Positions 1 to 64,000 of a stretch of 64,000 nt of DNA are shown here, piece by piece. Position numbers and translations under genes: made by a program. Position 1 is the first letter of the stretch. The number at the start of each line of letters is the position of its first letter. The DNA is from Octopus vulgaris (taxonomy: Eukaryota), in NCBI GenBank assembly GCA_951406725.2, contig OX597842.1, positions 34,286,001-34,350,000 of the forward strand. Direction: 5' to 3'. The notes under the pieces are model-generated. The model worked only from the letters and a program-made list of their open reading frames with translations. It did no database searches and was not told where the DNA came from.

Positions 1-30
1 TATCTATCTATCTATCTATCTATCTGTCCA

Positions 31-61
<31 letters not shown>

Positions 62-790
62 CAATCTAAAAAAATGTAACATGTAACTTCATTGACCGAG
101 GTTACCGTGGTCTTTTCCGTAGGCTTTTCTTTCCGCGGGTAAACCTCACCTGTCTTCCCCTTTACACTTTATATTGACATTTCTGTGATAACGATCCCTA
201 TTGATCGATTTTTCTTTTTCCTTTTATTTTATTTCTCCCCCCCCCCCTTTTTGCTTTCCTCTTTCTTTCCTTTTACGATCCATTTTGATCGAAAACCAAC
301 CACACTTTTTTTATCCTTAAAAGAAAAGCTCTACCTTGTAATTTGTCCCTTCTGTGTGCAGCCCTGTGTGACTAATAAAGAAACATATCTATCTATCTAT
401 CTATCTATTTTCTATCTATCTATCTTTCTATCTATCTATCTATCTATTTGTATCTATCTATCTGTCCTTCTATCTATCTATCTATCTATCTATTTTCTAT
501 CTATCTATCTATCTATTTGTATCTATCTATTTGTATCTATCGATCGATCTATCTATCCTTCTATCTGTCTATCTATCTATCGATCTATCTATCTATCCTT
601 CTATCTGTCTATCTATCTATCGATCGATCTATCTATCCTTCTATCTGTCTATCTATCTATCTATCGATCGATCAATCTATCTGTTTATTTATCTATATAT
701 TTAATTTAGCTATCGATCTGTCTATCTGTCAATTAATATATGCAGTTTCCCATCGATCTTTATATATCAAACTTTCCAATCGATCTATTA
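1..790. repeat. (TATC)n microsatellite array interrupted by a retroelement 3' end
   Basis: TATC/TCTA iterations at 1-65 and 386-790. Confidence 0.95.
66..387 (+). mobile_element. 5'-truncated 3'UTR of a (TATC)n-tailed non-LTR retrotransposon (L1/Tx1-like)
   Basis: Ends ...gcagccctgtgtgactAATAAAgaaacata followed by (TATC)n; homologous reverse-complement copies at 39520-39851, 51396-51600 and 58614-58705. Confidence 0.65.
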
Positions 791-1210
791 ATTAATTTCT
801 CTATTCAAACACCTCCAAACTTTCGATAGTTGAACATAAACGTTTCACGTTAAATAATCCGACATTCTACGTTCTGCGTTCAAATCCTACCGGGATCTAT
901 TTAGCCTTCCATGCATTTTTGTGGTTTATTCACACCAAAAAAAAATGCGACCATTATGGGACAGTGGATTAGCAGAAATAACGGTGTCTCTTTCAGCTCT
1001 GTACATTCCGAGTTCGAGTCCGACTCCAGCTACCAAAGAAATGGTAATATTTCTCGTCCAGGAAGATCTGTAGAGCTTGATGAGGGCATCCTGCAAACCC
1101 TGGTGGAACAAAATCCTATCGTAACTGTTGAGGCACTAACAGGCAAGCTTGGATTTGGTCATTCAACCATTCATCGATACCTGCGTGCCATTGGAAAAGT
1201 CAGCAAATTA

Positions 1211-1413
1211 CCGTATTTGACGGCATATAGGACGCACTTTTTCCCAAAAAATTTGGCTCAAAAAATCGCCCTGCGTCTAATATGCGAAACCAAGACCCAC
1301 CCGTAGGCTAATCTTCTCCCAGACGCTCACTAACCTAGCTTACGATAAGTATTTCTACCTACGCTAACGCCTTAATGATATTTTCCGTACTCATGCATCA
1401 TTATTTTATTGCT

Positions 1414-1489
<76 letters not shown>

Positions 1490-2455
1490 GTATTATTACT
1501 TTAAAATACGAATTATCGTAAAAATCAAAGCAATCTACCGTAAATTGTTAGGCTGCGATCCATGACACACGTTTACTAATATCAGCTGATCGGAACCCTA
1601 ACTCGATGCCATCTGACGGTGAGGAGTAAAACTACGGAATGCACATGATCGTTGCGAGTTCGTGTATATACGGAGGTAGGTTGGATATCTTGGTACAACA
1701 AAGTTTATGATCATAACAAAACACACTACAACAGTACAAGCACCCTCACGGCTATGGCAGCAAAAAGATGAAGCTACAAAATCTCCTACAAACTACGAGT
1801 GGTAGATTATGCCAAGGAGCATGGAAATAGAGCAGCAGCAAGGGTTTTTGGGCCACCACCTACAGAAAAAATGATACGTGTCTGGCGACAGCAAGAAGAG
1901 CAGCTGATGAGAGCACAGAAAGGTAAACATAACCTTCGTTGCCCAGCCCCACATTGGCTAGAACTTGAGGATGATATAAAAACGTGGGTGCTTGATGAGA
2001 GAAACTCAGGGAGAAGTGTATCTGCCAAAATGATAATTCATGGGGCCATGAGAGTAGCAGAACAACGAGGGATACAGAACTTTGCAGGAACAGAAGGTTG
2101 GTGTTACAGGTTTATGAAACGGAAGGGTTTATCAATGCGTACAAAAACATCCATTGCACAAAAAATGCCTGCTGATTATGAAGAAAAAATATTAGAAGAC
2201 TTTTCTGGTGTAGAAGATGATGAAGAGTTTTCTGGTTAAAAAGATTAAAGATTAAAGATTAAAGATTAAAGATGATTACTATTGTAGTTTGTATGCTTTC
2301 CTTTTGTATGCTTGCTTTTATACAGCAATGTTTTCTGCTTTTGTAATGTGCTGCTAGACTGCTTTCAACAATATATGCTTAAATACACTTAAAACTTTTT
2401 TTCCTGAATTTGACCTGCTGAAATGACGGTGCGTCTAATATGCCGTCAAATACAG
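1211..2455 (+). mobile_element. pogo/Tigger-family non-autonomous DNA transposon
   Basis: 27-bp TIRs CCGTATTTGACGGCATATAGGACGCAC (1211-1237) and GTGCGTCTAATATGCCGTCAAATACAG (2429-2455), 24/27 match; TA duplication at 1209-1210 and 2456-2457. Confidence 0.93.
1754..2239 (+). pseudogene. pogo transposase N-terminal DNA-binding region (Brinker-type HTH plus CENP-B/Tc5-type HTH), DDE domain deleted
   Basis: ATG at 1754, in-frame TGA at 1769, then KLRVVDYAKEHGNRAAARVFG..WLELEDDIKTWV..FAGTEGWCYRFMKRKGLSMRTKTSIAQKMP joined to acidic tail DFSGVEDDEEFSG. Confidence 0.85.
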
Positions 2456-2733
2456 TAGGTCAATGGGTTCCTTACAAACATTCGTAGTCTAATCGTGTGC
2501 TCTTCTTTGCGGCCATATCTCACGAATGAACCTTTTTTTGACCGAATAGTGACTGGTGACGAGAAATGGGTTCTCTACAAAAATATCAAGCGCCAAAGAC
2601 AGTGCGTAGGGAAAGGAGAAACACTGGCACCCCAGGCTAAAGAAGGTCTTCAGCCACGTAAGGTGTTGTTATCTCTTTGTTGGATACGAAAGGTTTAGTC
2701 CACTTTGAAGTTTTAAAACAAAACCAAACGATA

Positions 2734-2924
2734 GGCGCAGGAGTAGCTGTCTGGTAAGTAGCTTGCTAACCAACCACATGGTTCCGGGTTCAGTCCCACA
2801 GTGTGGCATCTTGGGCAAGTGTCTTCTGCTATAGCCTCGGGCCGACCAATGCCTTGTGAGTGGATTTGGTAGACGGAAACTGAAAGAAGCCTGTCGTATA
2901 TATGTATATATATGTGTGTATGTA

Positions 2925-2970
<46 letters not shown>

Positions 2971-3187
2971 TGTGTGTGTGTTTATCCCCCTAGCATTGCT
3001 TGACAACCGATGCTGGTGTGTTTACGTCCCCGTCACTTAGCGATTCGGCAAAAGAGACCGATAGAATAAGTACTGGGCATACAAAAGAATAAGTCCTGCG
3101 GGGTCGATTGGTTCGACTAAAGGCGGTGTTCCAGCATGGCCGCAGTCAAATGACTGAAACAAGTAAAAGAGTAAAGAGTAATAGAGA
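2734..3187 (+). mobile_element. SINE family 1 (tRNA-derived, CORE-like segment, internal TA/TG microsatellite), full length
   Basis: A-box-like TAGCTGTCTGG, B-box-like GGTTCAGTCCC, CORE-like TTGGGCAAGTG, tail GTAAAAGAG; GATA on both sides; about 30 copies or fragments in the window. Confidence 0.88.
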
Positions 3188-3485
3188 GATAACGAAGGAG
3201 ATCTACTGCGAACAACTTGAGTGGCTTAAGTCAGCGCTTGAAGAAAAACGACCATCTTTGGTTACAAGACGAAAGGTGGTCTTCCACCAGGATAATGCTC
3301 GGCCACAAACAACGAGGATGACATTCTAAAGGCTGGAGCAGTTTGAAAGGGAAACGATGACCCCCACACACCATTTTCGCTGGATATTGCCCCATCTGAT
3401 TATCATTTAATCTGCAGTCTTCAAAATCATTTGAACGGAAAAAATATGAATTCTGTAGAAGAGGTCAGAACAGTACTGGAAGAGT

Positions 3486-3847
3486 ATGCTGGAGCACCGC
3501 CTTTAGTCGAGCAAATCGACCACAGGACTTATTCTTTGTAAGCCTAGTACTTATTCTATCGGTCTCTTTTGCCGAACCGCTAAGCTACGGGGACGTAAAC
3601 ACACCAGCATCGGTTGTCAAGCGATGTTGGGGGACAAACACAGACGCACAAACATATACACACACATACATATATACATATGCACGACGGGCTTCTTTCA
3701 GTTTCCGTCTACCAAATCCACTCACAAGGTTTTGGTCGACCTGAGGCTATAGTAGAAAACACTTGCCCAAGGTGCCACACAGTGGGACTGAACCCGAAAC
3801 CATGTGGTTGGTGAGCAAGCTACTTACCACACTGCCACTCCTGCGCC
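3486..3847 (-). mobile_element. SINE family 1, tail truncated
   Basis: Reverse-complement match to 2734-3187. Confidence 0.88.
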
Positions 3848-3895
3848 TGCGTATATATGCGTGTATGTATATGTGTGAACATAACTAGATATTTC

Positions 3896-3953
<58 letters not shown>

Positions 3954-3960
3954 TACACAC

Positions 3961-4141
<181 letters not shown>

Positions 4142-4227
4142 ATGTATGTATATATCCATACTCACACATGTATATAAATATATACTGAAACACACACATT
4201 CTTAGATACATACATACGTGTGCGCGT

Positions 4228-4263
<36 letters not shown>

Positions 4264-4639
4264 GATGTTGGGGATGAGAGAAATCGACTAACAGACAGAC
4301 GGTGCACCATCTGCGGAATTCCCAGTACAAAATTGGCCCCGTCCACTCAAGCGATGTTGATTGATTCCTGGTAGGTGGCGCTGCTGTTTGCCTCATCAAT
4401 TCCCTTTACTAATTCACTGTATATCTCTCTCTGTCTGTCTGTGTGGCTTTCCGTCCGCCCGTTTGTCTGTATGTCTGTGCTTGTGTGTGTGTGTATGTGT
4501 GTATCGATGTGTGTTGGCGTGGCTCGGTGGTTAAGAACTTCGCTAACAAGTCAAACTGTTCCTGGTTCGCGCTCTCAGCTCCGTTCATTTCCGTTTTTTT
4601 TTGTTTTTTTTTTTTGTTTTTTTTTGTTTCCGTGTATGA

Positions 4640-5057
4640 CTCTTTTTCTCTTTTTACTTGTTTCAGTCATTTTGACTGCGGCCATGCTGGAGCACCGCCT
4701 TTAATCGAGCAACTCGATCCCCGGGACTTATTCTTTTGTAAGCCCAGTACTTATTCTATCGGTCTCTTTTTGCCGAACCGCTAAGTGACGGGGACATAAA
4801 CACCAGCATCGGTTGTCAAGCAATGCTAGGGGGACAAACACAGACACACAAACACACACATACATACATATAAATATATATATATACATATATACGACAG
4901 GCTTCTTTCAGTTTCCATCTACCAAATCCACTCACAAGGCATTGGTCGGCCCGAGGCTATAGCAGAAGACACTTGCCCAAGGTGCCACGCAGTGGAACTG
5001 AACCCGGAACCATGTGGTTGGTTAGCAAGTTACTTACCACACAGCCACTCCTGTGCC
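4640..5057 (-). mobile_element. SINE family 1, full length (older diverged fragment follows to about 5320)
   Basis: Reverse-complement match to the family. Confidence 0.88.
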
Positions 5058-5329
5058 TACCTTTTATTTTCTATACGCTTTTACTTGCTTTCACTCATTG
5101 GACTGCGGCCAAGCTGGGGCACCGCCTTGAAGGATCATTTGTCCAAACAAATCAACCCTAATATTTATAATCTGTTCTTTTATTATTATTTTTTTCTTCA
5201 AACTTGTTACTTATCCTAGTGACGTCCTTTGCCGAACCGCTGTTTTATAGGGACGTAAGCAAACCAACACCGGTTACCAAGCGGTGGCGAGTGACAAACA
5301 CAGGCACCAAGACACAGACACATCGACAT

Positions 5330-5642
5330 AAATTAACGTGCAAGTGGCTGAGGACTCCACAGATATGTGTCCCTTAACGTAGTTTCTCAAGGAGATTCAG
5401 CGTAACACAGAGTGTGACGAGGCTGGCCCCTTTGAAATACGGGAACAACAGAAACAGGAAGAAATAGTGAGAGAAAGTTGTGGTGAAAGAATACAGTAGG
5501 GTTCGCCACCATCCTCTGCCGGGGCCTCGTGGAGCTTTATATGTTTTTGTTCAATAAACACTCACAACGCCCGGTCTGGGAATCGAAATCGCGATCCTAC
5601 GATAGCGAGTGTGCTGCCCTAACCGCTGGGCGACTGCGTCTC
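5330..5642 (-). mobile_element. SINE family 3 (tRNA head), partial
   Basis: Reverse-complement match to 27588-27973. Confidence 0.8.
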
Positions 5643-5835
5643 AGATAGATAGCTAGATAATAATTATTACCTTTGTATGGTATTAATTCCCATGCTGGCC
5701 ACTAGACAAGATCGATATTTAAATATCGATATTATCCTTATTTATAAATTTATATAATTTGTCATTGTATTCACTGCGGTATTATTTTGACCATGTCGCG
5801 CTTGGAGATGTTTGGCGAGCAATTTAGGCTGGTCT

Positions 5836-5926
<91 letters not shown>

Positions 5927-5937
5927 GTATATATATA

Positions 5938-6357
5938 GGCGTAGGAGTGGCTGTGTGGTAAGTAGCTTGCTTACGAACCACATGGTTCCGTGTTCAGTCC
6001 CACTGCGTGGCACCTTGGGCAAGTGTCTTCTACTATAGTCTCGGGCTGACCAAAGCCTTGTCAGTGGATTTGGTAGACGGAAACTGAAAGAAGCCTGTCG
6101 TATATATGTATATATATATATATATATATATGCATGTGTGTGTGTGCTTGTGTGTCTGTGTTTGTCCCCCCAACATCGCTTGACAACATACGCTGGTGTG
6201 TTTACGTCACTGTAACTTAGCGGTTCGGCAAAAGAGACCGATAGGATAAGTACTGGGCTTACAAAGGATAAGTCCTGGGGTCGATTTGCTCGACTAAAGG
6301 CGGTGCTCCAGCATGGCCACAGTCAATTGACTTAAACAAGTAAAAGAGTAAAAGAGT
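5938..6357 (+). mobile_element. SINE family 1, full length, inserted in (TA)n
   Basis: ggcgtaggagtggctgtgtgg...gtaaaagagtaaaagag. Confidence 0.9.
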
Positions 6358-6590
6358 ATATATCTGTATTTATGTGCTCTCTGGTATATTCAACTGGAGA
6401 AGACAGAGTTTCTCTGAAGCAAAGCCAGAAACCCAGGATCTTCAATTATCCAGTAAAATCTTGTTTGCTAGGTTGATTTGTCTCTCTGTCTTCTCTCCTG
6501 GCGCGATATGAACCTTTTAAGGTGGTTTTAGGGTCAGGGTTTTGACTGCTATTTCAGCATGGAGGTATCTCTCAGATACCCTAATTTATA

Positions 6591-6654
<64 letters not shown>

Positions 6655-6774
6655 ATATATATACATACATATATGTATGTATGTATGTTATATATACATA
6701 TATAGTTATAGATAGATGGATGATATGTGCGTACGTTCACAAAACTCACACACACACAGACACATATGTATTTA

Positions 6775-6817
<43 letters not shown>

Positions 6818-6902
6818 TTAAATATTTGTTATGCAAGAAATGAATAACTATATATATGTATATATATCTATGTATGTATATGTGTATATATATATATGTG
6901 TA

Positions 6903-6950
<48 letters not shown>

Positions 6951-7415
6951 TTTCGATTAGATTTATTATTATTATTACTAATATTGTTGTTATACATACA
7001 TACAAGCATATGTAATGATAATAATGGGTGGATGTAAACACATGAACAAAATTAGAACAAAAGCAACAACAACAAAAACAAAATACAAATTACAAGAATG
7101 TATATAAACTGAAGATACAAATATTACAGGCATCCCCCCACACACACACTAAATAAACATAGACGCACATAGAGATATAAGCATGCGCAAATGAAGACAT
7201 ACAATAGAAATACAAAATGGCTGACGGTTAGTAAGGAGAGACACAAATAAGTGAGAAGAAAACAAAGGACCACTGATGCGGTCACAGGAGTGTGACGAAA
7301 GAACTTTGGCCGAAATAAGATTAAGATGTAAAAAATAAATATCACTGAAGCAAAATAACACCAAATATATAGTGCGTGTGTTTTTATTGGCTAAACTGGC
7401 AATATGACCATTCCG

Positions 7416-7545
<130 letters not shown>

Positions 7546-7562
7546 CATATATATATATATAA

Positions 7563-7640
<78 letters not shown>

Positions 7641-7745
7641 TCACATACACATTTATTTGATCTGTAACATGCGTGCCGTTGGCAATATCGGCGATCGATT
7701 TCACTGCACGCACATACACACGCAAGAGGTCATACATATATGGCA

Positions 7746-7877
7746 AGGCGGCGAGCTGGCAGAAACGTTAGCACGCCGGGCGAAATGCGTAGCCGTATTT
7801 CGTCTGCCGTTTAATCCGTTTGTCTGTCCTTGTTTATCCCCTCTGTGTTTAGCCCCTTGTGGGTAGTAAAGAAATAT
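7746..7877 (+). mobile_element. SINE family 2, internally deleted copy
   Basis: Head ggcggcgagctggcagaaacgttagc joined directly to tail ttaatccgtttg...gtaaagaaata. Confidence 0.8.
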
Positions 7878-7961
7878 ATATGTATACATACAAACGTATA
7901 CACCCCAGACTCATTCACTCACATATATATACGTACACTCACACATACACACCTATATTTT

Positions 7962-8024
<63 letters not shown>

Positions 8025-8339
8025 AATAAATACACACATACATGTACTCACACACACACACTCATACACACGCACTCACACATACACGATACACAAGAGC
8101 AGCCGTCAAGATCCCGAGTTCGAATTCCCAGTGGTACCTTCAAGCGTACTTACAGTAACCGCAGCAACAACAAAACTACTTCAACCACTACTACTACTAC
8201 TGCTACTACTACCACCGCCACCACCTACAAAGCACTTGCAAGAATCCCTTTCTTCCATAGATCTTTCATCACTGCCACTAACACCACCATCATTACCGCC
8301 ATTTTAACCTCCGACACCACTACAACCACCATAACCAAT

Positions 8340-8735
<396 letters not shown>

Positions 8736-8983
8736 TGTCGTATCGTACACTCGTCCCACCCCCCCAACCCCTGCTCCTCCTCCTTCATCCTCGTTTTGTG
8801 GACCGCTGCACCACGTGACACGCCAAATAAATCATTTGATAATCACCATGGATTATTAGTATGAACGGGTGAAGGATAATAATAAAGAAAAATATGTATA
8901 ACATAACAACAAAACAAGACCCAGAACACATATATGTGGTTTATATACAGCTATATACACGTATATACACACATATATATATA

Positions 8984-9072
<89 letters not shown>

Positions 9073-9157
9073 TTAATATATATAATTATACTAATTTAAT
9101 AGTATATTTATTCAACACCAAGTGGCCTGGTGCTAGAGTGAGCAATATATACCACTA

Positions 9158-9239
<82 letters not shown>

Positions 9240-9374
9240 TATATATATACATGTGTGAATCTATTATATATTATTTATATATATATATATATTTGTATAT
9301 ATATGTGTGTATATACATGATGCTTTTATTAATATTTCCTGTGTGCATATTTAAGGTTTATATCAGACCCACGC

Positions 9375-9426
<52 letters not shown>

Positions 9427-9602
9427 CTACACACACATATATATATGTATATATGCATACATACGTATGCACACACATACATATGCGTGTATATATATAC
9501 GTATATATATATATATATACATAAACACATACATATACACATACATATATATGTATATGTATGTGTGTGTGTATATATATATATATACATACACACATAC
9601 AT

Positions 9603-9682
<80 letters not shown>

Positions 9683-9715
9683 GTATTTATATGTTCATAT
9701 ATATATATATATATA

Positions 9716-10426
9716 GGTGCAGGCGTGGCTGTGTGGTAAGAAGTTTGCTTCCCAACCACATACTTCCAGGTTCAGTCTCAAGGCTTGGCACCTAGGACAA
9801 GTGTTTTATCCTGTAGCCTCTGTATTTGGTAGAAAGAAGCTGAGAGAAACCCGTCGAATATATCTGCGTATGTGAGTGTGTGTCTTTATGTGTCCTCCAC
9901 CACAGCAACGATAGGAGAGGCTGTGTGGTAAGTAGCTTGTTTACCAACTATACAGTTCCAGGTTCAGTCCCATTGAGTGGCACCTTGGGCAAGTGTCTTC
10001 TACTATATAGTCTCAGGCCGACCAAAGCCTTGTGAGTGGATTTGGTAGACGGAAACTGAAAGAAATCCGTCCTATATATGTATGTATATATGAGTGGCTG
10101 TGTGGCAAGTAGCTCGCTTACCAACCACATGGTTCCAAGTTCAATCCCACTGCGTGGTACCTTGGGCAAGTGTCTTCTACTGTAGCCTCGGGCCGACCAA
10201 AGACCTCTGAGTGGATTTGGTAGACGGAAACTAAAAGAAGCCCATACTATATATGTATGTATATATGAGTGGTTGTGTGGCAAGTAGCTCGCTTACCAAC
10301 CACATGGTTCCGGGTTAAGTCCCACTGCGTGGAACCTTGGGCAAGTGTCTTCTACTATAGCCACGGGCCGACCAAAGCCCTGTGAGTGGATTTGGTAGAC
10401 GGAAACTGAAAGAAGCCCGTCCTATG

Positions 10427-10486
<60 letters not shown>

Positions 10487-10692
10487 TGTATCTGTGTTTG
10501 TCCCCCAACATCGCTTGACAACTTATGCTAGTGTGTTTACGTCCCCGTAACTCAGCGGTTCGGCAAAAGATACTGATACAATAAGTACTAGGCTTACACA
10601 GAATAAGTCCTGGGGGTCGATTTCTTCGACTAAAGGCGGTGCTCCAGCATGGCCGCAGTCAGATGAATAAAACAAGTAAAAGGGTAAAAGAG
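9716..10692 (+). mobile_element. Cluster of SINE family 1: diverged head, two tandem 5' halves and one full copy
   Basis: Repeated ggctgtgtgg..ttgggcaagtgtcttc..ggaaactgaaagaa units at about 9914, 10092 and 10268. Confidence 0.85.
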
Positions 10693-11089
10693 ATATATAT
10701 CGTTGCTATTATGTCAAACAGTCATATGTCCAAATTTGACCAAATGCATCTTTTTTCAATATTTAAATTTGCTTGCAATAGCCAGTCCTTTTGGTCAAAC
10801 TATCGTATCTCCAGTTGCTTCTGACGAAAACTGTCAAAGTGTAGTACAACGGTTTAGCATTTTCCAAAAGTGTAGTAAGTCCCACATACGACAGTTTTGC
10901 ATAAATATTTCACACTGAAAACATCATTCATGCATGGAATTACAGTTTTATGCACCCAACGAAGTATTATTGTTAAGCTGAAACTGGTGCTAATGTAAAA
11001 AGAAATGGAATGGGGAAATTGTTTTTTCGTTTTCTGGAAAAGCAAAGTTTTAGACTTAGGACACTTTTGCATAACAGCAAGGATATATA

Positions 11090-11594
11090 TCTATATATAT
11101 AAAACTCTAGTTGTGTGAGTGTCTGTCCCCTTCGATTTAGATTCCTAACTCCTCCCACATTTTGCGGTGCAGTTTAACCAAATTCGGGTATCTTATAGTC
11201 GTGATTCATATCGAGCCCGTCTGACTATTAGCGCGCGTCTACGATGAGTCTACGATTTTAAAAATAATTTAACATCATTTTTTATTCCATTTTAATGCAT
11301 AAAATGCATCGTATGTCGATGGCGGCGGAGTTGGCGTCCACGCTCACAGCTGCACCTGTTTGCTTCTCCCCTTCCCTCCCTCGTGAAGCTGTGGGGAAGG
11401 GAGTGTAAAGAAATCAACGTCGTAATGAGTTGTGAAGGAAACCAGCGTTCTTTTAGAACAACGACTTCATGGCTTGAAGACACCAAAACAAAAATGGCTA
11501 AGAAAGCCCGAATTTATAAGGGAAGTAACTCTCTAAAAATGCTTATATAGTTATTTCCCTTACAAACCCGAGCAACGCCGGGCGATACTGCTAG
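11090..11594 (+). mobile_element. Non-autonomous Helitron, copy 1
   Basis: Starts A|TCTATATATATAAA, ends with subterminal hairpin CCCGAGCAACGCCGGG then CTAG|T; no TSD. Confidence 0.82.
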
Positions 11595-12103
11595 TATATA
11601 TATAAAACTGTAGTTGTGTGAGTGTCTGTCCCCTTCGATTTAGATTCCTAACTACTCCCACATTTTGCGGTGCAGTTTAACCAAATTCGGGTATCTTATA
11701 GTCGTGATTCATATCGAGCCCGTCTGAGTATTAGCGCGCGTCTACGATGAGTCTACGATTTTAAAAATAATTTAACATCAATTTTTATTCCATTTTAATG
11801 CATAATTTTTCGTGTGTCGATGGCGGCGGAGTTGGCGTCCATGGTCACACCTGCACATTTTGCTTCTCCCCCTTCTTCCCTCTTTCGTGAAGCTGTGGGG
11901 AAGGGAGTGTAAGGAAACCAACGTCGTAAAGCGTTGTCAAGGAGACCAGCGTTCTTTTAGAACGACGACTTCATGGCTTGAAGACACCAAAACAGAAATT
12001 GCTAAGAAAGCCCGAATTGGCATCTATAAAGGAAGTAACTCTCTAAAAATGCTTATATAGTTATTTCCCTTACAAACCCGAGCAACGCCGGGCGATACTG
12101 CTA

Positions 12104-12104
<1 letters not shown>
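11595..12104 (+). mobile_element. Non-autonomous Helitron, copy 2 (head-to-tail)
   Basis: Closely similar to copy 1, same hairpin and CTAG|T end. Confidence 0.82.
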
Positions 12105-12148
<44 letters not shown>

Positions 12149-12149
<1 letters not shown>

Positions 12150-12570
12150 TCTTTTACTCTTTTACTTGTTTCAGTCATATTACTGCGGCCGTGCTGGAGC
12201 ACAGTCTTTAATCGAGCAACTCGACCCCGGGACTTATTCTTTTGTAAGCCCAGTACTTATTCTATCGGTCTCTTTTGCCGAACCGCTAACTAACGGGGAC
12301 ATAAACACACCAGCATCGGTTGTCAAGCAATGCTAGGGAGACAAATACAGACACACAAACATACACGCACATATATATATATATATATATATCTATATAT
12401 ATATATACATATATACGACGGGCTTCTTTCAGTTTCCGTCTACCAAATCCACTCACAAGGCTTTGGTCGGCCCGAGGCTATAGTAGAAAACACTCGCCCA
12501 AGGTGACACGCAGTGGGACTGAACCCGGAACTATGTGGTTGGTAAACAAGCTACTTACCACACAGCCACA
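12149..12570 (-). mobile_element. SINE family 1
   Basis: Reverse-complement match. Confidence 0.88.
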
Positions 12571-12571
12571 T

Positions 12572-12871
12572 ATAACTTATGAAATAAGGGTAAAAGAAAA
12601 ATTCTAATGCCAAATATGCCGAAAAAAAGCACAAAATTGTCAATAACCATTATAATTTATGAGTTCCAGAACATACTGATAGAAATTTCTAAAAAATTCC
12701 GTTATTACCGTATTAGTCCCAATTTCGGGGTTAATTCATAAGAATTTTCCCCTCGTCACCGATAAATACGTAATTCGGGACGCATAAATTATGATGGTTA
12801 TTGACAATTTTGTCTTTCTTTCGGCATATTTGGCATTAGAATTTTTCTTTTGCCCTTATCTTATAAGTTAT
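12572..12871. repeat. Inverted repeat with about 95-bp arms and a degenerate hammerhead-like motif in the spacer (Penelope-like remnant)
   Basis: 12572-12667 pairs with 12777-12871; minus strand reads GTGACGA-gggg..cccc-GAAA. Confidence 0.7.
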
Positions 12872-13224
12872 TTATAAATTTAACCTTTAAAGGTATTTTT
12901 TGATATGCTGGCCATTGATAAAATTTCTTTTTGAGAAAAATTGTAGCCTACATTAGATATATATATATATATATAAGTGTGTAGAAGTGTTGAGTAAAGC
13001 ACTGGCATGGTTTGGGCTACCTGGGGTCATCTGCAGTTGGAGTATATTTACGATGAAACACAACATAATGAAAGGGGTCCACCAAAAAGAGATAAAAGCC
13101 GGATGGGTCGAAACGATCGTAGTGCAAAATAAAGACTAATACCATATTTATCGTCTCGTTGCTTCATCAATTATATATGTATATGTATATATACATCTGT
13201 GTATGTGTGTGTATGTCTAGATTC

Positions 13225-13262
<38 letters not shown>

Positions 13263-13529
13263 ATATATATATATATATGAAGGAATATATATGTAACATA
13301 AAAATCGTAAATAGATAGATAGATATATAGATATAGATAGATAGATGGATAGATCTACATACACTTATGTACACATACACACACAGATACACATACATAC
13401 ATAGTCAATATGGCGGCGTAAACAAATATTAAGAAATATTTAAGAGATACGGGAACTGTAGAGAAAGCGAGAGAGACCGGATAGTGGGTAGTTAAATATA
13501 TATATATACATATAAATATATATATATAC

Positions 13530-13585
<56 letters not shown>

Positions 13586-13601
13586 TATGTACATATATAT
13601 A

Positions 13602-13637
<36 letters not shown>

Positions 13638-14431
13638 TGTATGTATGTATGTATGTATGTATGTATGTATGTATGTATGTATGTATAGATTTGTGTAAGT
13701 ATGCATATATAGATGTGTCTATGAAGTAATAAAGACAGATTACTTTTATGCACTGTGTATACAAACAGAGAAGTATATCTGGTAATATAAACACATGGCT
13801 TGATATAATTATGGGTGTATATACATATGCATACGGATATATATCCGGTGTGTATTAGCATAGACATACATTACGTGTATGCGTAGATATACACTCATAC
13901 ATATATCGATTAGAAGATACATCGGCATACTTCCGTGTGTATACATGTGTGTGTAAGTGTATGTGTGTATACATATATATTTCGATATCAAATTATATAT
14001 TCAGACATCCGGACGTATATAATATACACATACATATAGCCATATCTACCTATATCTACATACGAAGATATATAAATATATTTATGTATGTGTATATATA
14101 TGTATATACATGTATATATATATGTTTTTATATACATACACACATCCATGTATACATATATATATATATGCGTGTGTGTATGTGTATATATATATGTACA
14201 TATATATATGTATATATATATATATATATATACTTATATATACATAAACACATACATATATTTATTTATATACACATGTACATACATATGGATGTACATA
14301 GGCATGAACCGTATATATATTCACTCAAATGCATACACACTTATATACATACACCCATACCAACAACACACATATATATATATATACATATATATATACA
14401 CATATATATATGTAGATATATACTTGTATCC

Positions 14432-14472
<41 letters not shown>

Positions 14473-14498
14473 GATACATAGAAGTACATGTGACGTAT

Positions 14499-14531
<33 letters not shown>

Positions 14532-15100
14532 TACATGTTTGGACGTATTTATACACAAATACCCACAGACACGATGCATAAACATATAAATTAACGAAAT
14601 TTAAAGAGATATTAAGCACAGGGAGACAAGGTGCTGGACGGGAAGGCAGAAATATTGGTAAACGTCTACAGAGCTGCGCGCCGTTTGGTGGTACGTCCCA
14701 GGAGAAGCGCTCGTCAGTCGGATGGACCCCGTTTTCGACTGCATCCAATAATAAGCGATCGTAACCAATGAAGTGTGAAAGTTGATTTGTAATTAGGTAG
14801 CGTGGTGTTTGCTGGCCGGGGGTGGGGGGTAGATTTCGTGAAGTGGAGGGAGTGTGGGGGGGGGGGGGAATATGGGGTTGTGGGGTGGGGGTCGGGGCGT
14901 GGATTGGAGTTTTTTTTTTTCGTGGCGGCGGCGGGGGTTTTTTGTGGGTTTTTGTGGGTTTGTGGTGGCGGAAAGCCTGTTAGGGACGGAGAAAATAGAC
15001 GGGAGAGGCGATGAGGAAGATGGAGGCTGAGGTGGAGGGGGGGGGGCAGAAAGATAGAGAGTCGGTCAGACAGCTTTGTATATAAATATATATATACTCG

Positions 15101-15145
<45 letters not shown>

Positions 15146-15156
15146 TTATCTATCTA

Positions 15157-15236
<80 letters not shown>

Positions 15237-15289
15237 TATATGTAGATATATACTTGTATACATATATATATATACATATATATATTCGC

Positions 15290-15375
<86 letters not shown>

Positions 15376-15393
15376 TTATATGTATGTGTGTGC

Positions 15394-15426
<33 letters not shown>

Positions 15427-15436
15427 CATACATATA

Positions 15437-15467
<31 letters not shown>

Positions 15468-15485
15468 TTATATGTATGTGTGTGC

Positions 15486-15518
<33 letters not shown>

Positions 15519-15528
15519 CATACATATA

Positions 15529-15566
<38 letters not shown>

Positions 15567-15576
15567 CATACATATA

Positions 15577-15607
<31 letters not shown>

Positions 15608-15625
15608 TTATATGTATGTGTGTGC

Positions 15626-15665
<40 letters not shown>

Positions 15666-15854
15666 GCACACTCACACACATGCTTTCACAAAAGTACGTC
15701 GAAATATACATTCTAAAACGCATGCATACCCAGACAGGTGCATACATGCATACATAAATGCATATATATCTGTTGTCAGGCATACATACTTACTGATAGG
15801 CAAATAGACAGACAGACAGACAGACACAGAATGTTTTTATGAGAATAGGTCGTT

Positions 15855-16500
15855 TAGAACCGTTGTTGTTTAGCCCAAGGTCAGTCCTGATCGAGACAGA
15901 CCTATGATCAAAGATACTCCATTTGTGACCATCTCATCTTTTATTCAGGCATAGTGTATCTAGGACTACATTATCTAATGTATAGTATAGGAGTTAGTAT
16001 CAGTGGCTATAGTCATTGGTGTTTAACCCAAGGTCGGTCCTGATCCAGCAGAGAGACCTATGATCAAAGATGTTCCAGCTGTGACCATCCCATCTTTTAT
16101 TCAGGCATAGTGTATCTAGGACTACATTATCTAATGTATAGTAGAGTAGTCAGTATTAGTGGCTATCGTTGTAGCTGTTCTTCTTTAGCCCAAGGACAGT
16201 CCTGATCCTGACAGACCTATGATCAAAGATGCTCCAGCCGTGACCATCCCATCTTTTATTCAGACATAGTCCATCTAGGAGTAAATTATGTATTGTACTG
16301 TAAGTAGAGCAGTTAGTACTAGTAGCTATAGCTGATTTTAAACCCCAGCCAATCCTTATCCAGACACTCATATGACCCAAAGACTTTCCGGCTGTGGCAA
16401 TCCCATCTTATTTTCAAGCATTTTAAGTTTTGGATCACATTATCCACTGTCAATGTTTTGTGACTTCATAGATACTTGACTGCTATTTCTAACAAGTCGA
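15855..16500 (+). repeat. About 4 tandem units of 155-160 bp from an interspersed repeat
   Basis: agacctatgatcaaagat..gtgaccatc..tcttttattcag at about 15900, 16055, 16215 and 16370; related pieces at 23695-23870 and 34100-34185 (minus). Confidence 0.8.
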
Positions 16501-16768
16501 TCGACTGCTGGTCAGATTCCATTATTTGTTAGCACTCATTCACTAGGATTTGTGACAAGCTACTTGCTTCCCAATAACACCGTTCCGGGTTCAGTCCCAG
16601 CGTACACCAACTTGGGCAAGTGTCTTCGAGTATAGCACGAGGCCGACCATATATATGTATATATTTATATATACATATATAAATATGCATATATATATGT
16701 GTGTATGTGTGTGTGTGTATATATATATATATAATATAAATTATATATATATAATATTGATAATACAT

Positions 16769-16817
<49 letters not shown>

Positions 16818-17118
16818 TATATACATATGTATAGGTACACACATCTATACGTGTATATATATATATATATATTTAATGCATATGTGGGCATAGGACGTCA
16901 CGAGACGTGGAACGCCACGCATCCTCTTCCAAGCAGATAGATAGATAGATAGATAGATAGATATATGGCTGTGTGGTAAGTAGCTTGCTTCCCAACCACA
17001 TGGCTCCCGGTTCAGTCCCACTGCATGGCACGTTGGACAAATGTCTTCTACTATAGCTCCGGGGAAGCCATGTGAGTGGATTTGGTAGACGGAAACTAGA
17101 AGAAGCCCTTCGTACATA

Positions 17119-17190
<72 letters not shown>

Positions 17191-17740
17191 TGTGTGTGTG
17201 TGTGTGTGTATGAGTTCATGTGTACCGCTACCACCACCAACGCAACCATATTTACCGTTACCACCGCCGGCGACACCGCATTGCCGTTCCTGCCACATTC
17301 GCCACCAACATCCGCTGCCGCAGTCGCCGCCCTCATCCACCCGCTACCCACCCCCATAGCCAAAATGCCGCCTCTGTCGTCGTGGGCACCACCACCACCA
17401 TTGTTGGTATGATATATAATTATTCATTATTCATTACCCCCCAAAACAGTTCAACCATGAACGATGCAACAAGAATGGTTCACTGATTTCCATAAGACGG
17501 GTGCAATACGGGTGAGATACGGGTGAGATGTATGTATACATAGACATATATGTGTGTATGTGTATGTGTGTATATATATATATATATAGATACATATACA
17601 CATATATTCGAATCTAAATTTTTGCTGAACTTATATATGTATATATATATATGCATATATATATATGTATATGTATATATGTATATTTACATATATATAT
17701 ATATATATATAAATTATATATATATATATATTGATAATAC

Positions 17741-18271
<531 letters not shown>

Positions 18272-18276
18272 ATATA

Positions 18277-18590
<314 letters not shown>

Positions 18591-18619
18591 ATATATATAT
18601 ATATATATGTATGTATGTA

Positions 18620-18654
<35 letters not shown>

Positions 18655-18733
18655 TCACACACACGAGAATTTAAGAGTGACTGATTTTATAGGAGTCCTG
18701 AATACTAATTTGCTGTTGGTAATTTACACACGG

Positions 18734-18864
<131 letters not shown>

Positions 18865-18917
18865 TGTACTTATATATAGCAAGTAACTTGATCTGAGATC
18901 GTGTGCTGGAACAAAAA

Positions 18918-19156
18918 CAATTGCAGCGTGGAAGGTGTTTGTAAGCCATTTAAGAAACACACAAAAACCGTTCGATTCACTTCAACATTTAAATTTAATT
19001 TGTCAAAATATTTTCGTCGATAAAATCCGTTTGTCAGTGAACAGGTCGCGGATTTTAGCGACGAAAATATTTTGACAAATTAAACTTAAATGTTGAAGTG
19101 AATCGAAAGGCTTTTGTGTGTTTCTTAAATGGCTTACAAACACCTTCCACACTGCA

Positions 19157-19160
<4 letters not shown>
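18918..19160. repeat. Near-perfect palindrome with about 112-bp arms in (TA)n
   Basis: 18918-19029 pairs with 19049-19160; 19-nt spacer. Confidence 0.92.
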
Positions 19161-19200
<40 letters not shown>

Positions 19201-19204
<4 letters not shown>

Positions 19205-19309
19205 CCTGCTCGCTTAGCCAGCGGTGTGGCGTCATTCGAAGGCTAAAACAATGCGAACGCATTGTGACCCGCGATGTGTAACAACGTCTGATTGTCTGGT
19301 CGGTCACGT
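19201..19309 (+). mobile_element. Orphan SINE/LINE 3' tail module (tail 2)
   Basis: ttggcctgctcgcttagccagc..gcattgtgacc..tggtcggtcacg, also ending the elements at 27243-27556 and 35315-35583. Confidence 0.75.
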
Positions 19310-19340
<31 letters not shown>

Positions 19341-19420
19341 CATATATATATACACACATACATACATACACACATATATATATATAAACATATCTATATA
19401 TACATATATATAAACATATC

Positions 19421-19482
<62 letters not shown>

Positions 19483-19729
19483 ACAGGCATCCCTCAGTTT
19501 CCATACTCTAGATATGTTTATCTGTGTGTATGTGTGTGAGTGTGTGTGTGTGCAGACATATATATACGTATATATATAAAATAACAAAGTCAGCTGCACT
19601 CAATATGAAACCAAAAATGGAAAAATTCAATCGCGTACATATACAGGGTCCGGTGAATAAACTGTCGTTTAAATTACTCAAAGACGAAATTTTCCCTCAT
19701 TTATCCCCATACTTCCCTATTTGTCTCTG

Positions 19730-20104
19730 ATGGCCAAGTGGTTAGGACAGCGGACTCGCGCTCGTAGGATCGCGGTTTCGATTCCCAGGCCAGGCATTGT
19801 GAGTGTTTATTGAGCGAAAACACCTAAAGCTCCACGTGGCTCCGGCAGGGGGTGGTGGCGAACCCTGCTGTACTCTTTCGCCGCAACTTTCTCTCACTCT
19901 TTCTTCCTGTTTTTGTTGTACATGTATTTCAAAAGGGCCAGCCTTGTCACTCTCTGTGTCACGCTGAATCTCCCCCGAGAACTACGTTAAGGGTACACGT
20001 GTCTGTGGAGTACTCAGCCACTTGCACGTTAATTTCACGAGCAGGTTGCTCCATTGATCGGATCAACTGGCACCCTTGTCATCGTCATAACCGACGGAGT
20101 ACCA
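19730..20104 (+). mobile_element. SINE family 3 (tRNA head plus tail 1)
   Basis: A box TGGCCAAGTGG, B box GGTTTCGATTCC; matches 27588-27973. Confidence 0.85.
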
Positions 20105-20110
20105 CATGTA

Positions 20111-20147
<37 letters not shown>

Positions 20148-20192
20148 TGTGTGAGTGTGTGTGCATATATATATGTATGTATGTTTTTATGC

Positions 20193-20227
<35 letters not shown>

Positions 20228-20302
20228 TGTGTATATATGCATGTATGTATGTGCATATATACATATACGTATAATGTATATATATGTATATATATATATA
20301 CA

Positions 20303-20333
<31 letters not shown>

Positions 20334-20408
20334 GTATATATATATATGTCTGTGTGTATATATACATGTAATTATGTGCATATATACATATACGTATATA
20401 CAGATATA

Positions 20409-20481
<73 letters not shown>

Positions 20482-21001
20482 CTAGAGGGCTGCACTAGCT
20501 AGCCAATATATCAAACAAGACAACGTAAAACAACAAATCTATGGCCATAAACACATTGGTTGAACACATCGTTGTGACGTGTTGATTGGACGGGTGATTG
20601 TCACATGATACGGGATCATAGATTGTGACATGGTTACGGCTTTGGGCACAGATTGCAAGAAACCGGGGAGTCGGGGAAGGGCAGCGGCGGGGGGCACAAG
20701 GAATAGCGTGGCGGCGGCAGCGGCGGCGGTGGTGGTGGTTGTGGTGGTGGTGGTGGTGGTGACTATCGTTGCCGTCGTCGTAGCTAATGTTTGATTGAGT
20801 GATAGATAGACACATAGAGACAGAGAAGTAAGAGAGAGAGAGAGAAAGAGAGACAGTGATACCGAGAGAGGGAGAGAGAGTAAATGCATAGTAAGTTAGA
20901 TATGTTGATAGAGAGATAGTGATGCGTACACGCGTATATAAAATATACGCACATACATACGTATGTATATACGTAGATACATGGGTGTATAACTAGATAC
21001 G

Positions 21002-21033
<32 letters not shown>

Positions 21034-21044
21034 GAGAGAGATAT

Positions 21045-21198
<154 letters not shown>

Positions 21199-21252
21199 GT
21201 AGAGAGAGAGAGAGAGAGAGAGATAGATAGATAGAAATAGAGACAGACATAT

Positions 21253-21725
21253 TACTCTTTTACTCTTTTACTTTTTTCAGTCATTTGACTGTGGCCATGC
21301 TGGAGCACCGCCTTTAGTCGAGCAAATCGACATCAGGACTTATTAGCCTATCGGTCTTTTTTGCCGAACCGCCAAGTTACGGGGACGTAAACATACCAGC
21401 ATCGGTTGTCAAGCGATATTTTTTTGGGGGGAGGGCAAACACAAACACACAAACATATACACACACGTACATATATATATATGTATATATACTCTTTTAC
21501 TCCTTTACTCTTTTACTTGTTTCAGTCATTTGACTGTGGCCATGCTGGAGCACCGCCTTTAGTCGAACAAATCGACCCCAGGACTTATTCTTTGTATACC
21601 CAGCACTTATTCTATCGGTTTTTTTTGCCGAACCGCCATGTTACGGGGACGTAAACACACCAGTATCGGTTGTCAAGCGATGTTGGGGAGGGGGGGCAAA
21701 CACAGACACAAACATATACACACAA

Positions 21726-21774
<49 letters not shown>

Positions 21775-21934
21775 ACGGGCTTCTTTCAGGTTCCGTCTAC
21801 CAAATCCACTCACAAGGCTTTGGTCGGCCCGAGGCTTTAGTAGAAGACATTTGCCCAAGGTGCCACACAGTGGGACTGAACCCGGAACTAAGTGGTGGTA
21901 AGCAAGCTGCTTACCACACAGCCACTCCTGTGCC
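21253..21934 (-). mobile_element. SINE family 1: 3' half plus full copy in tandem
   Basis: Family match. Confidence 0.87.
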
Positions 21935-22455
21935 TATATTGGTAAGTAGATAGAAACATACGGGCATTATATGTATATGTATATATGTACACACAGAAAG
22001 ACAGACAGACAGATACAAACAAGTATTGACACACATGTATTGACACACAGACAAAAAAAATTCACAAACAAAAAGACAGGACAGGCAGAGCAACAGACCA
22101 AGTTGCCAGACTTCGAAGTCACAGTCAGACGAACAGACAGACGGCGTGATTCGGGCCAACAGTCACAATCAGATCGCATCAGAGTTGGTTTTCTTCTCTT
22201 TCTGCAGATCCGACCGAACGGTGCGAAAATTTGTTCGATGCACCGGAACGGGAGAACGGTGTTACGTGGCGGATGGGGTGGGGTAGGGGGGCTGTGCGGG
22301 GTGGGGGAAGAGGTCTGTTGCGTTGTGGGTCCCGTGTGGGGGTGGGGATTGGGTGGGTGTGAGGGAGTCGAGGTGGGGGAGGGTTTCGGACAACGAGGTA
22401 AAAACCTTGAGGTTTTTGTTTTTGGTAGGTTCTGACTACGTTGTTGCTTTCCCGG

Positions 22456-22488
<33 letters not shown>

Positions 22489-22652
22489 TTGGTGGTGGTG
22501 GTAGTGGTGATGGTGGTGGTGGTTTTGGTGGTGGTGGTAGTGGTGGCGTTTTGTCAAAACTTAGCCCTTAACGATCAGTGTTATGACCCATGTCATACTC
22601 GCTTGTCATCAGAAGTAGAAAGATATCCAGAGAGACGGACAGACAGACAGAT

Positions 22653-22689
<37 letters not shown>

Positions 22690-22959
22690 GGGAGATAGAT
22701 AGAAAGATAGATAGATAGACAGTCAGACAGACAGATAGAACGACACACGCAAGGTACCGCACAATATATGTATATGTGTGTATGTATATATATATATATA
22801 TATATATATTTACACACACACACACACATTTATATATATACATATACACATATATTTGGTAATAAGTGGCGGTAGTGATGGGGGAGGGGGAGAAGGATAA
22901 AGATGATCAGAGTGGTGGTGATGGTGAGGACAAAGAAAAAGAGGGAGAAAACGAAGAAC

Positions 22960-23050
22960 AGGAATAGAAGGAAGAAGAAGAAGAAGAAGAAGAAGAAGAA
23001 GAAGAAGAAGAAAAAGAAAAAGAATGAGAAGAAGAAGAAGAAGAAGAAGA

Positions 23051-23097
<47 letters not shown>

Positions 23098-23319
23098 GAG
23101 GAAAAGGAAGAAGTAGAAGAAGAAAAAGAAAAAGAGGAAGAAGAAGCTGATGAAGCTGAAGAGGAAGAAGGAGGAGGAAGAGGAGGAGGAGAAGAAGATG
23201 AAGATGATGAAGAAGAAAAAGAAGAAGAACAACAACAACAACTACAACAACAACAACAACAACAACAACAAGTAAATAATGAACAACAACAACAGCAACA
23301 ACAGCGAGATGATGATGAC

Positions 23320-23363
<44 letters not shown>

Positions 23364-23365
23364 CG
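22960..23365. repeat. Compound (GAA)n(GAT)n(CAA)n microsatellite
   Basis: Direct inspection. Confidence 0.95.
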
Positions 23366-23494
23366 GTGATTGTAATGCTGTCGATGTCCCCATTCGCTGT
23401 TTGTCACAATTAATAAAGATGGCGATGAAGTTGATGGTGATAAATATGATGATGAGGGATGAAGGTCACGCAACGACGCTCTTAACGCTCCCCC

Positions 23495-23529
<35 letters not shown>

Positions 23530-23819
23530 TCTCTCTGTCCGTCTATTTATCTATCTATCTATCTATCTCTATCTCTCTATCTCTGTCTATCTACCTATCT
23601 ATCTCTCTACCCCTTCTACTCTGCCCCTGCAGACCTTTCACATATGTCTACTCAAAGTCAAATCGAAACAATAAAGGTCCCGTTCTTCTTGTCCTTTAAC
23701 CCCAGGTCATTCACTATTAAGCAGACCCATGATCAAAGACGTTCCAGTTGCGATCATCATGCCTTTTTTCTGTCACTTCAGGAAATGTATTACGCAAATT
23801 GTCCTTTTCTAACACGGAG

Positions 23820-25110
23820 AGATATAACTCAAAGGAGATTTGGCTGCTATTTCTACCAGGTCTAACTACCATGTAGAGCCCTCATTGGCTCATACATACA
23901 TATATATACATAGATAAGAGAGTAGGGTGTGATTTGAGGGAGATTTGGCTGTTATTTCTACCAGGTCTAGCTACCATGTAGAGGTCTCCCTCATTGGCTC
24001 ATACATACATATATAAATAGATAAGAGAGTAGGGTGTAAATTGAGGGAGATTTGGCTGCTATTTCTACCAGGTCTACTTACCATTGGCTCATACATACAT
24101 ATCTTTTCTTTTATCTTTTATCTTTTACTTGTTTCAGTCATTTGACTGCGGCCATGCTGGAGCACCGCCTTTCGTCGAGCAAATCGACCCCGGGACTTAT
24201 TCTTTGTAAGCCCAGTACTTATTCTATCGGTCTCTTTTGCCGAACCGCTAAGTGACATAGATAAGAGAGTAGGGTGTGATTTGAGGGAGATTTGGCTGCT
24301 ATTTCTATCCAGGTCTAACTACCATGTAGAGGTATCCCTCATTGACTCATACATACATATATACATAGATAAGAGAGCAGGGTGCGATTCGAGGGAGATT
24401 TGGCAGCTATTTCTAATGGGTCTACCTACCATGTAGAAGTCTCCCTCATTGGCTCATACATACATATATACATAGATAAGAGAGCAGGGTGCGATTCGAG
24501 GGAGATTTGGCAGCTATTTCTAATGGGTCTACCTACCATGTAGAAGTCTCCCTCATTGGCTCATACATACATATATACATAGATAAGAGAGCAGGGTGCG
24601 ATTCGAGGGAGATTTGGCATCTATTTCTAATGGGTCTACCTACCATGTAGAAGTCTCCCTCATTGGCTCATACATACATATCAGGCTGAACAAAAAGTAA
24701 GCAACGTTTTGAAACCTGGAATTCATCACAATATATTTCAACAATGCGGAAATTTTATTCATCAAAAGAAATTACCATTATACAATCAACACATTTTTGC
24801 CAACGAGTTACAAGTTTGTTTATTCCGTTAACATAAAAATCTGGAGTTCTGGAGCTGATGAACCCTTTGAACACCCTTTCAGCATCGGTTTAATATTTTT
24901 CAACCCCTTCTCTCGCTGGAAGCCATCAAGGTGCTTGAAAAGGTGGTAATCGGTAGGAGAAAGATCTGTGGAATAATCTGGGAGGGGAAGAAATTCGTAG
25001 CCAATTTCCCTCAACTTCTGGAGTGCCATTAATGGCCCGCTTCTGTTGACATAGATAAGAGAGTAGGGTGTGATTTGAGGGAGATTTGGCTGCTATTTCT
25101 ACCAGGTCTA
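23820..25110 (+). repeat. Minisatellite of about 107-118-bp units, interrupted by a SINE1 tail (24110-24255) and a mariner fragment
   Basis: agataagagag.agggtg.gatt.gagggagatttggc.gctatttcta..ggtcta..taccatgtaga; period 107 at 24367, 24474 and 24581. Confidence 0.9.
24681..25030 (-). pseudogene. mariner transposase C-terminal fragment with probable right TIR
   Basis: LQKLREIGYEFLPLPDYSTDLSPTDYHLFKHLD (YSPDLAP.DYHLF motif); ends at TA|TCAGGCTGAACAAAAAGT. Confidence 0.85.
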
Positions 25111-25282
25111 GCTAGCAGTGGTGATGTGAAGATATTGTACAGGTGGTAGTAGTGTGTGGTAGAGGTCGAAACCCTCGTAGTTGTCACATAGATGAGCGGG
25201 ACATATATTTATTAAGTGAAGCAAGGCGAAATGGAGTGATGGTGGCGGTGAGGAGGAGGAGAAGGAGGAGGAGGAGAGTTTC

Positions 25283-25845
25283 ATAGTGGTGGTGGTGGTG
25301 GTGGTGGTGGTGGTGGTGGTACTAGTGGTGGTGGTACTAGTGGTGGTGGTGGTGGTGGTGGTGGTGGTGGTGGTGGTGGTAGTGGTGGTGGTGGTGGTGG
25401 TGGTGGTGGTGGTGGTGGTGGCGGCGGTGGTGATAGCGGTGGTAGTGGTATTTGTAGTGGTGGTTGTCCTGGTAGTGATGGTAATGGCGGTGGTAATGGC
25501 GGTGGAGGGTGGTTGTAGGGGTGGTGGTGGGGATGGGGTGCTGATGGTGGTGGTAGTGGTGGTGGTGGTGATGGGTGGTGGTGGTGGTGGTGGTGGTGAT
25601 GGTGGTGGTGGTGGTGGTGGTGGTGGTGGTGGTGGTGGTGGTAGTGGTGGTGGTGATGATGGTGGTTGTGGTGGTGGTGGTGGTGATGATGGTGGTTGTG
25701 GTGGTGGTGGTGGTGGTGATGGTGGTGGTTGTGGTGGTGGTGATAGCGGTGGTGGTGGTGTTTGTAGTGGTGGTTGTCGTGGTAGTGGTGGTAATAGCGA
25801 TGGTGTTGGAGGTTGTAGCGGTGGTGGTAATGGTAGTGATCGTGG
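25283..25845. repeat. (GGT)n array
   Basis: Direct inspection. Confidence 0.95.
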
Positions 25846-26109
25846 GACCGGTGTTGCGGCTGCATGATGCCGCGCGTGCAGAAGCAGAGAGCCGAAAAAC
25901 ACGCTTGACATCGACGGATGAGGTAGACATAGGCGGTTTGTGGGGGGGGGGGGAGTAAATTCTACAGGGGTGGGCCGGGCAGGATTGCTTGGTCGAGCGG
26001 TTGTTTTGGGTGGGAACTAGGAGTAACCGGGGGGAACCAAAGGGAGCCAGAGGGAAGGAGATTTTTGCGGATGGAGGAGTTACTGAAGAGCAGATTACGG
26101 AAACGAATG

Positions 26110-26932
<823 letters not shown>

Positions 26933-27242
26933 CGATAAATACAAGAAAAGGGGTTGAAAGCAGACGTAATCTGGCGGGGAGAGAGAGGGGTCCAAGCAGA
27001 GGCAGAATGGGTCGCGAGGGCGAAAGGGACACGAGTTTTATTGGGATACGGTGTCGGAAGGAGCCAGATGTCGGTTCGGGTTGAGCGCTTCGCTAAAAGC
27101 TCATAGTTGTCACACGCAAGATCGCAGTTCATATTTCATCGGAAACAGGGGGGTTCATCTTTAATCGTTAATCTTTAAGCTTTGAATCTTTGAATCTTTG
27201 AATCTTCCATCTTTGGCTTTTGTTTCAGTCGTTCTCCGTGGT

Positions 27243-27556
27243 GTGGAGGCGCAATGGCCCAGTGGTTAGGGCAGCAGACTCGCGGTCGTAGGATCGCGGT
27301 TTCGATTCCCAGACCGGGCATTGTGAGTGTTTATTGAGCGAAAACACCTAAAAGCTCCACGAGGCTCCGGCAGCGGGATGGTGGTGATCCCTGCTGTACT
27401 CTTTCACCACAACTTTCTCTCACTCTTTCTTCTCTTGGCCTGCTCGCTTAGCCAGCAGGGTGGCGTCATTTGAAGGCTAAAACAATGTGAAGCGCATTGT
27501 GACCAGTGATGTGTAGCAAACAACATCTGGTAGCCTGGTCAGTCACAGTGATCACA
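27243..27556 (+). mobile_element. SINE family 3 head and body plus tail 2
   Basis: Same 5' 185 bp as the 27588 copy, then switches to the ttggcctgctcgcttagcc tail. Confidence 0.85.
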
Positions 27557-27587
27557 CACATATATATATATATATAAATATATATAT

Positions 27588-27973
27588 GTGGAGGCGCAAT
27601 GGCCCAGTGGTTAGGGCAGCGGACTCGCGGTCATAGGATCGCGGTTTCGATTCCCAGACCGGGCGTTGTGAGTGTTTATTGAGCGAAAACACCTAAAAGC
27701 TCCACGCGGCTCCGGCAGGGGATGGTGGTGATCCCTGCTGTACTCTTTCACCACAACTTTCTCTCACTCTTACTTCCTGTTTCTGTTGTACCTGTATTTC
27801 AAAGGGCCGGCCTTGTCACTCTCTGTGTCACGCTGAATATCCCCGAGAACTACGTTAAGGGTACACGTGTCTGTGGAGTGCTCAGCCACTTACTCGGTAA
27901 TTTCACGAGCAGGCTGTTCCGTTGATTCGGATCAACCAGAACCCTCGTCGTCGTAACCGACGGAATGCTTCCA
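27588..27973 (+). mobile_element. SINE family 3 head and body plus tail 1, full length
   Basis: gtggaggcgcaatggcccagtggttagggc..ggtttcgattccc..cgtcgtaaccgacgga. Confidence 0.88.
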
Positions 27974-28069
27974 ACCATCTCCGTGGTAAACGGCGATTTG
28001 ACGTTTATGTTTAGCATACAGGCTGTCCTGTCCACTTTTAGTGGTCAGACCTCTCTCTCTCTCTCTCTG

Positions 28070-28645
28070 TTTTTACTCTTTTACTTGTTTCAGTCATTTG
28101 ACTGCGGCCATGCTGGAGCACCGCCTTTAGTCGACCAAAACGACCCCGGGACTTATTATTCTTTCGTAAGCCCAGTACTTATTCTATCAGTCTCTTTTGC
28201 CGAACCGCTAAGTTTACTCTTTTACTTGTTTCAGTCATTTGACTGCGGCTATGCTGGAGCACCGCCTTTAGTCGAGCAAATCGACCCCGGCACTTATTCT
28301 TTTTGTAAGCCCAGTACTTATTCTATCGGTCCCTTTTTGCCGAACCGCTAAGTGACGGGGACGTAAACACACCAGCATCGGTTGTCAAGCAATGCTAGGG
28401 GGACAAACACAGACACACAAACCCACACACACACACACACACATACACACATATATATATATATATATATATACATATATACGACAGGCTTCTTTCAGTT
28501 TCCGTCTACCAAATCCACTCACAAGGCATTGTTCGGCCCGGGGCTATAGCAGAAGACACTTGCCCAAGATGCTACGCAGTGGGACTGAACCCGGAACCAT
28601 GTGGTTGGTTAGCAAGCTACTTACCACACAGCCACTCCTGCGCTT
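28070..28645 (-). mobile_element. SINE family 1 with duplicated 3' segment
   Basis: Tail segment present twice (28070-28212 and 28213-28350). Confidence 0.85.
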
Positions 28646-28649
28646 CTAA

Positions 28650-29390
28650 ATTTTGTATGTAAAACAATTTTTAATATTCGGATTTTCTAAGATATGCTTA
28701 GCCACTGGTTTTGATCGATTAATATCATTGTACGAGGTATGGACTCGTACAAAGTTTGAATTGTTTCCAAAGGAATTTTTGTCCATTCTTCAGCTAAAAC
28801 AGTCTCCAGTTCTTGTAGTGATGATGGTGGAGGATATCAACTCTTCACTTGTTTTTCTAAAACGCACAATAAATGTTCAATAATATTGAGATCTGGGGAC
28901 TGTGGTGGCCAGATAAGATGTTCAACTTCACTAGAATGTTCCTCGTGCCATTCAGTAACAACTTTAGCTGTGTGAATTGGGGCATTATCATCCTGAAAGA
29001 TTGTGTTTCTCTCTGGAAACAGTTCCTTAACCATAGGACGAATTTGATCAGATAAAATGCTTAAATAATCTTGACTATTAATTCTGCTATGAAGGGAAAC
29101 CATTGGGACGGCGGATTTCCAAGATATAGCACCCCCATATCCTCAGATTCTCCTATATGTTTAACAGTCTGGGTCAAATACTTCTTTTGATTGTCTCCAC
29201 ACGTATACTCGGCCGGTGGTCGGAAGTAAGGTAAAGGATGACTCGTCCGAGAAAATAACATTCTTCCACTGCTCTAGGGACCAATTCTGTAGGTTTTTAC
29301 TCCGCTCTAAACGCTTTGCAACGTTTGTTTTTGAAAGAAGTGGTTTTCTGATTGCAGCCCTCCCGTGAGATCCGGCTTTTTGCAACACCC
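28650..29390 (-). pseudogene. Tc1 (DD34E) transposase pseudogene
   Basis: RKPLLSK..WKNVIFSDESSF..VYVWR; IFQDDNAPIH..WPPQSPDLNIIEHL; frameshifted. Confidence 0.93.
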
Positions 29391-29614
29391 CTTGTAAACT
29401 GTTCTTAACGTTCTTGTTATCAAAGAATGTATATATGTATTGTAGTATTTTGTGACAACCAGTACCTAACACAACCAAGCTTTTACATGTTACTTTTGAC
29501 AATCTTTTTCTAAAAGTGAAACCGGTAAAGTAAATAAACATCTTTTAAAATTGCATTTTCAAACCTTCTTTCATATATAATTCCGCTCGTGCGGTACCTT
29601 GCAACTCCACTTTG

Positions 29615-29664
<50 letters not shown>

Positions 29665-30036
29665 TTTATAATTAGGGTTCAGCAACGATTTGCTTCATCA
29701 CATACCGAAGTTTAGAAATAGCAGTCAAAAAATCCTAGCTATTCCTTCCACTTTAAAAGGGGCTCCCAGAAAAACTTAAGCTTACCATGAAATGGTCTTT
29801 TTCATGCCGAATTCTACTTGGTGAAATTACTGATTACTTCTTAATTAATTAATAATACGCTTTGTTATTATTTATATATATATATATATAATATAATATA
29901 ATATAATATATTATATATACAATTAAAAAGGATGACCGGCACCACTTTTGCTAAAAATAAGAGCTAAAATAACTCAAAAGCCGCGTAAGCACTGAACTTG
30001 ATGACCGAGAAAGGGAGGAAAGACCGTAGCATAAAT

Positions 30037-30092
30037 AGTCGGATCGCGTTTTCGGATTTCGTTGGAGACCATCTTAATACTCATCAGCGACT
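30037..30092 (-). ncRNA. Type I hammerhead ribozyme motif
   Basis: agtcg-CTGATGA-gtatt..aatcc-GAAA-acgcga-TC-cgact; 5-bp stem I. Confidence 0.62.
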
Positions 30093-30976
30093 CTTAATGC
30101 CTAGGGTTAAACTCAACTACCCCCTGTCAGTCTTATAAGACAAACCGTTACACATTGATATATTTGTATGCATATATATATATATGTGTGTGTATGTGTG
30201 TTTGTGTGTGCGTTTGTATGTGTGTGTTTGTGTGTGCGTTTGCATGTGTGTGTTTGTGCGTTTGTGTATGTGTGCGTTTGTGTGTGTCTTTGCGTATGTG
30301 TTTGTGTGTGTTTGTGTATGCGTTTGTGTGTGTTTGTGTGTGTGTATTTGTGTGTGTGTATGTGTGTATTTGTGTGTGTGTATGTGTGTGCATATGTGTG
30401 TGCGCGTGTGTGTGTATTTGTGTATATATGTGCGTGTGTATTTGTGTTTGTATGTGTGTATGTCTGTGTGTATAAGTGTGTATGTGTGTGTGTGCATGTG
30501 TATGTGTCTGTATATTTCTGTGTGTATATGTGTGTATGAGAGTGTGTGCGTGTATGTGTGTAAGAATTCAAGCGTGTACGTCAATAGGAAGTAGGTCTCG
30601 CGTTACGGCTAGACTTTCGAAACCCCTTGATTCCGTAACGCGGAAAAAGGCTGATAAATTCGCAGCCATAGTAACCATGATATTATTAGGTCAATCCTTG
30701 TTAGAATCGGTGAAGCGGAAGATAAATTAATGCCGTTGCTTCGCTTATTTATGAAGCTTCACGTCCGGGGTTCAATTCCCAGGCGGGATCGACTTTGTCT
30801 TTTCATCTTTTCAGGGTTCGGGTCACGTGGGTCTGACTAACTGAAGTACCAGTCGTGTACTGGAGTCGTCGTAATTGATGTTTTTTCTTGCTTCCTTCAA
30901 TTTTTTTGTTTGTATTTTTTGCAAGCCGCCGTTGGATTTGGAAGGCGGGAAAGGATGAGAGAGTTTATGGTTTGTA

Positions 30977-31133
30977 TGCATCATCATCATTATCATCATC
31001 TTTCATCATCACCATCATCACCATCATCATCATCACCATCATCATCCAAACCGTCATCATCATCACCATCATCGTCATCATCACCATCATCATCATCACC
31101 ATCCAAACCGTCATCATCGTCACCCTCATCATC

Positions 31134-31165
<32 letters not shown>

Positions 31166-31378
31166 CATCATCTTTATCATCATCATCATCATCATCACCA
31201 TCATCATCACCGTCATCATCATCATCATCATCACCGTCATCATCACCATCATCATCACCGTCATCATCATCATCATCCTCCTCATCATCATCGTCATCTT
31301 TATCATCATCATCATCATCATTATCATCATCATCTTTCATCATCATCATCATCATCATCATCACCATCCAAACCGTCG

Positions 31379-31411
<33 letters not shown>

Positions 31412-31575
31412 CCATCATCAATGTCGTCATCATCATCGTCATCATCATCATCGTCATCGTCATCATCATCATCATCATCATCGTCGTCGTTGTCGCCGTC
31501 ATCATCATGATTATCATCAATGTCACCTCCTCCTCCTCCTCCCCCTTCTCCGCCTCATCATCATCATCACTATCG
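30977..31575. repeat. (CAT)n array
   Basis: Direct inspection. Confidence 0.95.
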
Positions 31576-32057
31576 TCATCCTATCACAGCACCGCACACA
31601 CACAAGTGCCGCCGCCAACGCCGACGCCACCAAGCGCCTGCTCCGCAGACGAAGTTCCCCCGCACCGCCAACACCACCACCCCCATAACCATCATAATTA
31701 TCATTAATTAATATTTATGATACCCTGGCATCCCCCACCACACCACCACAACCCACTCCTCCGTCTCCCCCCTCACTTACCCCCTGCCTGCCTGCCTGTC
31801 TGCCCGCTCTATCCTGCCGCCCCTCCGTTCGATCGCTTGCCACCACCCGGATCCAGTATCGGCTTCGACCCACTCCCCACACCCCACACACACTCTCCCT
31901 CCCCCGGCTCCGGCTCCGACGAATTCAGGTAGTTTCACGTCTCACTGACTCCAGAAATTTTCTACGTCAGTGAATCTGTGAGCGAGTTCGAGTCCCAGGA
32001 TGGTAATTCCGTCCTCGATGCTGTTTTTGGAGAGAGTGCATCCGTGAATATATATAT

Positions 32058-32107
<50 letters not shown>

Positions 32108-32481
32108 ACAGTTACATAGATATATCTATGTTTATACAAATATATATATGTATATTCATATATACATGCATATATATATATATATACATACCAATATATA
32201 TACATACATATATATATATGTATATTCATATATACATGCATATATATATATATATATACATACCAATATATATACATACATATAAATATATGTATATATA
32301 TATACATATATATATGTGTGTGTGTGTGTGTGTGTATGTAAGTATATTAATATAAAGATATCCATATATATATATATTATATTATATTATATTATGTTAA
32401 TATATGTATAACATAAATGTGTTTATTTATGTGTATATAATACGATATAGCATAATATAATTATATATATATATATATATA

Positions 32482-32538
<57 letters not shown>

Positions 32539-32752
32539 CTGTATGTATGTATGTATGTATGTATGTATGTATGTATGTATGTATGTATGTATGTATGTAT
32601 GTATATATGGGTGGGTGAGTGTGTTAGAGTTGTCGGTCATGGCTATATAATGTACTTCTGGAAGAACTTGGTTTGCTGGGAGAGATGGGGCGAGGAACGG
32701 CTGGGGCGGGAGAGAAACTGTGGTCAGTGGTGGTAGATGGGTGACTAGTATA

Positions 32753-32797
<45 letters not shown>

Positions 32798-32903
32798 ACT
32801 ATATATATGCATATGTAAATATGTAGGTTTCTATGTGTATTGAAGTATGTTTAAATTTATATGTACATTTATGTATACATAGATATATGTGAGTGATTAT
32901 GTA

Positions 32904-32942
<39 letters not shown>

Positions 32943-33152
32943 AGACACAAACATACATAAAGACGTGTATGTAAGCATATGTATGTGTATGTATATAATA
33001 TATATGTGCGTATGTGTGAGTGTGTAAATATATGTACATATACATACGTACGTATGTATATATTGATTTATAGATAGATAGATAGATAGATAGTTTGATA
33101 GATATAGATATAAATGTATATATATATATGTGTATATATACAGATTATACTC

Positions 33153-33183
<31 letters not shown>

Positions 33184-33244
33184 TATATGAGTATAATCTA
33201 TATATATGCGTGTGTGTGTGTGCATATATCTATGTGTACATAAA

Positions 33245-33291
<47 letters not shown>

Positions 33292-33321
33292 GTATATATA
33301 TGCGCGTATATATATATATAC

Positions 33322-33459
<138 letters not shown>

Positions 33460-34303
33460 TTATATATATGTATATACGCATGTGAAAATGCGTATATATG
33501 TATACCGACTGGATGTGTGAGTGTTTTGAACTGTAAGCCACACGCCCAGTCCTTCCGCCACCCCGCAAACTGCAATCCTTCCAGATTCGGCAAACGGGTT
33601 CTTCCGGTTGACTGCATAACAACACAGACTGCAACGCCACCTAGCCACAACCGACACTCGCCAACCTCATAACCCACGACGTCCTGTGATGATGGCTGTG
33701 ATGATGGTGGTGTCGGTGGTGGTTGTGGTGGTGGTGGTGGTGGCGGCAGTGGTGGCGGTGGTGGTAGCGGTGGTGGTGGTGGTGGTGGTGGTGGTGGTGG
33801 TGGTGGTGGTGGTGGTGGTGGTGGTGGTGGTGGTGGTGGTGGTGGTGGTGGTGGTGGTGATGGTAGTGGTGATGATGGTGGTGGTGGTGGTGGTGGTAGT
33901 GGTGGTGGTGGTAGTGGTGGTGGTGGTGTGGTGATAGTATTTTCGCTTTATTTTCCCCAGCTAGTCATGTGACACCTACATCTGGGTTCCCCGCACATTG
34001 GCAGATGGCGAGACTGTCACGGCTGGATTGTCTTTCATTGTGTGATTTCTCCATCAAGACTGACTTCGGACTAAATAACAACTATAGTTACTTACTACTA
34101 TACTATACATTAGATAATGTAGTCCTAGATACACTATGCCTGAAGGTAAGATGGGATGGTCACAGCTGGAACCTCTTTGATCATGAGCAAAAATATAGAT
34201 GTACCTTTGGATATTATACGTGAACCTATCAATTCATTTCAGCAGAATCTACTGAAATGAATTGATAAGTCCACATATAACATTGCAAGGTACACATTTT
34301 TTG

Positions 34304-34397
34304 TCTCTGATGAAATTTTGCTCATGTCACATAAATGCAAATTTGAAGTACAAATTTGTAACTAAATTATTGAATCTTAATTGAAACGGTTGTAAGA
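34304..34397 (+). ncRNA. Type I hammerhead-like motif in an interspersed element (about 34210-34470)
   Basis: tct-CTGATGA-aatt..aatt-GAAA-cggttg-TA-aga; diverged reverse copy at 59150-59320. Confidence 0.5.
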
Positions 34398-34596
34398 AGC
34401 GAAGACGACCAATTTATTAATAATAAATAATTGTTAACTTCCTTATCTCCATTTTCTTTTCTTCTTTTAAATGTATGTAAGCTATACACACGCGCGCGCA
34501 CACTCACACACTCACATACACATACACACACACATATATATATAAAGTTGTAAATAAAGCATGAAAACCAAACTTGGAATTTCCTTGAGTAATACG

Positions 34597-34645
<49 letters not shown>

Positions 34646-34669
34646 TTGCGTGTTTGTGTCTGTGCTTGT

Positions 34670-35010
34670 CCCCCACTAGTGCTTGACAACTGATGTTGGT
34701 GTGTTTATGTCCCCGTAACTTAGCGGTTCGGCAAAAGAAACAGATAGAATAAGTACTACGCTTACAAAGAATAAGTCCTGGGGTCGATTTTGCTCGACTA
34801 AAGGCGGTGCTCCAGCATGGCCACAGTCAAATGACTGAAACAAATAATAGAGTAAACTTAGTGGTTCGGCAAAAGAGACCGATAGAATAAGTACTAGACT
34901 TACAAAGAATAAGTCCTGGGGTCGATTTGTCCGACGAAAACCGCTCAAGGTGATGCTCCGGCATGGCCGCAGTAAAATGACTGAAACGAATGGAAGAATA
35001 AAAGAACAAA
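34670..35010 (+). mobile_element. SINE family 1, 3' half with duplicated tail
   Basis: Family match. Confidence 0.8.
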
Positions 35011-35314
35011 AGAATGTACGTACACTCGCAACCGCATATCTTTTTTGCTGATTCATTTGAAAATAGGGCGTTGGTTATTATGTCAGTTACAACAGGGTTG
35101 CCTATGATCTTTTGCGTCCTACAGAAAAAGCGCGCAAGTAGTAAGCCAGTAGCGTTACTACGTCATCCTGATGATGAGGCCGGGCAGTTCTGGAAACGTT
35201 AATAGATTCCAGACCGCAAATGCAGAAACGAAATACATAACGAATTAACAAGGACATATGAAAATTTCATTATAAAAAAGATGATCTTCGAAAGTTTATA
35301 TATGTATGTATATA

Positions 35315-35583
35315 GGCAGGCATGGCCAAGTGGTTAGGCTGGTGCACTCACGATCGCTAGATCGAACGTTCGATTCCGAGACTGGGTGATGTGTTGTGAT
35401 TTTAAGCAAAAAAATAAAAATTCTTTCCACGTTGCTCCAGTCCCTGGTGGTGGTGGTTGGGATGTTGCCCTACCCGCCTAACCAGCAAGGTGACGTCATT
35501 CAAGGAATAAAACGAAGTAAGCGCATTGTGACCAGCGATGTGTTACAATATCTGATAGTCTCGTCGTTCAAGTGATCACGTCA
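35315..35583 (+). mobile_element. Diverged tRNA-SINE with CORE-like body plus tail 2
   Basis: TGGCCAAGTGG / GTTCGATTCC boxes; cacgttgctccagtcc shared with 40285-40610; tail 2. Confidence 0.7.
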
Positions 35584-35883
35584 TATAAATACGCATGCAT
35601 ACATGTATGCATATAGATATATATATATATATATAAATATGGCTATATATATATATGTGTGTGTGAGTATATATCTATATATGTATGTATACATATATTT
35701 GTAACTGTATTTTATCGGTCTCTGTACGTCGAATAAACCAACAGTAAGCATATATGTATACATAAATATATATATGTGTATATATGTCTAACTAGCTTGT
35801 TATGTTTATATATATGCACATATATATTTATATGCATATACATTTAAATGTATAAACATTTTGTAAACAAATACATATATACC

Positions 35884-35926
<43 letters not shown>

Positions 35927-35927
35927 G

Positions 35928-35979
<52 letters not shown>

Positions 35980-36004
35980 CATATATATATACACACACAC
36001 ACAC

Positions 36005-36042
<38 letters not shown>

Positions 36043-36069
36043 ATGTATATATATATGTATATATATATA

Positions 36070-36132
<63 letters not shown>

Positions 36133-36155
36133 GTATATATATATATATATATATA

Positions 36156-36196
<41 letters not shown>

Positions 36197-36561
36197 ATAT
36201 ATATATGTATATATGTATCGCTCTTTTTCTCTCTCTATTTAACTACATAGCTATATCTCGTTTCCAATCCGTTCCACCGACCCGCCATCACCTTTCCATC
36301 CACTCTCGACAGACAGACAGACAGTTTGACAGCGCTTCGTAACATTTGACAGCTGCACTTATACGCACACACACACAAAAGCACAGATACACACACATAC
36401 ATACAACACATATATACGCGCACACATGCACATACCGACGCAGACACATGTAATGGGCGAAATTCGGCGTAAAGACTTGTCAAACGCCGAAGTCAATCAG
36501 GTGTGATTAGAAACAGGGACATCATCGCACTTTGACTGGCCCTCAACGACTATATATATGC

Positions 36562-36671
<110 letters not shown>

Positions 36672-36813
36672 ATATATAAATACAGACATATTCGCATAAC
36701 GATTAAGCAAACATCCATCCATAGATACATATATATATACCTACAATTACATACACAACGAGCGCTCATACAAACGCAAACATACACATATATATATACA
36801 CACACATTCATAT

Positions 36814-37382
36814 GCAGCCGGCAGAAACGTTAGCACGCCGGGTGAAGTGCTTAGCGGTATTTCGTCTGCCGTTACGTTCTGAGTTCAAATTCCGCTGAGG
36901 TCGACTTTGCCTTTCATCCTTTCGGGGTCGATAAGTACCAGTCATACACTGGAGTCGATGTAATCAACTTAATCCGTCTGTCTGTCCTTGTTTGTCCTCT
37001 CTGTGTTTAGCCCCTTGTGTGTAGTAAAGAAATAGGTATTTCGTCTGCCGCTACGTTCTGAGTTCAAATTCCGCCGAGGTCGACTTTGCCTTTCAGCCTT
37101 TCGCGGTCGATTAAATAAGTACCAGTTATGCACTGGAGTCGATTTAATCGACTTAATCCATTTGTCTGTCCTTGTTTGTCCTCTCTGTGTTTAGCCCCTT
37201 GTGGGTAGTAAAGAAATAGGTAGTTCGTTTGTCCTTGCGTTCTGAGTTCAAATTCCGCCGAGGTCGACTTTGCCTTTCATCCTTTCGGGGTCGATAAATA
37301 AGTACCAGTTACGTCCTGGGATCGATCTAATTGACTGGCCCCCTCCCCCTAAATTTCGGGCCTTTTGCATAGACTAGAAAAG
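36814..37382 (+). mobile_element. SINE family 2 array: head plus 2 A-tailed units plus B-tailed unit
   Basis: Junctions AAATA|GGTA at 37034 and 37218 (184-bp period). Confidence 0.88.
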
Positions 37383-37414
37383 TACATATACACAACCACG
37401 CACATACATATATA

Positions 37415-37518
37415 CATTGTTTGTTCCTTCTCGAGCCATCCCTGGCTCATAAGGGCCGGTTTCCCAGTTTCCTTTGCGTATAGGTTCCCCACCTGGACGG
37501 CATGCCGGTTCGTCGCAA
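37415..37518 (-). mobile_element. Orphan tail 3 module
   Basis: Reverse-complement similarity to 58200-58308. Confidence 0.65.
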
Positions 37519-37965
37519 CATGAGCGCCGAAGTTAAAATTGCTGTTTCGGTTGTGGTAGCCAGTGGTGATGGTTTCGGTGTTAGTAAAAGTGGTAGCAGT
37601 GGCTAAGTCACAAAGCCCCAGTTTTAGTTGTAAAGACAGTACAGGTGCTTGTAATAGTGGTCATGGCAGCGGTGGTGGTGGTGGTGGTGGTTGTTGTGTC
37701 GGTGGTGATGGTGGTGGTGGTGATGGTGGTGGTGGTGGTGGTGGTGGTGGTGATGGTGGTGGTGTTGGCGGCTGTGGTGGTGTTGCTTTTATGATGTTCA
37801 TTTTCAATATTTGCCAATCAAGAAATGGAGCAATTTAATGTAGAGGTCGCTGTTACACGCACGAGTGAACACGATGGTGTGACACGTGTACACAGTACAC
37901 ACACATACACACCTTGTACATATGAGCTATACATATGTATATATTTATATATGTATATATATATA

Positions 37966-38004
<39 letters not shown>

Positions 38005-38033
38005 ATATATGTATGTATATGTATATATATATT

Positions 38034-38105
<72 letters not shown>

Positions 38106-38387
38106 TGCATGCTTACACTTACACACCTCGTCTACTTATGCCCCCTATATGTGTGTGTGTGTGTAAGTACGTATATTCATATATATATGTATGTGTATAT
38201 ATAAATGTATGTCTCTCTCCCTCTTTCTCTCTCCTGCTGTATGTATATATGTGTTTATATGTGTCTGTGTATATGCACGTCTCCTTCTCTCTCTCCCGCT
38301 ATATGTGTGTGTGTGTGCGTGTGTGTGTTTGTGTGTGTGTATTTGTGTGTGTATGTGTGTGTGTGTGTGTGTGTGCGTATGTGTGTT

Positions 38388-38443
<56 letters not shown>

Positions 38444-39208
38444 TGTGTGTGTGTGTGATATAGAACAAAAATAGTGAGTTACGGAGTCGGTTCGTCCGAC
38501 TAAAATTCTTCCCCGTGGAGCCCCAGCATGGCCGCAGTCTCATGACTGAAACGAGTTAAAGATAAAAGAAAAATGATAAAAGATGCATGCCAATCTTCGT
38601 TAATATATCAATTCGCAGAAGAGATATCCAGAACAAGGGAGGTGGTGTGGTGCTGACCTGATATGAGACACTATGGGTGGTCGCCTTTACACACAATAGT
38701 GCATCTCTCCCCGTTACATCCCATTACCTCGTAGCACCCGTCACTAAGACCATGCGCCAGGCAGACCTGTCAGCTGACGAAGGGTTAAGAGTCACAATCT
38801 CCTGCAGAGCTCATTAGCGGACGGCGGGAACGCAGGTTGAGACGGGGGTCTGGGCGGCGGGGAATTATAAGTTGATGGATTTCAAGGAGGTTTTGGTTGT
38901 AGCTATGGAACAAAAACGAGGCATACTTGTGGCCGAGATGGCGGAAGTAGAGGAGCAGCGGAAAGAGGTGTTTGTTGTGAAGATGATATACCGGAAGTAA
39001 TAAACTACGTTATTGTATTCATGTGTTGTGTGCGCATGTGTTGCGAGGTATTGAATAGATATATGTGTGTATGTGATGTGTGTGTGCATGTATGTATGGT
39101 CCTTCAATTCTGTATATAAATGAACACCTAGAGATATGCAAAATACGTGCATTTTACATATATGTGTATATGTGCGTTTGTGTGCGCGTGTTTCTGTATG
39201 CGTTTGCG

Positions 39209-39299
<91 letters not shown>

Positions 39300-39384
39300 T
39301 GTATGCATGCATGTATGTATAATTATGTATATATCTAAACAGATAGGTACAGAGAAAAAAGGAGAGATAGACGGACAGACTGAC

Positions 39385-39851
<467 letters not shown>

Positions 39852-39859
39852 TATGTATG

Positions 39860-40070
39860 CTCTTTTACTCTTTTACTTGTTTCAGTCATTTGACTGCGGC
39901 CATGCTGGGGCACCGCCTTTAATCGAGCAACTCGACCCCCGTGACTTATTCTTTTGTAAGTCCAGTACTTATTCTATCGGTCTCTTTTGCCGAACCGCTA
40001 AGTGACGGGGACGTAAACACACCAGCATCGGTTGTCAAGCAATGCTAGGGGGACAAACACAAACACACAA

Positions 40071-40116
<46 letters not shown>

Positions 40117-40275
40117 GACGGACTTCTTTTCAGTTTCCGTCTACCATATCCACTCACAAGGCTTTTGTCGGCCCGAGGCTATAGTAGAAGGCACTTGCCC
40201 AAGGTGCCACGCAGTGGGACTGAACCCGGAACCATGTGGTTGGTAAACAAGCTACTTACCACACAGCCACTCCTG
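39860..40275 (-). mobile_element. SINE family 1
   Basis: Family match. Confidence 0.88.
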
Positions 40276-40284
40276 CAAGCATAT

Positions 40285-40610
40285 TTTAAAGACTCCGCCG
40301 GTTACGACGACGAGGGTCCCAGCTGATACGATCAACGGAACAGCTTGCTCGTGAAATTAACGTGCAAATGGCTGAGCATTCCACAGACACGTGTACCCTT
40401 AACGTAGTTCTCGGGGATAATCAGCGTGACACAGAGAGTGACAAGGCTGACCCTTTGAAATACAAGTACAACTCATTTTTGCCAGCTGAGTGGACTGGAG
40501 CAACGTGAAATAAAGTGTCTTGCTCAAGGACACAACGCGTCGCCGGGAATCGAACTCACAACCTTACGATCATGAGCCGAATGCCCTAACCACTAAGCCA
40601 CGCGCCCTCA
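40285..40610 (-). mobile_element. tRNA-SINE with CORE-like body plus tail 1; 12-bp TSD
   Basis: TSD CTGCAAGCATAT at 40273-40284 and 40611-40622; head gggcgcgtggcttagtggttagggc..gagttcgattccc; gtgtccttgagcaagacac. Confidence 0.85.
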
Positions 40611-40942
40611 CTGCAAGCATATATACATACATACATGTACATAGCTACTTATATATGTATATTTATACATGTATATATGGATACAGGACGTCAAAAAAAA
40701 GGGATTAAAAGGAAAAAGGACCTTTTTTTCGCACAACGAAAGAAACAAACAGAGAAACGAGACAGGTTACATAAAGAACGATCCCTACATCAGTTGTCCC
40801 CTGTTTTATCTACTCCGCGTTTTCGAAGGTAGGGACTCGTACACGCACCCATCTAATAACTGGAAGCAACGGAACCCTTTGCGTTTGTATCTATATGATT
40901 GTCGGGGTTACTTTTCGTGTAATGTATACACGCGTGTGTATA

Positions 40943-40997
<55 letters not shown>

Positions 40998-41075
40998 TCT
41001 TTTACTCTTTACTCTTTTACTTGTTTCAGTCATTTGACTGCGGCCATGCTGGAGCATATATATATATATATATAT

Positions 41076-41124
<49 letters not shown>

Positions 41125-41131
41125 TAGATAT

Positions 41132-41166
<35 letters not shown>

Positions 41167-41177
41167 TACATATATGC

Positions 41178-41242
<65 letters not shown>

Positions 41243-41265
41243 TACATATATGCATATATATATAC

Positions 41266-41318
<53 letters not shown>

Positions 41319-41949
41319 CATATATACATATATATATACATTTATACATATATATATGTATGTATATACGTGTGTATGAGTGTATGTGTGAGTGTTTATG
41401 TATACACACATACATACGCGCACAAACACAAATAGATTATGTGACTATCAACGCATTTCTTATTTATTTATTTATTTACCAAACTGCGTAACGTGCGCCG
41501 TCGCTGTTAGGGGGCGCAGCTGACGGTGTCCCAGCCGCGTGTCTCAACTACTGCCACAGCTGAGACTTGAAATGAGCGGCCATTTTTTTTTTTTTTTTTT
41601 CGTCCGTTCGTTTCTAAGTATTTCCGCCATTTATACACTTTAAACGTGAGGAGAGGGCATGGGCGGGTTGGTGAGTGAGGGGTGGGTGGGTGTTGTAGAC
41701 AGAGTCACGCGTTTCGTTTTGATTGTCAGGAATACGCACACACATACAAAAACACATATACAAACACACACACTCACACATATCTGTAAACGTACCATCG
41801 GATATAACACATACATAATGCTTGATAACAAGCTCGCTTCCCAACCATTTGGTTCCGGGTTCAGTCCCACTACATGACTTTGAGCAAGTATCTTCTACTA
41901 CAGCTTCGAGCAGTTCAAAGCCTTTAGAGTGAATTTGGTATATATATAT

Positions 41950-42420
41950 TACTTTTACTTTTTACTTGTTTCAGTCATGTGACTGTGGCCATGCTGGAGC
42001 ACCGCTTTTAGTCGAGCAAATCGACACCAGGACATATTCTTTGTAAGACTAATACTTATTCTATCGGTCTCTTTTGCCGAACCGCTAAGTTACGGGGACG
42101 TAAACACACCAGCATCGGTTGTCAAGCGATGTTGGGGGGACAAACACAGACACGCAAACATTTATACACACACTCACATATATATATATACATATATACG
42201 ACGGGCTTCTTTCAGTTTCCATCTACCAAATCTACTCACAAGGCTTTGGTCGACCCGAGGCTATAAAAGAAGACATCTGCCCAAGGTGCCACGCAGTGGG
42301 AATGAAACCATAACCATGTGGTTGGGAAGAAACTTGCTCAAGGTGCCATGCAGTGGGACCGAACTCGGAACCATGCGGTTGGGAATCTAGCTTCTTACCA
42401 CGGATCCACACCACGCCTAT
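41950..42420 (-). mobile_element. SINE family 1 with duplicated head segment
   Basis: Family match. Confidence 0.85.
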
Positions 42421-42609
42421 GTATGTATGTGTGTAAGTGTAGATATGTGTTCGTGTGTGCGTGCAATGTGTAGGTGTGTGTGTATGTGTGTGTGTGTGTG
42501 TGTGTGCCGCACAACTCCGTCTGGCCTCTCAGCTCCGCCGCGGGTAGTCAGGGACAAAACCCCAGCTGACGGCACTTCTTCTGCCCAATAAAACTCCATA
42601 GAACCCCAA

Positions 42610-42720
42610 ACCGGAAATCACTATCCAGCTCTTTAATTCTTGTTCCGGTAGCCATAAGGATTCCGGGAATTTTGAAGGGGAACTTCTCTGGGGACCCCCT
42701 GCTCGGACTGGAAAAGACCC
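42610..42720. promoter_or_regulatory. Candidate STAT/NF-kB/ETS motif cluster
   Basis: CCGGAAAT, TTCCGG, TTCCGGGAA, GGGAATTTT, GGGGAACTTC, GGGGACCCCC and GGAAAAGACCC within 110 bp of unique sequence. Confidence 0.35.
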
Positions 42721-42809
42721 TGGCATCGATTGCTCTTTTAAACTTCAACGACGTACGGAAGAACCCTACCGCGACCACCACCACTAATACTACAACTACT
42801 ACAACTATT

Positions 42810-43403
42810 GAGCTGGCAGAAACGTTAGCACGTCGGGCGAAATGCTTAGCGGTATTTTGTCTGCCGTTACGTTGTGAGTTCAAATTCCGCCGAGGTCGAC
42901 TTTGCCTTTCATCCTTTCGGGGTCGATAAATTGAGTACCAGTTACACACTGGGGTCGATGTAATCGACTTAATATCTATGTCTGTCCTTGTTTGTCCCCT
43001 CTATGTTTAGCCCCTTGTGGGTAATAAAGAAATAGGTATTTTGTCTGCCGTTACGTTGTGAGTTCAAATTCCGCCGAGGTCGACTTTGCCTTTCATCCTT
43101 TCGGGGTCGATACATTAAGTACCAGTTACACACTGGGGTCGATGTAATCGACTTAATATCTATGTCTGTCCTTGTTTGTCCCCTCTATGTTTAGCCCCTT
43201 GTGGGTAATAAAAAAATAGGTATTTCGTCTGCCGTTACGTTGTGAGTTCAAATTCCGCCGTGGTCGACTTTGCCTTTCATCCTTTCGGGGTCGATAAATT
43301 AAGTACCAGTAACGCACTGGGGTCGATGTAATCGATTTAAATCCCTTTATCTGTCCTTGTTTGTCCCCTCTATGTTTAGCCCCTTGTGGGTAATAAAGAA
43401 ATA
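42810..43403 (+). mobile_element. SINE family 2 array: head plus 3 A-tailed units
   Basis: Junctions at 43034 and 43218 (184-bp period). Confidence 0.88.
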
Positions 43404-43642
43404 TATTACAGCTACTACTACGATTACTACCACTTCCACTACTACTACCTGAACTACTACTACCTGAACTACTACTAAACTACTGCTGCTGCAGGAAAAA
43501 ATAGTATAGGTCTTTAAAAGATCGATAATACGTTGGACTGCAGTAATAACTTTTGATGTGAAAACATGGTTTCTGGGATCAAATTCCCTCAGCGGGACTG
43601 TTTGAGTTTTTCTTTTGTTTTTGTTTTTTTACGTATATACAT

Positions 43643-43811
43643 TATAATCCCTCGCCATATCGCGGTTCACTTATCGCGGTTCACTGATCGCGGTTTATTA
43701 TTTAAGTTTATGTCGATTCCTCCGTGATGGTCTTTTGTATTTATAATAAAATTCATATATGCAAATTATGAAAATAATTAAAAAATTATATGCAGTATAT
43801 AATTATACAGT
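43643..43811. mobile_element. Tigger/pogo-like terminal fragment
   Basis: taatccctcgccatatcgcggttcacttatcgcggttcac resembles Tigger-type termini (recalled, not searched). Confidence 0.5.
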
Positions 43812-43971
43812 AGGCGCAGGAGTGTGGTAAGTAGCTTGCTTAGAAACCACATGGTTCTGGGTTCATTCCCACTGCGTGGCACCTTGGGCAAGTGTCTTCT
43901 ACTATAGCTTCGGGCCGACCAAAGTCTTGTGAGTGGATTTGGTAGACGGAACCTGAAAGAAGCCCGTCGTA

Positions 43972-44069
<98 letters not shown>

Positions 44070-44265
44070 GTGTCATCCCCCCCAACATCGCTTGACAACC
44101 GATGCTGGTGTGTTACGTCCCTGTAACTTACCGGTTCGGCAAAAAAGACCGATTGAATAAGAACTAGGCTTACAAAAAATAAGTCCTGAGGTCGATTTTC
44201 TCGACTAAAGGCAGTGCTCCAGCATGGCCACATTCAAATGACTGAAACAAGTAAAAGAGTAAAAG
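43812..44265 (+). mobile_element. SINE family 1, full length
   Basis: Family match. Confidence 0.88.
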
Positions 44266-44992
44266 AATATTTATATATATATATATATATATATATTATT
44301 TTCTCTAGTTTCAGCGCACGAGTTGTGGCCATGCTGGGCACCGCCATATATATACTTGATAAATTCTTATGAAGATTTTTTCCTATTTTAAAATAATATA
44401 TTATACATACATATATATATATATATATACACACCCAACTACCTCTACATACTACAAGCCACCCCTCTGTCACTAACCCACCCACCCATAGCAAGAGCAA
44501 TAATAGCCAAAAAGAGACCCTCACCACCACCAACTCTTAAACCGGCACCGTGCTTCTACTTCGCCTACGGAAGCCACCCTACCCGCTGGTTCGAACCTCG
44601 CCGCAACCTACAACCTCCGCCCCCACCCGCCACCCCACCCGCCCCCACCCAGGGGCACGTGTGGTTTCCAACGCCATCCCCCCTGTCTCTTTGCTCCCTT
44701 CCCCCTCCCCCTCTCCCCGCTGCCATCGCCTGCTACAACCATTTTCACACCTTACTCGCTACCCGTTATTCACTGAACTACAATACACTTTAACCGCCGC
44801 GCACCAACCACCACCACCACCTCGACCACAACCGGTGCCTACCCCACGACCACCAACAACACCGACACCACCACTCACACCCTCTAACACACACACGCAT
44901 ACATATTCCACGAGACCCAAACTAACCACTGCCTCACCCTTCCATCTCTCACTTTCTCTATCTCTGTCCATATATGTATATACGTATTTATG

Positions 44993-47720
<2,728 letters not shown>

Positions 47721-47759
47721 ACATATATATATATATATATATACATATATGTATATACG

Positions 47760-47812
<53 letters not shown>

Positions 47813-48148
47813 GCATACATACGTAGATACATATATACACGCATACATACATATGTGCACGCATACATAGATGACTATATATATATATATATATGTACGT
47901 ATGTATGTATACATATATATATATATATATACATACATCTATATATATACACACACACATATATATATATGCATGCATACATAGATGGATATATATATTT
48001 ATATATATATATATATGTATGTATGTACATATATATATATATGTATTGGGCTTACAAAAGAATAAGTCCCAGGGTCGAGTTGCTCGATTAAAGGCGGTGC
48101 TCCAGCATGGCCGCAGTCAAATGACTGAAACAAGTAAAAGAGTAAAGA

Positions 48149-48189
<41 letters not shown>

Positions 48190-48194
<5 letters not shown>

Positions 48195-48500
48195 GGATAA
48201 TATCGATATTTAAAATATCGATATTTAAATATCGATATTATCAAGTGGCCAGCATGAGAAAAATACCATACAAAGGTATTAATTTTTTACATCTAAAAAT
48301 ATGGGTGTTTGAGAGACACCACCATGCCGAAATAGCAGTCAAATTCAGGATCTTGAATTATTCAGTAATATTTTTTGCTAGCCTATTTTGTCCCTCTGTC
48401 TTATCTTATGGTGCGATATGAACATTTAACGTGGTTTTTAGAGCCAGGGATTTGACTGCTATTTCAGCATGGTGGTATCTCTCAAACACCCTTAATTTTA
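48190..48500. mobile_element. Interspersed AT-rich element with 41-bp internal inverted repeat
   Basis: 48303-48343 pairs with 48451-48491; related pieces at 5660-5742 (minus) and 6435-6590. Confidence 0.6.
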
Positions 48501-48507
48501 ATTGTAA

Positions 48508-48556
<49 letters not shown>

Positions 48557-48626
48557 TATATACATACGTATATGTACATGCTTATATCTATACGTCTTCC
48601 CTTCCTTGGATCTTTCCTTTTCCTAT

Positions 48627-48661
48627 GTTTCTGACGAAGAGCTCCGCTCGAAACGTTGAAT
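48627..48661 (+). ncRNA. Minimal type I hammerhead motif in a Penelope-like fragment (48590-48768)
   Basis: gttt-CTGACGA-a-gagc-tcc-gctc-GAAA-cg-TT-gaat. Confidence 0.58.
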
Positions 48662-48791
48662 CTTCCTTCTTTCTTTCCTTTCCTGAGAGTCCTATAACAC
48701 TATACTTGTTCCACGTCCTCGTGTTGTTGTGTTTTCTCTTTGTGTCTTCATGTTTGGATTAACTTTATAAATATACATATATATATGTATG

Positions 48792-48853
<62 letters not shown>

Positions 48854-48858
48854 CATAC

Positions 48859-48897
<39 letters not shown>

Positions 48898-49018
48898 CAT
48901 ACATATATATATATGTGTATATATATATACATATATATATATATACATGTATACATACACACACACATATATATACACATCCATTTTCTTTCTCGCCATT
49001 ATTCATTTCCTTGCCTCA

Positions 49019-49063
<45 letters not shown>

Positions 49064-49492
49064 CATCCCACCCGGATACCCTCCCCCACCTCCAACTACA
49101 TCAATTAACTTGACTAGCCTTAATTGGTGTCCGACAAGTTGTGTGTGACGTGATTAGCGAGAGAGCGGCGGCGTGGCAACCTGGTGAAGGCAACGATGTG
49201 ATAGGGTGGGGGGGGTATGAGGTAAGAAAGGAAAAGAGGGAAAAGCAAGGAAGGAAGTTAAAATAAAGAGAACTACTGGTGGCTGAGGTGAAGGCGTTCC
49301 TTGTTTTGTTGTGGTGGTAGTGGTGGTTACACATATATATATATATATATATACATTATATATATAGGCATTATATGTATATATATATATATAATAGAAA
49401 TTAAAAAGAAGACGGAGGAAGGTGCAAAGAGACTGAACCCGGAACCATGTAGTTCGTAAGCAAACTACTTGCCACACAGCCACTCCTACGCC

Positions 49493-49598
<106 letters not shown>

Positions 49599-49615
49599 CA
49601 TATATATATACATAC

Positions 49616-49654
<39 letters not shown>

Positions 49655-49687
49655 TGAGCGAGAAAGAAGCAACAAGAATGGATTGGT

Positions 49688-49778
49688 TTTTAGTACAATT
49701 GTTTCATACAAAGACAGGCTTTATTAAAAGTTGCAAAAATTGCAGCAGATAAAAGTGTCCCGTACTCATCAGCTAAAA
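49688..49778 (-). ncRNA. Type I hammerhead ribozyme motif
   Basis: ttttag-CTGATGA-gtac..gtat-GAAA-caattg-TA-ctaaaa. Confidence 0.7.
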
Positions 49779-50125
49779 TACGTATGAGTTCTCCAAACAT
49801 CTTAGTGGGTGAGGCTATACTCATGAAGTATTGGAAATAATTTCATTAAAAGCAGATTTAGGTTGTAAACAGTTTTCCGAAGTTCCTTATTGATGATGCA
49901 CAGTCTTATCACAGGTTTTTAAAAAAGCTTATTAGCTTCTACGGATTAATTCACCTTCTCTGTGAAGCTAATAAGTTTTTTTTAAAAACCTGTGATAAGA
50001 CTGTGCATCATCAATAAGGAACTTCGGAAATCTGTTTACAACCTAAATCTGCTTTTAATGAAATTATCTCCAATACTTCATGAGTATAGCCTCACCCACT
50101 AAGATGTTTGGAGAACTCATATGTA

Positions 50126-50216
50126 TTTTAGCTGAAGAGTACGGGACACTTTTATCTGCTGCAATTTTTGCAACTTTTAATAAAGCCTGTCTTTGTATGA
50201 AACAATTGTACTAAAA
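50126..50216 (+). ncRNA. Type I hammerhead ribozyme motif
   Basis: ttttag-CTGAAGA-gtac..gtat-GAAA-caattg-TA-ctaaaa. Confidence 0.7.
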
Positions 50217-50346
50217 ACTAATCCATTCTTGTTGCTTCTTTCTCGTTTATAATCACCCCACATTACTGTATGGTTAACACCATATAGTTTTCTGGTGCAT
50301 CTAAGTTAAGTACCGCATTCAAGTAAATTCATTAGAATTGACTTGA

Positions 50347-50396
<50 letters not shown>

Positions 50397-50460
50397 GGAG
50401 TAAACACATAAATGTGAAACAAGGTGGAAAAAAGAGTACTCAAATACCAGTGGTAGAGTA

Positions 50461-50628
50461 ATATGCTTTATTTTAAGCAGCAGAAAATTCAACAAAATCT
50501 GTTACTCTGAGTTTCTCGTTGCCGTTCATCAGTCAGTTTTTGCTAGCAAAAACTGTCTGATGAACGGCAACGAGAAACTCAGAGTAACAGATTTTGTTGA
50601 ATTTTCTGCTGCTTAAAATAAAGCATAT
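50461..50628. repeat. Spacerless palindrome with about 84-bp arms
   Basis: Centred on tttttgc|tagcaaaaa (GCTAGC near 50544); near-perfect arms. Confidence 0.93.
50553..50590 (+). ncRNA. Minimal type I hammerhead motif (mirror copy at 50499-50536, minus)
   Basis: ctgt-CTGATGA-a-cg-GCAA-cg-a-GAAA-ctcagag-TA-acag. Confidence 0.62.
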
Positions 50629-50779
50629 ATATATATACAGATGCAAGCAGAGTTTTGGTCAGTTAGCAACTGAACTTCACAACCTAAAATTCATATCTAC
50701 ATCTTTATCTTTATATTTACCTTCCCTAAAATGTTATTACTTGATTTGAAAGCTTTTATATTATTGGAAAACCTATATA

Positions 50780-50870
50780 AATTGGCTGAAGAGTACTTAG
50801 CATCTTAAATCTGCTGTAATACTTACAACTTTTAATAAAATGTTGTAGTACGAAACAATTGTACCAAATT
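50780..50870 (+). ncRNA. Type I hammerhead ribozyme motif (relative of 50126-50216)
   Basis: ttgg-CTGAAGA-gtact..agtac-GAAA-caattg-TA-ccaa. Confidence 0.72.
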
Positions 50871-50899
50871 ACCGGAATCATTCTTGTTGCTTATTTTTG

Positions 50900-50996
<97 letters not shown>

Positions 50997-51094
50997 GTAT
51001 ATTGGAATATATATTAATACCTCTTCTCCATTTTTAACAAAATTGTTGAGTTTTATGGGATTCGTTCCACAAATACACAACACACCATATACAA

Positions 51095-51600
<506 letters not shown>

Positions 51601-52402
51601 GACGATAGAGAGGTGGGTAAGTAGATAGATGGGTATTTATTTCTCTTTCTCCCTCTCTTTCTTTTTCTCTCTCTGTTTCACTCTCTACTTCTCTTTCTCT
51701 CTCTTTCTCTTTCTCTTTGTCTCTCTCCGTGTATGTAGAAAAACATAATTGATCTCCATATCGTAGTTCTTAATCAGTTCTTTAATTTTAGTTCGTATCA
51801 CTAACACATCCAAACTTCTTTAAGATTCCAAAGTTCTTTAAAGTTCCTCTTACTCGTCTTCTAAATGTTGTGATGAAAGTCTGCAAGCTGAGGTGGCTTG
51901 TTCTAAGCTTTCAAATTATATTTTCACATTTTTTTTCACTTTTCATAGAGAGTGTCACGGCCGCCTTGAGCATTTTATAAGAAGTATACTCGCAGAAACC
52001 GGTGTGGCTGTACCGAGTATCACGTGACGGACACGTGGCTATGAAGAGCAGACGACCGAAGCACGGCGCGGCACGGCATGCGATGCGAAGCGGCAAAGTC
52101 AAGAGCAAACGAGACTGCAGGCTTGAGGCGAACGGACAAGCCAAACCGTCGATCGCAAACCGCTACGGCGCGTGTGACCGTATAAAGCAAACATGACGAC
52201 GCGCGCCGAAGTGCTTGGCGTCATCACTACACACGCGTCGGGGTAGGGGAACGGCGCTGACAGCGGAGAACTTTGAAGGGCCGGAGTTAATCCGTGAGTT
52301 TTCTAATTGAAGGGCTGAGTTTTTTAATTGATGTCCGTATATAGGATACGTTGGATAAAATGTAAATGAAAAATGGTGTTAAATGTTAAACAGTTTTAAA
52401 CA

Positions 52403-52572
52403 GGCGCAGGGGTGGCTGTGTGGTAAGTAGCTTGCTTACCAACCACATGGTTCCGGGTTCAGTCCACTGCGTGGCATCTTGGGCAAGTGTCTTCTGCTAT
52501 AGCCTCGGGCCGACCAAAGCCTTGTGAGTGGATTTGGTAGACGGAAACTGAAAGAAGCCTGTCGTATATATG

Positions 52573-52668
<96 letters not shown>

Positions 52669-52876
52669 TGTGTCTGTGTTTGTCCCCCTAGCATTGCTTG
52701 TCAAACGATGCTGGTGTGTTTACGTCCCCGTAACTTAGTGGTTCGGCAAAAAGAGACCGATAGAATTAGTACTGGGCTTACAAAGAATAAGTCCTGGGGT
52801 CGAGTTGCTCGACTAAAGGCGGTGCTCCAGCATGGCCGCAGTCAAATGACTAAAACAAGTAAAAGAGTAAAAGAGT
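52403..52876 (+). mobile_element. SINE family 1, full length
   Basis: Family match. Confidence 0.9.
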
Positions 52877-52967
52877 CGTGAGTGTGGTAAGAAGCTTGCT
52901 TCCCAACCTCATGGATCTGGGTTCAATCCTTACTGCATAGCAACTTGGGCAAGTGTCTTCTACTATA

Positions 52968-53201
52968 TATTCCTTTATTACCCACAAGGGGCTAAACATA
53001 GAGGGGACAAACGAGGACAGACAAAGATATCAAGTCGATTACATCGACCCCAGTGCGAAACTGTTACTTTATTTATCGACCCCGAAAGGATGAAAGGCAA
53101 AGTCGACCTCGGCGGAATTTGAAATCAGAACATAACGACAGACGAAATACAGCTACGCATTTCGCCCGGCGTGCTAACGTTTCTGCCAGCTCGCCGCCTT
53201 A
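52968..53201 (-). mobile_element. SINE family 2 monomer (A tail) nested in an old SINE1; 13-bp TSD
   Basis: TSD GTCTTCTACTATA at 52955-52967 and 53202-53214. Confidence 0.9.
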
Positions 53202-53257
53202 GTCTTCTACTATAACCACAGGCCAAGCAAAGACTTGTGAGTGGATTTGGTAAACAT

Positions 53258-53475
53258 TACTCTTTTACTCTTTTACTTGTTTCAGTCATGTGACTGTGGC
53301 CATGCTGGAGCACCGCCTTTAGTCGAGCAAATCAACCCCAGGACTCATTCTTTGTAAGCCTAGTACTTATTTTATCGGTCTCTTTTTGCCGAACCGCTAA
53401 GTTACGGGGGCGTAAACACACCAGCATCGGTTGTCAAGCGATGTTGGTGAGACAAACACAGACACACAAACACGC

Positions 53476-53529
<54 letters not shown>

Positions 53530-53860
53530 GACAGGCTTCTTTCAGTTTCCATCTACCAAATCCACTCACAAGGCTTTGGTCGGCCCAAGGCTATAGTAGA
53601 AGTCACTTGCCCAAGTTGCCACGCAGTGGGACTGAACCTAGAACCATGTGGTTCGTAAGCAAGCTACTTACCACACAGCCACTCCTGCGCCTATAATATG
53701 TATGACAGGCTTCTTTCAGTTTCCATCTACCAAATCCACTCACAAGGCTTTGGTCGGCCCAAGGCTATAGTAGAAGTTACTTGCCCAAGTTGCCACGCAG
53801 TGGGACTGAACCCAGAACCATGTGGTTGGTAAGCAAGCTACTTACCACACAGCCACTCCT
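53258..53860 (-). mobile_element. SINE family 1, full copy plus duplicated 5' half
   Basis: Family match; 53702-53860 repeats 53530-53691. Confidence 0.87.
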
Positions 53861-53989
53861 ACAGTTGTTTCGTGGCTGTTTGTACGAGCGAGAGTAAGTG
53901 CACCACACAACCTAAGGGAGGGCGTTTATTCAGCCATATCTGTTAACAGTTATATTTAATACTTTTTTCGCTGTATTGTTGATTTGCGT

Positions 53990-55275
53990 CCATTACCATT
54001 ATCATCATCACCATCACCACCATCATCTCTACTAACACCACTATCACCATTGCCACCACCACCACCATCACTACCACCATTGCCACTATCACCACCATCA
54101 TCACCACCACCACCATTACCACCACCACCACCACAAACACTACCATCATCACCGCCACCATCCCCGCCACCACTATCCTCACCATCACCATCATCACCAA
54201 CGCCATTACCTCCACCGCCACCATCACTTCCACCACCATCACTACCACCACAACCATCACTACCACCATCGCCATCCTCACCATCATCACCAACACCATC
54301 ACCTCCACCGCCACCATCACAGCCACAACCATCACTACCACCACCACCACTGTCACCATCACCACCACCGCCACTACCACAACCACCAAAACTACCTTTA
54401 CCCCCTCCAGTACTACCACCTATACCACCACCAAGTGCAACACTACCAAGACAGATTCAACAGCATCATTAACACTAACACTACCACCTACACCACCATG
54501 ACCCAATCTTCCAACACTGCACGGCCACACACCACCACCACTATCACACTACTTCTACACCTAAGCAACAGCGCCACTACCACCATAACCCCCACACTAC
54601 AACACCTTCGACACCACCACTGTAATGTCACACAGCCTCCATACAAACAACTATAACAACACCAACCCGTCCCACCACCGCCACCACAACCACTAGCACC
54701 GACACCATCACCACCACCACCACCATCATTGCAACCATCACTACTGCCGCCATCACCGCCGCCGCCCCTCGTCTCCATCATCACCGCAGCAGCTACTACT
54801 ATCACCAACACTACCATCGCCACCACTACCACTACCATCTCTACGACCACCACCACTGCCGTTACTACCACCACCACTGCACATCACCACTACCATCACG
54901 GCCCTCATCGATACCATCATCACAACCGCCACCATCATTACAACCGCCGCCGACCTCATCACCATCATCACCACCACCATTGCCACCGCCGCCACCACCA
55001 TCGCTGCCGCCACCACCACAATCATTACTATTACCACCACATCAGCTTCCACCCCCACCATCTCTACCACCACCACCAGCGCCCCCACCATCATCATCAT
55101 CAATACTGCCACCACCGACACCACAAGCACTACCAATACCTACACCACCATTACCGTCACCACCACCATCACCAACGCCACCACCATCACCAACGCCACC
55201 ACCATCACCACCACCACCACCACCACCAACACCACCACCATCACCAACGCCACCACCATCACCACCACCACCCAT
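53990..55275. repeat. Degenerate (CAC/CAT)n array
   Basis: Direct inspection. Confidence 0.9.
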
Positions 55276-55810
55276 ACCGCAGTAGAAACAGGCTATAAAT
55301 AAACTGAGGGCCATGTCCAATATGCAAACGAGGCTAATAATTGTCTGTTATTGAGGTAGCGACATCTGGTGGACGTCTGGAGCTGATATTGTTAATACCT
55401 GAGACTGTGTTAAGGAGTACAATAGGGCTCAAGTAGGGGTACAGGAGTGGGTTAGTAAGGGGAAGGCGGAATTTTAAGGGTCTGTTTGTGTTGTGCTGTG
55501 GGAGTGAGTGAGTGTGTGTGTATGTGCGTATTATGAAAGTGTTGTGGGTGGTTGTAGGGATGGAGGTGTGATATGAATAGAGAGAGCGGTGGCGGTGATG
55601 GTGATGGTGGTTGGAGGAGGGGGGATGATGTATTATGGTCTCCGTTGTTTATTGTGCTCTCCTGTAAGTGTGTATATATATGTGTATATATATAATATAT
55701 ATATATATATACACACACACATATATATAATGTATACACGCATACAATATTCATACATGTTATTTGTGTGTATGTGTGTGTTTATATATATATGGATGCA
55801 TTCATACAGT

Positions 55811-55897
<87 letters not shown>

Positions 55898-56683
55898 CAT
55901 ATATACATACATATATGCATATAAAAATGTATACAGGTATATCAAGTGTATGGATATAAATATTTGTGTATATATGTAGTATATACGCATGTATATATAT
56001 GTATATATGATATATGTGTGTGTGTGCGTATACATACGCACATAAATTATATACATCTTTAAGGGTCATCTCAGTCGGTAATTAATACTGGCCTTGACAA
56101 TTATTATGACTCATTACGGAGGTGGTGGTGGTGGTGGTGGTGGTGGTGGCGGTGGTAGTGGTGGCGGTGGTGCAAGTGGTGGTGGTGTTAGTGACAGTGA
56201 TGGTGGACGTGATGGTGGCGGTGATGGTGGCGGTGGTGTTGGTGGTGGTGTTGGTGAATGTGTTGGTGGTGGTGGTGTTAGTGACAGTGATGGTGGACGT
56301 GATGGTGGTGGTGGTGATGGTGGTGGTGGTGGTGGTGGTGGCGGTGGTGGTGGTGGCTTGGTGCAAGTGATGGTGGATGGTAGTGTTAGTGACACTGATG
56401 ATGGACGTGATGGTGGTGGTGGTGATGGTGGTGGTGGTATTGGTGGTGGTGGTGGTAATTTCCCACTTCGGTTTCTATAATTTTTCTTTTTTACTTTTCT
56501 TTTTGCATTTGCGATTATGTCTATGAACGGCTCGACGAACCCTTTGTCCCCTTAATATTTCGCCCCCCACCCCACCCCTACACTAAATCAATAAGGTTGC
56601 TCTATGAGGATTTCGGAGTTCTCTTGTTCCTTTAGTTGTTCATTATGTCAGAATTAACATCAAAGATTATCCTAGAGCCCCAA

Positions 56684-56840
56684 AGATTATCTAAGTGTTT
56701 TGGCTAATCTGTGTCATCATATGTCACAAACAGTGTTCCTTGGCTTATGTCATAATCTTTCAAGACGATAATGCGCCGATTCACATGGGAAAATGTCATT
56801 AAATACTAGCACGATGTGCACACAAGTGAGGTAAACCACT
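56684..56840 (+). pseudogene. Tc1 transposase fragment
   Basis: DYLSVLANL..HHM..IFQDDNAPIH, same region as 28650-29390. Confidence 0.7.
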
Positions 56841-56938
56841 TGTAAACCACATGGACTGGGGTAGATATAATCGACTCAACCTCTACCCCGAAATTGCTGG
56901 CTTTGTGCCAAAATTTGAAATTGTTGTTCTTCTTGCTA

Positions 56939-57880
56939 AGGCAGCATCCTGGCAGAATCGTTAGCACCTTTGACGAAATGCTTAGCGCTATTTCGCCCGT
57001 CGGTACGTTCTGAGTTCAAATTCCGCCCAGGTCGACTTTGCCTTTCATTCTTTCGGGATCGATTAAATAAGTACCAGTTACCCACTGGGGTCGATATAAT
57101 CGACTTAATCCGTTTGTCTGTCCTTGTTTATCCCCTCTGTGTTTAGCCCCTTGTGGGTAGTCAAGAAATAGGTATTTCGTCTGCCGTTACGTTCTGAGTT
57201 CAAATTCTGCCGAGGTCGACTTTGCCTTTCATCCTTTCGGGGTCGATTAAATAAGTACCAGTTACCCACTGGGGTCGATATAATCGACTTAATCCGTTTG
57301 TCTGTCCTTGTTTATCCCCTCTGTGTTTAGGCCCTTGTGGGTAGTAAAGAAATAGGTATTTCGTCTGCCGTTACGTTCTGAGTCCAAATTCTGCCGAGGT
57401 CGACTTTGCCTTTCATCCTTTCGGGGTCGATTAAGCAAGTACCAGTTACGCACTGGGGTCGATATAATCGACTTAATCCGTTTGTCTGTCCTTGTTTGTC
57501 CCTTCTGTGTTTAGCCTCTTGTGGGTAGTAAAGAAATAGGTATTTCGTCTGCCGTTACGTTCTGAGTTCAAATTCTGCCGAGGTCGACTTTGCCTTTCAT
57601 CCTTTCGGGGTCGATTAAATAAGTACCAGTTACCCACTGGGGTCGATATAATCGACTTAATCCGTTTGTCTGTCCTTGTTTGTCCCCTCTGTGTTTAGCC
57701 CCTTGTGGGTAGTCAAGAAATAGGTATTTCGTCTGCCGTTACGTTCTGAGTTCAAATTCTGTCCAGGTCGACTTTGCCTTTCATCCTTTCGGGATCGATA
57801 AATTAAGTATCAGATGTGTGCTGGGGGTCGATCTAATCGATTGGCCCCCTCCCCCAAAATTTCGGGCCTTGTATAGGAAA
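56939..57880 (+). mobile_element. SINE family 2 array: head plus 4 A-tailed units plus B-tailed unit
   Basis: Junctions at 57170, 57354, 57538 and 57722 (184-bp period). Confidence 0.9.
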
Positions 57881-58017
57881 CATTGTTGTTGTTGTTGTTG
57901 TTGTTAAGGCGGCAAGCTGGCAGAGACGCTTATCATGTGACATAATGAGCCAATCATCAATATATACATATGTGTATATACATATATACACGCATATATG
58001 TGTGTGTGTGTGTGTGT

Positions 58018-58308
58018 GTGGAGGCGCAATGGCCCAGTGGTTAGAGCAGCGGACTCGTGGTCGGTGAATCGCTGTTTCGATTCCCAGACCGGGCATTCTG
58101 TGTGTTTATTGAACGAAAAAAACCTAAAAGCTCCATGAGGCTCTGGCAGGGGGTGGTGGCGACCCCTGTTGTACTCTTTCTCTCACTGTTTCTTGAGTAC
58201 GCCGCGATGGACTGGTGTCGCGTCCAGCTGGGGGGAACACATACGCCACAGAAACCGGGAAACCGGGTTCATGAGCCTGGCTAGGTTTGAAAAGGGCAGA
58301 AAACAAAT
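58018..58308 (+). mobile_element. SINE family 3 head and body plus tail 3
   Basis: Family 3 head, then gcgatggactgg..gtccagc..gaaaccgggaaaccggg. Confidence 0.8.
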
Positions 58309-58309
58309 T

Positions 58310-58370
<61 letters not shown>

Positions 58371-58379
58371 CGATCGATC

Positions 58380-58434
<55 letters not shown>

Positions 58435-58469
58435 TGATAGATTGATATCTAGATAGATAGATAGATATC

Positions 58470-58518
<49 letters not shown>

Positions 58519-58546
58519 TGATAGATAGATAGATAGATAGATAGAT

Positions 58547-58613
<67 letters not shown>

Positions 58614-58615
<2 letters not shown>

Positions 58616-58705
58616 TGTTTCTTTATTAGCCGCACAGGGCTGCACACAGATAGAACAAATTACAAGGTAGAGCTTTTCTTTTGAAGGTAAAAAAAAAGGG
58701 GGCGG
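58614..58705 (-). mobile_element. 3' end of the TATC-tailed LINE
   Basis: Reverse complement of 310-387; (GATA)n at 58311-58613. Confidence 0.7.
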
Positions 58706-59433
58706 GTGTTCATCTGTCTATCTGCCTATATATCTGTCTATATTTCTATCTTTCTATCTATGTCTATCTACTTAACTATCTATCTGTGTGTCCGTGTATC
58801 TACCTATCTACCTATTGATCTATCAATCTATCTATCCATCTATCTATCTATCTGTCTATCTCTCTGTCTGTCTATCTATCTATATCTATATATCTACCTA
58901 TCTATCTATCAACCTGCCTGACTATCTATCTGTCTATATATTTATCTATCTATCAGTCTATCAATATATCAACCTACATATCTATACACACACATGCACA
59001 CACGTGTATGCGTGTGTTAGCATGGACGTGTGGTTATTAGCAATAAGGTGAATATTTTCCCCACACAGCTTAAAGTACTCAATACTTTCCAAGAAGTGAG
59101 TAATTACGGCGTTAATATTACCGTGGTTCTCGTCAGTCACGTGCACAACAAGAAAAGAAAACGGAGATAAGTAAGTTAACAATTCTTTATTATGAACAAA
59201 TTGTTCATCTTCGCTTCTTTACAGCCGTTTCAAGTAATACTCAACAATTTAATTACAAAGCTGTACATTGTATTTGCATTTATGCCATATGAGCATAATT
59301 TTATCTGAGAAGGAAAAGCTTTCTTGGGATATTACATGTGGACCCATCAATTTGTAAGTAATTAATAATTAACTTCCTTATCTCCATTTTCTTTTCCTAT
59401 TTTAAATGCATATAAACTATATGCTTTATATAT

Positions 59434-59850
59434 AGGCGCAGGAGTGGCTGTGTAGTAAGTAGCTTGCTTACCAACCACATGGTTCCGGGTTCAGTCCCAC
59501 TGCTTGGCACCTTGGGCAAGTGTCTTCTACTATAGCCTCGGGCCGACCAAAGTCTTGTGAGTGGATTTGGTAAATGGAAACTGAAAGAAGCCCGTTGTAT
59601 ACATGTATATATATATATGTGTGTGTGCATGTATGTTTGTGTGTCTGTGTTTGTCTCCCTAGCATTGCTTGACAACCGATGCTGGTGTGTTTATGTCCCC
59701 GTCACTTAGCGGTTCGGCAAAAGAGACCGATAGAATAAGTACTGGGCTTACAAAGAATAAGTCCCGGGGTCGATTTGCTCGACTAAAGGCGGTGCTCCAG
59801 CATGGCCGCAGTCAAATGACTGAAACAAGTAAAAGAGAAAGAGAAAGAGA
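59434..59850 (+). mobile_element. SINE family 1, full length
   Basis: Family match. Confidence 0.9.
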
Positions 59851-60351
59851 TATACCTATTGTTCTAAGGGACCTCATTTCCTAACAATACTAGGTATTGA
59901 ACCAGTATTTCCTTGGATGCAAGTATCCCTTCATGAGGTTAACATATCCTCTAATAAAATTTCTGTGTGTGTGTATTTGTAGGTGTGGGTCTGTGCTTGA
60001 CAACCGATGCTGTTGTGTTAATAGCGGTTTGGCAAAAGAAACCGATAGAATAAGTACTAGGCTTACAAAGAAGAAGCCCAAGGGTCTTTTCCTTCGAATA
60101 AAAAAAACCAACTTTTAAGGTGGTGCTCCAGTATGGCCGCAGTCAAATGACTGAACCAAAAGAATAAAAGAGTAGAAGAATATATGTGTGTGTTTGTGTG
60201 TGCGTCTGTTTCTGTGTATGTGTTTGTGTGTGTGTGTGTGCATATATTTCTGCATATATATATATACACGCACACAAATACATATATAAAAGGTACACGC
60301 ATAGACATATATACCAACATACATATATATAAATATATATATGTATGTATG

Positions 60352-60493
<142 letters not shown>

Positions 60494-60566
60494 TATACAT
60501 ACATATATATACATATACATATATATATATATACATATATATATATGTATATATACACACACACAC

Positions 60567-60639
<73 letters not shown>

Positions 60640-61044
60640 TATATATATATACACACATATATACACACCTAAACACAAACACGTTTCCGCCAAATAAAAG
60701 CAAGGCTGAGCGTCAGTACAGGATTTATGACACAATTGTATCATTAATTAACGGTGATCAACGTTACGGGGTCTTTGTTAAGTAGGGGACAGGGGTGCAC
60801 GGGGCTTGCATGGGGGTGGGGAGTTGGCTGCAAGGGGGTGAGTAAGGGGGATGAGGAGCCGCTGCGGTCTGAAATGGGGGTTGGAGCACTCCCGTCTTGT
60901 ATGTGTGTCGGACGGGCGGGCTGGCGGGCGGGTGGCGGGGTGGCGGGTTGCTGTGGGTGTGTAGGTAGGTTGGGTGGTTGGATGGTTGCCGTGCCGCCGA
61001 AGTCAGAGGAGCTCAGGTTTGTGGTACGGGTTGATGTTTACGAT

Positions 61045-61059
61045 GATGGTGGTGGTGGT

Positions 61060-61090
<31 letters not shown>

Positions 61091-61148
61091 TTGGTGGTAG
61101 TAGTAGTAATAGTTGTTGTTGTTGCGGTGGTGATGGTAGTGGTGGTGA

Positions 61149-61198
<50 letters not shown>

Positions 61199-61725
61199 AG
61201 TAGTAGTAGAAGTACTAGTAGTAGTAGTAGTAGTAGTAGTAGTAAGTAGTAGAAGTAGTAGTTGCGGTGGTGGTGGTGGCGGTGGTAGTGGCGGTCGTGG
61301 TCGTAGTCATTATTGTTGTTGTCGTTGTCGTCGTCGCTGTGACAGTGGCGGTGGATGTGATGTTGGAGAAGGAGGAGGAGCAGCAGAAGAAGTTGATGAT
61401 GATGATGATGATGATGATAATGATGATGATGATTGTGATGATGATGATTGTGATGATGATGATAATGATGATGATTGTGATGATGATGATGATGATGATG
61501 AAGAAGAAGAAGAAGAAGAAGAAGGAAAAAAAAGAAGAAGAGAAAGAAGAAGAAGAAGAAGAAGAAGAAGAAGAAGAAGAAGAAGAAGAAGAAGAAGAAG
61601 AAAACGATGATGATGATGAAAGATAACAACGACAACAACAAAAAGCAGAAAAGAAAAAGAAGAAAGCGAAGGACAACGACAACAAAGAGGAAGGAATAGG
61701 AGGAATAGGAGGAGGAGGAGGAAGA
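61045..61725. repeat. Compound (GGT)(TAG)(GAT)(GAA)n array
   Basis: Direct inspection. Confidence 0.93.
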
Positions 61726-62147
61726 GGAGGGGGACATGTGAAGACGTCAGTGGAATGGTATGGGATGAGGAGGTTGGCGGAGGACGTAGGAACATAAATC
61801 GGATGAGAAGGAGGGTGGGAGAAGGCGGGTGGAGGAGGGGTGAAGGTTAGGGTATTCGCGATTCAAATTGTCAAGTGGTTAAATGTTATATAGGTGGCGC
61901 TGTATATAGACTGTTTAAATCACAACGAACGATAATCCAGCCACCACCACTACCACCACCACCCGCTCCGACTACATCCATCCCTGTTCTTTTTCTCTTT
62001 TCTCATTTTTTTTTTCTACCCGGTTTCTACCCGGCTTTTAGTCAGCATTTCTTTGTCGGTTCCTTCACCTCTCCTTCTCTTCTTCTTTCCTTCCTTTCCT
62101 TCCTCACCACTTCGGATAGTAAATAATTATTTCTTAGTTCGTCCAAG

Positions 62148-62351
62148 ATGGCGAGCTGGCAGAATCGTTAGCACCGCCGGGCAAAATGTTTGACGGCATA
62201 TCGTATGTCGCTACGTTCTGAGTTCAAATTCCGCCGAGGTCGACTTTACCTTTCGGAGGTCGATAATATAAGTACCAGTTGTGCACTGGGATCGATGTGA
62301 TCGAATGGCCCCACCACAAAAATCCAGGCTTTGTGCCTATAATAGAAAATA

Positions 62352-62382
<31 letters not shown>

Positions 62383-62841
62383 CAAGATGGCGAGCTGGCA
62401 GAATCGTTAGCACCGCCGGGCAAAACGTTTGGCGGCATATCGTACGTCGCTACGTTCTGAGTTCAAATTCCGCCGAGGTCGACTTTACCTTTTGTCCTAT
62501 CGGATATAAGTACCTATTTCTTTACTGCCCACAAGGGGCTAAACACAGAGAGGACAAACAAGGACAGACAAACGGATTAAGTCGATTATATCGACCCCAG
62601 TGCGTAACTGGTACTTAATTTATCGATCCCGAAAGGATGAAAGGCAAAGCCGACCTCGGCGGAATTTGAACTCAGAACGTAACGGCAGACAAAATGCGGC
62701 TACGCATGTCGCCCGGCCTGCTAACGTTTCTACCAGTTCGCTGCCTTTCGGATATAAGTACCAGTTATGCACTGGGGTTGATGTGATCGATTGTCCCCCA
62801 CCACAAAAATCCAGACCTTGTGCCTATAATAGAAAATATTG

Positions 62842-62914
<73 letters not shown>

Positions 62915-63112
62915 CAAGTCGGTGAGCTGGCAGAATCGTTAGCACGCCGGACAAAATGTTTAGCAGTATTTCGCCCGTCTGCTACGTTCTGAGTTCAAAT
63001 TCCGTCGAAGTCGACTTTGTCTTTCACTCTTTCGGTGTCGATAAATAAGTTCCAGTGAAACATTGGGGTCTATATAATTGACTAGACCCTCCCCTAAAAC
63101 TATAGGAGAAAG
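62148..63112 (+). mobile_element. Three B-tailed SINE2 copies separated by (TTA)n
   Basis: Heads at about 62148, 62388 and 62918. Confidence 0.85.
62515..62747 (-). mobile_element. SINE family 2 monomer (A tail) nested in a B-tailed copy; 15-bp TSD
   Basis: TSD TCGGATATAAGTACC at 62500-62514 and 62748-62762. Confidence 0.9.
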
Positions 63113-63115
63113 AAG

Positions 63116-63222
<107 letters not shown>

Positions 63223-63231
63223 ATGTATATA

Positions 63232-63645
63232 GGAGTGGCTGTGTGGTAAGTAGCTTGCTTACCAACCACATGGTTCCGGGTTCAGTCCAACTGCGTGGCA
63301 CCTTGGGCAAGTGACTTCTACTATAGCTTCGGGCCGACCAAAGCCTTGTGAGTGGATTTGGTAGACGGAAACTGAAAAGAAGCCTGTCGTATATATGTAT
63401 ATATATATATATATGTATGTATGTGTGTGTTTGTGTGTCTGTGTTTGTCCCCCCAACATCGCTTGAAAACCGATGCTGGTATGTTTATGTTCCCGTAACT
63501 TAGTGGTTCGGCAAAAGAACCGATGTAATAAATAGTAATCTTACAAAGAATAAGTCCTGGGGTTGATTTACCCGACTAAAGACGATGCTCCAGCATGACC
63601 ACAATCAAATGACTGAAACAAGTAATAGAGTAAAAGAGTAAAGAG
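63232..63645 (+). mobile_element. SINE family 1, full length
   Basis: Family match. Confidence 0.88.
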
Positions 63646-63942
63646 TATATATATATTATCAGAACTGTTTTAAATAAATAAATAGACATAATATAATGTC
63701 TAAAAGCTGATGAATACTACCCCTGGATTCCCTCCATTTTCTTCTTGCCGTATAAATTAAGGGTAAAAACCACTTATTACCCTCACCCAGGTATTATACT
63801 CAGTAATGCAATTGCCACGCAGTAAGCAACACTTGTGTAATAATTGGGTATTCTACCAGTAGTATATTGGATATATACTATCCCTTAGTTGGTTGCACTC
63901 ACAACCTCAAACCCTCTTTGAATTATATGTGTGTGTGTGTAT

Positions 63943-63985
<43 letters not shown>

Positions 63986-64000
63986 TGTATGTGTGTGTGT

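Follow-up and report, generated by a model that had tools for sequence, protein, structure and literature searches.

The three hammerhead-bearing repeats clustered at positions 49,655-50,996 of the window, the 64-kb stretch of Octopus vulgaris DNA analysed here, are very probably truncated 3' ends of autonomous, TA-targeting Penelope-like elements (PLEs) of the Hydra type, and their palindromes likely arose in single insertions from two starts of reverse transcriptase (RT). We found that the repeats are linked to coding parents, that they have two fixed 3' ends and one tail per insertion, that their junctions vary, and that variants are common to both arms. An earlier, sequence-only reading of the window had described a PLE-made, TA-targeted, hammerhead-bearing population, and this was borne out by longer copies that join RT and endonuclease (EN) frames. 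Its proposal that the population is non-autonomous was not supported, as A, B, and C derive from coding PLEs, whose ends they represent, 5'-truncated or inverted.

Read directly from the window sequence, the cluster is formed by three repeats, A, B, and C, spaced by TA tracts. Two of the three are palindromic with a one-sided extension, as had been claimed; the extension lies at the right in A and at the left in B, and C is a single arm. Element A (49,659-50,351) has arms at 49,653-49,926 and 49,978-50,251 with 97% complementarity and an extension of about 105 nt. Its inverted 5' arm (49,659-49,939, minus strand) is a second pseudo-LTR (pLTR) copy that starts at the inner 3' end and is tailless. 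The sense arm (49,939-50,245, plus strand) is the 5'-truncated 3' end of a Hydra-type PLE, with a start that lies 424 nt from the 3' end of the family, and the extension (50,246-50,351, plus strand) is the tail, the sequence between the two 3' ends. With positions -n counted from the outer 3' end of each family, the window copy of A ends at -424 and -399 and is an ordinary family member. A (TA)n target microsatellite (50,352-50,394) separates A and B. Element B (50,395-50,628) is centred on CTAG at 50,543-50,546, and its extension of about 71 nt is the tail (50,395-50,465, minus strand), an exact 54-mer of which has 3,094 genome matches. The B sense arm (50,466-50,546, minus strand) ends 152 nt from the 3' end, within the pile-up of 5' ends of its family, and the inverted arm (50,543-50,628, plus strand) starts at the inner 3' end and meets it via the 4-nt CTAG overlap. 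Element C (50,638-50,901, plus strand) is an older, tailless, single-arm PLE 3' end, related to A at about 74% over the hammerhead region. PLE stubs adjoin each other not only in the window (49,659-50,901) but also at L135:5819-6399, L046, and L054. The A/B/C cluster is explained by the (TA)n flanks that each PLE insertion leaves, which are targets for the next, so that stubs stack. In the 64-kb window, tblastn found no match to a parent RT or EN. Upstream of the cluster, between TA tracts, lies a short inverted repeat (48,235-48,345 and 48,450-48,514; 91% over 65 nt).

The strict descriptor used for type I hammerheads follows the general consensus of this motif. It agrees with the motifs tabulated in File S2 of PMC8557442. 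Applied to both strands of the 64 kb, the strict descriptor found four motifs, all within the cluster, and local dinucleotide shuffles (n=30) gave a mean of 0.13 and a maximum of 2. The fifth of the five motifs named in the sequence-only reading was recovered with a relaxed descriptor. In A, the inverted-arm motif (49,694-49,772, minus strand) has an intact CUGAUGA core, a 60-nt helix II insert, and a palindromic CAAUUG helix III; the sense-arm motif (50,132-50,210, plus strand) has a CUGAAGA core and a predicted cut after 50,210. In B, the inverted-arm motif (50,557-50,586, plus strand) fits the strict descriptor and is, by eye, near to the Hydra-2_aMil motif in PMC8557442. The sense-arm motif of B (50,503-50,532, minus strand) is the one found by the relaxed descriptor, and its first helix I pair is broken in the window copy where the family has CTGT. 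The motif of C (50,786-50,863, plus strand) has a long helix II and, in helix I, a G-C pair where A has A-U. A conserved core, three helices, an NUH site, and compensated stems, which characterise type I hammerheads, are all present in the cluster motifs. With search patterns that presuppose GAAAC and the NUH site, the CUGANGA core occurred in 114/117 A/C-type matches and in 101/135 B-type motifs, with C at core position 2 in a further 26/135. These 26 form a B subfamily (L087, L102, L144, and other copies) with CCGAUGA or CCGACGA cores. Since this subfamily spread anyway, an optimal core is unnecessary for transposition.

The 150 of 479 matches that an Rfam scan listed were dominated by simple repeats and included no hammerhead, and as monomers 0/6 motifs folded better than their shuffles (z, -0.79 to +0.66). 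Going by the literature, the cluster hammerheads are probably weak in cleavage, or cleave as dimers or with the aid of proteins. The ends of cDNA were not in excess at the predicted B cut (6/141 at -104 to -112). Hammerhead-cut RNA was rejected as the RT template because ends are not enriched at the cut site; the hammerheads would instead ride along uncut in the copied templates.

The DNA search with family A gave 3,117 candidates, of which 40 were scored, at 95-100%, and the copies share a common 3' end and differ at the 5' end. A GIY-YIG frame was located upstream of the repeat, within 1.5 kb, at 13/30 best loci, and Pfam placed such a GIY-YIG-like frame below its cutoff (E 4.6e-4). As found at L134 and L135, RT and EN frames are joined to pLTR copies that are 97-98% identical to window A, and at L132 a 984-aa ORF lies between 84% relatives of the A pLTR, one on each side. 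The A tail leads into the ORF in tandem copies. In the A ORFs (L131-L136), RT and EN are separated by a long Asn-rich insert, as reported for rotifer Penelopes. Among the 25 best C matches, a sample biased to long ones and kept outside the 5'-end counts, C was continuous at L057 with a GIY-YIG frame that shares 62% identity with its A counterpart.

The first search with B recovered 40/40 near-identical full palindromes. This search was biased to the centre because the arm alone had been skipped as too common. The exact B tail pattern had 3,094 matches, and the perfect 44-nt centre was present in 125 exact copies. A position-ordered sample of 100 copies was taken from the start of the list of tail matches; every copy lay on contig C1 and had the intact tail that the pattern required. 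Of these 100 copies, 6 had the perfect centre and 11 ran on for 1.2 kb or more, and the junctions varied. A fixed-length B element of 235 nt was therefore rejected by this sampling; the fixed-length non-coding copies for which the sequence-only reading had proposed a test were an effect of search bias, and most junctions are unique. Long B copies pass through a 1.2-kb 3' UTR into EN and RT, and B is continuous with both in L137, L141, and L142. The tail was followed by TA-type sequence in 97/100 copies and by an ORF start in 3/100; tail and ORF start were joined in 69 exact matches genome-wide, and this ORF start carries RWK and DKT. The B protein had 1,953 homologs at E up to 0.001, in which the same motifs are present.

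As expected of EN+ PLEs, RT (YRDD) and GIY-YIG frames are continuous with the pLTR in A and B, so that the proposed extension of the repeats to these domains was reached; for C, only the EN frame was seen. Partial tandems forming pLTRs, an inverted 5'-truncated copy, and a tail at one end were also found, as in this group. RWK and DKT lie at 64 and 151 in the A relative L132 and at 37 and 113 in B. Across 85 homologs aligned over 650 aa, RW[KR] was present in 78, DK[TS] in 84, and DKG in 0. The linker is CxCx5C in A and, by eye, in C, CCHH is absent, and CxxC and CxH are located near the EN end. In three B copies the linker is CxFx5C, with F at the second C, and CxxC and CxH are kept. The canonical hammerhead and the (TA)n insertion of the Hydra type were both observed. 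Pfam assigned 0 families to either full protein, with GIY-YIG below cutoff only. The Hydra clade, which includes Hydra-1_Obim of Octopus bimaculoides, is described by RWK, DKT, a modified linker, absence of CCHH, a hammerhead, and a (TA)n target (Craig et al. 2021, PMC8557442). From their motifs, hammerhead, and (TA)n target, the families appear to match this clade. The O. vulgaris repeat annotation contains 31 recently active Penelope-like families, and its main text, as far as available, is silent on hammerheads (PMC13282606). Families A, B, and C may already be catalogued in repeat libraries.

The inverted arm was present in 61/100 B copies, starting at the inner site in 57, at the tail start in 2, and elsewhere in 2. 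For A, we used 70 position-ordered copies among the first 100 listed of 270 matches; four rows of the first 74 were left out as neighbours or already sampled loci. The inverted arm was present in 40/70, and 38/40 started at the inner 3' end, the remaining 2 leaving the fetched stretch or being other matches. The untailed arm outran the tailed one on the 5' side by more than 10 nt in 11/59 B and 12/38 A copies. BLAST end calls can overshoot by 1-4 nt, and about 10 spurious TA "inverted" matches had been removed by admitting only arms whose outer start lay within 90 nt. Variants that recur among 49 B palindromes were common to the two arms in 67 cases and confined to a single arm in 11, and several of the latter were at CpG or junction positions. 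The B junctions mostly showed short overlaps. In the 70 A copies, 5' ends lay anywhere between -88 and positions beyond -1,200, and a mild hotspot (24/86 ends, -195 to -219) fell on a self-complementary stretch. Local microhomology therefore also shapes junctions, and part of the B peak at CTAG may be due to it. One A locus, L279, holds three tandem copies of one palindrome with an identical junction, apparently a DNA-level duplication through TA tracts.

These results make it probable that the palindromes form by two nicks, two starts, and head-to-head joining. The RT-endonuclease would nick both strands of the (TA)n tract; one nick would prime at the outer RNA site and yield the arm with the tail, and the other would prime at the inner site and yield the arm without it. 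The two cDNA 3' ends would then join head to head at short self-complementary stretches. Two sense-RNA cDNAs joined at their 3' ends account for the start sites, the common variants, the overlaps, and the overreach of either arm. Fold-back of a single cDNA was rejected because it fails to explain an untailed arm that outreaches the tailed one. An inverted truncated PLE copy plus a tail has been described (PMC8557442), and in vitro a PLE protein cuts and extends both strands, uncut RNA serves as substrate, and two RT start sites bound the tail (PMC11167929). Both papers describe the origin of PLE head-to-head repeats and tails as unresolved. These high-copy young families offer a countable record, with one tail per insertion, arms of the same subfamily, mutual overreach, absence of hammerhead-cut templates, and a cap-like G at a fixed stop. 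This record speaks for two rounds of priming on sense RNA rather than self-priming on an antisense template.

The sequence-only reading had named random 5' truncation of catalogued PLEs as one outcome that would speak against it. Such truncation is largely what we found, except that in B it piles up at a defined site. Of the B arms that reach -135, 77/120 stop at -135 to -157, just before the hammerhead. The end rate per nt was 6.5% at -150 to -157, versus 0.4-0.5% downstream and 0.2% at -181 to -300. The stop has a sharp upstream edge near the A at -155 in CCATTCT, 17 nt before the hammerhead core, and we take this heptamer to be an initiator-like motif. B copies without an inverted arm also stop there (8/30), and ORF-bearing tandem copies do so in 1/25 (Fisher p=1e-8), some of the 25 long arms being two halves of one insertion. 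Since the ORF-bearing copies pass -155, the stop is not a plain RT block, and this explanation was rejected. The base before A(-155) was G in 30, A in 16, and T in 54 of the first 100 of 815 matches; most of the extra G could stem from the partner arm, although by eye 2 cases cannot. In family A, ends at -234 to -250 numbered 6/60, and a start-site pile-up was not clear.

Family D (18,880-19,161, plus strand) has the two-ended design and is the 3' end of a Neptune/Nematis-type PLE without a canonical hammerhead core. It is young and abundant, with 1,668 exact matches, and its parent type was judged by eye from a CxxxxCxxC linker and a CCHH-type EN in L339. In 65 stretches among the first 100 listed of these matches (L333-L397), 50/67 arms ended either at one particular A, which belongs to an initiator-like TCAGA, or inside it. 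In the 30 arms stopping at this A, the preceding base was a non-native G in 21, the native C in 6, T in 2, and A in 1; about half of the extra G could stem from the partner arm, although by eye about 10/21 cannot. The G excess of B is weaker than that of D and more confounded. D keeps a hammerhead-like three-helix layout, with CAGUGAA replacing CUGANGA in at least 1,668 exact matches, and its 5' stop coincides with a branch point, pyrimidine tract, and CAG of textbook form.

An extra G is what RT leaves on reading a cap. On balance, most short B arms seem to be run-off products of a capped RNA made by polymerase II, with its start about 155 nt upstream of the 3' end. RT would copy an RNA begun within the pseudo-LTR up to its 5' end, giving a strong-stop-like product. 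Full-length B copies do not start at -155, and a second, longer template must therefore be assumed; an mRNA start at -155 as their source was unsupported, as these copies begin elsewhere. Splicing to the AG before helix I was also rejected for B, because ends run 3-7 nt past the AG and share no common upstream exon. D has no common upstream exon either, but there the splice acceptor and the initiator coincide, and splicing may still account for the stop. In contigs from runs guessed to be RNA, no splice joint was found at the AG before helix I, and two single contigs carried a template-switch adaptor at other positions. The pLTR of D. virilis Penelope contains an internal promoter (PMC2377424), whose start lies 46 nt before an intron ending at helix I (PMC2377424, PMC4209133). 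This position is a precedent for a start close to the hammerhead.

We more tentatively consider that the PLE product is strong-stop-like with fused double-hammerhead palindromes, that stubs record the capped start, and that those keeping it form a self-renewing, PLE-dependent class of mini-elements distinct from retrozymes. If this possibility is true, RT starts at 5'-proximal pLTR sites of an RNA begun shortly before the hammerhead and, on each of the two nicked target strands, copies as far as the cap; thousands of genomic stubs then record the RNA start site, cap included. PLE stubs of run-off or capped-end type turned up in no publication, in a search mostly confined to papers outside subscription. 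The fixed 5' stop and its cap-like G add modestly to what is known of the PLE mechanism, and they name exact bases. The remaining layout (palindrome, one-sided tail, and (TA)n targeting) is the published PLE footprint and already known.

The pile-up might instead reflect local sequence only, through CTAG or TGCA annealing, TA microhomology, or RT pausing, without any defined start of the RNA. B arms end most often at the CTAG palindrome (15 ends at -152), the A hotspot is self-complementary, and the D stop region has the self-complementarity GATGCAGC/GCTGCATC. However, long tandem B copies read past the site, uninverted B copies stop at it, and D arms stop at a single base with a non-native G, and we regard this explanation as rather unlikely.

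It is unlikely that short B copies are a self-propagating, non-autonomous, SINE-like element copied in trans by the parent RT. Short copies are far commoner, as the 3,094 tail matches against 69 tail-plus-ORF matches indicate, and the identical perfect centre recurs at 125 loci. A stub ending at -155 would also retain the putative initiator, the hammerhead, and both RT start sites, and pLTR sequence alone can act in trans (PMC3846280). However, B junctions are mostly unique, with the perfect centre in just 6/100, and the same stop recurs across several subfamilies. No asymmetric variant marks a B master, save in one probable local duplicate pair (L181/L182), and the 5' end of any RNA derived from a parent would yield stubs with the same ends. 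Run-off copying from parental RNA remains our preferred reading, although DNA sequence by itself fits both.

Non-LTR retrozymes, in which non-coding self-cleaving tandem repeats yield circular RNAs, share type I hammerheads, low GC, and pLTR kinship with A, B, and C (bioRxiv 10.64898/2026.07.22.740005). This identity is very improbable for the present families. A second direct motif within 1.2 kb was found in 2/100 B copies only, so that tandem arrays are absent in B, and the sole A triplet seen (L279) is a local duplication of the whole palindrome. All three families run into coding frames, and their ends are off the cut site. We dismiss MITEs, that is, DNA transposon derivatives with TA target duplications, although the elements are short, palindromic, and TA-flanked, and near-identical in the first B search, because they have asymmetric ends, varying centres, no fixed length, and parents that encode RT. 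Near-identical short palindromes such as those of B can be misfiled as MITEs or retrozymes.

At least five other families in the window had been said to share the design. This held for the palindromes at 12.6, 18.9, and 34.3 kb, but the repeats at 18.5/48.6 and 30.0 kb are single arms. Hammerheads had been attributed to the 18.9 and 12.6 kb repeats; the former lacks the CUGANGA core, and none was detected in the window copy of the latter. The 12.6-kb repeat (12,572-12,957; copies L313-L332) is an older palindromic family with two 3' ends, and a Hydra-type frame lies near L314. Its other copies have CUGANGA, then a long insert, and GAGAC replacing GAAAC, a motif lost in the window copy. The repeat at 18,390-18,592 (minus strand) and 48,581-48,765 (plus strand), read by eye, is single-armed with a minimal hammerhead whose helix III is only CG, and it is non-palindromic here. 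Hammerhead-like motifs were read by eye in older repeats at 30,035-30,100 (minus strand), 34,176-34,430, and 59,150-59,430; the 34.3-kb repeat has a helix II of about 69 nt and a 77% palindrome.

The families are like the Hydra-clade PLEs of PMC8557442 in RWK and DKT (A and B), a C-terminal GIY-YIG without CCHH, CxxC and CxH, the CxCx5C linker (A and C), the type I hammerhead of the pLTR, (TA)n targets, and a 5'-truncated inverted copy with a tail at one end. They differ in tail length, which is 71 nt in B and about 116 nt in A against the 30-40 published for the clade (PMC8557442), in the 59-60-nt helix II of A and C, in the long Asn-rich insert of A, and in the CxFx5C of B. From Hydra-1_Obim, A, B, and C differ by eye in the N-terminal protein and the hammerhead. 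The minimal or dimeric PLE hammerheads (Cervera and de la Peña 2014, PMC4209133) likewise have a palindromic helix III, variant cores across subfamilies, and, as in B, an extra base before helix II; the present candidate motifs differ in the long helix II of A and C.

Metazoan retrozymes are tandem, non-coding, and yield circular RNA (Cervera and de la Peña 2020, PMC7229834; Li et al. 2026 preprint, bioRxiv 10.64898/2026.07.22.740005). Their type I hammerheads, PLE kinship, and dispersed monomers resemble the present families; here, head-to-tail arrays are absent, coding parents are continuous with the stubs, and ends are unrelated to the cut site. The Penelopes of Adineta vaga share with our families head-to-head palindromes at the 5' junction, an optional tail, Asn-rich inserts, and an initiator-like pLTR motif (Arkhipova et al. 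2013, PMC3846280). That study favoured self-priming on an antisense template, whereas the present data fit two sense-RNA copies better. Poseidon_Ac in vitro is similar in its two RT starts bounding the tail, its AT-rich targets, the cutting and extension of both target strands, and the use of uncut RNA (Frangieh et al. 2024, PMC11167929). In the available text of that study, inversions are unexplained and 5' run-off stubs unreported. Unlike in Poseidon_Ac, the two arms of one insertion here use different starts, and the arms of B and D end at a fixed point on the 5' side.
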